DNA of 63,483 nt, the filler included. It is 4 parts of 4 records of this genome, joined end to end, with 100 filler letters (N's around TTAATTAATTAA, not from the genome) between each part and the next. Parts side by side here need not be neighbours in the genome. Positions count along the whole stretch, not along the records: positions 1 to 29,184 come from DRR723986_61098; 3 more parts are not named here. The stretch is one strand, 5' to 3'. Both the position numbers and the translations under genes were made by a program. Numbering within the stretch: the stretch's first letter is position 1; each line of letters begins with the position of its first letter. Below the pieces are notes generated by a model that searched no databases, was not told the origin of the DNA, and saw only the letters and a program-made list of their open reading frames with translations. Below are positions 1 to 63,483 of the stretch, in pieces.

Positions 1-207
1 TATTCTAAACCCAGAATTTCATTCTGGGCTATTACTATAAATGCCTTTGGCATTTGTTTGAACCGAACTGAATTCATTTAGAAAGAATAATTGTTTTTGG
101 AAAATTCTCAAAGGCAAGGCCTGCATTAGCCCCAAGAGGCCGGTCTTTAAATTGAACAAGGTTCGGTTGAACTATTCAAACAATTGCAATTGATAATTTA
201 CCTGAAA

Positions 208-248
208 TTGCGTCCTCTGCGGAAAACTCTGCGTCCTCCGCGGTTATA
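208..248 (-). repeat. 41-bp dispersed intergenic repeat, copy 1 (TATAACCGCGGAGGACGCAGAGTTTTCCGCAGAGGACGCAA)
   Basis: Aligns without gaps to 11814-11854, 11871-11911 and 19056-19096; its TAA is the nitrilase stop codon. Confidence 0.75.
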
Positions 249-1197
249 CAAACTTCACACTCGCCTGCCTCTCTCTATTCACACTCAACTGAAGCACATC
301 AGGTCTAGAGTAATGTCCAACAGGATCGAAGTTCTGCCGCTCTTCCAATACTCGATTGAAATCCAAGGTCTCAATCAAAAGACCTTCCTTATTTGCCACA
401 GGCTCCAAGATCCATTTGCCATCTGGACCTGTAATGCAGGAACCGCCATCCGCTAAAATTTCGGGAGCGTTTTCAAGAATCAAATCTAGGTGAGGTGTGC
501 CAGCTGGAAAGTCAGTTTTACTCATCAAACTTGAAACAGAAATAACAAAGGATCTACTTTCCTGAGCAATCAACCGGGTAATATTTTCTGTGTTTCTGAC
601 AGCTCCTGGCCAAACTGCGATATGGAGATTTTCTCCCAAACCATACAAGGCCGTTCTTGCCAAAGGCATCCAGTTTTCCCAGCAATTGAGCCCTCCGACA
701 GTAAATTCCTTTAACGTATGAACTTGTAGCCCATTTCCATCGCCAGGAGCCCAAGTGAGCCGTTCTTCGTAGGTAGGTTGAAGTTTGCGATGAACGGATT
801 TAATATCACCATCAGTGTTAATATACACCAGCGAGCAATAGATACTGTGGCCACCTCTATCTATGGGTCTTTCGATGATTCCTAAATAAATGGCAATTTT
901 CAAACTTTTAGCTAGCTCTTGAATCTCCAGCAAATCTCCTTTTTCAATCTGAACCGAATTTCTTAAATAATATGCATGAATTTCCTTTTGCACTTTATCA
1001 TCCCAAGCGGATCCATTGGTAATTGACAGCCAAAAAGGATAACCAGGTACCAACCCCTCTCCAAATACAACTAACTCACAACCTTGAGCCGCAGCTTCTT
1101 TGATAGAAGTTTTTACTTTCTCAAGTGTGGCAAATTTGTCTAGCCAAACGGGTGAAATTTGAGCTAGCGCTACTTTCAGAAGATTGGAGGATGTCAT
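244..1197 (-). CDS. Nitrilase / carbon-nitrogen hydrolase family protein
   Basis: E-K-C triad motifs VFGEG, HRKLQPT, LNCWEN and C-terminal FDPVGHYSRPDV; start moved from 1353 to ATG 1197 (MTSSNLLKVALAQ). Confidence 0.9.
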   Translation of the reverse strand: MTSSNLLKVALAQISPVWLDKFATLEKVKTSIKEAAAQGCELVVFGEGLVPGYPFWLSITNGSAWDDKVQKEIHAYYLRNSVQIEKGDLLEIQELAKSLKIAIYLGIIERPIDRGGHSIYCSLVYINTDGDIKSVHRKLQPTYEERLTWAPGDGNGLQVHTLKEFTVGGLNCWENWMPLARTALYGLGENLHIAVWPGAVRNTENITRLIAQESRSFVISVSSLMSKTDFPAGTPHLDLILENAPEILADGGSCITGPDGKWILEPVANKEGLLIETLDFNRVLEERQNFDPVGHYSRPDVLQLSVNRERQASVKFV

Positions 1198-1327
1198 GAT
1201 AGGGGATTTTGATCGGAAATTACAGGATTGTGATCTTCGATCAAAGTGAATTGAGCCTGTAAAAAGTAATCCCCCTAGCCAACTATGGATAGGGGGATTA
1301 ACTGATCGTAAAAGTATATCAACTTTT

Positions 1328-2914
1328 CTATTTGGCAATGTTTGGACCTTCAAAGCCCAGCTTTTTCAATCCTTCCTGAACTTCAGGTGCTCCCATAAAT
1401 AATTTCCAGCCTAGTTCAGTTCTATAGTTTTCTATCATAGCGACCATCGGGCCCTGATCGATCGCAAGGTATCGCTCAGGATAATAATCATGCTCAGGAC
1501 TCATAGCATCATAGAAACCATATCTTCCAAGCACCTTTTTACCATAATTGTAATAGAGGTTTTTGATCACTTTAATGGACTCTTCCGGAGTGTAAGGAAT
1601 AGATGAAATCGCAGCAGTTGGCGAAATTACTCCTGTATCATTTCTAGGAAAATGCGCATTATAGCCGTTGATAGAGTAGGAAGCAGTCAGTCCCCAGAGA
1701 TCTTCTCCGTAGCCGGCAAATCCATTTGGATTTTCAACTACGTGTGCTCGGTTGATAAGCGTATGGTTAGTATTTAGCTTTTGATAGTCTGCGTATTGAT
1801 CTTTCAATCCCATTGGATTTAAGCCCAAATAGGAATAATGGGCCCAGAAAAGGGGTCCGCCCTTTTCTTCAGCTCCATTATGCTTTAAAATCAATTCATA
1901 GCCAAAAGCTTCCTTATCGGATTTGATTCCTCCGCTTCTTGCCCATCCCTTGTGGTAAGCCACGGGATCAATCGTGTGAGTAGGAGAGGAAGCTGCGAGT
2001 ACATAGGTGATAAGACATTCGTTGTATCCTTCCAGAGGGAAGTTCATGTCCCAAGCATACTCCGGTGACCAGTGCCAATACAACACATCCTGCCCGTCTC
2101 GGGTATACCAAGTCCAGTCCATTTCTTTCCAGAGTTGATCTATTCGGTCTGCAACCGCTTTTTGTCTATCATCTCCATCTTTGAAATATTCCCGAACGGC
2201 GATAAGGCTTTGCATCAGGAAGGCAGACTCTACCAGATCGCCCCCATTATCTTTTTGGCCGAAGGGCTGCACTTTTCCTGTTTGTCCATTTATCCAGTGA
2301 GGCCAAACCCCTTTGAATCGGTCAGCTTTTTCCAGAAACCCCACGATTTTTTCAAAACGAGCTACACCTTGTTCTTTGGTGATCCACCCTCTTTCCATCC
2401 CTGCTATCAGACCGAAGATGCCCATTCCAGAACCTCCTGTTGTTACGACGTGGGCATCGTTTTGCGGATATTCTCCATCGATGTGAATTCGCTCTGGAGC
2501 TAGACCAGAATTCGGTTCAGCTCCATCCCAGAAATAGCGGAAGGTATAGAACTCCACCATATCCAGCAGTTCTTCATCCGTCATTTTATGAGTTTTGGCG
2601 GCCGCTCTTCCAACGATGGTAGAATCCTCACCAGAATAAGCTCTGACCTCGTAGTTCAGATCCAGTTCCATCCCGAGGTCATTCACGAAATCCAAGTAAA
2701 TCGTGTCCTCTAGCACAGCCCGTCTGGTATAGTGATCATCATCCATACTTACCCATACTCCATAGGAGTCTGCTTTTGGATCTTTATCCCAAGAGAGTTC
2801 CACATGAATATCATATGGTGTCGCCTTGATGGTATTGGTTTTTTCATCTGCTTGTTGGCAAGCAAATGAAAATACAGCTAAGGTGAGAATGGGGAGGGGC
2901 AAAGGGTTTTTCAT
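1328..2914 (-). CDS. GH144 ('glucoamylase family') endo-beta-1,2-glucanase-like lipoprotein with N-terminal FN3-like segment
   Basis: Lipobox SFAC; motifs TFRYFWDGAEPNSG, DNGGDLVESAF, GGPLFWAHYSYLGL, YLAIDQGP; downstream of susCD. Confidence 0.85.
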   Translation of the reverse strand: MKNPLPLPILTLAVFSFACQQADEKTNTIKATPYDIHVELSWDKDPKADSYGVWVSMDDDHYTRRAVLEDTIYLDFVNDLGMELDLNYEVRAYSGEDSTIVGRAAAKTHKMTDEELLDMVEFYTFRYFWDGAEPNSGLAPERIHIDGEYPQNDAHVVTTGGSGMGIFGLIAGMERGWITKEQGVARFEKIVGFLEKADRFKGVWPHWINGQTGKVQPFGQKDNGGDLVESAFLMQSLIAVREYFKDGDDRQKAVADRIDQLWKEMDWTWYTRDGQDVLYWHWSPEYAWDMNFPLEGYNECLITYVLAASSPTHTIDPVAYHKGWARSGGIKSDKEAFGYELILKHNGAEEKGGPLFWAHYSYLGLNPMGLKDQYADYQKLNTNHTLINRAHVVENPNGFAGYGEDLWGLTASYSINGYNAHFPRNDTGVISPTAAISSIPYTPEESIKVIKNLYYNYGKKVLGRYGFYDAMSPEHDYYPERYLAIDQGPMVAMIENYRTELGWKLFMGAPEVQEGLKKLGFEGPNIAK

Positions 2915-3024
2915 GTGTTACTTGATTTTAATTGTCACGTGGAATCTCACATCGCGGATGATCATTCCTTGGTGTATGGACTGATTGATGTTCGATTTCA
3001 TAGCTTAAAAATTAGGTGAAATAT

Positions 3025-3066
3025 AAAAGAAAAGGAGACTCCCGCCACAGCAAGTAAGCGGGAGTC
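3025..3066 (-). terminator. Hairpin between susD and GH144 (terminator or mRNA-stabilising stem)
   Basis: GACTCCCGC...GCGGGAGTC stem with an A-rich run on + (U-rich on -). Confidence 0.55.
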
Positions 3067-3073
3067 AAGGGGT

Positions 3074-4558
3074 TTAGTACCCCGGATTCTGGATGATTGA
3101 ACCTCCGCTAATGTCGATTTCTGACTGAGGTATTGGATAAACTTCATGCTTGCCAGGAGTCCAGGTGATTCCTAGTGCTGCGAACACTTCCTGTGCTCTT
3201 CCTTGTCTCACCAAATCAAAATATCTGTGTTGCTCCATGGCTAATTCCACTCTTCTCTCATGATAGATGGCTTCTCTTAGTTCGGACTGCTCAGTCATAG
3301 TCAAGTCTGGTAAAATATCTTCATTGCCTTGACGGGCTCTTTCTCTCACCAGGTTGACATATTCCAACGCTTGGCTAGAATTCCCGATTTCGTTAGCCGC
3401 CTCTGCTGCGATCAAAAGCAAATCAGCATATCTGAACAAGCGGATATTTGCACCACTGTTACCAAAGCCAGACGGTGGTCTTTCCGGCAACCAAGCTTTT
3501 CTACTAAAACGGGCATTAGCACCCATATTTGGATCTGGCATCACAATCTCTCCTGAAGGCAAAGTATCACCTTCGTTAATTATGGTCGCTGCAAGTCTTG
3601 GATCATTCTCTTCATAAGCAGCCATCAAATCATCCGATGGTCCATTGAAGCCCCAGCCGTTATTTGGATTGCCACGGATTCCCTGCACCTCGTTAAACTG
3701 AGATCCGCCACCACCAGCTTCGAGCGCAACGGTGGACACTTCGAAAATACTTTCTGAAGAATGCTCACCTTCTCTACGGAAAATGCCTTCGTAATCGGGA
3801 TAAAGCTCATATTCACCACTGGCGATCACTTCCTGAGCCATATCATAGGCTTCCTGAAATTCATTTTGAAAAAGGTGCACTTTAGCCAAAAATGACTTTG
3901 CAGCTCCAGCTGTAGCTCTACCTAGTTCAGAAGCCGGATATTCAGACTTCTCTGGCAGATTTGCTGCCGCAAATTCTAAATCTTCCTCTATGAATGCATA
4001 AATCGTTTCTTTGGATACCCGCGCTTGTTGATACTCATCAGGGTTCAACGGGGTTTCGATCAAAGGCAAGTCTCCATAAGTTCTCACTAAAAAGAAGTAG
4101 AAATAGGCTCTTAGAAATCTTGCCTCGCCGATCAATCTGGTTTTTAGTTCCTCATCCATATCGATTTCAGGGACATTTGCGATCACCTGATTAGCGCGGA
4201 AAATTCCTTGAAAATAACCTGACCATATTCCGTTTACTGCAGAATTATTTGCGTCAAAGGTGAAGTCATTGATGTCCTGCAGGAATCCCGCATCGCCGGG
4301 CACAGAACCTTTGTCTGCATCATCTGAAGCGATGTCAGTGACTCCTATGTAGGAAAATACATGCACATTGAAACTTCTCAGATGCGAGTAAATCGCATTA
4401 ACCGCTTGAGTTGCCTGAGTTGCATCTTTGAAGAAATTCTCAGAAGTGAGTTGACCTAATGGTGCTTTCTCCAAGTAATCTTCGCAGGATACTATCCCAA
4501 CACTCATCAGAATGCCGAGGCCTAGGACTGCTATTTTATGGTTTATCTTATTTTTCAT
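3074..4558 (-). CDS. RagB/SusD family nutrient-binding lipoprotein
   Basis: Lipobox IVSC; GEARFLRAYFYF, FRYADLLL, ERRVELAME..RYFDLVR, terminal QNPGY. Confidence 0.95.
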   Translation of the reverse strand: MKNKINHKIAVLGLGILMSVGIVSCEDYLEKAPLGQLTSENFFKDATQATQAVNAIYSHLRSFNVHVFSYIGVTDIASDDADKGSVPGDAGFLQDINDFTFDANNSAVNGIWSGYFQGIFRANQVIANVPEIDMDEELKTRLIGEARFLRAYFYFFLVRTYGDLPLIETPLNPDEYQQARVSKETIYAFIEEDLEFAAANLPEKSEYPASELGRATAGAAKSFLAKVHLFQNEFQEAYDMAQEVIASGEYELYPDYEGIFRREGEHSSESIFEVSTVALEAGGGGSQFNEVQGIRGNPNNGWGFNGPSDDLMAAYEENDPRLAATIINEGDTLPSGEIVMPDPNMGANARFSRKAWLPERPPSGFGNSGANIRLFRYADLLLIAAEAANEIGNSSQALEYVNLVRERARQGNEDILPDLTMTEQSELREAIYHERRVELAMEQHRYFDLVRQGRAQEVFAALGITWTPGKHEVYPIPQSEIDISGGSIIQNPGY

Positions 4559-4570
4559 TTGTTTTTGGGT

Positions 4571-7500
4571 TTAGAAGCTGGCTGAGACGCCTACGTTAAA
4601 CGTTCTTGCTACTGGGTATAGACCGCTGTCATATCCAGTTCCTAGTACATTTCCACCGCCGATTTCAGGCGTGTATCCTGAGTATTTTGTCCATGTCAAG
4701 ACATTTGTACCGGATAGGTAAACTCGGAAGTTTTGAAGCTTTACCTTACTTAAAACTATCTCAGAGAAGTTGTAGCCAACTTGGATGTTTCTCAATCTCA
4801 AGAAAGAACCGTCTTCTACAAATCTATCAGAGACTTCGTAGTTGTGTCCGCCATTCGTAACTCTAGGTTCAGAATTACTTGTGCCTTCACCAGTCCATCT
4901 GTCTAAGTAGCTTGTTTCAAAATTGTAGGTGTTGAAGCGGGTTTGCTTCTTCGCATTGTAGATTTCGTTTCCGAGTGTACCGTTGAAATCTGCACGCAGG
5001 TCAAAGCCTTTGTAGTCAAAGCCGAAATTGAAACCGTAAACCAGATCAGGAATTGGGCTTCCAAGAATTACACGGTCATTGTTGTTCACAACTCCGTCTC
5101 CATTGGTATCTTCATAGATTAAGTCACCAGCTACTTCTGGTCCTCGCTTTGGAATGGAAGAAAGGTCAGCTTCGTTTTGGAAAACTCCTGCTGTCTTGTA
5201 GCCATAGTAGTGTCCGATTGATTCACCTACGATCGTTCTGGATCCGAGGTAGCCTGAGATTCCTACGGCTCCGCCGAAAATAGCCTCATTGCCATCTCCC
5301 AAATCCAATACTTCGTTATTTACAGTGGAAGCGACGATTCCAAAATTGTAGGAAAAGTCACCTTTTTGATCTCTCCAATTTAACGTAAGGTCAATCCCTG
5401 AATTCTTCACATTTGCTGCATTGACTACAGGATTGTTGGAAGCACCTACATAAGAGGGAATCGGAACTGCTACCAGGATGTCGTTAGTGGTTCTAGTATA
5501 ATAGTCCAATTCACCTGTCAGTTTCTCATTAAAAAAGCCAAACTCGAAACCAATATTTGAGGTAACTGTTTCTTCCCATTGAATAAATGGATTAGAAAGT
5601 CTAGTTATGGTCGCACCGTAAACCAACTCTTCATTTTCACCGAATACGGCGTTTTGGTTTCCATTTACTACAGGACGGCCTTCATAAACATAGATCTTGT
5701 CGTTACCGATTTTTCCCCAGCTACCGCGTATTTTCAGATTGGAAAGAAAATTTTGGTTTTGAAGGAATCCTTCTTCGATGATGTTATATCCAAGTGCAAT
5801 GGAAGGGAAATTTCCATATCTTCTCTCTTCCCCAAATCGGCTAGATCCATCTCTTCTAAATGTACCTGTAAAGAGAAACTTGTTTTTGAACGTATAATTT
5901 GCTCTGAAAAGATAGGAAAGCATAGCCCAGGACTCTCCTGAATTAGAATTGGTCTGGGAGGTCAGTTCACCGGCATTCAAATACCAAAGTGAAGGGTCTT
6001 CACCTGGAAGATTCCTTCTTCCTCCACCTAGGGATTCTGTATAGAAATCTTGGGTGGTAATACCGCCCAGCAAGTTAAGCCGATGGTCTTCCCACTCTTT
6101 GCTGTAGTTCAGTGTATTCTCCCAGAGAATATTTGTATTTCTCATATTGGAAACATTAACAGAATTCTCGGGATTCTGCTGGGTAGGAGAAACAAAGTAA
6201 ACAGGAGTAAAGCTTTTAGAGTCCTGAAATACCAGGTCTAGCCCAACATTACTTCGGAAGGTGAAGTTCTTAAGGAATTTCACATCCATGAAGAAGTTAC
6301 CCACTCCACGGTAGTTGTTGGTGCGGTTATTTGAGTTGTACTCAAACTGTGCAGCGGGATTTCCTACTGGAGCTGTGTTGGTATAGCTTCCATCAGGCTG
6401 AGTAGGCTCGAAAATCGGATACGCACGATATGCATTTCCAATTACCCCAGGCTCATTTTGCTGATTGTAATAGATGAAAGAAAGGTTGTGACCAAAAGTC
6501 ACTGCTTCGCTCATTTTGTACTGGTTGTTCAATCGGATTGTCAAACGTTCGAATTCTGATTCTTTGACCACACCTTGTTGATTGAAATAATTCGCACTTA
6601 GGTTGAAGTTTGTTTTCGCTGAACCTCCATTCGCGCCAATGCTAATGTTATTGATTGGAGCATTTCTGAAGATGTAATCTTGCCAATCTGTTCCTTCCTG
6701 GTAATCATTTACATTATAAATTGGCTGATTCCCTACATTTTGCTCCAGCTCATTTGCCAGTTGCGCAAATTCACGGGCGTTTACTAGGTTGATTTTATTA
6801 GCTACTTGCTGCACACCTGTGTATGCATCCACAGTTACTCGCGTATCTGTGTCAAATGAACCTTGTTTGGTAGTGACGATGATTACCCCATTTGCACCTC
6901 TCGATCCGTAAATAGCCGTGGCAGAGGCATCTTTCAATACCTCCATGGATTCCACATCATTTGGGTTTAGGAAATTGATATCATCAAGCAGCATCCCGTC
7001 GACTACATACAGAGGATTTGAATTGTTCAATGTACCGACACCACGAATCCTAACTGTAGAGCCCGCTCCTGGAGCACCGGAATTTTGGGTAATCTGGACA
7101 CCACTGACGCGTCCTTGGAGAGATTGGGTCACATCGGAAACAGGCAGTCGACTGATATCTTCAGATTTGACACTGGAGATCGCACCTGTCAGATCGCTTT
7201 TACGCTGAATACCATATCCGACGACTACAAACTCATCAAGATCAGATAGATCTTCTCCAAGTGTCACGTTAATGGTAGTTCTTCCATTTATTGGCTTCTC
7301 TACCGTTTGAAATCCCACGAAGGTGAATACCAAAACTGCGGCTTCTGGGACTTCTAAGGAATACTTACCATCAAGGTCAGTGACAGTTCCGTTGGTGGTT
7401 CCTTTGATGACCACATTCACTCCTGGAAGAGGAAATCCAGTGTCATCAACAACAGTGCCGCTGACCGGAACATTTTGTCCAAACGAATCATGGACAGTAA

Positions 7501-7582
7501 AGAATGAGAATAGGAGAAGGGTTAAAATTAAATACTTGTTCAGATGCCAAGTATTTCCCCGCTCAGGTAGCAATTTTTCCAT
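4571..7582 (-). CDS. SusC/RagA family TonB-dependent transporter
   Basis: N-terminal carboxypeptidase-regulatory-like domain, VVVGYG, LKDASATAIYGSRGANGVIIVTTK plug motif, RRDGSSRFG, terminal Phe. Confidence 0.96.
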   Translation of the reverse strand: MEKLLPERGNTWHLNKYLILTLLLFSFFTVHDSFGQNVPVSGTVVDDTGFPLPGVNVVIKGTTNGTVTDLDGKYSLEVPEAAVLVFTFVGFQTVEKPINGRTTINVTLGEDLSDLDEFVVVGYGIQRKSDLTGAISSVKSEDISRLPVSDVTQSLQGRVSGVQITQNSGAPGAGSTVRIRGVGTLNNSNPLYVVDGMLLDDINFLNPNDVESMEVLKDASATAIYGSRGANGVIIVTTKQGSFDTDTRVTVDAYTGVQQVANKINLVNAREFAQLANELEQNVGNQPIYNVNDYQEGTDWQDYIFRNAPINNISIGANGGSAKTNFNLSANYFNQQGVVKESEFERLTIRLNNQYKMSEAVTFGHNLSFIYYNQQNEPGVIGNAYRAYPIFEPTQPDGSYTNTAPVGNPAAQFEYNSNNRTNNYRGVGNFFMDVKFLKNFTFRSNVGLDLVFQDSKSFTPVYFVSPTQQNPENSVNVSNMRNTNILWENTLNYSKEWEDHRLNLLGGITTQDFYTESLGGGRRNLPGEDPSLWYLNAGELTSQTNSNSGESWAMLSYLFRANYTFKNKFLFTGTFRRDGSSRFGEERRYGNFPSIALGYNIIEEGFLQNQNFLSNLKIRGSWGKIGNDKIYVYEGRPVVNGNQNAVFGENEELVYGATITRLSNPFIQWEETVTSNIGFEFGFFNEKLTGELDYYTRTTNDILVAVPIPSYVGASNNPVVNAANVKNSGIDLTLNWRDQKGDFSYNFGIVASTVNNEVLDLGDGNEAIFGGAVGISGYLGSRTIVGESIGHYYGYKTAGVFQNEADLSSIPKRGPEVAGDLIYEDTNGDGVVNNNDRVILGSPIPDLVYGFNFGFDYKGFDLRADFNGTLGNEIYNAKKQTRFNTYNFETSYLDRWTGEGTSNSEPRVTNGGHNYEVSDRFVEDGSFLRLRNIQVGYNFSEIVLSKVKLQNFRVYLSGTNVLTWTKYSGYTPEIGGGNVLGTGYDSGLYPVARTFNVGVSASF

Positions 7583-7630
7583 TTGGCGTATTGGGTTTGG
7601 TTTAGTTAATAACTAGAGACACATACTTGC

Positions 7631-7661
7631 TCCAGTGGCAAATGAAACTACCACCACTGGA
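7631..7661. promoter_or_regulatory. Candidate operator: inverted repeat TCCAGTGG-N15-CCACTGGA upstream of susC
   Basis: Perfect 8-bp GC-rich arms in an AT-rich intergenic region, 49-79 bp upstream of the susC ATG. Confidence 0.4.
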
Positions 7662-7844
7662 AGATTTTAAGAAAAAATAACTTCGAAATCGATTGAAAAA
7701 ATGTTTGGAAACTAACGATTTCTGGTTGTCTATTCCTGCTTTGTTTTCATTGAAAAAACGTCTATTTAATTAATTTAGGGGGTTTTTAGAAATTCGTTCA
7801 CGCTTTATTATCAGGATTTGACTACCAATGATAATTGCTTGAAA

Positions 7845-9725
7845 TCAGTTGAGTTCATGCGATCTCTCCAGCACGATGTCCTCCCATTCAGGTTGATGAA
7901 TCCCCTTCATTTCAAGTTGCAATTTGACCTTTACCCTGAAGCTACTTATCGCGTTTACTCTGAGATCCAGCAACTGGGAAAGCTCTTCCAGCGTGAGTTT
8001 GCTATGCTCGGAAATGACGGTGTAGGATAGGTAAAATGCTTTTTCAATCGGGAGACGGATACCGTGGAAAATCGTCCCAGCAGTGGCTGATTCTATATGA
8101 CCGCAACGTGAGCATCGACGGTGAAAAACCTTTGAGCTCTTCGAGAATTTAGTATGCTCACAAGCTTTGCATGAGAATCCATTGTCCCATTTGACTTGCT
8201 CCAGGTAACGAAGGCAAGCGGTAGAATCTGGGAATATCTTTTTGAAATCTTCATAGCTCATCCGTTTATTGGTGATTCTGGCCTGTAGGTTCTCCTTGAT
8301 CTGAGACTTTAGCTTCCAGATGTCTTTATCCAAAATGGAGTTAATACGCTTAATTTCTTCGTCCTTTTCTAGGATCTGCTGATTGTATTCTAGGAGGAGT
8401 TGGTTCTTTTTAGCCAGTTCCTGAGTTCTTTCATTGACTCTTTGCTCCAATTCTCTATTGACCTTTTCTTTCAGCTGGGCATTTGCCTCTGCTTGACGAA
8501 GAGAGCGAAGTAATGCCCGATCACGATTGTCTTTTAGAATTTTCACCCGATCACCAAGTGCCAAAGTTAGCAGCAACATCTCCATCAGAAAGGCAATGTG
8601 CAAACTGTAGTAAATTACTGTGCTGTGTGGAATAATGGCTGTGTGGACCATTGCTTTCAGTGCTACTCCCAAAAAAAGAATAGCATAAGCAATTACAAAT
8701 AAACGTGCTACGCTGTAGCCTTTTACCAAGACATAAACGCTGGAAAAAAGTATGAGAAAGAAGGGAATGATATCGTAAATCTGAATTTCTAACAGCGCTG
8801 GAAAAAAAGCAATTCCAGCTGCGAAAAGAATTGTTTTAGCTAGGAGCAATACATGAAAGCAGCGATGCATGCTGGGGAATCTCCTCTTCAAATTGAGGAA
8901 GTGAGTGGAGAAAAGCAGCGCAAATACGATGATCAAAAAGCTGGAGAGGCCCGATATAGGCTGGTTCCACTCAGGATGATTGGGCCATAAATACTGGAAT
9001 GCGATCCCATCTACACAAGCTGCAAAAATACCTACGCTTAGTAAGTAGAATACATAATACAAGTATTTCACCTCTTTAATAGCCAGATAAATCAATCCAT
9101 TGTAAAGTGAAATAATCAGAATCATTCCATAGAAAATGCCATAAAGGAAGTACTCATTTAGTGCATAATAGATGAAGCGATTGTAGGATCTGAAGGCAAT
9201 TCGTATGTCAGCCTTTTGCGAAGATTTGATTTTGAAATAATAGGTGGCTATTCCTGGAGTTTCATTTTCTACAGGGATGTGAAAGTTTTTATGTGCAAAG
9301 ATTCTGTCTCCAAAAGGTGCTTTATCACCGAGTTTTAATTCCTTATATCCGCTTTCTGAGGGTATATAGGCTGTTATTTGATCAATCGTCTGGTCATAAA
9401 ATTCCATCAGCCACTGCTTGTTACTTTGCGGTGTTTTCTGAATTGCTACTTTGACCCAATAGGTACTTTCGGTTGAAAACTTATTTTTGTTGAAGTCAGG
9501 ATTGATCTTGAGTTTGCCGTTAATTGGATTGGAGAGTATATCGCTAAGCTCCAGCTCGTTGCTCTGGTCTTCATAGAAAGTAAGGCGGTCTATCGCATAG
9601 ATTCTTTCGTCAAGCTGATCGTTGATTTGAAAAGTGTACTGGGATGATTGGGCAAGTGCATAGGAAGACAACAAACTGCTCACTGCACTCAGGAGTACAA
9701 ATACATTTCGATAAAACTTGTCCAT
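7845..9725 (-). CDS. 7TM-DISM membrane sensor with coiled coil and C-terminal IS1595-transposase-like zinc ribbon/HTH (putative one-component regulator)
   Basis: Signal peptide; DISMED2-like ectodomain (YWVKV, EFYDQTID, GDKAPFGDR); about 7 TM helices ending LALGDRVKIL; coiled coil; CKAC/CSRC and SATAGTIFHGIRLP; start moved to ATG 9725. Confidence 0.85.
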   Translation of the reverse strand: MDKFYRNVFVLLSAVSSLLSSYALAQSSQYTFQINDQLDERIYAIDRLTFYEDQSNELELSDILSNPINGKLKINPDFNKNKFSTESTYWVKVAIQKTPQSNKQWLMEFYDQTIDQITAYIPSESGYKELKLGDKAPFGDRIFAHKNFHIPVENETPGIATYYFKIKSSQKADIRIAFRSYNRFIYYALNEYFLYGIFYGMILIISLYNGLIYLAIKEVKYLYYVFYLLSVGIFAACVDGIAFQYLWPNHPEWNQPISGLSSFLIIVFALLFSTHFLNLKRRFPSMHRCFHVLLLAKTILFAAGIAFFPALLEIQIYDIIPFFLILFSSVYVLVKGYSVARLFVIAYAILFLGVALKAMVHTAIIPHSTVIYYSLHIAFLMEMLLLTLALGDRVKILKDNRDRALLRSLRQAEANAQLKEKVNRELEQRVNERTQELAKKNQLLLEYNQQILEKDEEIKRINSILDKDIWKLKSQIKENLQARITNKRMSYEDFKKIFPDSTACLRYLEQVKWDNGFSCKACEHTKFSKSSKVFHRRCSRCGHIESATAGTIFHGIRLPIEKAFYLSYTVISEHSKLTLEELSQLLDLRVNAISSFRVKVKLQLEMKGIHQPEWEDIVLERSHELN

Positions 9726-9833
9726 AAAACATTGGGTATATTCCTGTAGAAGGAACAAAAACGACACCCAATGCTTTTGGTTTGTGAAATCGAAGGGTTT
9801 ATTTGAAAATAGTCAGCAGTCGAAGCGCCGTGA

Positions 9834-10616
9834 TTACTTCCTTTCTTGGATCAGTTTAAATAATAACTCCGGCTCATCTGTGGTGATGAAATCCGGGTTT
9901 TGATCAAGAAACCAATTCAAATCTTCCGCAGAGTTCACTGTCCAAGCATTTACTGTTAGCCCCAGATCCTGCGCTTCTTTGATCCATTGAGGATTCTTTT
10001 TCAGCAGATTAATATTGTAATCAAAGCCGAAAAATCCAGCCTCTTTCAATTCTGCTGGAGTCTTGTCTCCTGTCAAGTAAGCTACATTTGCATTGGGATC
10101 CATTTCAATAGCCTTCAAACCGCCTTCGTAGCTGAACGTGATGTAATCCACCCATTTTTGAGCTTTCATTTTTTTCACCGCTAGAACGGACTTTTCTGCC
10201 ACTTCAACGCTTCGTTCTACAGAGATTTTGGATGGCTTGATTTCAAAAATCAACTTGGTGCCTTTCTGTTTTTTGCCAGCTTTTAGGTATTCTTCTACGG
10301 TCGAAAGCTTCTCGCCATTTTCATGTTTAATGGTTAAAAGGTCTTTATAAGTAGAGGTTTCGATTTCCATACCTTCGAAATCCGCATCATGATTTACTAC
10401 TAAAACTCCATCGGAGGTCATCCACACATCAAACTCAGAACCTTCACAGCCTAGCTTCACAGCTTCTTTGAGAGAAGCCAAAGAGTTCTGAGGATGTGCT
10501 TGTGCTTTCCATGCACCACGATGAGCGATTACTTTATTCTTGTGAAATGATTTCTGAGCAAATGAAGCGGAGCTTGCTATCAAAAAAGTAAGAAGAGTGA
10601 AAAGTGCGAAACGCAT
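9834..10616 (-). CDS. Glycerophosphodiester phosphodiesterase (GDPD), exported
   Basis: IAHRGA, QNSLAS, EFDVWMTSDG..VVNHD, FEIK, AWTVN, ITTDEP; signal peptide. Confidence 0.92.
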   Translation of the reverse strand: MRFALFTLLTFLIASSASFAQKSFHKNKVIAHRGAWKAQAHPQNSLASLKEAVKLGCEGSEFDVWMTSDGVLVVNHDADFEGMEIETSTYKDLLTIKHENGEKLSTVEEYLKAGKKQKGTKLIFEIKPSKISVERSVEVAEKSVLAVKKMKAQKWVDYITFSYEGGLKAIEMDPNANVAYLTGDKTPAELKEAGFFGFDYNINLLKKNPQWIKEAQDLGLTVNAWTVNSAEDLNWFLDQNPDFITTDEPELLFKLIQERK

Positions 10617-10758
10617 AGGTGTAAGGTTTTAGTAAATACTAACTCTTCAAAAGTAAAAAATCGTTTGATAGGAAGATACCCAGTTGTCAGAATTCACAGA
10701 AACATAATGAGAGTTTTTTAATGGCATACATTGAGCATGGAAGGCTTACCCAAATTAA

Positions 10759-10789
10759 TAAAGGCTAACCCATATCGGGTTAGCCTTTA
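10759..10789 (-). terminator. Intrinsic terminator of the PRC-barrel gene
   Basis: 13-bp perfect stem TAAAGGCTAACCC/GGGTTAGCCTTTA with 5-nt loop. Confidence 0.75.
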
Positions 10790-10811
10790 GTCTGACTTGT
10801 TTAATCTTTTT

Positions 10812-11342
10812 TTACAGAAGTGGATTTCCACCTCTTCTTATATCGGACTGTCTATCGCCACGGTGATCCGTTTCTAAGAAGCCATCACCATATCTCTCAT
10901 CCCGAATACGTTCTGCTCCAATATCGAAGCGATCTTGGTCGTCATAGTAGGCTCTGTTTTCCAGATCATACCTTCCATACAAACTACGATCTTCTGCGCT
11001 ATAGTAGCTACGAACAGTGTGAAGAAATTCACCCTGCGGACCAGTAGGCCATGCGTCGCTGTCAAAACCGGGTGCATTTTCCAAGGTTTCTTTTGTTTCC
11101 TTCACTATGATCACATCGTCTTGATGCGGATGGAAACTGAAAGATTCTGCCGGCAAAGCCAAGAGTTTAGAACCTAAGTTGAGGAATCCATCATCTACTT
11201 TCAATACCACATAGTCAATTTGAAAGGTGGAAGTGTTGAAAATGATATCCTTGATGGAGCCTACAGATTCATCTCTTGCGGTTTTCACATTGCGGGATAT
11301 TGCATCTGATGCACTAAGTTGAAAATTATTTGAAATGTTCAT
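10812..11342 (-). CDS. PRC-barrel domain protein
   Basis: LSAS..V....E.VGSIKDII, YVVL...GFLNLGSKLLALP, KETLENAPGFD..AWP. Confidence 0.85.
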   Translation of the reverse strand: MNISNNFQLSASDAISRNVKTARDESVGSIKDIIFNTSTFQIDYVVLKVDDGFLNLGSKLLALPAESFSFHPHQDDVIIVKETKETLENAPGFDSDAWPTGPQGEFLHTVRSYYSAEDRSLYGRYDLENRAYYDDQDRFDIGAERIRDERYGDGFLETDHRGDRQSDIRRGGNPLL

Positions 11343-11384
11343 CTTGATAGTTGGTTAAGTGAGTTGATTATTTTAACTGACTTA

Positions 11385-11400
11385 TTCCAGATTTGTGCCA
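11385..11400 (-). promoter_or_regulatory. Possible sigma54-like promoter of the PRC-barrel gene
   Basis: Minus strand TGGCACAAATCTGGAA: good -24 element, imperfect -12 element. Confidence 0.3.
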
Positions 11401-11813
11401 TCCCAGCCTAGTAGGGTTTGAGGCCTGCCAAAGCGGATAATCAATTATAGGACTGTGAGTACCTTCCCCTATGTTGGAATGAATTTCCATTTGTTGGGTA
11501 ATGGATCGATGATTTTTTGCTAGGGTTTTAAGCAGCCTTGCAGGGAGTTCCTTCTTGCGTTTTGAATTTTAAAATTGCTCATTGAAAACGTCTTCTCATA
11601 CCCTCGTCGCTTAGGCGCGACAGGCTTCACTTTAAAGGTTCTTTGCGATAACTTAGAGGAAATAGGATGTTTGCCTGTGGCTATAGATGGATCGTTTCTA
11701 CGGTATGAAATGGCTATTTGCCAAGTGCAAGTCCTTGTTCATTGAGATTAAACATTGATCATTGGTCATTTTTCAGCTCAGTTCAGCTTCTGGAGCAGCA
11801 GGACGACTTTGGC

Positions 11814-11911
11814 TTGTTCCCTCTGCGTCAACCTCCGTGCACTCTGCTGTTAAATCCTAACAAATTATTTTTTTACCGCGGTGGACACAGAGGATTTCGC
11901 AGAGAGCGCAA
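11814..11911. repeat. Divergent pair of the 41-bp repeat (11814-11854 minus, 11871-11911 plus)
   Basis: TTTAACAGCAGAGTGCACGGAGGTTGACGCAGAGGGAACAA (-) and TTTTACCGCGGTGGACACAGAGGATTTCGCAGAGAGCGCAA (+), 16 bp apart. Confidence 0.75.
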
Positions 11912-11966
11912 GAATGAGTTTAAACTTTCTCCCTTGATCATTGAGTTTGAATATTGATAATTGATC

Positions 11967-12117
11967 ATTCACGGGTTACACCCGCGGTTATTGAAAGGTT
12001 TGACCACTTCGTGGTCGATGTCAAGGACTATTTGATAATGAAAAGATCCTGAAATGCCTGTCCCGATTTTTTTCGGGAGATCTAACTTTTCAATAGCCAA
12101 GGGTGGAACCCATGGAT
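11967..12117. repeat. REP/REPIN-like element with 39-bp imperfect inverted arms
   Basis: 11967-12005 vs reverse complement of 12079-12117: 30/39 identical; internal hairpins GACCAC-TTC-GTGGTC and TCCCGA-T5-TCGGGA. Confidence 0.65.
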
Positions 12118-12192
12118 TGACAAACAACCAAAAAGAATGTACGACCCCGAGGGCCTGCTTAATGGGCAATTCCAGGGTAATGCAGTTAAATC

Positions 12193-12232
12193 AAAAAAAA
12201 CACCTTGAAATCTTAAAATCCCAAGGTGTTTT
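12193..12232 (-). terminator. Intrinsic terminator of the heme-binding protein gene
   Basis: AAAACACCTTG...CAAGGTGTTTT stem with an A8 run on + (U-tract on -). Confidence 0.7.
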
Positions 12233-12258
12233 CGAAATGGTATAAATCTCGCAGTCTT

Positions 12259-14922
12259 TTATTTCTGCTGTTCCAAATAGGTCACTAACGAAGCTAGCTC
12301 TTCATAAGAAAGTGAATTAGCAAGCCCTGGAGGCATCATGGAAGTTTCCATCACCTTACGAGTCTTGATAGTGCTTTTGTCAAGTTTAGTTGCTGTACCA
12401 GTAATGTCCTGAATTACAACTTCGTCCGCGGTCTCAGCTGTGACAAACCCCATATAAGATTTGTTGTCATTTGTGTCGATCAGAACTGATGCAAAACCTT
12501 GTGAGATAGATGCATTCGGCTTCAGAATAGATTCAGTGATCTGAGAACGGTTCATAATAGAACCTATCTGCCCCATAAATGGACCTTTCAGCGGCTGACC
12601 TTTCTCGATACTATGACATGCTATGCATCCTTGGCTGGTGAAGAGGGTTTTGCCTTTCACTGGATCTCCTTTGAGATCTTGTACTGCGATCATCACATCT
12701 TCGATAGAAGAAGCTCCGACCTGTCCTTTTTTGCTTTTGATTTTCTCCAGATCCACTTCTGTTTCCTGAATCACCAAGTTGGATTGCTCTTCACCAAACT
12801 CTTCTATATCCATTCGATTACGCTCGTTTAGCTCAGTGAAGAATTGTCTTTTCGTTGGGTCCTCTTGGGCATTACGTTCACCTACCAAGAAGTCTTTGAT
12901 TTTGTCTGAAGCCTCCCAAGTGATGCCTTTGTAATACGGACCATGCGTGTCTGGGCGAGTTCCCCACCACCATGAACCGTCATAAGGAGCTTCTTTCTTA
13001 TACAATCTAGAAAGTGTACCCAAAATCTCAGCTTTCAACTCCATGTCATCAGTATCGCCATAGGCTTTGATCAAGCCATCCACTGCTTTCGGATCATGCA
13101 TGTAGCGCAAAGTCCAAAGTGCGATTTTTGAATTCTCTGTTCCAATAGCTTCTACAGCTGCATCCACCGCATGAAGTTTAACCAGTGATTTCACAGCTAC
13201 GTGTGGAAGAATAATGGCTGAATTAGGTGTAGCGTGTGGGCCTTCGGTGCCTTTCTCTGGCTGCTTGAATGAAGCTGGTACTTTCACTTTTAGCAATTCC
13301 TCAGCAGCTTCTGGATTGCCTATTCTTCCCAAAGCAACAATCGCCGCGGACTTCACACGGTCATTAGGATCAGTGACTCCCTCAATGAATGGGTCTAGTG
13401 GAACTCCCTGAAGGCAGGTTTTACGATCCGCCAGAGCTCTTAAGGCAAATTCTCTGATTTTCTCTTCCTGACTAAGTTTTACCAATTCTCCATTTCCATT
13501 TTCACAAGTAGCCTGCGCATAAGTGTAGATACCCGCAACTCTAGCTTCCAGCGGTAAAGTTTTATCAGTTGCAACAGAAAGTGCTGCAGCACCAGCTTCC
13601 TCAGGGAAACGAGCTAGCATTTCACGCTGAGCATGAAAGCGAGCAACGGAATTAGTGGCTTTAAGTAAAGCGGTTAATTCGTCAAGAGTTGCGGCTTTCA
13701 AGTCTGGAAAAGGTTCGTAAGTCCAATCCTTAGGTACTACTCTTACTACATATCCTTTTTCTTCACTGCCAAAATAGCCAGCCCCATCCCATGCAGCGAG
13801 AAACATGCGTCCGGAGGCATCGACATCTAAATCTGAGATTTGAGGAAGTTTGATGAATTCTTCAGTCTGCTGAGTAAAACCAGGGCCATCCATAGTTACC
13901 CTGTGAATGTACAATTGACTGCGGCCCCAATCCGCCATCATTGGCACGTGATTGTATTTTGCTGGCCAGCGATCATCATCCATAAAGTAACTACCAGTAC
14001 CTGATCCGCCACCTAGATCAACCAGTGCTGGTATGGTTTCTTCCGTGAAGTTTTTGAAAAAGTTAGGGTACCCGTACTCACCGGATTGGGTATAGTGAAT
14101 GAAACGAATATTCCAGCCACCTCCATCATTGGTATTGCCACGCGTATAAATATTCATAAATGGATCTATCGCGACATCGTAGATATTTCTTGTTCCATGG
14201 ATGTATTCTTCCATTTCGGTTCCGTCTGGCCGTACTCGGACTATACCTCCACCCAGCATAGTCATTTGCGTTCCATCTCTGTCAGTAGCATTGTGGAACC
14301 CAAAATCTCCAACTGCGATGTAAATCCAGCCATCGATACCCATTCTGATTCCATTAGTAGAGTGATCTGTGCCACGGGAACGTATGGATTCAGGTGATGA
14401 GATTCCCTCAATTAGCATTTTGGATGGACCATCAGCTACACCGTCGTTATCCTTATCTTCATAAACTACCAAGTTCATTCCCTCGGCTTTTCCAGTTTCT
14501 TCGGAAAATTGTGTGTGGAGAACAAAGACTTGATCTCTTACAGCGATTATTCCACGTGGGTTATCCACTTTGACAAACTCCGTGTGGGCATCCAGTTCGC
14601 CATCATTATTACTATCCACGAGTCGTACAATTGCTCCTTTTCCAGGCTCTTTACCAAGTGAACCCATCATATCTACCCCAACAAACACGTTGCCGTCGGG
14701 AGATACCGCCAATGCTGCAGGTGATGGAACTATATCCGGTCCCGCAAAATTAGTCATGATCAGCTCGGTACTGTCTGCGCCATGCATGGCTGTGTCTAGG
14801 GGGTACTGTGGATAGTAATTGGTAAGTTCTTCTAAGTCAGCTTTTCTGGTGTCGGGTTTTGAGCATCCGAATGCTAGAAAGGTGCCTATAATTGCTATTA
14901 TAGGAAGGGAAATTTTAGACAT
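12259..14922 (-). CDS. PVC-type membrane-bound dehydrogenase-like lipoprotein: beta-propeller + HEAT-like repeats + cytochrome c
   Basis: Lipobox AFGC; DHSTNGIRMGIDGWIYIAVGDFG and GTRNIYD propeller motifs; CIACH heme motif; SMMPPGL. Confidence 0.85.
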   Translation of the reverse strand: MSKISLPIIAIIGTFLAFGCSKPDTRKADLEELTNYYPQYPLDTAMHGADSTELIMTNFAGPDIVPSPAALAVSPDGNVFVGVDMMGSLGKEPGKGAIVRLVDSNNDGELDAHTEFVKVDNPRGIIAVRDQVFVLHTQFSEETGKAEGMNLVVYEDKDNDGVADGPSKMLIEGISSPESIRSRGTDHSTNGIRMGIDGWIYIAVGDFGFHNATDRDGTQMTMLGGGIVRVRPDGTEMEEYIHGTRNIYDVAIDPFMNIYTRGNTNDGGGWNIRFIHYTQSGEYGYPNFFKNFTEETIPALVDLGGGSGTGSYFMDDDRWPAKYNHVPMMADWGRSQLYIHRVTMDGPGFTQQTEEFIKLPQISDLDVDASGRMFLAAWDGAGYFGSEEKGYVVRVVPKDWTYEPFPDLKAATLDELTALLKATNSVARFHAQREMLARFPEEAGAAALSVATDKTLPLEARVAGIYTYAQATCENGNGELVKLSQEEKIREFALRALADRKTCLQGVPLDPFIEGVTDPNDRVKSAAIVALGRIGNPEAAEELLKVKVPASFKQPEKGTEGPHATPNSAIILPHVAVKSLVKLHAVDAAVEAIGTENSKIALWTLRYMHDPKAVDGLIKAYGDTDDMELKAEILGTLSRLYKKEAPYDGSWWWGTRPDTHGPYYKGITWEASDKIKDFLVGERNAQEDPTKRQFFTELNERNRMDIEEFGEEQSNLVIQETEVDLEKIKSKKGQVGASSIEDVMIAVQDLKGDPVKGKTLFTSQGCIACHSIEKGQPLKGPFMGQIGSIMNRSQITESILKPNASISQGFASVLIDTNDNKSYMGFVTAETADEVVIQDITGTATKLDKSTIKTRKVMETSMMPPGLANSLSYEELASLVTYLEQQK

Positions 14923-15138
14923 GCTAAAAATAATATTAGAGGTTTATTATTTCGGAATATGCGATTTGCACCCTCAAATATATCAGGTTCATTGATAAAA
15001 GGTAAGTTATTATCAATAGAAGCTCAGTACCAGTGAATTTTGGCGCATAAGTGATGCTTAGCGGTTAAATGTGTATTTATGGGCACAGTTAAAGACTCCA
15101 CTACGCTTACCAATTGAAGGTTAAACTGATTCTCTGTT

Positions 15139-16317
15139 TTACTTCAGTTGATTTTCAAACAAAAATATCCCGTTCTTATTTGCAATAACGATATCAGGTT
15201 TTCCATCCTTATTCATGTCTTCAACGGCAATGTTTAGACCGGCTCCCGAATCATTATCAATGATGTGCTCGCGGAAAAACGGGCCTATCATCGGGGTGAA
15301 TTCGAAATATAGCAAGTAGGGGGTGTCCTCGTCTCCCGCGTCATTTCCATTGTGTGCCAAGTACCTCTTTCCAGTGATCATTTCCATATCTCCATCTCCG
15401 TTCAGATCAGCCATAATTGTGGAATGGGTTTGGGCTGTTATGTTACTCATGAGGTGAGTTTTGAAAGTTGTATCATTCCTGTACTCATGCCACCATATAC
15501 CCATAGAATGCGCTGAGGAACTGACCACGTCATTATCCATGTCTCCGTTGACATCGAGAACCTGCATGTGGGAAGCAGGATCACTTATGAGCACTGGATG
15601 GAAAATCCAGTCTCCGGAATTCTTATCCGCTTTGCCTTCAAACCAACCTTCTGAGATCACTACGTCTTTGATTTTATCCCCGTTTACATCTCCGTAGCCT
15701 AAGCCATGCGAAAAACGATCAGTTCCAGGTACATTTTCTTCTGAAATATTAAAGCGCTTCCATTCAGTTGCTTCAGGTGTGGTTGGAGCTTGGAGCCAGA
15801 TAATTTGTCTTTTTTCATAGTCACCACACAAGATGTCGAGGCGGCCGTCCCCATCAATGTCCACAAATGCAGGCGACTCATTTGAGATGCCCACTGAGTC
15901 TGCGATGATATGCTTTTTCCAGTTGTTACTTTCTGTTTTTGGGTTTTCAAACCAATAAGCAGGAGTACCCGGATAATCTATAATGACCACATCATCCCAG
16001 CCATCGAGATTTACATCCATCCCTAGGTTTAAAAAGGAATTGCTGTATTCTTTTCTTGGGTCAAAAACTTTAGAAGGAGATATCTCATGGCGTGTCCAAT
16101 CCGGCGCTTCAAACCAATAGTAGCCTGCTATTATATCCAGCTGACCATCTTTATTCATATCGCCCACAGCCACTCCTTCAGAGAGAAAATCGCGTGTAAT
16201 TACAGTTTTTTTGAATTCCAGTTCATGTTCTTGGCTAAAAGCTGGATTAGTAAAGAGGAATAAAGTCATAATGACGCATAACCGTTGATACCCAAGTTTA
16301 AAAATGTTTCGCTTCAT
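15139..16317 (-). CDS. FG-GAP/VCBS repeat protein, exported
   Basis: Repeated DxNxDGxxD motifs (DMNKDGQLD, DVNLDGWDD, DIDGDGRLD, DVNGDKIKD, DLNGDGDME, DMNKDGKPD). Confidence 0.88.
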   Translation of the reverse strand: MKRNIFKLGYQRLCVIMTLFLFTNPAFSQEHELEFKKTVITRDFLSEGVAVGDMNKDGQLDIIAGYYWFEAPDWTRHEISPSKVFDPRKEYSNSFLNLGMDVNLDGWDDVVIIDYPGTPAYWFENPKTESNNWKKHIIADSVGISNESPAFVDIDGDGRLDILCGDYEKRQIIWLQAPTTPEATEWKRFNISEENVPGTDRFSHGLGYGDVNGDKIKDVVISEGWFEGKADKNSGDWIFHPVLISDPASHMQVLDVNGDMDNDVVSSSAHSMGIWWHEYRNDTTFKTHLMSNITAQTHSTIMADLNGDGDMEMITGKRYLAHNGNDAGDEDTPYLLYFEFTPMIGPFFREHIIDNDSGAGLNIAVEDMNKDGKPDIVIANKNGIFLFENQLK

Positions 16318-16392
16318 AATCGGTGCTATTTAAATTCAAGTAGTGACTATTGATTCCTTTTTGGTTTTTCTTCAAAGACTTCGGTTACATGC

Positions 16393-17208
16393 TTAGTGTA
16401 GTCCAGCCATGTCCCATTTTTGAATTATTTCTTTAATAAATTTAGAAACCTTTGCATTTACTTTCTGGAAGTATTCATCTGCCTGAGCTTGATTAAAATT
16501 TGGGTATCCCTGTCCCTCCTGATATAATCCTATAGAGGAAGGGAATGGAGTAGCGGACCAGGTTCCCGCTTCAGGATAGGCAGTTGCCAAATCGGCTCGG
16601 TATCTTTCTTTATGAACCAGAGTAGGGTCAATTGCCTGAATGTAAGCAGTCTCATTCAGTCCGGCATGCCCACCATCTTCTTTGAAAACTTCCATAGTAA
16701 CATCAGATGCAAACGACCACCAATTGATTACCAAGGTTCTTACGCCAAGTTCATTTGAAATTTCGGCCGTTACTTCTTGCAACACTTTAGTTTGTCCTCC
16801 ACCATGGCCGTTTAAAATGATAATATTTTTAAATCCATTTCTGGCAAGACCTTTTAAGATATCTCTGATAAAAGGACGATAGGCTTCTTCTGTGATTTGA
16901 AATGCTCCTGGATATGCAGCCATGCTACCGGTGATCCCATAATTTAGGGTAGGGGCAATGAGCGCATTTACATCTTCTGCTATTTCTTTTGCCATAGCTG
17001 TAGGAGCTGTATTATCTGCTCCGTTATTGACCACGCCATGCGGTTCGAGGGTGCCTGTAGGCAAGAGAACAGTGGGGATTTTCTCGGGAACAAACTCTGC
17101 AAATTCCATCCAATTGATTCTGTCCATCTCTCGTGAGGAAGGATTTTGCTGGGCAAAAAGAACAGTAGCATTGAGAGCGATTAAAATTGGCACTAAAAAT
17201 AATTTCAT
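16393..17208 (-). CDS. Creatininase / creatinine amidohydrolase family protein with signal peptide
   Basis: LLPTGTLEPHG, NGHGG, GGHAGLNETA. Confidence 0.88.
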   Translation of the reverse strand: MKLFLVPILIALNATVLFAQQNPSSREMDRINWMEFAEFVPEKIPTVLLPTGTLEPHGVVNNGADNTAPTAMAKEIAEDVNALIAPTLNYGITGSMAAYPGAFQITEEAYRPFIRDILKGLARNGFKNIIILNGHGGGQTKVLQEVTAEISNELGVRTLVINWWSFASDVTMEVFKEDGGHAGLNETAYIQAIDPTLVHKERYRADLATAYPEAGTWSATPFPSSIGLYQEGQGYPNFNQAQADEYFQKVNAKVSKFIKEIIQKWDMAGLH

Positions 17209-17438
17209 GTTTTAGATTTTAGCGGGCATTATATAGGGTGTAACCTACAATTTAACCTATGTCATTTCATACTTAGGTCCTTTTTCCAATTTTTTTTAGA
17301 ATAATTCCTCTTGTCCTAAATCCAATCGACCAACCTAGCTCGTAACTCTTTTTCAAATCACCTCTTCTAATTCTGATGCGTGATTGATTCTTTTCAATTG
17401 AAAACCATAACCGGATTATTAACCTAAACACTCAGAAA

Positions 17439-18146
17439 ATGAAAAATGAAGTAATTAAGCCACAAGGACTGGTCAAAAATGCCAACCGCCGACAATTCCT
17501 AAAAACAGGCTCACTATCAGTAGCCGCTGCGGGATTGATCATGGTAGGCTGTAAAGATGTAGAAGATCTGAATCCAATGCCTCCTGTAGGAGATGGCGTA
17601 ATGCTAGGCTCAGGAGATATCGGGATTTTAAATTATGCTTATGCACTCGAGCAATTGGAAGCAGCGTTTTATGCTGCAGTGTTGCAAGGATCCTATTTCA
17701 ACAATGCCAGTGCGGAAGAAAAAACGATCATGGGCGACTTGGAAAAGCACGAAAGAGCGCACCGAGAGTTTTTTAAAGCAGCATTAGGAGATGCAGCCAT
17801 TGCGGATCTGGAAGTTGATTTTAGTTCTATAGATTTCAGCAGCAGAACATCAGTGCTTGGCGCTGCCAAAACTTTTGAAGACTTGGGAGTAGCTGCATAC
17901 AATGGGGCTGGTCAGTATATTCAGAACGTAGATTACCTTTTGATAGCTGGGAAAATTGTATCGGTAGAAGCTAGACATGCAGCTGCGATCAGAGATTTGA
18001 TCAATCCAGGTTCTGCTGATTTTGCAGGTGATGATTTGATCGATGCCAATGGGCTTGAGCGTACGCTGACTTTCAGCCAGGTATTGACTGCCGCAAGTAC
18101 GTACGTGACTACACCAATAGATTTTAGCCAACTACCAACATCATAA
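17439..18146 (+). CDS. Ferritin-like domain protein (Ferritin_2 type), Tat lipoprotein
   Basis: NRRQFLK Tat motif and MVGC lipobox; ILNYAYALEQLEAAFY, HERAH, FEDLGVAAYNGA, VEARHAA. Confidence 0.9.
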   Translation: MKNEVIKPQGLVKNANRRQFLKTGSLSVAAAGLIMVGCKDVEDLNPMPPVGDGVMLGSGDIGILNYAYALEQLEAAFYAAVLQGSYFNNASAEEKTIMGDLEKHERAHREFFKAALGDAAIADLEVDFSSIDFSSRTSVLGAAKTFEDLGVAAYNGAGQYIQNVDYLLIAGKIVSVEARHAAAIRDLINPGSADFAGDDLIDANGLERTLTFSQVLTAASTYVTTPIDFSQLPTS

Positions 18147-18171
18147 TCAACCACTTTAAACTACACTAGAT

Positions 18172-18990
18172 ATGAACTTATTAAAATTGCTAGATAAAAT
18201 GTGCCCGGATACAAATAGTCCGGAAGAGAAGGAAGTTTTTTTCTCCAGAAGAGAGGCCTTTCGCCAGTTTGGAGACATGAGTAAAAAAGTAGCTATGGCT
18301 GCTGTGCCTCTTGGAATTCTGTCAGCTTTGCCTAAAGTAGCAAAGGCAGATACTGCAAGTTTGATAGGTGTATTGAATTACGCCTTAACCTTGGAGCATT
18401 TGGAGTATAGATATTACCAGATGGGGATAGAGTCAGGTGTAATTGATGGTGCTGATATGGCTATTTTCACCAAAATCAGAGATCATGAATTGGCTCATGT
18501 GAATTTCCTTCAAGAGGTAATTTCTAACGTGTTAATGGGAACACCAGTAGCTGAACCGGAATTTGATTTTACGGCTGGAGGCAACTTTATGCCATTCTCT
18601 GATTACCCTACATTCTTGGCGCTTTCTCAAGCTTTTGAAGACACAGGAGTGAGAGCGTATAAGGGACAGGCAGGAAATGTTATGGAAAATGATGTGGTTT
18701 TGACTGCTGCACTTTCTATACACTCAGTGGAAGCTAGGCATGCTTCTATGGTCAGAAGATTGAGAACAAAGAAAGGTCAGGATGATGTGAAAGGATGGAT
18801 CACCAATGACTCTATAGGATCACTTCCAGCAGCGACTCAACCGATTTATGCTGGTGAAGATAACGTATCACACGGGGGTGTAAACGTGGTAAATCTAACT
18901 GGAATAGATGCGGCGGCAGTTGCTGAAGGATGGGATGAACCGCTTAACAAAGATCAAGTGTTAGGGATTGCTTCGCTTTTCCTTGCATAG
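18172..18990 (+). CDS. Ferritin-like domain protein (Ferritin_2 type)
   Basis: SRREAF twin-Arg-like motif; LNYALTLEHLE, HELAHV, FEDTGVRAYKGQA, VEARHAS. Confidence 0.9.
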   Translation: MNLLKLLDKMCPDTNSPEEKEVFFSRREAFRQFGDMSKKVAMAAVPLGILSALPKVAKADTASLIGVLNYALTLEHLEYRYYQMGIESGVIDGADMAIFTKIRDHELAHVNFLQEVISNVLMGTPVAEPEFDFTAGGNFMPFSDYPTFLALSQAFEDTGVRAYKGQAGNVMENDVVLTAALSIHSVEARHASMVRRLRTKKGQDDVKGWITNDSIGSLPAATQPIYAGEDNVSHGGVNVVNLTGIDAAAVAEGWDEPLNKDQVLGIASLFLA

Positions 18991-19019
18991 AAAGAGTGAT
19001 TAGTTGGGGTTAAGTGGTT

Positions 19020-19055
19020 AGATGTCACTTCCGTTTGGAGGTGGCATCTTTTTTA
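19020..19055 (+). terminator. Intrinsic terminator after the ferritin-like pair
   Basis: AGATGTCACTTCC-GTTT-GGAGGTGGCATCT followed by a T run. Confidence 0.8.
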
Positions 19056-19096
19056 TTTAACCGCATAGCACCCAGAGGGAAACGCAGAGAAGGCAG
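19056..19096 (+). repeat. 41-bp dispersed repeat, copy 4
   Basis: TTTAACCGCATAGCACCCAGAGGGAAACGCAGAGAAGGCAG aligns ungapped with the other copies. Confidence 0.65.
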
Positions 19097-19287
19097 CTAT
19101 TTGTTATCGTTATATTGCTTCTACTGAAACCGGGTTTTACCGGGACTTTCTTGTGAATCTCCAGCAGATAGGCAGAGATAAAATTCTTAGATTTCCGCAG
19201 ATTTTATTCTGCTTATTACTCGCTAGCTTATAATATGCGCTTTCAGAGATTATAGCTCAATCTTATACAAAGCACAAGGCTGCAATC

Positions 19288-19680
19288 TTGGGTGTTCCAA
19301 CAGATCAGGATGCTCGAAGTCATACTTGTAGGTCATACCGATTTAATATTGAATTATTTGGCTTTAAGCACGATTCTCTATTTATCACTGTTGCAGATAC
19401 TAATACGCTCTGTGTAAATAACTCGAAACTCTCTATCATGCATTTTGTTTCTCCTCAAAAATTTGATCTTGAAATAATATCTGCAAATGATTTAGGAGTT
19501 TCATTATTTGGAAAAAACCATTTTAGCGTGGATGGATATACCCAGGAGATTTCAGGAAAAATAGGCAATTACATGGAACTCTATGTGCCTAGGAAAACGG
19601 AAATTATGAATGTTGATACATCTGAGAATGGCAAATTAACTTATTCAGACCCTAAAGAAGTTGATCAAGAAGAACAATAA
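19288..19680 (+). CDS. Hypothetical protein or gene remnant
   Basis: 130-codon ORF filling an intergenic gap; TTG start, no recognised motif, 5' end uncertain. Confidence 0.3.
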   Translation: MGVPTDQDARSHTCRSYRFNIELFGFKHDSLFITVADTNTLCVNNSKLSIMHFVSPQKFDLEIISANDLGVSLFGKNHFSVDGYTQEISGKIGNYMELYVPRKTEIMNVDTSENGKLTYSDPKEVDQEEQ

Positions 19681-19737
19681 TCATTTCTCTTTTCCTTTTT
19701 AAATGGAAGATATCGGAGATTTAAATGTGATTGAAAA

Positions 19738-20244
19738 TTAATCTTCAAGTTCCACTATTACCTCGATCTCCACAGCCATATTATTTGGTAATGCAGCGAC
19801 TCCTACGGCCGATCTGGCATGCTTACCTTTTTCTCCAAAGACTTCTACCATAAGATCAGAAAAGCCATTGATTACAGCGGGCTGTTTATCGAATTTTGGA
19901 TCTGAGTTAACCATTCCCAATACCTTTACAAACTGTTTCACTTTGCTTAGGTCACCTGTTGCGGCCTTTAGCATAGCGATGACTTCCAGTCCTGTTTCGC
20001 GTGCTGCCTGATAACCTTCTTCGATTGTCAGCTCTGCGCCAACTTTCCCTATGACATCTGGTCCAGTTCCTGATAGGTATAGCAGATTGCCGACTTGTTT
20101 CCATTTCACATAGTTTGCTATTGGCGTACCAACTTCGGGTAGGGCGAGCCCCAGTTTTTCCAGATTTTGCTCCGGTGTCTGAGCATTTGCAAGGAAAGCC
20201 AAGAAAAGTAAGGGAAATACGAAAATGAAGCTCTTGTTTTTCAT
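19738..20244 (-). CDS. Rid (YjgF/YER057c/UK114) family protein with signal peptide
   Basis: LYLSG, VKVLGMVN, VINGFSDLMVEVFG..GKHARSAVG..LP..MAVEIE. Confidence 0.9.
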   Translation of the reverse strand: MKNKSFIFVFPLLFLAFLANAQTPEQNLEKLGLALPEVGTPIANYVKWKQVGNLLYLSGTGPDVIGKVGAELTIEEGYQAARETGLEVIAMLKAATGDLSKVKQFVKVLGMVNSDPKFDKQPAVINGFSDLMVEVFGEKGKHARSAVGVAALPNNMAVEIEVIVELED

Positions 20245-20325
20245 AAAAAGGAAGTGTGGTTTTAGTATTTCTAAGCTAAGTGATTCTTTTTACTTTTAGC
20301 ATTCATATTCTAAAAAGTTGTACTG

Positions 20326-20787
20326 ATGGATCAGATTGAGATAATACCCTATTCACCCGAATTAAGCCCTTTTTTCAAATCAATAAACCAAGCTTGGGTG
20401 GAAGATTATTTTTCGATTGAGCCATTTGATCAGGCCCAGTTCGACCGTCCAGAGGAGACGATTATCCAGCCTGGGGGTACGATTATTTTTGCTAAGCAGG
20501 GAGAGCAAATCATTGGTACCGTAGGTCTGCATAAGGTTTCTGATGAGGTTTATGAACTTATCAAAATGGGGGTTGCCTCGCAGGCGAAAGGAAAAGGAAT
20601 AGGGATGATGCTGGCTCAAGCGATTTTAGAAAAAGCCAAGGAAATGGGAGGGAAGAAGGTGGTGCTCTACACCCATTCCAAGCTAATCCCAGCTTTAAGA
20701 ATTTATGAGAAGTTGGGATTTAAAGATTCTGACCTTGAGCCTGGCAAATACTGTCGCTGCGATATCAAAATGGAAATGGATCTGTAG
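20326..20787 (+). CDS. GNAT family N-acetyltransferase
   Basis: YELIKMGV...KGKGIG, ALRIYEKLGF. Confidence 0.88.
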   Translation: MDQIEIIPYSPELSPFFKSINQAWVEDYFSIEPFDQAQFDRPEETIIQPGGTIIFAKQGEQIIGTVGLHKVSDEVYELIKMGVASQAKGKGIGMMLAQAILEKAKEMGGKKVVLYTHSKLIPALRIYEKLGFKDSDLEPGKYCRCDIKMEMDL

Positions 20788-20888
20788 AATGACTTATACT
20801 AATTTTTATCATGAGTTTAACTGATTTTTGACAGTTAAAAATGAGTTGAATATGTAGAGATTTAGGATCAATCATTTCCCTTTCTATC

Positions 20889-21713
20889 ATGAAAAAGATC
20901 CTCGTTCCCTTTGATTTTTCCTCGTACTCAGTGGTGGCACTCAAAACTGCTCAAAAAATCAGTGCTAAATCGGGTGCAGAGATACTCTGTGTTACAGTTA
21001 TTCCATCCGAAGTAGATTGGGAATTACTCTCCGATGAGGCGAAAAAAAACTATCCGGATTTAATCGAAGAATTTGAAGAAGCTCAGGAAGTGCTGCCGGA
21101 TTATATTCTTAAGATTGCGCCAGCCAAAGCCCCAATCCGACAAATTGTTAGAATAGGTGTTCCTAATGAATTAATCCTTCGGGTAGTTCAAGAGGAAAAT
21201 CCTGATATGCTGGTGCTTGGTGCTTATGGTAAAGGGTATGAAGAAGGAAACTTCATTGGATCAACCTTACAGAGGGTACTTAGAAAATCTAATTGCCCTG
21301 TTTTGGCAGTGAAAGAACCTCTAGGTGGAAATGATTTCCGGAAAGTTGTTTTTGCATCCAATTTTGAACCAAAATCCAAAGTAGCTTTTGAAAAAATCAA
21401 GCCACTTATAAAGCTTTTCAAAAGCACCGTCCACTTACTTTTCGTCAATATTCCTGCTCATTTCACCTCCACTCAAGAAATCACTTCAAGAATGGACTGG
21501 TTTAAGAAAGGACACGAGGAATTGACTATTTATAAGCATATTTTCAATGACACAGAAGTAGAAAAGGGCATGATTGCATTCGCCGAAACCCAGAATATTA
21601 AATGGCTTATTTTGGTAACGGGTGATCATAGTCTTGCTCCTTCCTATCTAGTAGAAACTACCGAAACTTTGATTTTCAAAAGTGGTTTGGGTGTGCTAAG
21701 TGTAAAAAACTAG
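20889..21713 (+). CDS. Universal stress protein (tandem USP domains)
   Basis: MKKILVPFDFS, DMLVLGAYG, IGSTLQRVLRKSNCPVLAV; second domain KVVFASNF. Confidence 0.9.
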   Translation: MKKILVPFDFSSYSVVALKTAQKISAKSGAEILCVTVIPSEVDWELLSDEAKKNYPDLIEEFEEAQEVLPDYILKIAPAKAPIRQIVRIGVPNELILRVVQEENPDMLVLGAYGKGYEEGNFIGSTLQRVLRKSNCPVLAVKEPLGGNDFRKVVFASNFEPKSKVAFEKIKPLIKLFKSTVHLLFVNIPAHFTSTQEITSRMDWFKKGHEELTIYKHIFNDTEVEKGMIAFAETQNIKWLILVTGDHSLAPSYLVETTETLIFKSGLGVLSVKN

Positions 21714-21714
21714 C

Positions 21715-22638
21715 TTACCAGAATCTGAATGCTTTCTCATACACTCTGTTTCTAAAGAAGAAGTTGTCCCAAATGTCAGGAGAGAGATAAATTTCCACTC
21801 CAAAATTTATAGTCATGTAGCCATCATACCGATGCGTCAGACCAGAACCACGGCGTATTCTCCCGTTATTTCGTAGGATCTTATCCACATCTGGTAACCC
21901 ATTATCATCAAGGAAATTCGGATTTCTAACTGCTAATCGTAGTCTATCCGGATTGTTTCCGGTCACATAATCATCTACCAAGTCTAGATAAAATTCACTG
22001 ATATTATAGGCTGAAATATCATCCATATAGTCAGTAAGAGTAAATCTGTAATTTCCTTCCAGGAAAAGATCCATATACACGTTCATCTTATACTTTAATC
22101 CTAACCCCATCGGAAATGTGATGATATATCGGTTGTAAGGATTGTTTTCCAGTTGCAGAGGTCGCAAATCTACCCACTCATCATCCAGCTCAGCGGTAGG
22201 GTTGTTAGTAGACATACCGAGTCCCGCAAAAATATATGGATTCAGTAGGGAGCGATGGATATTTGGGACTTTTACAGGATTTAAATAGTATTCCACCATA
22301 GCTGTAGCCTCCCAGTTTTGTGCTCTGAAATGTAGGTTTCTGGGGGTTCTGTATGCTCTCGGGTCTGAGGGGGGATCTTGACCTGACATTTTGATGTAGG
22401 AGAAATCCATTCTAGCTCTGAGATTAGTCCCAAAAGTATAATGTGCTGCTATATTCGCATTCCAATCAGGTTGGATACCTTCATTATACTTCCAAAAGGA
22501 ATACAATTCTCCATAATACTGTGTCATTCCAGCACTTGCAGAAAATGACCAAGGTTCTTCAAACCGAAAACGATAAAAACTTTGCGAGAAGGCTTCTGTC
22601 GTAGAAAGTAATAGAATTATGAATAGAATTTTTTTCAT
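21715..22638 (-). CDS. DUF6089-like outer-membrane beta-barrel protein
   Basis: Signal peptide; YYGEL, RNLHFR, LRPLQLE, FPMGLGLKY, RFTLTDYMDDIS. Confidence 0.7.
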   Translation of the reverse strand: MKKILFIILLLSTTEAFSQSFYRFRFEEPWSFSASAGMTQYYGELYSFWKYNEGIQPDWNANIAAHYTFGTNLRARMDFSYIKMSGQDPPSDPRAYRTPRNLHFRAQNWEATAMVEYYLNPVKVPNIHRSLLNPYIFAGLGMSTNNPTAELDDEWVDLRPLQLENNPYNRYIITFPMGLGLKYKMNVYMDLFLEGNYRFTLTDYMDDISAYNISEFYLDLVDDYVTGNNPDRLRLAVRNPNFLDDNGLPDVDKILRNNGRIRRGSGLTHRYDGYMTINFGVEIYLSPDIWDNFFFRNRVYEKAFRFW

Positions 22639-22689
22639 AGAAAGCCTCCACTTGATCTTCCGTAAAAGGGATCATGGGTGAAAATTAGG

Positions 22690-23592
22690 CTAATTTTCTA
22701 ACTTATCAAACCCCGATTTAAGGTGAAGATCTCGTTGAGGGAATGGTATCTCAACTCCTTGCTCACCAAATTTTTTGAAGATGGCATAATATAATTGGCT
22801 TTTCAGCACTTTTGGTCTATTAATATACTCTGAAGACCAAACTCTAAGCGTAAAGTTGATGCTATTGTCTCCATAGCTGTCAAAAAGTACGTCAGGGGCA
22901 GGAGTATTTAGGACTCCAGCATTTTCTTTTGCTGCTTCGATTAAGATGCCTTTTATTTTTTCAGGGTCCTCTTTATAGGACACGCCTACCGGAAAATTGA
23001 AGCGAATATTTCGATCATTATGGGACCAGTTTATTACTGGACTGTCAATAAACTGGCTGTTCGGGACGATTATGGTAATGTTGTCATTTGTCACAATGGT
23101 AGTGGATCGAGCCGAAATTCTAATTACATCTCCCGTCACATCACCTACCTCGATGCGATCTCCCACTTTTATGGGTTGCTCAAAGAGTATAATTAACCCT
23201 GAAATAAAGTTATTTGTAATGTTTTGTAGACCAAAACCAATACCTACACCCAAGGCACCTGCAAGAATTCCGAAAGCACTTAAGTCAACGCCATTTGTCT
23301 GAAGAATTGAGAATACTCCTGCCAGAATGAGCACATACTTCACTATCATTCCTATCGAAGCTCTTGTGCCCGAATCAATCTGATAGCGATTTAAGATCTT
23401 GTGGACCAAAAATCTTCTGATCCATTCAGTAACTATAAAAAGTATTACAAATGAGATAATTAAGGTGAGAATCAGCCCCACGGTTAGCTTAGAATCTCCA
23501 AGGTTAACCAGGCTGTAGTTGAATACTTGCTCAATCCACTCAATAAAACCCTGCGCTTTTTCCTCTGCCACTTCTTTTATTTCTTGTTGCAT
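22690..23592 (-). CDS. MscS family mechanosensitive channel
   Basis: GALGVGIGFGLQNITNNFISGLIILFEQPIKVGD, IIVPNS, IPFPQRDLH. Confidence 0.95.
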   Translation of the reverse strand: MQQEIKEVAEEKAQGFIEWIEQVFNYSLVNLGDSKLTVGLILTLIISFVILFIVTEWIRRFLVHKILNRYQIDSGTRASIGMIVKYVLILAGVFSILQTNGVDLSAFGILAGALGVGIGFGLQNITNNFISGLIILFEQPIKVGDRIEVGDVTGDVIRISARSTTIVTNDNITIIVPNSQFIDSPVINWSHNDRNIRFNFPVGVSYKEDPEKIKGILIEAAKENAGVLNTPAPDVLFDSYGDNSINFTLRVWSSEYINRPKVLKSQLYYAIFKKFGEQGVEIPFPQRDLHLKSGFDKLEN

Positions 23593-23756
23593 TTAATTCT
23601 TACTTACTTTTATTTTTCTTCTAGCCCCAACTATCCAGAATTGCATTTAATGTACTATAATTCTGTTAAAACATGCAATCCTTTGCATTGTTCGCTTTCT
23701 TTTTGTTGGATAAGAGTGAATGGAGATATTTAATTGAATTTGGCTAATTTTGAAAC

Positions 23757-25298
23757 ATGAGCAAGCAAAAAGAAGAGCTGGAGCATAGGCTGAAGCTTAG
23801 AAATATTAAACTCTCGGATTACGATGATATCCGGGAAATCATGGTCTCTATTTATAAAAATCAAGGTGGGGCCTGGACCAAAGAAGAGCTTAAGAACCAG
23901 TTAAAAGCATTTCCTGAAGGCCAGATTGCGATAGAAGATAATGGTAAAGTAGTGGCCGCAGCGATGAGTCTGGTGGTCGACTACAATAAATTTGGAGACA
24001 ACCACACCTACGATCAGATCACGGGTTTTGGGAAGTTCGACACCCACGATATGGATGGCGACACCCTTTACGGAACAGATGTGTTTGTACATACCGATTA
24101 TAGAGGAATGAGGCTTGGACGTAGATTGTATGATGTGCGAAAAGAGCTTTGCGAGAACCTTAATCTTCGATCTATAATCGCAGGAGGTAGAATTCCTGGA
24201 TACACGAATTACGCTGACGAGATGACTCCTCGGAAATACATAGATCTGGTTAAAAACAAGGAGATTTTTGACTCAGTCTTGTCTTTCCAGCTGGCTAATG
24301 AATTTCACGTAAGAAAAGTTATTACCAAATATTTACCATCAGACACTGATTCGAGAGCCTATGCCACGCTTCTCGAGTGGATCAATATTTATTACGAAAA
24401 GGACGAAAAGCTAATCGGTAACAAGAAGTCAATTGTCCGTCTTGGATTAGTTCAATGGAAGATGCGCCGCTTCTCCAATGTGGACGATCTGATGCAGCAG
24501 GTGGAATTTTTCGTGGATACGGTGTCTGGGTATAAGTCCGATTTCTGCCTACTCCCAGAATTCTTCAATGCACCACTTTTGGCAGAATTCAATGATATGG
24601 ATGCTTCTGAAGCCATCCGTAATCTGGCAGATTATACAGATGAGATTGTCAGCAGGATGAGTGACTTGGCTGTTTCTTATAATGTGAATATCGTTGCGGG
24701 TTCTATGCCAGAGTACGATGGTAAAAAGCTAAGAAACGTAAGTTACCTCTGTCGTAGAGATGGTACGCAGGATAAGCAATACAAGCTGCACATTACGCCT
24801 GATGAGGCATCCTACTGGGGTCTTCAAGGTGGAAACGGGATCAATGTGTTCGATACCGATGCAGGTAGAATCGGGATTTTGATCTGCTATGATGTGGAAT
24901 TCCCAGAATTGGGAAGAATCCTCGCTGAACAGGAAATGGACATTATGTTCGTTCCTTTTTGGACAGATACCAAGAATGCTTTCCTTCGGGTAAATACCTG
25001 CGCAAAATCCAGAGCAATAGAAAATGAATGTTATGTTGCTATCACAGGATCTGTGGGGAATCTACCAAAAGTAGAAAACATGGATATTCAATATTCCCAG
25101 GCTGCGATTTATTCTCCTTCAGACTTTTCCTTTCCGCATGATGCAGTAGTTGCTATGGCCTCCGAAAATGAGGAAACGATTATTGTGGCGGATGTGGATT
25201 TGGATTTATTGACAAAGCAGCGGAAAGCGGGAAGTGTACGAAACCTCGAGCAAAGGAGGCTCGATCTTTATTCAATTCAATGGAAACAGAAAAAATAA
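23757..25298 (+). CDS. Bifunctional GNAT acetyltransferase / carbon-nitrogen hydrolase
   Basis: N-terminal YRGMRLGRRLY GNAT motif; C-terminal LPEFF, QYKLHITP, ICYDVEFPE triad. Confidence 0.92.
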   Translation: MSKQKEELEHRLKLRNIKLSDYDDIREIMVSIYKNQGGAWTKEELKNQLKAFPEGQIAIEDNGKVVAAAMSLVVDYNKFGDNHTYDQITGFGKFDTHDMDGDTLYGTDVFVHTDYRGMRLGRRLYDVRKELCENLNLRSIIAGGRIPGYTNYADEMTPRKYIDLVKNKEIFDSVLSFQLANEFHVRKVITKYLPSDTDSRAYATLLEWINIYYEKDEKLIGNKKSIVRLGLVQWKMRRFSNVDDLMQQVEFFVDTVSGYKSDFCLLPEFFNAPLLAEFNDMDASEAIRNLADYTDEIVSRMSDLAVSYNVNIVAGSMPEYDGKKLRNVSYLCRRDGTQDKQYKLHITPDEASYWGLQGGNGINVFDTDAGRIGILICYDVEFPELGRILAEQEMDIMFVPFWTDTKNAFLRVNTCAKSRAIENECYVAITGSVGNLPKVENMDIQYSQAAIYSPSDFSFPHDAVVAMASENEETIIVADVDLDLLTKQRKAGSVRNLEQRRLDLYSIQWKQKK

Positions 25299-25864
25299 TA
25301 GCTGCATACTTCGCTCACATTTCTGAAGAGGTATGGGAGAGAGCAGCTAAAATAAAATTGGTCATCACGGACATAGATGGAGTGATGACGGACGGCGGGA
25401 TTATTTACGATGATAATAAGCTGGAGTTTAAAAAGTTCAATGTCAAAGACGGATTGATCGTCTATCACCTTCGCAAAAGTGGCTTAATGGTAGGTGCCAT
25501 CACGGGGAGAGAATCTTACGTAGTGCAAAACCGCTGTGAAGAGCTAAAGTTTGACTTTCATTACCATGGTGTCAAGAACAAGGGTAAGAAGTTTAATGAG
25601 GTTTTGGAAACTCTTGAGCTGCAGGCTGAGGAAGTCGCTTTCATCGGTGACGACTTAATTGATTTGCCGATTTTATCTCGTGTAGGCTTGGCGGTAGTTT
25701 CTAGCGATGCAATGGAATACGTGAAGCCGATTGCGCACTATGTTTCTAGATTTAAAGGAGGAGAGGGCGTTTTTAGAGAAGTAGGAGATTTGCTTCTTCA
25801 TTCAAACGAACAACTTGTACCCTTAATTGACACTTTATCCCAAACCGAAAATGATAAGAAATAA
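25280..25864 (+). CDS. kdsC: KDO 8-phosphate phosphatase (HAD family)
   Basis: TDIDGVMTDG, KFNVKDG, ITGRES, FIGDDLIDLP; adjacent to kdsA. Confidence 0.88.
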   Translation: METEKIIAAYFAHISEEVWERAAKIKLVITDIDGVMTDGGIIYDDNKLEFKKFNVKDGLIVYHLRKSGLMVGAITGRESYVVQNRCEELKFDFHYHGVKNKGKKFNEVLETLELQAEEVAFIGDDLIDLPILSRVGLAVVSSDAMEYVKPIAHYVSRFKGGEGVFREVGDLLLHSNEQLVPLIDTLSQTENDKK

Positions 25865-26699
25865 TAAGCCCATGCGGATCACTGATTCGGTGATTTTGGG
25901 AGAAGAAAAACCTGTTTTATTTGCCGGTCCCTGTGCTGTAGAGAGCTTTGATATCTGCCTGGAGATTGGTACCAAAGTAAAAGATTGGGCCGAACAGCAC
26001 GGATTTTCTTATGTGTTCAAAGCTTCTTTTGATAAGGCAAATAGAACTTCATCTGGTTCGTTCAGAAGTATTGGTATGGATAAATCGCTGGAAGTTTTAC
26101 AGCGTGTAGGGAATGCTTTGAACGTTCCTTTGGTGACAGACATCCATGAGAGTTACCAGGTGAAGGATGTAGCCGAAGTAGTAGATGTGCTTCAGATTCC
26201 AGCTTTCCTATGTCGGCAGACGGATTTGCTTTTAGCCGCAGGCGAGAGTGGAAAAGCAGTCAAAATCAAGCGTGGCCAATTTATGGCTCCTGAGGATATG
26301 CAGTATGCGGTGACCAAAGTGCGGTCAACTGGAAATGAGAATGTATGCCTCACTGAGAGAGGTTTTTCCCTAGGTTACCACAATCTAGTTGTTGACATGC
26401 GCGGACTTCCTATCATGCGTCAGTTTGCTCCACTGGTTTTTGACATCACGCATTCCGTACAGCAACCAGGAGGACAAGGCGGAAGTAGCGGAGGACAGCG
26501 GGAATTTGCGCCGATTTTGGCGCGGGCTGCAGCGGCGACGGGTATAGATGGGTTTTTTATAGAAACACATCCAGATCCTTCCAAAGCACTCAGCGATGGC
26601 CCAAATTTGATTCCCCTTCACAAAATGGGACAATTCCTGGAAATGCTAAAAGAAGCATGGACACTTGGTAGAAAGTATCAGGACTTCGAAGTTGAATAA
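25851..26699 (+). CDS. kdsA: 3-deoxy-8-phosphooctulonate synthase
   Basis: AGPCAVES, FKASFDKANRTS, QIPAFLCRQTDLL, FDITHSVQQPG, ETHPDP..ALSDG; start 25851 or 25872. Confidence 0.95.
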   Translation: MIRNNKPMRITDSVILGEEKPVLFAGPCAVESFDICLEIGTKVKDWAEQHGFSYVFKASFDKANRTSSGSFRSIGMDKSLEVLQRVGNALNVPLVTDIHESYQVKDVAEVVDVLQIPAFLCRQTDLLLAAGESGKAVKIKRGQFMAPEDMQYAVTKVRSTGNENVCLTERGFSLGYHNLVVDMRGLPIMRQFAPLVFDITHSVQQPGGQGGSSGGQREFAPILARAAAATGIDGFFIETHPDPSKALSDGPNLIPLHKMGQFLEMLKEAWTLGRKYQDFEVE

Positions 26700-26712
26700 T
26701 CTTTCAAGCTAT

Positions 26713-28353
26713 ATGATCAAGAGATTTATACTCTTTTTGCTCCTGAGTACTACTCAGGGGCTTTTTTGTTTTGGTCAAAACACCGACCTCCAGGATAATA
26801 TTCGTATCAGACTGGAGCTGGATCAGCCAGATGTTCCACTTAATGTGCTACAGCAGGAGCTTTATGCCAAAGGCGAAATTTATCATTTCTATTCCAATAG
26901 GTTATTTAATCCTGTTTGGACAGAAAAGGGTGTGCTTACAGAATTGGCTTATGAGCTACGGTTTGAAATTAATCAAAGTAAGTTTGACGGGCTGAATCCA
27001 CAGGATTATCACCTAGACTTAATCAATCAATTCTTTTTTCAATTTGAATCCAATAAAAAACAAGCCACCTCTAATGCCTTGGATGACTTAGCGGATGTTG
27101 ATTTATTGCTTTCTGACGCTTTTTTCCATTTGGCAGCACATCTGGAAGTAGGGAAAGTAGATCCAAAGAAGTTAGCTGGGGATTGGGAAATTACCACAAA
27201 GATTTCTAAAGTTTCCTACCCCGATTTACTCAAAGCAGCTGTAGAAAAGAAGCAAATTCGTCAAACCCTAGAGACTCTTTATCCTACGATCACGGTTTAC
27301 AAAAAAGGTCGCGAGGTCATCCGGGGTTTAGATGAAATCCGCAAGCAGGATACTCTCAATTGGAAAGCTGTCAAAGTTTCGAAAACTATCAAAGTTGGGG
27401 AAACTCATGGGGGAATTCCAAACTTAAGGGAGCGGCTAGCTTTTTGGAAATTTTTGGAACCTTACGTTTTTGAAGATGAAAAGCAGTATGATTCCACAAT
27501 GTTTTTGGCTGTTCAGAAATTCCAACAAAGAAATGGCTTAGAACCTGACGGAGCATTGGGTAAAAATACGATTAATGCTCTCAATCAATCTCCGACAGAT
27601 TTGATTGACAAGGCTTCTGTGAATATGGAGCGACTGCGCTGGTTGCCTGATACGCTACGTGGTGCCGAAATGATCTTGGTTAATATTGCCAATTATCAAT
27701 TGGATTACCTAAGCAATCGGGATACACTTTTTTCGACGCGTGTGATCGTGGGAAAGAAATATCATGAATCACCTATTTTCTCTTCAGCTATGAGTTACAT
27801 AGTTTTTAGCCCGTATTGGAATCTTCCAACTTCTATTGTGCGAAATGAAGTGATGCCTGCTGTGCGAAAAAACCCGAATTACCTGTCACAGAAAAATATG
27901 GAAGTGGTCACTTTTTCAGGCAAAGCAGTAGATCCTGCATCTGTGAATTGGAGTGGTAAATCTATTCCTTACATGGTAAGGCAGAAGCCAGGTGCTACTA
28001 ATTCCTTGGGATTGGTGAAGTTTATGTTTCCAAATGAGCACAGTGTTTACATTCACGATACGCCAGCAAGAAGTCTTTTTACAAGAGAAGATCGCGCCTT
28101 AAGTCACGGCTGTATTCGTATTCAAGATCCTGCAACTTTTGCTGAACTACTGCTGCGTAATAACAAAGCGTGGACTTCGGATAAGATTAATTCGGCGATG
28201 CACCAGAACCGAGAGGAGATTGTCAACCTTGACCGTAAAATTCCTGTAGTATTATTGTACTTAACATTCTGGGCAGATTCCAAAGGACAAGGCCATTTTC
28301 GTCAGGATATCTACGATCGCGATGCTGAGGTTTTGGAAGCTCTTCGAGATTAA
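26713..28353 (+). CDS. YcbB/LdtD-type L,D-transpeptidase with peptidoglycan-binding domain
   Basis: AVQKFQQRNGLEPDG, NMERLRW, VNIANY, VYIHDTP, SHGCIRI catalytic motif; start moved to ATG 26713. Confidence 0.93.
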   Translation: MIKRFILFLLLSTTQGLFCFGQNTDLQDNIRIRLELDQPDVPLNVLQQELYAKGEIYHFYSNRLFNPVWTEKGVLTELAYELRFEINQSKFDGLNPQDYHLDLINQFFFQFESNKKQATSNALDDLADVDLLLSDAFFHLAAHLEVGKVDPKKLAGDWEITTKISKVSYPDLLKAAVEKKQIRQTLETLYPTITVYKKGREVIRGLDEIRKQDTLNWKAVKVSKTIKVGETHGGIPNLRERLAFWKFLEPYVFEDEKQYDSTMFLAVQKFQQRNGLEPDGALGKNTINALNQSPTDLIDKASVNMERLRWLPDTLRGAEMILVNIANYQLDYLSNRDTLFSTRVIVGKKYHESPIFSSAMSYIVFSPYWNLPTSIVRNEVMPAVRKNPNYLSQKNMEVVTFSGKAVDPASVNWSGKSIPYMVRQKPGATNSLGLVKFMFPNEHSVYIHDTPARSLFTREDRALSHGCIRIQDPATFAELLLRNNKAWTSDKINSAMHQNREEIVNLDRKIPVVLLYLTFWADSKGQGHFRQDIYDRDAEVLEALRD

Positions 28354-28543
28354 ATCAGGTGTTTTGCCCCAATTTGGGTAATAACAGTCTCAGTGATCAG
28401 TCTCCTTAGATTTGACTTCATAGTTTGAATTTTTCTTAAGGGTTTGAAAATGAATTAGAAAGGTTTAAATATGGGGCTATTATCGGTTGTGCTATTTAAG
28501 CGTACGAACTTTGACTAATAAGAGGCTGTACAATACGCCTTTT

Positions 28544-29184
28544 ATGAATAAGAAAATATTTATCCCCATCGCTGCAGTTGTTTTACTTGCTGTAGGTCTC
28601 GTCTGGTTTTTTAACCAAAGAAGATCTGATATCACTGACGAACTTGAGCAGTATTTTACATCTGGAGAAGCTGGAGTTTTAGCTGAATCAGATTATGCGG
28701 TTTCCATTGAAGAGTTTTATACTGATCGAGAATACATGGAAGTATGGCTCTTCAACGGGTCCCTTTCAAAAAATGGAGAAGAGTTATTAGAACAAATAGA
28801 GGATTCGAAATACGATGGCTTGCAACCTGAAGATTACCATCTAGAGCGGATCTATGCACTATCATCCACTCCTGAAAAGGAAAACAAGAAATTCAGAAAT
28901 TTATCTTCAGATGAGAAAGTTAGCCTTGAATTATTGCTTACCGATGCCTTTTTCCGTCTAGCTCATGATTTGGAAAATGGGAAAGTAAATCCGTCCTCTC
29001 TTGATCCAAATTGGAAGTTTGAGGAGAAGGAGACAGAAAATAACTATTCGGAAATGCTGAAGGAAGTAGCTGGAGGAAGTTCAGTAGAGAAGACTTTTGA
29101 AAAACTTTACCCAAATTCAGATCTGTATGCGCAAGGAAGGAAGGCTATACAGGAATTGTATACAATCCAAAAAAATGATACGCT
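28544..29184 (+). CDS. Second YcbB-type L,D-transpeptidase, N-terminal part (cut by contig end)
   Basis: SKYDGLQPEDYHL, LLLTDAFFRLAHDLENGKVNP and KLYP match the scaffold domain of the upstream paralog. Confidence 0.8.
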
Positions 29185-29284
29185 NNNNNNNNNNNNNNNN
29201 NNNNNNNNNNNNNNNNNNNNNNNNNNNNTTAATTAATTAANNNNNNNNNNNNNNNNNNNNNNNNNNNNNNNNNNNNNNNNNNNN
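29185..29284. other. Artificial contig linker
   Basis: 44 N + TTAATTAATTAA (stops in all frames) + 44 N. Confidence 0.98.
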
Positions 29285-29853
29285 TTGTTCAGGGCGGAGT
29301 CTATCAAGATTTGCGGTTTCGCTCCATTGATGCGCTCAATGAAATAGGTTTTGATGGCTATGCTGTTGGCGGCCTTGCTGTTGGTGAAGGTCAGGAAATG
29401 ATGTTCAATGTGCTTGATTTCACTATGCCGCGTATGCCGCAGAAGACGCCGCGCTACCTCATGGGCGTGGGCAAGCCAGATGATATTGTCGGTGCCGTAG
29501 AGCGCGGCATTGATATGTTTGATTGTGTTATGCCAACCCGGTCAGGGCGGACAGGGCAAGGTTTTACGAGCTTTGGTCCGATTAACATGAAGAATGCACG
29601 CCACAAAGATGATGACCGGCCAATTGATGCAGCTTGTGAATGCCCCGCTTGCACACAATATAGCCGCGCTTATGTGCATCACTTGATTAAGGCAAATGAA
29701 ATTTTAGGGGCCATGCTGCTCACGTGGCACAATCTGCAATTCTATCAGGACCTGATGGCGGGTTTGCGAACAGCAATTGCGACTAGCGGCTTATCTAAGT
29801 TTTCTTCAGAATTTCGCGAAAATTATGCGCGCGGTGATATTGAAGCCAAATAG
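29285..29853 (+). CDS. tgt: tRNA-guanine transglycosylase (5'-truncated)
   Basis: [43 protein letters not shown] zinc site, HNL. Confidence 0.95.
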
Positions 29854-29965
29854 TTGGCCTTCTTAATCCCTGTGTTGCTCCAGTCTAACCCAAGTTTAGT
29901 TGACGCTAGATAACGGGTGTTGTTTCCTTTAGTTTGAAGACGGAACAACTTTGGGAGCAAAATCC

Positions 29966-30508
29966 ATGAGAATAGTATCAATTTTCGTTGCTTTTCTTAC
30001 GATCAATACAGTTGCCGTAGCGACCCAAGCGCAAGAACGAAGTGCTGACGGACTTATGGTTACCGGGCACAATAAAACCGCAATAATTGCCACCGAGCGC
30101 ATGAAACGGGGCTGGTATGATGGTGCTTACCATTTTTCACCAGCTGTAAGAGCGGGTGACTTTCTGTATCTGTCAGGTGTTGTTGCGGGTGTTCGCAGTG
30201 AAGATACGCCGATCGGAAGAGAAGCTTTTAAAGAAGAATTACGCCGCGGTTTTACAACGTTGCAAACCATTTTGAAGGCAGCAGGAGCTGATACGAATAA
30301 TATTGTAAAAATCACAAGCTTTCATGTTTTTGATAGCCCTTTGATAGCTGTTGAAAAACAAGACCAGGTTCTTGCAATGGCTGAGGTGAAAGGTGAGTTT
30401 ATCGATGAACCGCATCCAGCATGGACAGCGGTCGGCACAACTGCACTTTTGCCAGACAGAGGCCTGGTTGAAATTGATATTGTCGCTTATGCACCGCAGA
30501 AAAAATAA
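29966..30508 (+). CDS. Rid family protein with signal peptide, lacking the catalytic Arg
   Basis: FSPAVRAGDFLYLSG, IVKITSFH, PHPAWTAVG, LVEIDIVAY. Confidence 0.85.
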   Translation: MRIVSIFVAFLTINTVAVATQAQERSADGLMVTGHNKTAIIATERMKRGWYDGAYHFSPAVRAGDFLYLSGVVAGVRSEDTPIGREAFKEELRRGFTTLQTILKAAGADTNNIVKITSFHVFDSPLIAVEKQDQVLAMAEVKGEFIDEPHPAWTAVGTTALLPDRGLVEIDIVAYAPQKK

Positions 30509-30648
30509 TCGTTAGCAAGGTTTTGTTTGATTGATATTTGTGAGGACAAATCACCGCCTTTATGAGAATTTTGCTTTGCTGATTATAGAAGTGCCGTTAA
30601 GGATTTTCAGTTATCGATGAAAAAAATCCACAAAGGCGCGAGTTTTTC

Positions 30649-30677
30649 TTGACCCGTTCATAGGATGCACCTATGTT
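30649..30677 (+). promoter_or_regulatory. Sigma70 promoter of tRNA-Lys
   Basis: TTGACC-N17-TATGTT followed by a GC-rich discriminator, about 40 nt upstream of the tRNA. Confidence 0.7.
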
Positions 30678-30717
30678 CCGCCGCGTTCGGAAGGATTCCT
30701 TTCGAGCTCATTTATGT

Positions 30718-30793
30718 GGGCCCGTAGCTCAGCTGGTAGAGCGGCTGACTTTTAATCAGTAGGTCACAGGTTCGAACCCTGTCGGGCTCACCA
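30718..30793 (+). tRNA. tRNA-Lys (anticodon UUU)
   Basis: 76-nt cloverleaf: acceptor GGGCCCG/CGGGCTC, anticodon loop CTTTTAA, TTCGAAC T-loop, encoded CCA. Confidence 0.97.
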
Positions 30794-30798
30794 TATTC

Positions 30799-30828
30799 CA
30801 AAGGCCGGTGCTTAGCGCCGGCCTTTTT
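30799..30828 (+). terminator. Intrinsic terminator after tRNA-Lys
   Basis: AAAGGCCGGTGC-TTA-GCGCCGGCCTTTTTT. Confidence 0.85.
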
Positions 30829-30972
30829 TGGTTATTCACTACTTTCTTATCAGTTCATCACAGCTTTGTGCTCCTTTTATCGCTTTTGCCATGAAAATGA
30901 CGCGATTGCGGGCTTGTTTTCTTGTGTGTCTAAGGCCTAATCTGTGGGCTAGCATATGGGAGAGTGCGCACC

Positions 30973-32103
30973 ATGAAATTTTCGATAGAATCACGGTTTT
31001 CGCAGAAATTAACTGTGGCAGGTTTGATAGCAATTTTCACATTGTCGAACGCTGCAATTTCTCTCACTCAAGAAACGTCTGCAAAACAGGAAACCACACA
31101 AGCCGATAACGTGCCAGAATCACCTAAACGGGATGCTGCATTTGAGACTTGGCTTGAAGCTGTTCGTGAAGAAGCGCGCGGTCGCGGAATTGCAGAAGCA
31201 ACGTTGAAAACAGCGTTATCAGACGTTACGCCCATCGTTCGTGTAATCCAGCGAGATAGGAACCAGCCTGAAGTAAAGCAAACCTATGCAAGATACCTGA
31301 ATGCGCGGGTAAGTGATTGGCGCAAGGCGAAAGGCGCGGTTGCCCTGAATGAAAATCAGAAAAGTCTTGCAGCCGCCGCAGAAAAATATGGCGTTCAACC
31401 GCGCTTTATTGCCGCCATATGGGGTGTGGAAACCAATTATGGCACTGTGCCATTAAGCTATTCAGTTTTTGATGCTGTAGCCACGCTGGCCTATGATAAA
31501 CGACGGGCCGCCCGGTTTCGGCGAGAACTGTTCGCTGCTCTCGAAATACTCGATAAAGGCATGACAACCTTTGATAAACTGAAAGGGTCCTGGGCAGGTG
31601 CAATGGGCCAGCCGCAGTTTATGCCGGAGAATTATCTCAAATATGCTGTTGATATGGACGGTGACGGTGAACGTGATATTTGGCAAAATAAAGCTGATGT
31701 TCAGGGCTCTATTGCTAATTACCTCAAGTCTTTTGGATGGCGCGATGACCAGACATGGGGCCGAAAAGTGAAATTGCCGGAAGGCGGTGAGACCAGTTTA
31801 GTAGGTGTGCAGGAAGACGGTATATCGCCTGATCGCCAGTGTAAGCGTTTCAAAACTATGGGGATTTGGCGTGATCTACAGGATTGGCAGTCATTGGGTG
31901 TACGCCGGCTAGATGGCACAGACCTGCCGCCGCGATCGATTCCAGCCGCGCTCATCGTCGGTGATGAAGGCGACGGCGAAGGGTATCTGGTTTATAGAAA
32001 TTTTTGTTCCATTATGCGCTACAATCCATCCTTTAAATATGCATTATCAGTTGGCTTGCTCTCAGATGCCATTCAGGCAGATGCGGCAAATGTATCTCGT
32101 TAA
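30973..32103 (+). CDS. Lytic murein transglycosylase, MltB/SLT_2 family
   Basis: DRNQPE, IWGVETNYG, GSWAGAMGQPQFMP, AVDMDGDG, SIANYL, RYNPS..YAL. Confidence 0.93.
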   Translation: MKFSIESRFSQKLTVAGLIAIFTLSNAAISLTQETSAKQETTQADNVPESPKRDAAFETWLEAVREEARGRGIAEATLKTALSDVTPIVRVIQRDRNQPEVKQTYARYLNARVSDWRKAKGAVALNENQKSLAAAAEKYGVQPRFIAAIWGVETNYGTVPLSYSVFDAVATLAYDKRRAARFRRELFAALEILDKGMTTFDKLKGSWAGAMGQPQFMPENYLKYAVDMDGDGERDIWQNKADVQGSIANYLKSFGWRDDQTWGRKVKLPEGGETSLVGVQEDGISPDRQCKRFKTMGIWRDLQDWQSLGVRRLDGTDLPPRSIPAALIVGDEGDGEGYLVYRNFCSIMRYNPSFKYALSVGLLSDAIQADAANVSR

Positions 32104-32135
32104 AACCCTAACGCCTTAAGGTGCCGGATGTGTCC

Positions 32136-32945
32136 ATGAAGTTGTTTAAGGTAATCATTGCATCTTTGCTGGTTTTTACCGTTGTGGCCTGTTCGTCGGG
32201 GCCAACGCCTCGTGTTGTTAGTAGAATGCCACCTAATGATGAAGTGCCAAAGGGAGATCAAGGCGTTAAGCGCAAAGTGGGTAACCCATACAAAATTGCC
32301 GGTGTTTGGTATCACCCAAAAGAAGACCCGACATATGATCAAACTGGCTATGCGTCTTGGTATGGGAAAGACTTTCACGGTAAACCAACGGCAAACGGTG
32401 AAGTCTATAACATGAATGCCTTAACGGCTGCGCACAAGACCTTGCCTATGCCTTCCTATGTGAAGGTAACAAACCTTGCTAATAACCGATCAATCGTCCT
32501 ACGAGTGAATGACCGAGGGCCTTTTGTTGCTGGTCGTTTAATTGACGTGTCTCGACGTGGAGCCCAGTTGCTGGGTTTTCAAAAACAGGGGGTAACACGT
32601 GTGCGCATTCAGGCTTCAGACTCGAACGGTAATGTACGCCAAGCCTCAAGACCGCCGCGCCAGACGGATGAGACAAATACCCAAAGCACGCAGCAGGCGA
32701 ACACAGAAACGCATTATGTTCAGGTTGGGTCGTTTGGCAGCCAAGACAATGCCACCATTCAGGCAAATAAGTTGCGCAGGTCAGGTCATCCAGCGCGTGT
32801 TGTAAGACAACTTCAAAACGGGAAAGCTTTCTGGCGCGTAAGAATAGGCCCATTTTTGCAACGTTTATTAGCGCAGGATAAGCTTGACCGAGTGGTTGCT
32901 GATGGGTTTTATGATGCTCGGATATTCACGGAAAAAACGCGTTAA
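32136..32945 (+). CDS. rlpA: Septal ring lytic transglycosylase RlpA (DPBB + SPOR), lipoprotein
   Basis: Lipobox [38 protein letters not shown] domain VQVGSF..RVRIGP. Confidence 0.93.
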
Positions 32946-33002
32946 TTGTGGCGTTCAGAGTTAGTTAACAAGTGTTAAGTGTTAGTCAAAAGGTAAATTT
33001 AA

Positions 33003-34187
33003 ATGATTGCGTCTGCAAAAAATAGCGTCAAATTGATACTGGCAATTGTCGGTTTTTTGAGTTTCAGCGGGCAAGTTGTGGCTCAAAATATGGCTACTCC
33101 TGCACGCCAAGCCGTGCTTCTGGATGCCAGCACAGGTAGTGTACTCTTTGAAAAAGATGCTGATACACCGTTTCCTCCAGCTTCTATGAGTAAACTTATG
33201 ACAGTTTACTATGCCTTTGACGCCATTAAGCAAGGCGAGATGTCTCTGGATGACGAAGTGGTTGTATCCGATGAAACATGGCGGGAGTGGAACAACCGTG
33301 GCTCAACTATGTTCCTCCGGGCACGCGATGTTGTTACTATCCGTGACCTGCTTATGGGTATCATTGTTTTATCTGGTAATGACGCCTGTGTTGTACTTGC
33401 AGAACATATGGCCGGTTCACATGACTTGTTTGTTGACTGGTTGAATGCAAAAGCAGTTGAGCTTGGCCTTACTGGCAGTGTGTTTAAAAATGCGAACGGT
33501 TGGCCCGCTGAAGGTCATGTTATGACAGCACGCGACCTGGCAACGCTTTCGTATCGCTTGTCGGTTGATTTCCCTGGGTTGTACCCGATGTTTAATGAGC
33601 GCGAGTTTTTATATAAAAATTTCGAATCCAACCGTTATAACCGCAACCCATTGCTCGGCAGGTTCCCCGGGGCTGATGGGCTTAAAACAGGCCATACGGA
33701 AGAAAGTGGATACGGTCTCGCTGCGAGTGCAGAGCGCGATGGACGCCGTTTGGTGTTGGTTGTGGGTGGTCTGTCATCCACAAGTGAGCGAACGCGAGAG
33801 AGCCAGCGCCTTCTTCAGTACGGATTCCGTAACTTTAGCCATTATCCTTTGTTCAGAAGCGGTGAAACCGTTGACTATGCTGAGGTGTGGCTGGGTGAAA
33901 CGCCAACAGTTCCTTTGATAATTAGCGAAGACTTAGCAATTACGATGTCTCGTCGCCAAAGAGCGGAAATGAAAGTTTCTATTGAATATACAAACCCTGT
34001 TTCTGCGCCCATCGCAAAAGGACAAAATATTGGCGAGTTGGTAGTTGAGCTTCGCGGCAGAGAATCTGTGCGCGTACCTTTACAAGCGGGTCAGGCCATT
34101 GAAGAGGTTGGTGGCTTCGGTAAAATTGGTGCCGCATTTAACTACCTATTGTTTGGTTCTGCTGGGGCAGAAACTCCTGAAAAATGA
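33003..34187 (+). CDS. D-alanyl-D-alanine carboxypeptidase (S11, PBP5/6 type)
   Basis: PASMSK (SxxK), SGN (SxN), KTG motifs. Confidence 0.94.
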   Translation: MIASAKNSVKLILAIVGFLSFSGQVVAQNMATPARQAVLLDASTGSVLFEKDADTPFPPASMSKLMTVYYAFDAIKQGEMSLDDEVVVSDETWREWNNRGSTMFLRARDVVTIRDLLMGIIVLSGNDACVVLAEHMAGSHDLFVDWLNAKAVELGLTGSVFKNANGWPAEGHVMTARDLATLSYRLSVDFPGLYPMFNEREFLYKNFESNRYNRNPLLGRFPGADGLKTGHTEESGYGLAASAERDGRRLVLVVGGLSSTSERTRESQRLLQYGFRNFSHYPLFRSGETVDYAEVWLGETPTVPLIISEDLAITMSRRQRAEMKVSIEYTNPVSAPIAKGQNIGELVVELRGRESVRVPLQAGQAIEEVGGFGKIGAAFNYLLFGSAGAETPEK

Positions 34188-34852
34188 CAGCAACTGAGCG
34201 TAAAAAAGGCCACTTCATAACGCTGGAAGGCGGTGAGGGGTCCGGTAAGTCAACCCAGATCAAACTTCTGTCGCAGTGGCTTGATGGGCTAGGTATAGAC
34301 CATGTTTGTACGCGCGAACCCGGTGGCGCGCCCGGTGCCGAGCAAATTAGAAACATGGTTTTAACGGGTGATGTAGACCGCTGGACACCCATGACTGAAG
34401 TTTTGCTGTATACGGCGGCTCGGTCTGATCATGTTGAACGTGTGATCACGCCAGCCATAGAAAATGGTCGCACAGTGCTGTGTGATCGTTTTTACGATTC
34501 CAGTATTGCCTATCAGGGGGCAGGGCGAGGGGTAGGCGTTGAAAAGGTCAGAGCTCTGCAACGGCTTGTCCTTGGAGACATGAAGCCAGATTTAACGCTG
34601 ATACTTGATCTACCTGTTAGTGTGGGGCTTTCACGTGCAGTATCGCGGGAAACGGACAAAGCGGACGCGGAAGACAGGTTTGAGCGCATGGACGTAAGCA
34701 TGCATGAAACATTCCGTAAAGTATTCTTGGAAATAGCAGAGCAAGCCCCAGATCGTTGTATTGTTATCGATGCTGATCAAAGCGTTGAAGCGCTTCAAGA
34801 AACTCTTCGAAGTATAATTTCCAAACGGTTTGGTTTGACAAACCAATCATGA
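34184..34852 (+). CDS. tmk: Thymidylate kinase
   Basis: FITLEGGEGSGKSTQ, TREPGG, CDRFYDSSIAYQG. Confidence 0.96.
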   Translation: MTATERKKGHFITLEGGEGSGKSTQIKLLSQWLDGLGIDHVCTREPGGAPGAEQIRNMVLTGDVDRWTPMTEVLLYTAARSDHVERVITPAIENGRTVLCDRFYDSSIAYQGAGRGVGVEKVRALQRLVLGDMKPDLTLILDLPVSVGLSRAVSRETDKADAEDRFERMDVSMHETFRKVFLEIAEQAPDRCIVIDADQSVEALQETLRSIISKRFGLTNQS

Positions 34853-34905
34853 GCATAGAGCCGGAAAATACTGACCACCCCCGACTGACCAAGCAATTGT
34901 TTGGC
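34849..34905 (+). CDS. holB: Probable DNA polymerase III delta' subunit, N-terminal fragment
   Basis: ATGA overlap with tmk stop; MSIEPENTDHPRLTKQLFG fits the alphaproteobacterial HolB N-terminus and tmk-holB synteny. Confidence 0.6.
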
Positions 34906-35005
34906 NNNNNNNNNNNNNNNNNNNNNNNNNNNNNNNNNNNNNNNNNNNNTTAATTAATTAANNNNNNNNNNNNNNNNNNNNNNNNNNNNNNNNNNNNNNN
35001 NNNNN
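34906..35005. other. Artificial contig linker
   Basis: 44 N + TTAATTAATTAA + 44 N. Confidence 0.98.
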
Positions 35006-35029
35006 GCCGTTAAGCAATTGCTTAACGGC
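35006..35029 (-). terminator. Perfect 24-bp palindrome, probable terminator of the S8 gene, cut by the contig end
   Basis: GCCGTTAAGCAATTGCTTAACGGC is its own reverse complement, about 25 nt past the stop codon. Confidence 0.7.
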
Positions 35030-35053
35030 CATTTTCTAATTTATTTATTAGGA

Positions 35054-38000
35054 TTATCTCTTAATAGTGATTCTCTCAACTCTTTGGTCACCAGCATCAG
35101 TTCTAATATTTAGAACATATACACCAGTGGCAAATTCGTTTAGATCTAACTCTAAAATTTGATTTCCTAAAGTACTTGTTTCGATCAGTTTCTGACCCAT
35201 TGAATTGTAAACAATAATACTTGCATCTACATCCGTTTTGAAAGCAATGTTCACTAAACCATGAGATGGATTAGGATAAATAATCATTGAATTTAATTCA
35301 TTTGCACCAATTCCTAGTTCAGAATCTACAGTAGCAGAAACAGTGGTTGTACACCCATTAGCATCAGTTATAACACACGTGTAGGCACCAGCAACATTCA
35401 ATCCAGACAGATCTTCAGTAGTTGCAAACCCACTATCCCAGTTATAAGAATAAGGAGGAGTACCACCAGTAACAGTCAAGTTAATTGCACCATCATTTCC
35501 AAATTGAATAGATGTAGTAGACGTAGTTCCTGATAATGGAGCAGGTTCTCCAACTGTAGCATTAAACGTACCTGTACATCCTGACGCGTCAGTTACAACA
35601 ACCGTATAAGCACCTGGAGATAATGAAGAAATATCTTCAGTAGTAGCTCCACCTGGTGTCCATGCAAAGGTCATTGCTCCTTGATTATTGCTAACAGCTA
35701 AATCAATTGCTCCGTCTGTATCACCATTACATGTTACATCCGTTACGTTTGAAGTTGCTGTCATTGCTGCAGGTTCACCTACAACATAAGTAAATGAAGA
35801 GCTACATGCAGCAGCATCAGTAATTGTTACAGTATATGATCCGGCAGCTTGTCCAGTAATAGATTGTGTGGTTGCTCCACCTGGAGCCCAGCTATACGTG
35901 TAAGGTGACGTTCCGCCGGTAACTGAATTTAAAGTTACTGCTCCATCAGATCCACCGTTACAAGTTGCATCTGTAATTGTTTCTGCAACAGTTAAATTAC
36001 ATGGATTAGCGTCTTGAATGTCAACACAATAATCTTCTACTTCACCCCATTGGAATGACCCACAAACTGGTGGTAAGGTAGTTTGACCTGTACCTTGATA
36101 AGCCAATTGAATTCTCATTCTGGTACTTCCGTTTAGTGCAGTACCAGGTACAGTAATAGATCCTGTAATAGGAGAAGTTTGTGAAGCAGTTCCCTGATCG
36201 TATAAAATCTCAGAAGCTTCAAATGTTCCACTTTGGTCTAAATCAATCCAAATACGTGTGTATTCATCATAAAGTGTTCCAGCCCAATCAGGTGTTAACG
36301 TAAATGAGTAAGGAACAGTTTTATCTAATTGAATTGAACTTGTTGCAGTAAAGTCTCCAAATCCTCCGTCATTTCCGGACGCATTAGTATAAGTGGAGAT
36401 TGCGAAGTCTTCAATCCATTCGTCAATTCCATCAGTTGCATTAGATGCACAATAACTTAAATCGATACAAGCTCCACAACCTGTTGTTGTAAATGTAACT
36501 GTACTCGTATTACTACTTGAATCTGCACCACAATAAGTGATTAAATAATATTCATAATCTGTACAAGCGGTTAAGCCTGTTAAAGAATGTGGTGAACTTG
36601 CGTTTGGCACTTGATTCCAAGGTGTAGTTCCAACTTCTCTCCAGTAAATTTTAGTGGAAGAACCAGAAGTGTATGGGTTAAAGTTGATATCAGCTCCTGT
36701 ATCTCCAATATTTGATGTAGAAATGGATGATGGAGCTAAACATAAGGATCCAGAACAAGTGGCTGCCATCAAAGAGTCGAGTGTGTTTCTAGAATTCAGT
36801 CTTCCTCCAGTAACGAATTTTGATGCCAAAGCAGGTATCTGATCTGTTCCATCCAATAAGGCCTGAAGTACAAGGTCGGCTCCTGCTTTCGGATCTGCAG
36901 TAACAATTCCCATGAAGTTTGTACAAGGTATTGAGTAGGCGAGTCCAATAACTCCTGCAGTTAATGGACAAGAGAATGAAGTTCCTGTAGTTGTCGTTGT
37001 TGTGTTAGTATTTGCAGTTGTTACTACGTTAATTCCTGGTGCTCCAAGTTCAATTGTAGTTTGACCGTATCCGCCAGCTGTATTATCATTGTGGTCTGTT
37101 CTTCCCACACCAATCATATATGGTGATCCACATGCAGTTGGCATATCACCTGCAACATCAACATTTAAGTTTGAATTAGTTGTTGCTCCAACATTTAAAA
37201 TCCCATGGTATCCTAAGGTATCGTAGAAATTACACCAGATTGGGTGTCCAGATGGGTCTTCACCATCTATTCCCCATGAAGAACTGGTAGCTACAACGAA
37301 TGCACCTTGAGTTCCTCCTGATGAGTTCCATAGCTGCCTCATTTCTAAAGGATAAGTATATGCTTCAACGGCATTGGCATCAGTAGAAATACTGTATCCA
37401 CCAACAACCATCAATTTCACATCCCAGTTTGCTCCAGCAACTAATAAGCCATTGTTTCCAACAGCTCCCATCATTCCTAAACAATTTGTTCCGTGTCCAC
37501 CTGTTCCGTAGTTCCCGTTATTGGCAACTGGGTTCCAGCCAGAAATGTCATCTATATAACCATTTCCGTCATCATCAACTCCTGGAGTTCCAGCTGCTTC
37601 AGCAGCGTTGATCCATTTGTTTCCTACAATATCGTTGTGATCCAAGTTTCCAGATTCGATCAAACAAATTACGATATCATCATTTGTTGCAGTTTGACCA
37701 CCTGTGGTAATATCCCATGCCAAATCTGAATCAATATCGGCATCAACTGTTCCACCAGTTTGACCTGTATTATTGTGGTGCCATTGTGAATTGAAGGCAG
37801 TTCCATCATTTGGTAAAGTTGAACGCAAGGTGATGTAGTGATTATTTTGAGCTAAAGAAACTTCTTCTTGCTCATACAACCAGTTCAACATTTGGTGATT
37901 TGGAATGTTATGGTGATTAAAATTAATCAAGTAAACTCTCATAGGAGGAGAGATGTATTCACCTATGGTGAACTCCATATTTTCTGGGGCTTTTTTAGCC

Positions 38001-38140
38001 AGGTCTCTGATACTGCCATCCGCAGTAATTTGAACTAGCATTTCGCCCTCTACATAGCCTTTTTTCTGTTCAGTCTCTTGACCGTAAGCATTAGAAAAAA
38101 CAAGACCTATGCATAGTAACGCAGTAGATAATAATTTCAT
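35054..38140 (-). CDS. S8 subtilase with FN3, GEVED, SprB-like repeats and T9SS type A C-terminal domain
   Basis: HGT and GTSFS motifs, GEVEDY, C.G..DGAI.L.V.GG..PY.Y.W repeats, IYPNPS...GVYVL CTD. Confidence 0.92.
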   Translation of the reverse strand: MKLLSTALLCIGLVFSNAYGQETEQKKGYVEGEMLVQITADGSIRDLAKKAPENMEFTIGEYISPPMRVYLINFNHHNIPNHQMLNWLYEQEEVSLAQNNHYITLRSTLPNDGTAFNSQWHHNNTGQTGGTVDADIDSDLAWDITTGGQTATNDDIVICLIESGNLDHNDIVGNKWINAAEAAGTPGVDDDGNGYIDDISGWNPVANNGNYGTGGHGTNCLGMMGAVGNNGLLVAGANWDVKLMVVGGYSISTDANAVEAYTYPLEMRQLWNSSGGTQGAFVVATSSSWGIDGEDPSGHPIWCNFYDTLGYHGILNVGATTNSNLNVDVAGDMPTACGSPYMIGVGRTDHNDNTAGGYGQTTIELGAPGINVVTTANTNTTTTTTGTSFSCPLTAGVIGLAYSIPCTNFMGIVTADPKAGADLVLQALLDGTDQIPALASKFVTGGRLNSRNTLDSLMAATCSGSLCLAPSSISTSNIGDTGADINFNPYTSGSSTKIYWREVGTTPWNQVPNASSPHSLTGLTACTDYEYYLITYCGADSSSNTSTVTFTTTGCGACIDLSYCASNATDGIDEWIEDFAISTYTNASGNDGGFGDFTATSSIQLDKTVPYSFTLTPDWAGTLYDEYTRIWIDLDQSGTFEASEILYDQGTASQTSPITGSITVPGTALNGSTRMRIQLAYQGTGQTTLPPVCGSFQWGEVEDYCVDIQDANPCNLTVAETITDATCNGGSDGAVTLNSVTGGTSPYTYSWAPGGATTQSITGQAAGSYTVTITDAAACSSSFTYVVGEPAAMTATSNVTDVTCNGDTDGAIDLAVSNNQGAMTFAWTPGGATTEDISSLSPGAYTVVVTDASGCTGTFNATVGEPAPLSGTTSTTSIQFGNDGAINLTVTGGTPPYSYNWDSGFATTEDLSGLNVAGAYTCVITDANGCTTTVSATVDSELGIGANELNSMIIYPNPSHGLVNIAFKTDVDASIIVYNSMGQKLIETSTLGNQILELDLNEFATGVYVLNIRTDAGDQRVERITIKR

Positions 38141-38299
38141 GTTTTTGAGGTTAGTTTAGTTATTAAGCGATTAAAATACCCAAATCTCTTATAGAATTCA
38201 ACAAAGAATGTATGAACGGTTGTAATCTTAAGCGAATAGAATTGTGCTAGAACCTATCAATAGGTGGCCTTGGGCTGATTCATCTCATGGAATTGTAAC

Positions 38300-38330
38300 A
38301 AAAAAGGCCTCACTAAACAGTAAGGCCTTT
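38300..38330 (-). terminator. Intrinsic terminator
   Basis: AAAGGCCTCACT...AGTAAGGCCTTT stem with an A run on +. Confidence 0.65.
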
Positions 38331-38349
38331 AAATTGAATAGGTTAAGAT

Positions 38350-39192
38350 CTATTTTTTTATAAATTTTTCGTGCTTATTGTCATAATTCACGTGATATAA
38401 GCCCTTTTTAAGATTAGAACAATTCACAGATGAATTCATTCCTTTTTTTACAATGTTTCCGTAAGCATCAAAAATCTCATATTTTGTGATTACTTCAGTG
38501 CCGTTTGATACAAAAGAAATGGACTCACCATTTACATCTTTCATTTCTGGTTCTAATACATTTTCAGATTCAAAAACAACTTCTTTTGAAACACGTTTTT
38601 TTCCAGTATTGTCAGTTTGAGAAACTCTCACTTTGTTTTCGCCTGAATGGGGTGATAAGTTAAATAGGTATTCATTTGGATTTTCGTTTCCAATCCCGTT
38701 AGTTTCACCAACAACAACCCATTTATTCCATTTATATTGTTCAATTTGATAAGTTAAAGCCCCAGACTCGCCAGTGGTTACCCATGTCAGGGTGCCGTCA
38801 GGTTTACATGAAATTTCATCTAAAACAAAGGTGCTTTTCGGTAATAATACTTCTGGATTTAACAGTTTAGGTTTGCAACCTTCTTCATGTTCAAAAACAA
38901 CCAACACTTTATCGCCAATTTTAATGTCAAATTCTGACATATCAACTTGAAAGGCGCTAGCTTGCACCGTGTGTGATGATGGGCTACCATTAACGGTAAC
39001 TCGATTCACACAGTATCCAAAGCCATCTTCGCTTTCTGGACTTTGCACATAAAGATTTTTTCCTTGGTAATGACCTTCTATAGATAAATCAGCATAACTG
39101 ATGCAAGAAAAACCAAGCAAAATTGCGGTAGTTCCGAATATTTTTGACCAATTATTAAGTTTCATAGTAGCGTGTTTCATCTTATCCGGCAC
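38350..39192 (-). CDS. Hypothetical exported protein with a T9SS-CTD-like C-terminus
   Basis: Signal peptide; C-terminal YEIFDAYGNIVKKG...GLYHVNY...KFIKK; start may be 39165. Confidence 0.7.
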   Translation of the reverse strand: MPDKMKHATMKLNNWSKIFGTTAILLGFSCISYADLSIEGHYQGKNLYVQSPESEDGFGYCVNRVTVNGSPSSHTVQASAFQVDMSEFDIKIGDKVLVVFEHEEGCKPKLLNPEVLLPKSTFVLDEISCKPDGTLTWVTTGESGALTYQIEQYKWNKWVVVGETNGIGNENPNEYLFNLSPHSGENKVRVSQTDNTGKKRVSKEVVFESENVLEPEMKDVNGESISFVSNGTEVITKYEIFDAYGNIVKKGMNSSVNCSNLKKGLYHVNYDNKHEKFIKK

Positions 39193-39372
39193 AAAATTAA
39201 ACTAAAATACAATGCAGCGCAAGAAAAAACGAGGAATTAACGTGTTTCGTCTATTGGATTAATAGATTAGTCAAAAATGGCTTTGTATCAAAATGGTTTT
39301 AAATGGGCCAAAGTGTGAACAAAGATTTATGTATTATCTGTCAATAAAAATGCTAAATTTAAAACGCCTGAA

Positions 39373-41262
39373 ATGAAGGAAACCAGTTTTATAAAGCAAA
39401 ATAAAAAAAAGTGGGCTCGTTTTGAGAAGCTTGCGGGTCGTAAGAACAATGACCCGGATGAGGTTTCTGAATTGTTCACTGAGATTACAGAAGATCTTTC
39501 TTATGCACGAACGTTTTACCCAAGACGATCGGTACGTGTCTATCTAAATCAGTTGGCACAAGGTGTTTTTACAAGTTTGTACAAGCAAAAAAAGCAACCA
39601 CTTGGAAATTTTATGCAATTCTGGAAAGTTTCTCTGCCTCTAGAATTGTATCGTGCAAGACGCAACATGTTAATGGCCTTTATCTTTTTTGGTCTAGCTA
39701 TAATTGTTGGTGCCGTATCACAGCACTACGATCAAAATTTTGTAGATATTATTTTGGGAGAAGGGTATGTTCGTGCTACTGAAGAGCGAATTGCTAATGG
39801 CGACCCTATGGGTGTGTATGGAGAGATGCCGCAAACTTCAATGTTTTTGAGGATAACCTTGAATAATATTATGGTGGCATTTATGACGTTTGTATTGGGG
39901 ATTTTTGCGACCATGGGAACCTATTTGATGTTGTTAAGTAATGGCATTATGTTAGGTTCTTTTCAATGGTGGTTTTACGGGAAACAATTGTTATTGACTT
40001 CTTTTTTAGCGGTATGGATTCATGGTGCTTTTGAAATTTCATCTATTGTTATTGCTGGCGGAGCGGGAATTACCGTGGGTAATGGCATCTTGTTTCCAAG
40101 GTCCTATTCAAGAGCACAATCTCTAATTTTTTCAGCTAAGCGGGGCTTGATGATCATGTTAAGTTTGGTCCCTTTTTTCATTATTGCTGGTTTCCTAGAA
40201 AGTTATGTTACTCGATATTATAATGTGATGCCAGCATGGTCTAAATGGATGATTATCTTGAGTTCATTTGGTATAATTATAGCCTATTATGTAATTTATC
40301 CGTTTTTAGTGGCACGTAAATACCCTGAAAAAATTGCAGTTAAAGAAGTGCCAAGGTTCATTCCTAAACGAAAAATAGAATGGAATAAAATTCGAAAAAC
40401 CAGTGAAGTATTTACGGACACTTTTTACTTATTCATTAAGTATGCATCCAATATCACACAACTTTTTTTCTCCATCATTTTCCCGATTTTAGTTGGTCTA
40501 TTAATTGCCATTTTTATTTTCGATTATAATGACTTCAATTATAATTTAGGTATGCTTGAATTATGGGGGACCATGTTCGGTACTGGGATTTATTTTGCGC
40601 TCTATAAATTATTGGCGTGGAGTTTAATTCTTGCCTTAATATTCTGTGCAGTGTTTTATTGTATTCAAAAAGATGAGGATGAAGGCCTTTTTTCAGGGTA
40701 TTTTAAATTTCTTGCAAAGCGTTTGGTTTGGATGTATATCTATACCCTCCTTGTGCTTAGCATTTTGATTTTTGCCCCGGGTAATCTGCTCTTTTTATTA
40801 TTGTTCGCAGCTCCATTTTTGAGTATGATTCCACCATTAATCGCCATTGAGAAAAAAGATTTTTTCACGGCTTTTGGAAATTCATTTAGTTTAGGAAAAG
40901 GTGCTTATGGCGATTCTTTGGGTTCATTTGCAATTTTTGTATTGATCTCATTAATTTTTCTTTGTACACTGAATAATCCTTTAGGGGGAGGCTTTGGAGA
41001 ATTCGATCTTATCTCCATGTTTGAGAAAATTACGGAATACATGACCATTACAGTTTTTGATGGATATGCAGTAATTAAGGCTTTTGTTTCGGCACTGATT
41101 TATTGTATTTTCTTCTTTTTTATGTTATCCATTTACGCCCTGTCTTTTTCATTCTCTTATTACTCATCCAATGAAATGAAAACCGCCAAGGGATTGTTTG
41201 AAAGATTAGAGCGATTCGGAAAGCGAAACAAAACTTTTGAAACAGAAGACGATCATGAATAA
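39373..41262 (+). CDS. SpoIIM (DUF95)-family membrane protein with an extra C-terminal multi-TM domain
   Basis: DLSYARTFYP, NNIMVAF, NGIMLGSF, WIHGAFEI, AGFLESYVTR; about 300 extra hydrophobic residues. Confidence 0.88.
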   Translation: MKETSFIKQNKKKWARFEKLAGRKNNDPDEVSELFTEITEDLSYARTFYPRRSVRVYLNQLAQGVFTSLYKQKKQPLGNFMQFWKVSLPLELYRARRNMLMAFIFFGLAIIVGAVSQHYDQNFVDIILGEGYVRATEERIANGDPMGVYGEMPQTSMFLRITLNNIMVAFMTFVLGIFATMGTYLMLLSNGIMLGSFQWWFYGKQLLLTSFLAVWIHGAFEISSIVIAGGAGITVGNGILFPRSYSRAQSLIFSAKRGLMIMLSLVPFFIIAGFLESYVTRYYNVMPAWSKWMIILSSFGIIIAYYVIYPFLVARKYPEKIAVKEVPRFIPKRKIEWNKIRKTSEVFTDTFYLFIKYASNITQLFFSIIFPILVGLLIAIFIFDYNDFNYNLGMLELWGTMFGTGIYFALYKLLAWSLILALIFCAVFYCIQKDEDEGLFSGYFKFLAKRLVWMYIYTLLVLSILIFAPGNLLFLLLFAAPFLSMIPPLIAIEKKDFFTAFGNSFSLGKGAYGDSLGSFAIFVLISLIFLCTLNNPLGGGFGEFDLISMFEKITEYMTITVFDGYAVIKAFVSALIYCIFFFFMLSIYALSFSFSYYSSNEMKTAKGLFERLERFGKRNKTFETEDDHE

Positions 41263-42073
41263 ATTGGCATTGTTCATATCGTTTTTACTGATATCCATTT
41301 GTGCCCAAGCTCAAAATGGAGATGAATTATACGACCATCAGCTTGACGAGAAAAAATGGCAAGACTTAAGAAATGGAATTCGTTATGAAGGTGTAGAGAA
41401 TGGTCCTGGTCGTCAATGGACTTATGAGTCGAACAAAGAATACAATGACGCCAAAAAAAAGTACGGTTCTGGGAATGGGAATGGTGGCGGAAATGGAAGT
41501 GGTGGTAATGGAAATGGTGGCAACGGAAGCGGAAGTGGTGAACGGCCAGACAATTCTTCAAGTTCAAGTTCTTCGTCAAGTTACGATCCGCCTTCAATGG
41601 ATGCCCCTTCGTTCAAAGGTTTTGGTGCTATAGGTTATATTCTTATGGGGATTTTAATTCTCGCATTGATATTCTTGATCTATTATCTATACATAAATGC
41701 ACCTAAGAAAGGCAAGAAAATTACAGGTGAAATAGTTTTAGAGGATGTTAACCCTGTCGAGATTCCATTGACAGAATTAGAAAGACTTTTACAAGAAGCT
41801 TTAGCCAACAAAGATTACCGTGGGGCTGTTAGAATTTACTTCATTTTTATTATCAGAGATCTTGCCCAAAAGCAATGGATTGATTGGGAAAAAGAAAAAA
41901 CAAACTTTCACTATTTGAGAGAAATGTCAGGGAAGAAAGAATTTGATGACTTCAATGTTTCAGTTAGTTTTTTTGAAATTATCTGGTACGGAAAACGAGA
42001 TTTAGACGCTACAAAATTTGAACAAATCAAACCAAATTTCACCCGATTTTTGGATGAACTAGGAGTTAAGTAA
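41255..42073 (+). CDS. DUF4129-like protein with Gly/Asn/Ser-rich linker
   Basis: DYRGAVRIYF, IDWEKEKTNFHYLRE, FEIIWYG; position in the MoxR operon; start ATG 41255. Confidence 0.75.
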   Translation: MNKLALFISFLLISICAQAQNGDELYDHQLDEKKWQDLRNGIRYEGVENGPGRQWTYESNKEYNDAKKKYGSGNGNGGGNGSGGNGNGGNGSGSGERPDNSSSSSSSSSYDPPSMDAPSFKGFGAIGYILMGILILALIFLIYYLYINAPKKGKKITGEIVLEDVNPVEIPLTELERLLQEALANKDYRGAVRIYFIFIIRDLAQKQWIDWEKEKTNFHYLREMSGKKEFDDFNVSVSFFEIIWYGKRDLDATKFEQIKPNFTRFLDELGVK

Positions 42074-43345
42074 TTGGGCAAGGCAGGTAAAATATCGATT
42101 ATAGCGGGTGTGATTATCATCTTTGTAGTATTACTTTATTTTTTTGGCGGTAAAGGAAGCAGTTCAGATACTTATATTTCTGATAATTGGACTGAGACTT
42201 TTGATCCTGATGACAAGGGTCCTTACGGCACTTTCATGTTAAAAGAATTGTTGGATACTGCTGGTATGTTTGGAAATTTCCTGAGTATTGAAAATACGCT
42301 AGAAGAGGAATTAGAAGATAATGCCAGAATCAATGACATCTATTTTTTCATTGGTCGGACCAATTATATGGAAGATTCCACTGCCGAATTTTTAATGGAT
42401 TTTGTGGAGAAGGGGAACACAGCCTTTATTGCAGCACGATCATTTCCTTACAGAATTTGCCAAGAGTTTTTTTATGATGCAGAATACCTGTTTAGTGAAA
42501 ACAGTAAAACAGACTCAGTTCAACATTTAAAGTTTTCACATCCTGAATTGAGCTCAAAGCGCTATAAATACAAGTACGTTTATAATAATAAAACAGAACA
42601 AAAAACTTGGAATCATTTTGATACAACTAATTTTTTAAGTTATTTGGATCCTCCGAGAATGATGGGGCGAAACACTAAAGATCAGGTCAATTTCATTCGC
42701 TTGCAGCATGGTGAAGGGTGGATTTATTTTCATAGTATTCCCTATTGTTTCACCAATATCTCAATGATGAAACGAGATGGTTTTATCTATGCGGAGCACA
42801 TGCTTGAGCATATTCCACATGGCCGTGTGCAATGGGATCGATATAATTTAGAATCACATTATGAATATGGAAATGATGATCCAGGGGGAGGAGAAGAGCG
42901 TAGATCTATGCTAGAATTCATCATGAAACATCCACCACTGGTGTGGGCATTGATTATTCTGCTGGTTGGTGCGATTTTGTATGCCTTGTTTAAGGGCAGA
43001 AGAATGCAAGAAGTTATTCCTGCAGCCGAATTAAAAGAGAACACTTCTATGCAGTATGTCAATACACTCTCATCACTGTATATGCAGAGCGGATCGCACA
43101 GTAAATTAATCCGTTTAAAAGAAAAAACCTTCTTGAATTTTATAGCAGAGCGCTACTATATACTAACCAAAAAAGCTGATGATAAGTTTATCGATAAAGT
43201 GGCAATTAAATCTCAAGTAGATAAAAACCTCATTGTTGATATATTTAATTTGTTTGAGCAGTTAGAGGGTATAAGTGAAGTAACTGATGACCAACTGATT
43301 ATGTTGCATCAAAAAATAGAATATTTTTATAAAAATTGTAGATAA
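42074..43345 (+). CDS. DUF4350-like membrane-anchored protein
   Basis: W.ETF...DKGPYGT, HSIPYCFTN, LFKGRRMQEVIP, NTSMQYVNTLSSLY; TTG start. Confidence 0.75.
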   Translation: MGKAGKISIIAGVIIIFVVLLYFFGGKGSSSDTYISDNWTETFDPDDKGPYGTFMLKELLDTAGMFGNFLSIENTLEEELEDNARINDIYFFIGRTNYMEDSTAEFLMDFVEKGNTAFIAARSFPYRICQEFFYDAEYLFSENSKTDSVQHLKFSHPELSSKRYKYKYVYNNKTEQKTWNHFDTTNFLSYLDPPRMMGRNTKDQVNFIRLQHGEGWIYFHSIPYCFTNISMMKRDGFIYAEHMLEHIPHGRVQWDRYNLESHYEYGNDDPGGGEERRSMLEFIMKHPPLVWALIILLVGAILYALFKGRRMQEVIPAAELKENTSMQYVNTLSSLYMQSGSHSKLIRLKEKTFLNFIAERYYILTKKADDKFIDKVAIKSQVDKNLIVDIFNLFEQLEGISEVTDDQLIMLHQKIEYFYKNCR

Positions 43346-44490
43346 TGGAAGATCAAAACAACACGAATCCTGAAGAGGAGAAAAACCAGAATGAAGGTCA
43401 AAACACAGGTGGCTCAGAAGAATCAAACTCTGGTCTAAGTTCAGGAGGAGTTGCTCCTGTTGAACGAGCTAGTTCTGTGACGCCTCCAGAAGGAAGTGGG
43501 TCATATACTCAAGAGGCTAGTCAAATGTTCAGTTCAGGATTGAATCTCGGATTCATTAATCAAAAAGTTACGAAAACACGTGAAGAGATTGGTAAATTCG
43601 TAATCGGACAGCACGATATGGTTGACTTGTTGTTAATTTCGATTTTTTCGAATGGACACGTTTTACTTGAAGGTGTTCCTGGAGTGGCAAAAACTTTAAC
43701 GGCTAAAGTGCTTTCTAAAACTTTGTCTGTTGATTTTTCAAGAATTCAGTTTACACCCGATTTAATGCCATCTGATGTAATCGGTACCTCTGTGTTTAAT
43801 CTACAGAATTCAGAGTTCACCTTTAAAAAAGGACCTGTTTTTTCAAACATTGTGTTGATTGATGAAATCAACCGTGCTCCTGCTAAAACACAAGCGGCTT
43901 TATTTGAGGTGATGGAAGAGCGTCAAATATCTTATGATGGAGAAGTGTATAAAATGGAATTTCCCTTCTTAGTGTTGGCCACTCAAAACCCAGTTGAGCA
44001 AGAAGGAACATATAATTTACCTGAAGCACAACTAGACCGTTTCTTGTTCAAAATTAAAATTGGTTACCCTTCATTGACTGAAGAGCAAGAAATATTGAAT
44101 CGATATAAGAGCAATATTAAAGCACCTTCATTGGATAGCCTTGCAGGAATTTTTACACCAAAAGACTTGAATGAAATTCAAGATATAGTAGAAAAAGTTA
44201 GAATTGAAGACCAATTATTGAGTTATATCGCTCAAATCACAGATAAAACTAGAAATCATGCGAAGTTGTATTTAGGTGGATCTCCAAGAGCTTCATTGTC
44301 AATGATGAAAGCATCTAAAGCTTTTGCTGCTATAAGAGGTAGAGATTTCGTGATTCCGGATGACGTTCAATTCGTAGCACCGCACGTGTTAAATCATAGG
44401 CTTATAATGACACCCGAAGCGGAAATGGAAGGAATTTCAACGGAGGACATTGTTCAAGAAATTATTGGAGAAGTAGAGGTGCCAAGATAG
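43345..44490 (+). CDS. MoxR family AAA+ ATPase
   Basis: HVLLEGVPGVAKT, RIQFTPDLMPSD, DEINRAPAKTQAAL, ATQNPVEQEGTYNLPEAQLDRF. Confidence 0.96.
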   Translation: MEDQNNTNPEEEKNQNEGQNTGGSEESNSGLSSGGVAPVERASSVTPPEGSGSYTQEASQMFSSGLNLGFINQKVTKTREEIGKFVIGQHDMVDLLLISIFSNGHVLLEGVPGVAKTLTAKVLSKTLSVDFSRIQFTPDLMPSDVIGTSVFNLQNSEFTFKKGPVFSNIVLIDEINRAPAKTQAALFEVMEERQISYDGEVYKMEFPFLVLATQNPVEQEGTYNLPEAQLDRFLFKIKIGYPSLTEEQEILNRYKSNIKAPSLDSLAGIFTPKDLNEIQDIVEKVRIEDQLLSYIAQITDKTRNHAKLYLGGSPRASLSMMKASKAFAAIRGRDFVIPDDVQFVAPHVLNHRLIMTPEAEMEGISTEDIVQEIIGEVEVPR

Positions 44491-44491
44491 A

Positions 44492-45820
44492 ATGCGAGTA
44501 ATCAAAGGACTATATCTTCCCTATGAGTTTTTTATCGGCTTGGTTGCGGTGGCAACCCTGTTTGTATTTGGCTTTATTTACAGTGGAATGTTTTTGGTGG
44601 CGCAGGCTGCTTTAGCCTTGTTCTTGGCATTGGCTATCCTTGAATTGTTTATTTTATTCATTAAAAAGAATCCCATTGACGGTGAAAGGGATGTCATGAA
44701 TCCACTTTCTGTTGGGGATGATAATAAGGTAAAACTAATTATTGGCAGCAATTATAGCTTTAGAATCAGAGCCATTGTTTACGATAATCCTCCCCACCAA
44801 TTACAATTGCGGGATTTAAAGTTCTCAGCAATGCTTGAAAACGAGCAAGAAGTACTGTTTGATTATGTCATCCACCCTACAGATAGAGGAGAATATAAAT
44901 TTTCAAACATCAACGTGTTTTGCTCAGGTTTAACGCATATCATTCAACGAAAAGTTGTTGTTGAAGCGAAACAAATGGTGCCGGCTTATCCTTCAATCAT
45001 CCAGATGAAGCAATACGAGCTCAAGGTATTCGCAAAAACGGCAGCCACAGGAATTAAAAAAATTAGACGACTAGGACATAACAATGAGTTTGAGCAAATT
45101 AAAAATTATGTTCAGGGTGATGATATCAGAACGGTAAACTGGAAAGCAACCTCAAGAAGAAATGAATTGATGGTGAACCAGTATCAAGATGAGCGTGAGC
45201 AACAAGTTTATGCCATTATTGATAAAAGCAGAACTATGCGGATGCCTTTCAATGAATTGACGCTTTTAGACTATGCCATCAACTCTACTTTGGCCTTCTC
45301 CAACATTTGTATTCGCAAAGGCGATAAAGTGGGTTTGATGACCTTTTCAGATAAGTTAGGTGCTAAGTTGGCAGCAGATCGTTCAAAAAATCAGCTCAGC
45401 AAAATAATGGAGATTTTGTACCGTCAAAAAACACGATTCTTAGAGTCAAATTACGAACTGCTGTATCATGGAATTCGTAATCATATTAAGGGTCGGTCAC
45501 TCATCATGTTGTACACCAACATTGAATCAGATTATGCATTGAAAAGGGTGTTACCAATGTTACGAAGAGTGAATCAAAAACATGTGTTGGTGGTCATCTT
45601 TTTTGAGAATACTGAAGTCGAAAAGGCAACTGAAATGGAGCCAAAACATGTAAGGGATATCTACCTGAAAACTTTTGCGGAGAAGTACACCATGGACAAA
45701 AAGAAAGTGGCCATGGAATTGAGGAAGAACGGTATTCAAACTGTTTTAACAACACCTGAAAATTTAACTGTGGATAGTATTAACAAATACCTGGAGCTAA
45801 AAGCAAGAGGTGTGATTTAA
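44492..45820 (+). CDS. DUF58 (vWA-like) MoxR partner protein
   Basis: EFEQIKNYVQGDDIRTVNWKATSR, IDKSRTM. Confidence 0.92.
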   Translation: MRVIKGLYLPYEFFIGLVAVATLFVFGFIYSGMFLVAQAALALFLALAILELFILFIKKNPIDGERDVMNPLSVGDDNKVKLIIGSNYSFRIRAIVYDNPPHQLQLRDLKFSAMLENEQEVLFDYVIHPTDRGEYKFSNINVFCSGLTHIIQRKVVVEAKQMVPAYPSIIQMKQYELKVFAKTAATGIKKIRRLGHNNEFEQIKNYVQGDDIRTVNWKATSRRNELMVNQYQDEREQQVYAIIDKSRTMRMPFNELTLLDYAINSTLAFSNICIRKGDKVGLMTFSDKLGAKLAADRSKNQLSKIMEILYRQKTRFLESNYELLYHGIRNHIKGRSLIMLYTNIESDYALKRVLPMLRRVNQKHVLVVIFFENTEVEKATEMEPKHVRDIYLKTFAEKYTMDKKKVAMELRKNGIQTVLTTPENLTVDSINKYLELKARGVI

Positions 45821-45831
45821 ATTTAGACATT

Positions 45832-46017
45832 ATGAGTAAAGGATTATTAGCCGTATTAATGGTGTTATGTTTTGGTGGCGCTGCTACCATGTACTCATTA
45901 GGAAATAGTAGCGGTCATATGGACGAACTATTGGATTTTTGGTTTTATCCAATTCCATTAGGTGTGATTTGTCTTTTAGGACTTATTTTTAAGAAGAAAG
46001 CCGAGGAAGAAGGATAG
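45832..46017 (+). CDS. Small two-TM hypothetical protein
   Basis: Two hydrophobic segments and a charged tail; fills the gap after DUF58. Confidence 0.6.
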   Translation: MSKGLLAVLMVLCFGGAATMYSLGNSSGHMDELLDFWFYPIPLGVICLLGLIFKKKAEEEG

Positions 46018-46019
46018 GC

Positions 46020-47885
46020 TTATCGATTTCTTTCCGTATCGATCATGTGATCAATAAAATGCAACAAATAGAGCGCTCCGTTTTCTTCAGTTGAAGGAAC
46101 TTTGGTGCTAGCTTCAATGAATGTTGATCCTCCTTTGTTGAAAAACTTGGCTGACATGCTTTGAAGGTCTTCTTGCATGGCAGTAAAAACTCTTCTCTCA
46201 CTTCTGCCTAAATCATCATAGGTCAAAATCTGCCCTAACAATGTAGGCACATCTAAATACATAGCGCCCGAATTTTTGGTCACCAATTTACTTTTATCAG
46301 CAGCTAGTTTTTCACCAGAACCGCCATTAATGAATTGCGCCAATTGTTTTTTAGAAGTTGTGGTGATTAACACTTCTTGGTCATAAGCAAAATATAAGTC
46401 GAAAGGGAAATCGTTCCATTTGTCAATCATTTTATAACCCTTGTCAACTTTTTCTAGGCCCTCGTGTTTAACACCTAGCTTGAACATTTTGTTAATTAAT
46501 CCTTCTTCTTTTGAGCCCATAAGAAAAGAGAAATCAGGTAATAATTCTATACGCGTTTTTAATTTTCGTTCATAGTTATAGTTCTCATCATAATCGTACG
46601 TATAATATTCCACTTCTTTTTTAGAAACTTCATTGAGGATAAAAAGAGCATCTCCGGTTATAGCGTTTGCAATCTTTTCCTCATCAATAATCAAAGTAAA
46701 CAAATCAGCAAAAAGACTGTATTCATCTGCCATGGTTGTATCATATCTCAACATCATTTGCTCAATGATATCTGGATATGCATTTAGCATCTCTTCAGTG
46801 TCGAAAGCGAAACTTGCAAATCCTAAATCCGAATTGCTTAAATATTTGGTGAATTGCTTATCGATTTTTTGGCTGTAGATTTTACCAAACGCATCAGCCA
46901 ATTCACCGTGATAAGTCATTTCACTCTTTACTTGGATGTCAGTTTCGTTAAGGTATAGATCGGCTGTTAATTCACCGTTGAAAAAATTCCCCATGCTAAA
47001 AAGAGAGCCATAAGGATTGTAATATCCCATGTATCTCCCATACCAGAACAGATCAAAGAATGAAATGTGATTGTCATACCATAAACTTGCGTCAGCTGAA
47101 GAATTTAATTGACCCTTGAATTGTTGGCCTTTAGTTTTGGTGTCATCAGAAAAGAAAGTAGCTGCTCTCTCCCACATTTTACTATTGACATAGGCTTCTT
47201 TTTTTGCGCGTTTCTCTTCTCGTTCTTTCTCTTTTTTCTCTCGTGCAAGACGCTCTTCTTCGGCCTTTTTTGCTTCTTTTTCTTTCACTTCATTCATGTA
47301 CGCTTCCCACTCTTCTTGAGTCATATTTTCTATGGCCTCATAATCAACCGAGACTTCGGCTGACTCAGTGGTTTCGTAGTAATAGTCATCATACCAATAA
47401 TTGTATTCATTGTATTGACGGCCAACATAATCCGCGATTAACAAGAGTGCCGTGTTCGCATTCCATATCAGTTTGCTGTCATAATCGTATGAAAGTACAT
47501 TTAACCCATTTTTAGCTTCAAAACCGTTGTGCTCCATTTTTTCTTTTACCACTTTTTCGAAAGATTCTAGATCATTGATGTGGTAGGTGAAATAAGACAT
47601 ATTTACATCTGTATCATTCTCATAGGCAAAATACATGCTTTGATTGTAGTCAACTCCAAATCCATCTAGGTTTACAACAGGAACTTTTCTTCTAAAAAAT
47701 TCATCCAACAATTCTTTGAATAAGCTTGAATTATCTATATCTCTTGTAGATACTTTTTGCATGGTAACCGCTCCGTTGATAACAAATACAAAGGATGCCT
47801 TGTCATTAATTTTCTCTTTCAAATCTTGAGAAAAAGCAAAATTGCTGGTTGTAAAAAGTATTAAGGATAAAATGAAATGCTTCAT
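46020..47885 (-). CDS. Exported hypothetical protein (DUF4836-like) with charged coiled-coil insert
   Basis: Signal peptide; IDEEKIANAITGDALF, YYTYDYDENY. Confidence 0.6.
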   Translation of the reverse strand: MKHFILSLILFTTSNFAFSQDLKEKINDKASFVFVINGAVTMQKVSTRDIDNSSLFKELLDEFFRRKVPVVNLDGFGVDYNQSMYFAYENDTDVNMSYFTYHINDLESFEKVVKEKMEHNGFEAKNGLNVLSYDYDSKLIWNANTALLLIADYVGRQYNEYNYWYDDYYYETTESAEVSVDYEAIENMTQEEWEAYMNEVKEKEAKKAEEERLAREKKEKEREEKRAKKEAYVNSKMWERAATFFSDDTKTKGQQFKGQLNSSADASLWYDNHISFFDLFWYGRYMGYYNPYGSLFSMGNFFNGELTADLYLNETDIQVKSEMTYHGELADAFGKIYSQKIDKQFTKYLSNSDLGFASFAFDTEEMLNAYPDIIEQMMLRYDTTMADEYSLFADLFTLIIDEEKIANAITGDALFILNEVSKKEVEYYTYDYDENYNYERKLKTRIELLPDFSFLMGSKEEGLINKMFKLGVKHEGLEKVDKGYKMIDKWNDFPFDLYFAYDQEVLITTTSKKQLAQFINGGSGEKLAADKSKLVTKNSGAMYLDVPTLLGQILTYDDLGRSERRVFTAMQEDLQSMSAKFFNKGGSTFIEASTKVPSTEENGALYLLHFIDHMIDTERNR

Positions 47886-48547
47886 TTGAGTTTTATTTCG
47901 TGGTTGAGATACTGACCGTTTTCGGTAAGTTTTAAAACGTCTAATTTACTAAAAGCAGTTAACTTGTCCTTAGACATTTTACCATAGACTGATTTTAAAC
48001 TATCTATTTCACCTTGAAATCTATATAGACAGGTATATGTTGCTCCAACAAAAATTACTTTTTGACCGTCCGTCATTTTTGAGTACTGTTCTTTGAGTAA
48101 GTCATCTCCTTTACGTTTAAAAATTTTATTTGAACGAGAGTAACTGAAGTACTTTTCGTTTAAATTCAAGTCTTGATTGTCGGCGCCTTTGACAGAATCC
48201 ATAACTGCATTTAGGTTTTCAACCTCTTTAAAATCACATTGGTAAGTGAAAATAAAATTATCTAGATCAGATTGACTTTTAACATTACTAATACCGGATA
48301 CATTTTTTGTTTTATTGACGACTTTCTGAAATTCGTATCTAATTTTCTCTTTGCTGGGCACAGCTTGTCCTTCAACTTCATCCATTAATAGTAATGATTT
48401 GATTTTGCTTGAACTTTGACTGAAGTTGATGATGTATTTTAATTGACCAGACCCATCAGCTTGAAGTTTCACTTCTTCAATGATTTCAAAGCATCCTGTC
48501 AAGGTAAAGCTAATTGTAATAATGAGTATAAAATGAAGGCGTCTCAT
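47882..48547 (-). CDS. Hypothetical lipoprotein
   Basis: Lipobox LTGC followed by FEIIEEV.L..DGSG. Confidence 0.75.
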   Translation of the reverse strand: MRRLHFILIITISFTLTGCFEIIEEVKLQADGSGQLKYIINFSQSSSKIKSLLLMDEVEGQAVPSKEKIRYEFQKVVNKTKNVSGISNVKSQSDLDNFIFTYQCDFKEVENLNAVMDSVKGADNQDLNLNEKYFSYSRSNKIFKRKGDDLLKEQYSKMTDGQKVIFVGATYTCLYRFQGEIDSLKSVYGKMSKDKLTAFSKLDVLKLTENGQYLNHEIKLK

Positions 48548-48594
48548 TGTTTTTTATAGAATTGTTGACAACAATTAGACCAAGAAGAATATGA

Positions 48595-51309
48595 TTACGG
48601 ATACTTCTCTTTGTAAAACTCTAAATAGCTAGCAAGATCCATAGATTTGAAGAGCACACCAAAGTTTGCTTTGTTAATTAAAAAGTGCTCGTATTCGGTT
48701 GCCATTCTGCCAATAGTTGGTTTGGCAGATGTTGAATTAAAAGACAATAAATAATTAGCCGCTTCCTCTTTGTTCGGGAATTTTTGTACTAATAAAAGTT
48801 GGTTTTCTGTTCCCATCTGTGTATTCGTGATGGTGAGTCCCTTACTTCTAAAAAACTCTTTATTGAAATTAGAAAGTTGAATTTTAGTTTGATTTATTCT
48901 ACCTGCTGAACTCGGGAAAATTAGAACAAAGTAATGTTCTGTTGTTTCATCATAAGTGTAAGGCGATTCTGGAGCCACAACAGTATCTGGTTTTACAATC
49001 GAAAATCCAGCAGCAAGTTTATCTAAGTAGACTTTGGCTTGTTTTCCTTCTTCTGATTCAGGGCTTAAATCATATAGTTTTTGTAGCGGACTTTTAATGG
49101 CTTCGGCATTCCCGGGGTCTGTTTTTCCGATTGCAAATGCTTTTAATAAATAGTATTTATTAATGTATTGATTAGTTGAATCGTAGGCTATTATTTCGTT
49201 GCATTTTGCGAGTACATTAGGATATCTTCTGTAACGGTAATGATCCAATGTTTTAGAATAAACATTTAATTCTTCTTGCTCACGCTCACGTTTGTCAGCC
49301 AAATAATTAGGGTCTTTGATAATTTGTGCAATTTCACTTTCAGCGTGATCACGGAGAATTTGATTTTTATAAGTGTCTGCTTGCGAGGATCCTTTTTTAT
49401 TGTAAATCAAATACAGTTGATAAAGAGCTGGTAAAACCTTAGGGTGTTCAATTTTTTTATCGACAACTTTGTTAAAGTATTTAATGGCTTCAGGTTCTTC
49501 TTTTAGTTGCTCTTTATAAATTATTCCTAACATGTACAACGAATTCATTAACCTGTTGTTTGATGAGTCCATTGCTTCAGGAGTTAAGGGTAGACCGGCC
49601 ATTAACATATCCACAGTCAGTGTATCTTCATCTGCTTCCACAAAGTCAGTGGAATCAGTGCCGTCTTCAGAGCCCTCTCCTGAACTATAGGAAGTTTTAT
49701 TCATTCTTCGCCAATCATCTTCTGAAATCCTCTGACCCCAAAGCGCTCTGAAATCATTGAAACCGCTTGAAGACACCTTTTGGTTATAAAAATACCATTT
49801 AGAGCCACTACCAGAAGTCGCTCCGGAGTTTTTTATTCGACTTTGTGAAGCTAATAAACGTCTTTGCTCTTCTTCTTTTCTTCTCTTCTCATCTTCAATC
49901 ATTTGTTTGACCTGCTTTTCCAGGTATTTTTCTAATTCATCCGGTGGCATTTGTGCTTTTACCTGTACAGAATCTTCATATACATAGGTTTCGTAATGAA
50001 GAACTAAATCTGATAGTCCATCAGCTTTCGCCTTAATTTGCTCGTAGCCTTCATATTCTTCAGGTAATACTTGAACACAACTGTCATAATATTTTTGAGC
50101 GCTTAAATAATCCTTTTCATCAAATGTAATATCACCAAGTTTCAAATAGCTTTGACCTTTTTGACGATCATTCTTTACTGAATGAAATGCTGAAGCGCTA
50201 TAATTTTCTTTAGCCAAGTCAATGTTTCCATCTTTGAATTCAATTTCACCCAAGGCAAAATAAATTTGATCTTTATATTCAAAGTTCTTAGGATCTCTTA
50301 GCATTTTGGCAAGCTCTTTTCTCAGTTCTTCACCACCTGTTGTAGCTGATAGTGCCTTGTTAATTTGAGCTTGAAAGCGCATTTCATATGGTGCCGGAGA
50401 ATGAACAACTTCGTCAAAATTCGCTGCGGCATTCCCACCATCTCCAATTTTTTGATACAATTGAGCCAAAACGAATTGATAACGCGCTTTTCGCTTTTTC
50501 TTTTTAGTCAGGTCAATTCCTTTTTCTAAATGTTCAATGGCTTTCTTGTATTCTTCTTTGGCAATGTGAAATTCGGCCATTGCAATCTCGTAATCGTCTT
50601 TGAGTTTTTTGGGAAAAGGAACTGGTTTTTTAACACCGTTTTTCTTGTCTTTCTTCTCTTGTTTCTTTTTCCTTTTCTTAGCTGTTTTTGACAATTTCTG
50701 TTTCTTTTCTTTGCCCGCAGCTTCAGCTGCTTCCATATTCACTTGTGACATGGCTAAGTATCTTTTAGCTTCTGGGAAGTTGCCTTTAGCAATATAAGTT
50801 TTAGCTAACCAAATTCTAGCCTCATGCACTCTTTCTTGATCTCTATAAAGTGGAGATTCATGTAAAAATTTAAAGATTTCTTCTGCCTTGTTATACTCTT
50901 GTCTGGTGTAATGAATTTGGCCAATTACAAACCAATTGTCATCTATCCATCTGCAATGCTCAACATTTTTATTCTTCGCGTTTTCAGCATTCGGCATACT
51001 GTGTCTAAAAATGACATTCTCGCATTTTTCAAAAGCCGTTTCATAAGTGTCCTGGATAAGCGGTACCTCCTCTTTTGAAGGATATAAATCGAGCGGTAAA
51101 ATTTTAGTGTAATCCTCAGTTGCTGCATTTCTGAAGTCTTGCAAGGCTTCATCCATTAAAACACGCGCATTGAAATAGCCGTTGTATCTGGCTGTCATGT
51201 TATGATAACCAACATTCAATGCCGCATCTTTTTCTGTTGAGCAACCGAATCCGCTTGCTAATAAAAGCAATCCTAAAAAAGGAACGATATGTTTTTTAAT
51301 CAACTGCAT
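48595..51309 (-). CDS. sprE: T9SS periplasmic TPR lipoprotein SprE/PorW
   Basis: Lipobox GFGC-STEKD; YHNMTARYNGYFNA; TPR helices; WYFYN...G..DF...WG.R..EDDWRR; start moved to 51309. Confidence 0.85.
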   Translation of the reverse strand: MQLIKKHIVPFLGLLLLASGFGCSTEKDAALNVGYHNMTARYNGYFNARVLMDEALQDFRNAATEDYTKILPLDLYPSKEEVPLIQDTYETAFEKCENVIFRHSMPNAENAKNKNVEHCRWIDDNWFVIGQIHYTRQEYNKAEEIFKFLHESPLYRDQERVHEARIWLAKTYIAKGNFPEAKRYLAMSQVNMEAAEAAGKEKKQKLSKTAKKRKKKQEKKDKKNGVKKPVPFPKKLKDDYEIAMAEFHIAKEEYKKAIEHLEKGIDLTKKKKRKARYQFVLAQLYQKIGDGGNAAANFDEVVHSPAPYEMRFQAQINKALSATTGGEELRKELAKMLRDPKNFEYKDQIYFALGEIEFKDGNIDLAKENYSASAFHSVKNDRQKGQSYLKLGDITFDEKDYLSAQKYYDSCVQVLPEEYEGYEQIKAKADGLSDLVLHYETYVYEDSVQVKAQMPPDELEKYLEKQVKQMIEDEKRRKEEEQRRLLASQSRIKNSGATSGSGSKWYFYNQKVSSSGFNDFRALWGQRISEDDWRRMNKTSYSSGEGSEDGTDSTDFVEADEDTLTVDMLMAGLPLTPEAMDSSNNRLMNSLYMLGIIYKEQLKEEPEAIKYFNKVVDKKIEHPKVLPALYQLYLIYNKKGSSQADTYKNQILRDHAESEIAQIIKDPNYLADKREREQEELNVYSKTLDHYRYRRYPNVLAKCNEIIAYDSTNQYINKYYLLKAFAIGKTDPGNAEAIKSPLQKLYDLSPESEEGKQAKVYLDKLAAGFSIVKPDTVVAPESPYTYDETTEHYFVLIFPSSAGRINQTKIQLSNFNKEFFRSKGLTITNTQMGTENQLLLVQKFPNKEEAANYLLSFNSTSAKPTIGRMATEYEHFLINKANFGVLFKSMDLASYLEFYKEKYP

Positions 51310-51362
51310 AGAGATAGCTGCGACATCTACAATTAACTGCAAAAGCACAAAAATATTTTAAT

Positions 51363-52172
51363 TTATGAGATTAGAATGCTTTTAATACTGCTAATTACTG
51401 TTTTAGGATCTTCCCAAATTCCCATATGACCCACATCTGGCATGCTACTAAACAGATGAAAATTAGCCACTTTGTCTAGCTCTCTGAGCATTTTTTTGGT
51501 AGGGATTATTGGATCTAAATCACCATGTAATATAGAGAAACGTTGGTTGTTATCGAGCGAATAAAAGGCCTCCCGATCTCTTAAGCCAGCTGTTGCCGCA
51601 CATATTTCAGATGCAGGAATTAGATTTGCTTTTTTGATTAATTGATTGATAACTTCTTTGTTATTTGCTTTGTTAATTGGAGCAAATAATCCAGGAATGG
51701 CCTCATTTATAAACAAGGCTTTATTTTTTTTGACGATTTCTATTACCCGATTTCGATCATTTTTTTTCTCTTCAGGATCTGCCCAAAAGTTTGAATGTAA
51801 CAGAATGGGTTCAATTTGCCTGAGTTTACTTAACTCCAATGAAACGTACCCACCCATTGAATGTCCAACAACTTTGCGTGGTGAGAGTTTAAGTTCTGAA
51901 AGTAGGGCGTCAACCGCATTTGCCATAAACTCCATAGTGCAAATTGCTTCGTTAAACCGTGATTGACCGTGGCAAGGCAAGTCAATGCTTAAACACTGGT
52001 ATCCAACTTGTAAAAAAGAAGGGATAATTTGATCCCAAATGGAATGATCTTCTAGAAATCCATGAAGAAAAACAAGGGTTTCATCCTTGTCAATTTTATC
52101 GCCATCTTCATTTTCTGAAGCTTCGGATAAGCAATAATATATAGTTGTATTTTGAAAATGGAAACTAGGCAT
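51363..52172 (-). CDS. Alpha/beta-fold hydrolase
   Basis: FLHGFLE, IDLPCHG, GHSMGG nucleophile elbow, GDLD, GHMG. Confidence 0.9.
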   Translation of the reverse strand: MPSFHFQNTTIYYCLSEASENEDGDKIDKDETLVFLHGFLEDHSIWDQIIPSFLQVGYQCLSIDLPCHGQSRFNEAICTMEFMANAVDALLSELKLSPRKVVGHSMGGYVSLELSKLRQIEPILLHSNFWADPEEKKNDRNRVIEIVKKNKALFINEAIPGLFAPINKANNKEVINQLIKKANLIPASEICAATAGLRDREAFYSLDNNQRFSILHGDLDPIIPTKKMLRELDKVANFHLFSSMPDVGHMGIWEDPKTVISSIKSILIS

Positions 52173-53457
52173 TCATAATCTCCTCAATCTCCTCTACCGT
52201 TATTGGTATATGCCCCATTAAATTAATCGGGTCGCCGGATTTTTGAACCACTAAATCGTCTTCAATTCGAATACCAAGATTTTCATCTGGTATGTAAATA
52301 CCCGGTTCACATGTGAATACCATTCCTTCTTTAATAGGTTCTCTCCAGTTTCCAACATCATGGGTATCCAACCCAATAAAGTGAGAGGTACCGTGCATGA
52401 AGTATTTTTTGTATGCTGGCCAATCAGGATTTTGATTTTTAATATCCGTTTGATCTATTAATCCAAGTTGCACAAGTTGGTCTTGCATAATTTGGCCAAC
52501 TTCTTTATGATACTCAGCCATCATGGTGCCTTCAACTAACATTTTCTCTGCTTCATTTTTAACGTGAAGTACCGCATTATAAACTGCTTTTTGACGTTCT
52601 GTAAATCGGCCATTAACCGGTACACAACGTGTCATGTCTGATGCGTAATTGGCATATTCTGCACCAAAATCCATCAAAATAACATCACCATCTTTACATT
52701 CTTGATTGTTCTCAATATAATGTAGCACACAGGCATTGCGGCCCGAAGCAATTATCGGTGTATAAGCCCAACCTTTTGATCGATTTCTTAAGAATTCGTG
52801 CATCAATTCTGCCTCAATTTCATACTCCATAACTCCGGGTTTAATAAAAGATAATATTCTTCTAAATCCTTTGTCAGTGATGTTGCAGGCGTTTTGCATT
52901 AATTCGATCTCTATCGGATTTTTAATGGCCCTGATTTGATGCATGATTGGTGCACTTTTTTGATAAGTATGCGCCGGATATTTTGCTTTGAACGTCTTGA
53001 TAAAACGATCTTCTCTAGTTTCAACTTCTGTATTTGCTCTAGTATGCTCGTTGGTATTGAGATACACGTTTTCTGCTTGCGACATCAACACTTTCATGAT
53101 GCTTTCCATTTGATCCAACCAAAATACGGTCTTGATTCCAGCAGTTTCAAAAGCTGCCTCTTTTGTAAGTTTTTCGCCTTCCCAAATAGCAATTAGTTCA
53201 GACGTTTCTTTTAAAAAGAGAATTTCTCTATGTTTTGGGTCATGCGCCTCAGGAAAAATCACCAAAACGCTCTCTTCTTGATCTACGCCAGATAAATAAA
53301 AAATATCTCGGTGTTGATTAAATGGCATTGTGCTGTCTGCACTTACTGGATAGATATCATTTGAATTAAATATTGCTAAGGAATTAGGTTTTAGGTTTTT
53401 TGCAAACCGTTTTCTGTTATCAATGAATAAGTTGCGATCAATTTTGTGATATTTCAT
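52165..53457 (-). CDS. pepP: Xaa-Pro aminopeptidase (M24B)
   Basis: LHY, MDFGAE..YASDMTR, HGTSHFIGLDTHD, TCEPGIY, GIRIEDD; start ATG 53457. Confidence 0.92.
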   Translation of the reverse strand: MKYHKIDRNLFIDNRKRFAKNLKPNSLAIFNSNDIYPVSADSTMPFNQHRDIFYLSGVDQEESVLVIFPEAHDPKHREILFLKETSELIAIWEGEKLTKEAAFETAGIKTVFWLDQMESIMKVLMSQAENVYLNTNEHTRANTEVETREDRFIKTFKAKYPAHTYQKSAPIMHQIRAIKNPIEIELMQNACNITDKGFRRILSFIKPGVMEYEIEAELMHEFLRNRSKGWAYTPIIASGRNACVLHYIENNQECKDGDVILMDFGAEYANYASDMTRCVPVNGRFTERQKAVYNAVLHVKNEAEKMLVEGTMMAEYHKEVGQIMQDQLVQLGLIDQTDIKNQNPDWPAYKKYFMHGTSHFIGLDTHDVGNWREPIKEGMVFTCEPGIYIPDENLGIRIEDDLVVQKSGDPINLMGHIPITVEEIEEIMNA

Positions 53458-53563
53458 GAACTCGTTTTTGTGCCAGATTCCCAGCGTTTTATTAAGATTG
53501 AAGGTAAAAATATTATTTTTAGTTGAACTTCTTTCTATTTTTCTGCTAGAATTAAGCTCAGTC

Positions 53564-53594
53564 TTTGGTATTTCGATATTTGTAGCTATCTTTG
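53564..53594 (+). promoter_or_regulatory. Bacteroidota housekeeping promoter (-33/-7) for prs-rplY
   Basis: TTTG-N19-TATCTTTG matches the TTTG / TAnnTTTG consensus. Confidence 0.75.
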
Positions 53595-53623
53595 CCCCCC
53601 ATAAATTATGGAACCATTTTACT

Positions 53624-54550
53624 ATGTCAGCAGGAGTAAAAATATTTTCAGGTCGAGCAACCAAAGAATTAGCGAATAAAATCGCCTTAGATTTTGGTGC
53701 AGATCTAGGTAATGTAATCGTTACAGAATTCAGTGATGGTGAGTTTCAACCATCTTTTGAAGAAACTGTTAGGGGTCAAGATGTATTTTTGATTCAGTCT
53801 ACAATGCCTCCTACAGATAATTTGTTTGAGTTGATGTTGATGATTGATGCAGCGAAAAGGGCATCTGCAAATTCAGTGGTTGCTGTAATTCCGTATTTTG
53901 GTTTTGCTCGTCAAGACAGAAAAGACAAACCAAGAGTGGCTATTGGATCAAAAATGGTAGCCATGATGCTAGAAACAGCAGGAGCTGATAGAATCATGAC
54001 CATGGATTTACATGCTGATCAGATTCAAGGATTTTTTGAAATTCCAGTGGATCACTTGTATGCATCAACGATTTTCTTGCCTTACATTGAATCATTGAAT
54101 AACGGGAATTTAATCATGGCTGCACCAGATGCTGGTGGAGCGAAACGTGCGAATTCGTACTCTAAAAAATTAGATATCGGATTAGCCATGTGTCACAAGC
54201 AAAGAAAAGTGGCGAATGAGGTTGCTGAAATGACAGTGATTGGAGATGTGTCAGGAAAGGATGTAATTTTGGTTGATGATATGGTAGATACAGCTGGCAC
54301 TTTAACAAAGGCTGCTGATTTATTTATAGAAAATGGGGCGAAATCAGTAAGAGCTATTTGTACTCATGCTGTTTTAAGTGGCCCGGCTTACGAAAGAATT
54401 GAAAATTCCTCTTTAACAGAATTGGTGGTAACAGATTCAATTCCGTTAAAGAAACAAAGTGATAAAATAAAAGTGTTGAGTGTTGCTCGTCTATATTCTT
54501 CTGTGATTAGCAGTTTAATAAAGCATGAGTCAATTAGCACTCATTTTTAA
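53624..54550 (+). CDS. prs: Ribose-phosphate pyrophosphokinase
   Basis: FSDGE, PYFGFARQDRK, DLHADQIQGFF, PDAGG, VDDMVDTAGT; start ATG 53624. Confidence 0.96.
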   Translation: MSAGVKIFSGRATKELANKIALDFGADLGNVIVTEFSDGEFQPSFEETVRGQDVFLIQSTMPPTDNLFELMLMIDAAKRASANSVVAVIPYFGFARQDRKDKPRVAIGSKMVAMMLETAGADRIMTMDLHADQIQGFFEIPVDHLYASTIFLPYIESLNNGNLIMAAPDAGGAKRANSYSKKLDIGLAMCHKQRKVANEVAEMTVIGDVSGKDVILVDDMVDTAGTLTKAADLFIENGAKSVRAICTHAVLSGPAYERIENSSLTELVVTDSIPLKKQSDKIKVLSVARLYSSVISSLIKHESISTHF

Positions 54551-54594
54551 TACGTATAAACCGTCCCCCATTAAAGGGACATAATTAATATATA

Positions 54595-55236
54595 ATGAAA
54601 GAAGTATCATTGAGCGGTTCTCTTAGAGAGAACGTAGGGAAAAAAGATGCTAAGGCTATCAGAAACGCAATGCGCGTTCCTTGTGTTGTTTATGGTGGAG
54701 ACACTCAAACACACTTTAGCGTTAAGCACACAGACATGGAAAAATTGGTTTATACACCAAACGTGTATATTATCAATGTTGACATTGAAGGAAAAAAAGT
54801 GAAAACTGTAATCCAAGACATTCAGCATCATCCAGTGACAGATAAAATTAACCATGTTGATTTTATCGAGTTAAAAGAAGACAAAAAAGTTAAAGTAAAC
54901 ATACCTGTTAAATTAGAAGGTAGAGCAATTGGTGTATTAAATGGTGGTAAATTATCACAGGTGTTTAGAACTCTTAAAGTTTATGCTTTACCTGGTGAAT
55001 TACCAGATGCGATCACAGTTGATATTTCTAAATTAAGAATTGGAATGTCTGTGAGAGTAAGAGATTTAATGACAGACTCATTGGAGATTTTAAATGCTCC
55101 ATCTGCAGTTGTTTGTAGTGTGAAAATGTCTAGAGGTGCTGTTGATCTTGATGAGGAAGAAGAAGAAGAAGGTGCAGAAGGTGAAGGAGCAGAAGGAGAA
55201 GGAGCTGAAGGCGGAGAAGAAGCAGCAGCTGAATAA
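54595..55236 (+). CDS. rplY: 50S ribosomal protein L25 / Ctc
   Basis: VPCVVYGG, IQHHPV...HVDF, acidic tail; prs-rplY-pth synteny. Confidence 0.95.
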   Translation: MKEVSLSGSLRENVGKKDAKAIRNAMRVPCVVYGGDTQTHFSVKHTDMEKLVYTPNVYIINVDIEGKKVKTVIQDIQHHPVTDKINHVDFIELKEDKKVKVNIPVKLEGRAIGVLNGGKLSQVFRTLKVYALPGELPDAITVDISKLRIGMSVRVRDLMTDSLEILNAPSAVVCSVKMSRGAVDLDEEEEEEGAEGEGAEGEGAEGGEEAAAE

Positions 55237-55266
55237 AGATCAGTTTAAATTAAACTATATTTTACT

Positions 55267-55303
55267 GAAAGGTTGCTACATTCGTGGCAACCTTTCTTTT
55301 TTT
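55267..55303 (+). terminator. Intrinsic terminator between rplY and pth
   Basis: GAAAGGTTGCTAC-ATTC-GTGGCAACCTTTC followed by T7. Confidence 0.8.
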
Positions 55304-55311
55304 ATCTATCT

Positions 55312-55875
55312 ATGAAATATTTAATTGTCGGACTCGGAAATCCAGGAGAGAAATACGAAAACACCAGGCACAATATTGGCTTTAAGGTGTTGGATTATTT
55401 CATGAAAGATTTTGAGGATGCTTTTTCGGTAGACAAATTAGGAAACGTGGCCAAGGTAAAATTTAAAGGAAGGACACTTGTGTTGTTGCAACCTTCTACC
55501 TTCATGAATTTGAGTGGCAAGGCCGTAAATTATTGGATGCAGGCCGAGAAAATTCCAAGAGAAAATATTCTTGTAATTACTGATGACATAGCACTTCCCT
55601 TTGGGAAATTGAGAATGAAAGGCAAGGGTTCAGATGGTGGACATAATGGCTTAAAAGATATTATTGCTGTTCTTAACTCAAATCAATTTGCACGTTTGCG
55701 TTTTGGAGTAGGAAGTGAATTTAATAAGGGCAGCCAGGTGAATTATGTGTTGGGTAATTGGCATCCTGAAGAGGAGGAACAAATGGAAGACCGTTTGAAA
55801 ACATCATGTGAATTCATTAAAGGATTTGCGACAATAGGCTTGCAGCGAACCATGAGTAACTGGAACAATAAGTAA
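55312..55875 (+). CDS. pth: Peptidyl-tRNA hydrolase
   Basis: LIVGLGNPG.KY..TRHNIGF, TFMNLSG, GGHNGLK, RLRFGVG. Confidence 0.96.
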   Translation: MKYLIVGLGNPGEKYENTRHNIGFKVLDYFMKDFEDAFSVDKLGNVAKVKFKGRTLVLLQPSTFMNLSGKAVNYWMQAEKIPRENILVITDDIALPFGKLRMKGKGSDGGHNGLKDIIAVLNSNQFARLRFGVGSEFNKGSQVNYVLGNWHPEEEEQMEDRLKTSCEFIKGFATIGLQRTMSNWNNK

Positions 55876-56708
55876 TGCATTCTGTAATTAATGAACTATT
55901 TCCTGAATATACTGCTACTCGATTGCAGGGCGGTGACATCAATGAGGTATTCTTATTAATTTCTGGAGATCAGAAAAAAGTTGTAAAAATCAATTCAGCA
56001 TCTGATTTTCCTGAAATGTTCAGAAAAGAAAGCGAGGGATTAAATCTGCTCTCAGATACTTTTCAAGCACCAAAGGTATACGAATTCAATCTACATAAAA
56101 GTTTTCAGTATTTGCTACTTGAGTTTTTTGAAGAAAAGCCTAAAAATGAGATGTTTTGGTCTGATTTTGCTCGAAAATTGGCTGAAACGCATCAAAAAAC
56201 GAATAATTCTTTTGGTTTTCGAGAGTCCAACTTTATTGGTTCTTTGGTACAGAACAATAATTTTCATGATTCATGGGAGGACTTTTTAATTGAAGAACGA
56301 TTAGCACCAATGATAGAAATGGCAGTAAATTCAGGAGAAGTGAATTATGTAGAGTCTAAAATTATTGAAGGATTTTACAAAAAAATAAACGAAATATATC
56401 CTGTTGAACCGCCGTCATTGTTACATGGTGATTTGTGGGCTGGTAATTATCTTTCTACTTCTGAAGGGCCTGTTTTAATAGACCCTGCTGTGTATTATGG
56501 CCACCGAGAAATGGACTTAGGGATGATGCACTTATTTGGTGGTTTTGATAAGAAATTGTTTGATCATTATCATGAATTATATCCTCTAGAACAAGGGTGG
56601 AGAAATCGTATTACAATCAATCAACTTTATCCATTGCTTGTGCATCTGAATTTATTTGGTAGAAGCTATTGGGAGCAAGTTCACCATATTTTGAAACCTT
56701 TTTCGTAA
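55875..56708 (+). CDS. Fructosamine kinase family protein
   Basis: GGDIN, PSLLHGDLWAGN, IDPAVYYGHREMDL, LVHLNLFG. Confidence 0.92.
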   Translation: MHSVINELFPEYTATRLQGGDINEVFLLISGDQKKVVKINSASDFPEMFRKESEGLNLLSDTFQAPKVYEFNLHKSFQYLLLEFFEEKPKNEMFWSDFARKLAETHQKTNNSFGFRESNFIGSLVQNNNFHDSWEDFLIEERLAPMIEMAVNSGEVNYVESKIIEGFYKKINEIYPVEPPSLLHGDLWAGNYLSTSEGPVLIDPAVYYGHREMDLGMMHLFGGFDKKLFDHYHELYPLEQGWRNRITINQLYPLLVHLNLFGRSYWEQVHHILKPFS

Positions 56709-56736
56709 ATTGATGAAGTATTAAACAACTAAGAAC

Positions 56737-57081
56737 ATGAAAACATTACTTTTTACCCTTTCATTGATTGTCGCATCTCAGTTTAGTTTTGCTCAAAATT
56801 GCAGTCAAAAATTAACTGTAATGGATGAGTTATCTGTTAATGGTGATGGTGTAAATGATGACTTTTTCGTGGAGTTTGAATGCCCTGTGGATGATTTCCA
56901 CATTATAATTTACAACCCTTCAGGGAACAAGATATTTGAAAGCAAAGATGCCTCATTCAAGTGGAACTGCATGGATGAAAATGGAAAGCTAGTTGATGCA
57001 GGCACACTGATGTTCAAGCTCAAGTACATGTATGAGGGAGATGAATTCAGTGAAAAAGGGAAGTTTGACTTAATTCACTAG
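56737..57081 (+). CDS. Small exported protein consisting of a T9SS type B (CHU_C-like) C-terminal domain
   Basis: Signal peptide, then SVNGDGVNDDF, IIYNPSGNKIFES, WN, GT..F, KG.F.LI. Confidence 0.7.
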   Translation: MKTLLFTLSLIVASQFSFAQNCSQKLTVMDELSVNGDGVNDDFFVEFECPVDDFHIIIYNPSGNKIFESKDASFKWNCMDENGKLVDAGTLMFKLKYMYEGDEFSEKGKFDLIH

Positions 57082-58219
57082 CCGATTCTTCTGATATCTG
57101 CACCTAGATTGTTCAAACGAACATCTATATTTTCGTATCCTCTATCAATTTGTTCAATATTGTGAATGGTACTCTTACCTTCAGCAGATAAAGCAGCAAT
57201 CAATAACGAAACACCCGCTCTAATATCAGGAGAGGTCATTGTCGTTCCTCTTAATTGATGCTCGTGATTCATTCCAATTACTGCAGCTCTATGAGGGTCA
57301 CATAAAATAATTTGAGCACCCATATCAATCAATTTATCAGTAAAGAATAAGCGTGATTCAAACATTTTTTGGTGAATCAAACAAGATCCTTTTGCTTGGG
57401 TAGCTGTTACTAACACAATACTCAATAAATCAGGCGTAAATCCAGGCCATGGAGCATCTGAAATGGTCAATATTGATCCATCAATAAAAGTATCTATTTT
57501 ATATGATTTTTGAGAAGGAATGTAAATATCATCTCCTCTAAGCTCCATTTGAATACCCAGCTTTTTAAATACGTTGGGCATTATCCCTAATTCAGGATAA
57601 CTCACGTCTTTAATGGTGATTTCTGATTTGGTCATTGCCGCTAAACCAATGAATGATCCTATTTCAATCATATCAGGTAAAACGCGGTGAAAACATCCAC
57701 CCATTTCTTTCACACCTTTAATGGTTAATCTGTTAGAACCAATACCAGAAATTTTAGCGCCCATATTGTTGAGCATTTTACACAGTTGCTGCAAGTAAGG
57801 CTCACAAGCCGCATTGTAAATAACAGTTTCACCTTTGGCCATGACAGCGGTCATCACAATATTAGCTGTACCAGTCACAGATGCTTCATCCATGTGGATA
57901 TAAGTTCCGGTTAATTTTTTTCCTTCAACTGAATAGAAATAGTTTTTAGGATCAAAGTCGAATTTAGCCCCAAGTTTTTGAAATCCTTCAAAGTGTGTGT
58001 CAAGTCTTCTTCGTCCAATTTTATCACCTCCAGGCTTCGGCATATAAGCTTTTCCAAATCTTGATAAAAGTGGACCAATAATCATGATTGAACCTCTTAA
58101 TGAAGACGCACGCTTTGAAAAATCTTCAGTTTGCATGTACTTCAAATCAATGTCCTTGGCTTTGAAAGTATAAGTTCCCTTTTCAACTTTTTCAACCTTA
58201 ACGCCCATTGCTTGCAAGA
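57078..58219 (-). CDS. murA: UDP-N-acetylglucosamine 1-carboxyvinyltransferase (5'-truncated)
   Basis: LRGS, PGGDKIGRR, SVTGTAN, PWPGFTPDL, MFESR, DIRAG, IDRGYE. Confidence 0.95.
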
Positions 58220-58319
58220 NNNNNNNNNNNNNNNNNNNNNNNNNNNNNNNNNNNNNNNNNNNNTTAATTAATTAANNNNNNNNNNNNNNNNNNNNNNNNN
58301 NNNNNNNNNNNNNNNNNNN
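58220..58319. other. Artificial contig linker
   Basis: 44 N + TTAATTAATTAA + 44 N. Confidence 0.98.
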
Positions 58320-58730
58320 GCCGCCAGCCAGGGATTTGTGAAGTTCGAAGTTGTCCTGCAGGACGAGCTGCAGCCCGGCACCGAAATTCCCAATAAAGCT
58401 GATATTTACTTTGACTTTAATCCGCCGATCATTACCAACAGAGTCATCAGCCGCATCGCCAACGCTTCTACAGATGTTGAAGAAAGCGCAGAACTGATTA
58501 ACGTTGAAGTCTTCCCGAATCCAAGCAGCGAACAGCTGACCGTCCGTTTCACTGAAGCCATTCCCGCCAAATTAACACTGCGCAATGTTTTAGGTGAAAC
58601 CTTGCAGACCGTTGATGTTAACAGTGCCGACGTCCAGCTGGATGTCCAAACTCTTGCGCCGGGAGCCTATTACCTGACTGTACGCACGGGCGACGCTGAG
58701 TTGGTCAAGCCGATTAATATTGTGCGTTGA
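58320..58730 (+). CDS. T9SS cargo protein, C-terminal part (5'-truncated): IYFDFN domain + type A CTD
   Basis: SQGFVKF...GTEIPNKADIYFDFNPPIITN; VFPNPS...GAYYL..VKPINIVR; paralog of the 61049-63061 C-terminus. Confidence 0.88.
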   Translation, partial: AASQGFVKFEVVLQDELQPGTEIPNKADIYFDFNPPIITNRVISRIANASTDVEESAELINVEVFPNPSSEQLTVRFTEAIPAKLTLRNVLGETLQTVDVNSADVQLDVQTLAPGAYYLTVRTGDAELVKPINIVR

Positions 58731-58817
58731 TCCAGTAATTGCCTGCACACGCGGCGAATGCAAAGCCGCACGGTAAATTGCACTTGGGGCAATTCTTACT
58801 CTAGCCGGAAGCTACCA

Positions 58818-58850
58818 GGCCTCACTCTTTTAGAGGGTGGGGCCATTTTT
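58818..58850 (+). terminator. Intrinsic terminator
   Basis: GGCCTCACTCT...AGGGTGGGGCC stem (with G-U pairs) followed by ATTTTT. Confidence 0.65.
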
Positions 58851-58975
58851 GTGTCTGGGGCGCAGGTGGGGCATTCTCAGCGAACATGCCGTACTCACGG
58901 GGGGCTTTTACTGCGTAAGCCCCGGCAGCCTTTTTTTGCTAGTCTTTGAAAAAAAATCGAATAGTGCTGTAGAAG

Positions 58976-59005
58976 TGTAACCCTTTGTAGTATTCGAGCG
59001 TCAGT
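58976..59005 (+). promoter_or_regulatory. ECF-sigma-like promoter
   Basis: TGTAAC-N17-CGTCAGT; same spacing as TGTAAC-N17-AATCAGT at 59731-59760. Confidence 0.5.
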
Positions 59006-59090
59006 ATATTCACTCCCAGGTAAGGATGGTGCCAGGGCCACAAATCACAATGCAGAAACTACAACACATCTTAGCATATGTGGGGATGCC

Positions 59091-59606
59091 ATGTGGACAA
59101 AACCCTCTTATTTGCTCAGAACAGTAGCACTCGCCATGCTAATCTGTTCGGCAAACCTGGCGGCGAACAACCTTGTGTCTTTAGACTACACGGCCGAAGC
59201 CACCAACATCGTTACGACCTTAAACGACCCAGCCAATGGTTTACCAGCTGACATTCAGATAGGTGATATAGCCATCGGAACCCTGCAGTACAATGCAGGC
59301 ACACGTGCACATATCACGCACGAATTCAGTGGCCATTTTTCCATGCGTCGGCACCCTTCGATTGGCATGTCATTTCAAACCGAATCGCACAATTTCATTG
59401 CCGGTCTGTACCGCAATCGTTTAAGTTCTCTTGGACTTTACGCCAAACTCAGCAAACAAAACTGTCTTGATGAAATTCACGACGGCCAGGTGCTGCAGTT
59501 TTGCACGTGGGGGCTGGATTTAACAAGCGACCTGCAACCTTTTGTAGAAAAATCAACGCGCGAACTTGTAAACCTTGACTTGTTCCTTGCAAGGCTTATC
59601 AGATAG
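59091..59606 (+). pseudogene. Truncated paralog of 59837-60757 (signal peptide + partial N-domain, no T9SS CTD)
   Basis: YTAEATN..LND....LP..IQIGD and NC.....DGQ...FC.W.LD match the neighbour; ORF stops before the domain end. Confidence 0.6.
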
Positions 59607-59730
59607 ACTCCGCCAATTCCGGAGCTCCGCCAAATCTGATTTTGCTGCATGTTCGCAGCTTGTGCCTTGATGCAGTGGATTGAGCCGATGGCGGCGAAAA
59701 AAAAATAAAAAAAAGAAACATCAATAAATT

Positions 59731-59760
59731 TGTAACAACTTTTAACGAAAAGGAATCAGT
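59731..59760 (+). promoter_or_regulatory. Second copy of the ECF-like promoter
   Basis: TGTAAC-N19-TCAGT preceded by an A-tract. Confidence 0.45.
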
Positions 59761-59836
59761 TAAACTAGGATGGATGTCTTGGCTGCAAACCACACTTGCA
59801 AATTCTACAACACATTAAACTAGCTGCAGGAAATCC

Positions 59837-60757
59837 ATGCACACAATAATTACTACCAGAGCTGCCTTATACACCCTTGCAATCATGGGCTTCATTGTCG
59901 GAAGTCCTGCACTACAGGCCGAGGACCGGGTGACGGTTAACTATACGGCCGTGATTACGAATGTTAACACATCCCTCAACGATGCAGCCATAGAGCTGCC
60001 GGAGGGGATTCAAATCGGTGATGAAGTATCGGGACGCTTAACATTTGATGCTGACGCCGATCCCTGCCTCGAAGATGCAAGCTATAAGAAATTCTCTTTG
60101 GGCCAGACAAGTGCGATGACGCTCTCAGTTGGTTCACATGAGTTTATAGGTGTAGATCAGAATCTTCAGACCAGTGGTGCGCTGATTGCCAGAATCGCTA
60201 AAAACAATTGTGCCACTCAGGAGCGGGATGGGCAATCTGCAGAATTCTGCGACTGGGATCTGGACTTCAGAAGCGCTCTACATAACTACCCTAAATTTGA
60301 GTCTAATATCAGCAAGACAATGTTTGACCTACATTTCCGCAGTGTTAACAATGACTATGACGGAGATGCTGAGAAGTTGCCACGTGAGTTTTTGCTGGAA
60401 GATTGGCCGGAGTCGTCTGTATCGATAAAAATTGACTACGACGATGGCAGCCACTACCTCCTTGAAGCCGATATCAAGAGCATTGCCGGAACTACAACAT
60501 CGCTTGGTGAAGGCAATGCATCGGAACAGGTCAAGGTATATCCCAACCCTGCTAACGATATTGTTTTACTACAGTTTGACGACTCCGCCCCAGTGCGCAT
60601 AACACTACGAGATGTACTTGGAGCCGTAGTCTTAGCCCGTTCAGTTAACGTAAGCCCCTATAGCATTGATCTAAGCACCCTCGCAACGGGTAGCTACTTC
60701 GTCACGCTCGAATCTCGGGATGGAGTTCTTGTTAAACCTCTCAGCATAGTGCGTTGA
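59837..60757 (+). CDS. T9SS cargo protein: unrecognised ~190-aa N-domain + type A CTD
   Basis: Signal peptide; VYPNPAND...GSYFV...VKPLSIVR. Confidence 0.88.
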   Translation: MHTIITTRAALYTLAIMGFIVGSPALQAEDRVTVNYTAVITNVNTSLNDAAIELPEGIQIGDEVSGRLTFDADADPCLEDASYKKFSLGQTSAMTLSVGSHEFIGVDQNLQTSGALIARIAKNNCATQERDGQSAEFCDWDLDFRSALHNYPKFESNISKTMFDLHFRSVNNDYDGDAEKLPREFLLEDWPESSVSIKIDYDDGSHYLLEADIKSIAGTTTSLGEGNASEQVKVYPNPANDIVLLQFDDSAPVRITLRDVLGAVVLARSVNVSPYSIDLSTLATGSYFVTLESRDGVLVKPLSIVR

Positions 60758-60822
60758 ATCCAATAGATTGCTGTTGCTGCAGCAGTCTATTTCACCGCCC
60801 GTCCTTTGCACGAAGGACGGGC
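60757..60822 (+). repeat. 66-nt 3' double-hairpin element, copy 1
   Basis: 52/66 identical, ungapped, to 63075-63140; two stems. Confidence 0.75.
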
Positions 60823-61048
60823 TAATTCAAGACCAACCGGGTGTGCGGCACCCCCATATAATCTCATAAGGCTGAGCGCCAGTTCACGCTGGTCGAGACG
60901 CACAGCTAAGCAAAGCAGAAACATACAGCTGAGCTGAATTATCTGCCTGGACAGTTGCCGCTCCTGTGGTTTTAGTCCGAAGGCAGTGTTAACCAAGCTC
61001 GTGTGCTTTTGCAATTCTATCGTGTGAACTTATTCCATAAGGAATGTT

Positions 61049-63061
61049 ATGCAGAAGGTACCCAGAATGTTTTACAGCCTGATAATTGCAGGGCTCTTAA
61101 GTTGTATGGCCGGCACTAGTACGCTGCTGGCAAAAGATTATGTTGCATTCAAATTTACAGCTGAGATTACGCATCTGCAAGGTGGTGATGGCGACATCAA
61201 TGTCAATCGCGATGTAGGTGATCAAATCACTGGCTTGTTGATGTACGATCCAAGAATAACCCCAGTGAATCCGGGTGACCCGATTAAGAACTTTAACCTG
61301 GCGGCTGAGGCAAAAAACAAATTTATACTGTTTGCCGGCGATGAAGAATTCCGTAGTCCGGCTACTGAAGAGGCTGGACTTAGAGCCAGATTACACTCCT
61401 CAGGCAAGTATGTGGAAGATGAAAACGGCAATCAAAAATTCGTCTGCAGGCAGTCAATGAGATTTGCTACGGGGTTTAACACAGTTTTAGCTAATGGCGA
61501 AGTTAGTGAAGAACAGTCCGCGCAAATGATTCTGAAGTTTCAGGGCGACGATTGTGCAAAAAGTTTTGATGCCAACCGTTTGCCAAAAGCGATTAATCTA
61601 AGTGATTGGTACTCATCGGAAATGATCGTTGAAGCGCTGCCAAGCGCCTCAGACTACTTCTTGATGAAGGCAAAAATCACTTCTATTAACTTGTCCTCTT
61701 CACAAGATGCACGAGTCACTGGAACTGTATATTCGGATTACAACGCCGATTGTACGGTAAATGGATTGGATGCCGGACTAAGCCGCCAAATTGTGAAGTT
61801 TACTCCTGGGCCATATCTGACTGCGACCAATGAAAACGGAGAATACAACATCACTTTGCCGGCTGGTGACTATCTGGCCGAAGTTGTAAAGCGTCCATAC
61901 TGGAGCCAGGCTTGCCCCGCAGGCCCGACAACCGTCAGTGTACTAAGCCCAGGCGACCATGCCGAAGCCGATTTTAGTTTGGAAGCCGAAGAACTGATTG
62001 AGGCTGCCTGTGTAAGTATTGTATCGACGCTGGCGCGCCCAGGTTTTGGGATCGAATATACCATCGTAGTGCATAATACAGGTACTTTACCCTATAACGG
62101 TACGATTCGTTTTGAACACGACGGTGTGTTAACAAGCTTTTCAAGTCACCCAGTGGCCGACGCCTACATTGCACCAGTGGCAGAGTGGGACATTGTTGAG
62201 CTACCGGTTGATGGAACCTTTGTCATTCGTGTCACACTACGGGTGCCGCCGGACGAAAAGCTGTTGGGTACGACCATCTGCGCCAATGTTTCCACAGTGG
62301 ATAGCCCCAAAACGGGCGACGAGATCCTGAGCGGCAAAGAAGATGCCATCTGTCAGGAAATCCGCGGTGCATTTGACCCCAACGATATTCAGGTGTTTAG
62401 CGGCACGGCGAATGCCGATGGCGCTATCTCACCAGACGACAAAGTGTTAACATATCTGATTCGTTTTCAAAACGAAGGCAACGAAGACGCAATCACGGTG
62501 CGCGTTGTAGATGCCTTAAGTGAGTTCCACAACGTCGAGAAGATCGAACTTGGGGCCTCAAGCCACGAGTTCAGCTTTGACTTCACCAATGACGGTGAAA
62601 TGGAGTGGACCTTCAACAACATCAATCTTGCGCCAAAAGAACGCGACGAAGTTGCCAGCCAGGGCTTTTTGAAGTTTAAGGTGCATCTGCAAGATGAACT
62701 GGCGATTGGTACAGAGATTCCAAACTCTGCAGCCATCTACTTTGACTTTAACAGTCCCGTGATTACCAACACAGTTGTCAGCCGCATTGTTAACACAACT
62801 ACTTCAGTCAGAGACGAGCGCTTTGAAGCCAGTGTTATTATTTATCCGAACCCAAGTGCCGAAAACGTGACGATTAACTTTGGTGAGATGACGTCCGCCG
62901 AGTTAACTGTGCGTAATGTAATGGGTGAGGCCGTGCTGACACAAAACATCAATGCGGCACGTTACAACTTGAAGTTGAGTGAACTATCGGCCGGCAGTTA
63001 CTACCTCTCGATTGTGTCGGAGCGTGGTACAGCTGTCAAACCGATTAATATCGTGCGCTAA
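61049..63061 (+). CDS. T9SS cargo protein: shared N-domain + SdrD-B-like + DUF11-like + IYFDFN (DUF7619-like) domain + type A CTD
   Basis: Signal peptide; GTVYSDYNADC, TNENGEY, ARPGF..Y.I.V.N.GT, AFDPNDI, YLIRFQNEG, IYFDFN, IYPNPS..VKPINIVR. Confidence 0.9.
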   Translation: MQKVPRMFYSLIIAGLLSCMAGTSTLLAKDYVAFKFTAEITHLQGGDGDINVNRDVGDQITGLLMYDPRITPVNPGDPIKNFNLAAEAKNKFILFAGDEEFRSPATEEAGLRARLHSSGKYVEDENGNQKFVCRQSMRFATGFNTVLANGEVSEEQSAQMILKFQGDDCAKSFDANRLPKAINLSDWYSSEMIVEALPSASDYFLMKAKITSINLSSSQDARVTGTVYSDYNADCTVNGLDAGLSRQIVKFTPGPYLTATNENGEYNITLPAGDYLAEVVKRPYWSQACPAGPTTVSVLSPGDHAEADFSLEAEELIEAACVSIVSTLARPGFGIEYTIVVHNTGTLPYNGTIRFEHDGVLTSFSSHPVADAYIAPVAEWDIVELPVDGTFVIRVTLRVPPDEKLLGTTICANVSTVDSPKTGDEILSGKEDAICQEIRGAFDPNDIQVFSGTANADGAISPDDKVLTYLIRFQNEGNEDAITVRVVDALSEFHNVEKIELGASSHEFSFDFTNDGEMEWTFNNINLAPKERDEVASQGFLKFKVHLQDELAIGTEIPNSAAIYFDFNSPVITNTVVSRIVNTTTSVRDERFEASVIIYPNPSAENVTINFGEMTSAELTVRNVMGEAVLTQNINAARYNLKLSELSAGSYYLSIVSERGTAVKPINIVR

Positions 63062-63074
63062 TTCCGCCTTGATA

Positions 63075-63143
63075 AATCCAATAGATTGCTGCTGCCACAG
63101 CATTCTATTTTGAGGCCTGCCTTTTGCACTAAGGGCAGGCCTC
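63075..63143 (+). repeat. 66-nt 3' double-hairpin element, copy 2 (second stem extends to 63143)
   Basis: AATAGATTGCTG/CAGCATTCTATT and GAGGCCTGCCTTT/AAGGGCAGGCCTC stems. Confidence 0.75.
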
Positions 63144-63483
63144 CCTGTTTTTGGGAATACAGATAAATGGTTGCGCGCAGCGCGCACATTCCTGGCGATG
63201 AGTTTGGATGACTCTGAATTCCAAGCTTCGGGTTGCTGCCTTGCGCGGTTTGTAGCCCAGCTGCCTGGGGCGGTCTGTAATGATTGAACCTGCAGACACT
63301 GAGACAAACAAAAAGAAACAGCAAGCCGGGAGTTTACAGCCAGAATGGCCGGCGAAGCGCTCTGTTACTGCCTTTAGAGAATCGCCCTGCCAAAAATGTG
63401 GGCTCAAAAGAATCGCGAAAACCGCCACAAAAAGCGCCGATCCCGAAAACAATTCTCACCTGCCTGAGACCCTTTTGCAAAAG

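Follow-up and report, generated by a model that had tools for sequence, protein, structure and literature searches.

What is a seven-helix membrane receptor with a transposase-like C-terminus doing directly upstream of a susC gene? The gene that raises this question lies on the minus strand of the window (the whole stretch of DNA analysed, 63,483 nucleotides in four joined parts) and is the single copy of its type in the A. winogradskyi genome. A sequence-only reading had proposed a membrane-tethered glycan sensor whose output is an exapted transposase zinc ribbon and HTH, controlling the adjacent beta-1,2-glucan PUL. Judged from sequence comparison and gene context, it is probably a membrane-embedded one-component transcription regulator of that PUL (susC-susD-GH144), and we refer to it below as the candidate regulator.

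Domain layout of the candidate regulator

Counted from a GTG, the open reading frame spans 7845..9767 (minus strand), and the ATG at 9725, which in the alignment is the start of the orthologues too, yields a 626 aa protein (P0001) with the following layout:

7845..9725, minus strand: candidate regulator gene, 626 aa plus stop (ORF)
9651..9725, minus strand: signal peptide, residues 1-25 (hydropathy, marking residues 7-25; AF2 helix 2-25 followed by a low-confidence break)
9195..9587, minus strand: 7TMR-DISMED2 periplasmic beta-sandwich sensor, residues 47-177 (Pfam PF07696, E 6.5e-27)
8547..9155, minus strand: 7TMR-DISM_7TM, seven membrane helices, residues 191-393 (Pfam PF07695, E 6.4e-45; hydropathy; AF2)
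8268..8546, minus strand: long cytoplasmic helix continuing TM7, residues 394-486 (AF2; heptad seam 430-472)
8097..8228, minus strand: IS1595-type zinc ribbon, residues 500-543, with CxxC at 519/522 and CxxC at 538/541 (Pfam Zn_ribbon_IS1595)
7908..8048, minus strand: three-helix HTH-like domain, residues 560-606, recognition helix ~590-606 (AF2, fold and profile matches)

The signal peptide, DISMED2 ectodomain, seven TM helices and long helix had all been read from the letters alone, and Pfam, hydropathy, AF2 and the heptads bear them out. The AF2 model (pLDDT 86.1) comprises a beta-sandwich, seven TM helices, an unbroken helix over residues 369-486 and a C-terminal domain; the ectodomain finds its best Foldseek match in the periplasmic domain of RetS (3JYB, E 4.5e-5, TM 0.65 on target). 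Hydropathy places the seven TM segments within residues 193-391, and because loops 1-2, 3-4 and 5-6 are rich in K/R the predicted topology is N-out/C-in. The ~95-residue helix carries exact heptads, with conserved hydrophobic positions seven apart (430/437/.../472), and is presumed from the model to form a dimeric coiled coil or signalling helix.

Zn_ribbon_IS1595 (E 8.9e-8, 32.4 bits versus a cut-off of 25.4) is the only Pfam domain found C-terminal to the membrane domain, with no enzymatic output domain, and the output is therefore unlike the known 7TMR-DISM kinds. Its four cysteines, reported as intact from the sequence, are C519, C522, C538 and C541, invariant in sets of 11, 55 and 80 sequences, as is C504. 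Modelled alone, the C-terminal domain reaches a pLDDT of 85.6; Foldseek returned no match for it at E<=0.001, VIA-align gave a weak alignment of the HTH to homeodomain/HTH folds (Z ~4, rmsd 2.1 A over 51 aa), and a profile search matched the HTH region to a MarR wHTH (E 0.004); the fold matches fit an HTH without being decisive. The protein ends ~20 residues past the HTH. No HisKA, HATPase_c, REC, AraC-type HTH or other phosphotransfer domain was found by domain search, and no Reg_prop, Y_Y_Y or GerE match by Pfam, so that by domain content a sensor and a putative DNA-binding output share one polypeptide in the manner of a one-component regulator.

Probable transposase origin of the C-terminal module

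The IS1595-like C-terminus had been placed from nt 8261 (residue 489) onwards, and the likeness extends past the ribbon into the HTH. A Chondrinema IS1595 transposase, which itself carries DDE_Tnp_IS1595, matches by BLASTP at E 2e-25 (35% identity across 116 aa), an alignment that takes in both ribbon and HTH; tblastn of the module against bona fide IS1595 transposases aligns query residues 6-135 at 28-35% identity, with E down to 4e-15; and the module profile picks up transposases of ~302 aa at E 1e-35 to 1e-40. The shared stretch is 120-130 aa long, ribbon plus HTH (residues ~486-606 of the candidate regulator), and comprises the N-terminal helices, CxxC...CxxC ribbon and three-helix HTH of IS1595/ISXO2 transposases. 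These alignments establish, at the sequence level, homology between the C-terminal module and the DNA-binding region with which IS1595 transposases begin. Residues N591, F596 and K599 of the recognition helix are invariant or almost so; variants of this helix include 'NAISSF' and 'NTVWxF'.

Unlike IS1595 transposases, the candidate regulator has no DDE_Tnp_IS1595 domain (none at E<=0.01, Pfam), no terminal inverted repeats (IRs) and no multi-copy distribution (one copy per genome in four of the five genomes searched), and its module is fused behind a receptor. The Pfam search finds 7TMR-DISMED2, 7TMR-DISM_7TM and the IS1595 zinc ribbon, the domains named by the sequence-only reading, which was also right that neither a DDE domain nor IS ends are visible: our search for IS-like inverted repeats flanking the module found none. 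A real IS of related type (1002 bp) has IRs of 22-23 bp and a duplicated target, and these IRs (ACGCATTAkCCCTTTArTTCCCT) bear no likeness to the spacer elements described below.

An IS1595-family transposase gene does lie ~11 kb away in the same genome, and one orthologue is named 'transposase' in the database (other relatives being called '7TM diverse intracellular signaling domain-containing protein', 'receptor' or 'LadS'), as might be expected if the fusion were a recent IS1595 scar or an assembly chimera, brought into frame by chance and devoid of function. That explanation is refuted and retains practically no credit. The fusion is kept in 78 of the 80 loci fetched, with identities of 44-100% (the remaining two are cut by contig ends); a search of genome contigs recovered 315 relatives in Cytophagales, and long-frame copies turned up in 41 of the 151 genomes sampled from the order, so the in-frame fusion is not unique to this assembly. 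One genome (G001) is without an orthologue, and in its order frames of <=436 aa only (transposase-sized or fragments) occur in 27 of 151 genomes, which makes G001 an unlikely true relative. Homologues had been expected in databases, and at E<=1e-10 the module finds matches among 762 cluster representatives (50% identity). In the tree all regulator modules stand apart from true transposases, the separating branch having 98% SH-aLRT support. The dN/dS ratio, a check put forward with the original proposal, is 0.031 for residues 486-626 (25 of 36 pairs computable) and 0.034 for the 7TM part; these values of ~0.03 are rough because dS is saturated, and they indicate that the whole coding sequence is under purifying selection.

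The same output module occurs behind a second type of sensor. All five tested proteins of ~1000 aa consist of Reg_prop, Y_Y_Y and Zn_ribbon_IS1595, that is, an HTCS-like sensor with the present module, and their modules nest inside the 7TM-type clade of the tree. The best reading is that the module is domesticated and not mobile, having been exapted from a transposase and later reused on this other sensor.

The adjacent beta-1,2-glucan PUL

The genes that follow the candidate regulator, on the same strand, are:

4571..7582, minus strand: susC-like TonB-dependent transporter (Pfam Plug, CarbopepD_reg_2, beta-barrel)
3074..4558, minus strand: susD-like lipoprotein (Pfam SusD_RagB, SusD-like_3)
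1328..2914, minus strand: GH144-type endo-beta-1,2-glucanase homologue (Pfam PF10091, E 4e-75)

An adjacent susC/susD pair with a CAZyme gene constitutes a PUL, and the product of the PF10091 gene matches PDB 5GZH, a GH144 endo-beta-1,2-glucanase of solved structure, at E 4e-183, confirming the claim that the candidate regulator gene sits directly upstream of susC in a beta-1,2-glucan PUL. The predicted co-occurrence also holds across genomes. A same-strand susC starts within 1 kb downstream in 63/69 loci (those with enough sequence), GH144 is downstream in 54/57, and in the six loci lacking susC the GH144 gene is directly next in three. This linkage persists though SusC and SusD identities drop to ~35% and 25%, respectively. 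All the computational checks suggested with the sequence-only reading thus turned out in its favour. No second regulator gene was found beside the PUL within the window.

The window also shows no inner-membrane sugar transporter beside this minimal PUL (susC, susD, GH144), an absence that could be filled if the protein were a structural or transport part of glucan uptake, its 7-TM domain carrying oligosaccharides through the inner membrane. We consider this very improbable. 7TMR-DISM domains are known as receptor modules on kinase, GGDEF and similar outputs (available part of PMC8544897), a transport role leaves unexplained why a module of nucleic-acid-binding type is under purifying selection, and some paralogues adjoin secreted T9SS enzymes without any transporter context.

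Conserved elements in the regulator-susC spacer

Between the candidate regulator and susC lie the following features:

7583..7844, minus strand: regulator-susC spacer, 262 bp, candidate control region
7797..7813, minus strand: distal box TGATAATAAAGCGTGAA, ~230 nt upstream of the susC ATG (block conserved across an alignment of 10 Algoriphagus spacers)
7733..7759, minus strand: proximal element GTTTTTTCAATGAAAACAAAGCAGGAA, T-run plus box, with the palindrome GTTTT-N7-AAAAC inside (alignment footprint, nhmmer)
7681..7700, minus strand: conserved block TTTTTCAATCGATTTCGAAG (footprint in the Algoriphagus spacer alignment)
7643..7650, minus strand: conserved TAGTTTCA, possible -7-like promoter element (spacer alignment)

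The distal and proximal boxes form a direct repeat, 64 bp apart, and TAGTTTCA may correspond to the Bacteroidota promoter consensus TAnnTTTG. We found no terminator-like site in the 262 bp and no Rfam family, the only hit being snoR12 at E 0.4. Iterated nhmmer with a clade-A motif placed 17 of 17 whole-locus matches in regulator-susC spacers, 169-199 nt from the susC ATG; a different motif, from clade B, gave 35 matches at E<0.01, every one just after the regulator gene and three of them in loci outside the training set. No clear spacer element was found in the intermediate group (Anditalea, A. vanfongensis and others). Since the motifs derive from orthologous, related sequences, their conservation speaks for function and not for the identity of the binder. 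A universal operator of the form GTTTT-N5-10-AAAAC was rejected, the strict palindrome occurring in only 15 of 69 spacers, and a window-by-window scan of spacer conservation was dropped as swamped by AT-rich low complexity.

The module might instead be part of a membrane-tethered pro-regulator in which ligand triggers proteolysis of the linker and a released, soluble ribbon-HTH fragment acts on the promoter, with sensor and target unchanged. Residues 465-482, just before the module, are the sole low-confidence stretch in the long helix (pLDDT<50), and module-only proteins exist in the protein library (P0132 and P0224, 148 aa each), though these may be fragments from metagenome contigs. Against release, the heptads reach residue 472, no conserved protease gene was found in the locus, and cis-linkage as tight as that in the 63/69 loci is expected of a non-diffusing factor; BguR, the comparable regulator treated below, is likewise discussed as acting while membrane-spanning (available part of bioRxiv 10.64898/2026.01.10.698779). 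On balance we find release by proteolysis unlikely, and favour the membrane-embedded one-component regulator.

A broader family

Relatives of the candidate regulator head other glycan loci: P. flava paralogues precede susC-susD-GH30-GH30 and GH30 alone, a Persicobacter paralogue heads a GH16/GH3 PUL, and further neighbours include GH5, GH8, GH3, GH18/GH16 and sulfatases. In a bulk survey of 33 further paralogues, however, none lies beside susC/susD, same-strand glycan genes are downstream in only 12, and 18 have no glycan gene nearby; the wider family thus does not generally keep to PUL adjacency. Many relatives adjoin other genes, which points to a broader regulator family that is not strictly PUL-bound.

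The same 18 paralogues without an obvious adjacent glycan target would suit a module that does not bind promoter DNA at all, serving as a protein- or RNA-binding output (towards another regulator, RNA polymerase or a transposase) with indirect or absent control of the PUL. Zinc ribbons are versatile, and the weak fold and sequence matches of this one include ribosomal and RNA-polymerase ribbons. Yet the HTH is kept between transposases and regulators down to the recognition-helix pattern N/Q-T-x-W-x-F-x-x-K, no conserved partner gene accompanies the regulator, and the conserved elements lie exactly in the adjacent spacer. We rate a non-DNA output marginally below proteolytic release in probability, and a DNA-binding output remains the preferred reading.

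Comparison with known systems

The closest functional parallel is BguR of Formosa agariphila, whose deletion abolishes growth on laminarin and a 70-110-fold PUL induction, and whose homologues go with beta-glucan PULs, GH144 beta-1,2-glucan PULs of Flavobacteriia among them (available part of bioRxiv 10.64898/2026.01.10.698779). As far as that text describes it, BguR resembles the candidate regulator in having a signal peptide, periplasmic glycan sensor, membrane span, helical linker and C-terminal HTH without phosphorelay, in being encoded immediately upstream of the susC/susD of a beta-glucan PUL, and in having a conserved motif between its gene and the first PUL gene. The components differ: BguR is described with tandem beta-propellers plus Y_Y_Y, one TM helix and a GerE/LuxR HTH, whereas in the Cytophagales protein a DISMED2 beta-sandwich is followed by seven TM helices and a ribbon plus HTH of IS1595 derivation; no sequence relationship between the two was visible. 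The pattern looks like a non-orthologous replacement serving one type of PUL, in Cytophagales versus Flavobacteriia, and the Reg_prop/Y_Y_Y/Zn_ribbon_IS1595 proteins amount to a BguR/HTCS-like sensor joined to the present output.

Among 7TMR-DISM receptors, RetS, LadS and NicD share the DISMED2 ectodomain and 7TM module, and the DISMED2 of NicD is described as a carbohydrate-binding cue sensor (available part of PMC8544897); their outputs are histidine kinase or GGDEF, in contrast to a predicted DNA-binding module. HTCS and SusR of Bacteroides are inner-membrane glycan sensors beside susC/susD that control PUL transcription, as is proposed for the candidate regulator. The domains of an HTCS (HisKA, HATPase, REC, AraC) are all missing here, and SusR, treated as a membrane-associated one-component system in the available part of bioRxiv 10.64898/2026.01.10.698779, is likened by description. 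ChiS of Vibrio cholerae parallels the proposed mode of action in being a membrane-embedded sensor that binds DNA directly; it has a different DNA-binding fold, and ChiS-type proteins keep kinase/receiver domains. In the available part of the ChiS-DBD preprint, 7TMR-DISM is named as one of the architectures in which that DBD occurs. ToxR and CadC are likewise membrane-embedded sensors binding DNA directly, with a different fold and the DBD at the N-terminus.

The designation 'new class' given by the sequence-only reading must be tempered, because SusR and BguR are already described, in the parts of the sources available, as membrane-spanning one-component PUL regulators. What is new is the 7TMR-DISM sensor with a transposase-derived output; the concept of a membrane one-component PUL regulator is not. 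In the literature outside subscription journals, we found no work that connects 7TMR-DISM to PULs, to the regulation of SusC, to IS1595 or to zinc ribbons, and, judging by their listing, nothing on this regulator family among papers mentioning 7TMR-DISM.

Proposed mechanism and significance

The mechanism is inferred throughout, from the ligand and dimerisation to the binding of zinc and DNA and the effect on regulation. Beta-1,2-gluco-oligosaccharides released by GH144 and imported via SusCD would bind DISMED2 in the periplasm; the ligand-induced change would pass through the 7-TM bundle and along the helix continuing TM7 within a dimer, re-orienting the two ribbon-HTH modules. Without leaving the membrane, these would attach to the T-run/box repeats that lie ~170-230 nt upstream of the susC start codon and, once bound, would activate transcription; the placing of the elements upstream and the parallel with BguR suggest this direction.

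Extended to the family, one ancient exaptation of the IS1595 DNA-binding head may have supplied a new output domain for membrane receptors, carried in Cytophagales by both 7-TM (DISMED2) and beta-propeller/Y_Y_Y glycan sensors in up to 13 copies per genome, and working as a ligand-gated, membrane-bound activator on T-run/box operators ~180 nt before the first glycan-utilisation gene; the member in the window would then be a switch devoted to beta-1,2-glucan, functionally equivalent to BguR in Flavobacteriia. We hold this broader scheme with belief and doubt evenly balanced.

Annotators who meet PF12760 at a receptor's C-terminus should not take it for a mobile element. Exaptations of transposase domains are well known in eukaryotes and, to our knowledge, rarely documented in bacteria, where this family would be a clear case of a transposase DNA-binding domain made into a receptor output and afterwards passed from one sensor type to another. 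Knowledge of PUL regulation beyond the gut Bacteroides is sparse and would gain a large unannotated regulator family, and, for the use of beta-1,2-glucan in Cytophagales, a concrete candidate switch with predicted operator boxes.

Architecture of the regulator

Over this region the window shares at least 99% identity with Algoriphagus winogradskyi DSM 15360, whose corresponding locus (L002) matches it at 100% (regulator), 99% (SusC) and 98% (GH144), with a few base differences in the spacer DNA. The sequence-only reading had described a 7TM-DISM sensor fused to an IS1595-type DNA-binding module, and the Pfam domains that this description calls for are all present in the regulator:

7845-9725, minus strand: regulator ORF, 626 aa
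residues 47-177: 7TMR-DISMED2, Pfam E 6.5e-27
residues 191-393: 7TMR-DISM_7TM, Pfam E 6.4e-45
residues 500-543: Zn_ribbon_IS1595, Pfam 32.4 bits, cut-off 25.4

As that reading had also held, DDE_Tnp_IS1595 is absent from the Pfam matches of the 626 residues. The Pfam search likewise gave no kinase domain, receiver or other type of output, and NCBIfam offers no model covering the protein. By hydropathy, a signal peptide is followed by seven membrane segments; loops 1-2, 3-4 and 5-6 carry positive charge, which places the ectodomain in the periplasm and the C-terminal 235 residues in the cytoplasm. A full-length AlphaFold2 model built from 80 homologues (pLDDT 86.1) has a beta-sandwich at residues 31-180 followed by seven helices, the last of which (TM7) extends as a single helix up to residue 486 and leads to a compact C-terminal domain of two short helices, a three-stranded ribbon and helices at 560-571, 579-586 and 590-606. 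Among solved structures, the ectodomain best matches the periplasmic domain of RetS (3JYB, E 4.5e-5). Conserved hydrophobic positions in the linker are spaced exactly seven residues apart from 430 to 472.

Relationship of the C-terminal module to IS1595 transposases

A tblastn search of plasmid records with residues 480-626 recovered proteins annotated as IS1595-family transposases, which share 28-35% identity with query residues 6-135 (best E 4e-15). Among them is a 300-residue Chondrinema transposase that carries DDE_Tnp_IS1595; its gap-free alignment with the module spans 116 residues (35% identity, E 2e-25) and extends from the first helix to the third HTH helix. In other Bacteroidota genomes, transposases of ~302 aa score E 1e-35 to 1e-40 against the module profile. 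These alignments identify the module as a genuine IS1595 transposase head. The module-only model (pLDDT 85.6, pTM 0.81) gave no Foldseek match at E<=0.001, its final three helices resemble homeodomain and other HTH-DNA complexes at a Z of only ~4 (1DU0, rmsd 2.1 A over 51 residues), and the module profile touches a MarR winged HTH at E 0.004. Because these fold matches are weak, the predicted HTH assignment leans mainly on homology to the transposase head.

A module tree of 76 rows was built after leaving out three duplicates and rows with fewer than 95 profile positions, and after thinning 113 7TM-type rows to 49 while retaining the window's own row and genome-derived loci. A branch with 98% SH-aLRT support separates all 22 transposases from all 54 regulators, which is consistent with a single exaptation of the transposase head, to the extent that the root and transposase sampling allow.

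The A. winogradskyi genome contains one regulator and one IS1595-family transposase of an unrelated clade, the latter outside the window (310 aa, G152:C1:669357-669782, seen in L121/L126), ~3 kb beyond the window start and ~11 kb from the regulator. With a head that scores only E 2.8e-15 against the module profile and that the tree places in a remote transposase clade, this gene is not the source of the module. Another genome (G037, loci L085/L111) carries at least three copies of a 1002-bp IS1595-family element with 22-23 bp terminal repeats (ACGCATTAkCCCTTTArTTCCCT) and, at one copy, a TAACATT duplication; its transposase head is among the nearest to the regulator module (E 1e-39).

Conservation and domestication

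The full-length architecture was recovered in 1415 proteins at E<=1e-5 (8000 candidates scored), and contigs from one genome per species yielded 315 relatives, so the fusion is not peculiar to this assembly. Eighty loci were kept, all Cytophagales-type except two labelled as Limnohabitans and Flavobacteriaceae MAGs (L019, L066), which group by sequence with Algoriphagus/Cytophagales relatives and are probably misbinned contigs. The module is present in 78 of the 80; in the remaining two the contig runs out, and a further locus is truncated after 48 residues. One MAG orthologue (L045) has an in-frame stop within the HTH, and one of the 13 paralogues of genome G195 (L166, G195:C1:407480-419914) is split into 415 and 245 aa pieces; both are possible pseudogenes or sequencing errors.

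The four ribbon cysteines that had been reported intact (C519, C522, C538, C541) are invariant in alignments of 11, 55 and 80 sequences, and C504 is invariant in the first and last and nearly so in the 55-sequence module alignment. Calculated by the Nei-Gojobori method for nine Algoriphagus orthologues, dN/dS came to 0.031 in residues 486-626, 0.034 in the 7TM part and 0.051 in the ectodomain, values read against saturated dS (1.2-2.5) and computable for 25, 28 and 10 of 36 pairs, respectively. Whereas the genuine related IS of 1002 bp described above has terminal repeats and a duplicated target, the regulator module lies between no inverted repeats, in agreement with the earlier statement that IS ends are absent. 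The transposase-type module is domesticated.

The beta-1,2-glucan PUL

Neighbourhood conservation bears out the proposed association with the PUL. A SusC homologue starts within 1 kb downstream on the same strand in 63 of 69 loci with at least 1.5 kb of sequence after the gene (GH144 lies directly downstream in three of the other six), and a same-strand GH144 homologue follows in 54 of 57 loci with at least 8.9 kb downstream; since the loci are mutually related, these counts measure conservation, not independent events. Gene order is kept although identity falls to ~35% (SusC), ~25% (SusD) and 44% (regulator), and a Chryseolinea MAG cluster reads regulator-SusC-SusD-Big_5/LamG protein-GH144-GH144. 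The window GH144 homologue (1328-2914, minus strand) matches the solved endo-beta-1,2-glucanase 5GZH at E 4e-183; the match begins at residue 104, leaving ~100 N-terminal residues beyond the solved enzyme. Other loci show GH144 with Big_5 domains, tandem duplicates, or a preceding Big_5/Laminin_G_3 protein resembling a surface glycan-binding protein.

No other regulator gene flanks the window PUL. Upstream lie genes for a GDPD, a PRC-barrel protein and two further proteins, and among the listed ORFs one overlaps the GH144 gene end:

12259-14922, minus strand: DUF7133, HEAT and cytochrome c protein, 887 aa, upstream, no evident link to the PUL
15139-16317, minus strand: FG-GAP repeat protein, 392 aa, upstream, no evident link to the PUL
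244-1353, minus strand: CN_hydrolase (nitrilase-type), overlapping the GH144 gene end

Because the CN_hydrolase gene follows GH144 only in four of the closest Algoriphagus loci (L002, L003, L004, L013), it probably lies outside the PUL.

A second sensor and a wider family

Searching with the module alone returned 4554 cluster representatives at E<=0.001, of which 762 pass E<=1e-10 and 42 pass E<=1e-30; most of the best 150 are 580-660 aa long and end in the module. All five ~1000-aa matches examined join Reg_prop beta-propellers and Y_Y_Y to Zn_ribbon_IS1595: they have the periplasmic sensor known from hybrid two-component systems and BguR, with the module in place of the kinase/receiver/AraC or GerE part. 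Their modules nest within the 7TM-type clade of the module tree. Exchanged in this way as a C-terminal unit between two unrelated membrane glycan sensors, the module behaves as an output domain.

Within the order of A. winogradskyi, 47 of 151 sampled genomes match at E<=1e-20, and 41 of these, as read from the table of matches, contain one or more frames of at least 580 aa that end in a match. One genome (G001) shares 33% of the window's words yet lacks the regulator; its order, in a 151-genome sample, has only transposase-sized frames or fragments (<=436 aa), in contrast to the long-frame copies above, and G001 may be a chimeric or misplaced bin.

Copies per genome reach 13 (G195), then 9, 7 and 7. 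Paralogues of Pseudochryseolinea flava precede susC-susD-hypothetical-GH30-GH30 and a T9SS-tailed GH30, and a Persicobacter paralogue sits at a GH16/GH3 PUL, where the regulator comes after the GH16 gene. None of the 13 copies in G195 adjoins susC/susD: five are followed by same-strand T9SS cargo or CAZymes (GH5-CBM6; GH8; GH3; a PKD/CHU_C giant; a T9SS-tail protein with GH5 further on), three face convergent CAZyme genes, and five, one of them broken, have glycan neighbours of neither sort. Among 20 further paralogues from seven genomes, none adjoins susC/susD; seven have same-strand glycan genes (CE2/deacetylase; CBM6/GH18/GH16; Pel9A-like beta-helices; sulfatase pairs, twice; a sugar kinase/transporter cluster, twice) and 13 have no obvious ones. 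The wider family is not PUL-bound and reaches beyond PULs.

A candidate operator in the regulator-susC spacer

Spacers between regulator and susC range from 205 to 486 bp. Those of the Chryseolinea/Ohtaekwangia-type clade are enriched in the motif AAAACGATTG-TAAT-CAATGTTTTT...AAAAA(A)C, and CAATGTTTTT occurs in 24 of 65 non-redundant spacers (shuffle maximum 5). A profile of 34 instances, scanned across the 80 loci at E<0.01, gave only 35 matches, all directly downstream of the regulator gene, in 34 cases ahead of susC and in one ahead of GH144 (L079); three fall in loci outside the training set. A weaker second copy often lies ~66 bp upstream.

In the window's own clade, ten aligned Algoriphagus spacers share five conserved blocks:

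Block 1: CCTGATAATAAAGCGTGAA
Block 2: GTTTTT-N-TGAAAnnAAAGCAGGAAT
Block 3: TTTTTCAATCGATTTCGAAG
Block 4: TAGTTTCA
Block 5: AACCAAACCCAAT

Blocks 1 and 2 form a direct repeat, 64 bp apart. An iterated block-2 profile reaches Cyclobacterium, Penaeicola and one distant MAG, with the match in every case 169-199 nt upstream of the susC ATG, and in whole-locus scans all 17 matches fell within the spacer. The box is present in 16 of 16 loci with recognition helix NAIS(S/N)F, and a three-mismatch match occurs in only 2 of 53 other spacers; as those 16 loci form one clade, this co-variation is only suggestive. The conserved spacer elements are a candidate operator. The window spacer contains no terminator-like site and no Rfam family. 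A palindrome, TTATCA-N16-TGATAA (7808-7835), overlaps the distal box; its right arm alone is conserved among Algoriphagus spacers.

Comparison with known systems

A close known counterpart is BguR of Formosa agariphila, with a signal peptide, beta-propellers, Y_Y_Y, one TM, a linker and a GerE HTH, encoded directly upstream of susC/susD; its deletion abolishes laminarin growth and 70-110-fold PUL induction, homologues in Flavobacteriia also accompany GH144 PULs, and the authors of the preprint name SusR as the sole comparable membrane one-component regulator (bioRxiv 10.64898/2026.01.10.698779). ChiS is likewise a membrane sensor with direct DNA binding, and its DNA-binding domain family includes 7TMR-DISM architectures in Proteobacteria. 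Open-access text yielded no link of 7TMR-DISM to IS1595 ribbons, PULs or SusC regulation. Given these precedents, the kind of system is already known, which trims the earlier claim of a new class of PUL regulator; the combination of a DISMED2/7TM sensor with a transposase-derived output, and the transposase origin of that output, appear undescribed.

The earlier observation is confirmed and, with corrections to class and family range, every test run supports its interpretation. We infer dimerisation, the identity of the ligand, the binding of zinc and of DNA, and that the protein stays in the membrane. The protein is likely a one-component regulator that is embedded in the membrane, binds DNA and controls the beta-1,2-glucan PUL, and we lean, somewhat less firmly, towards its acting as an activator.
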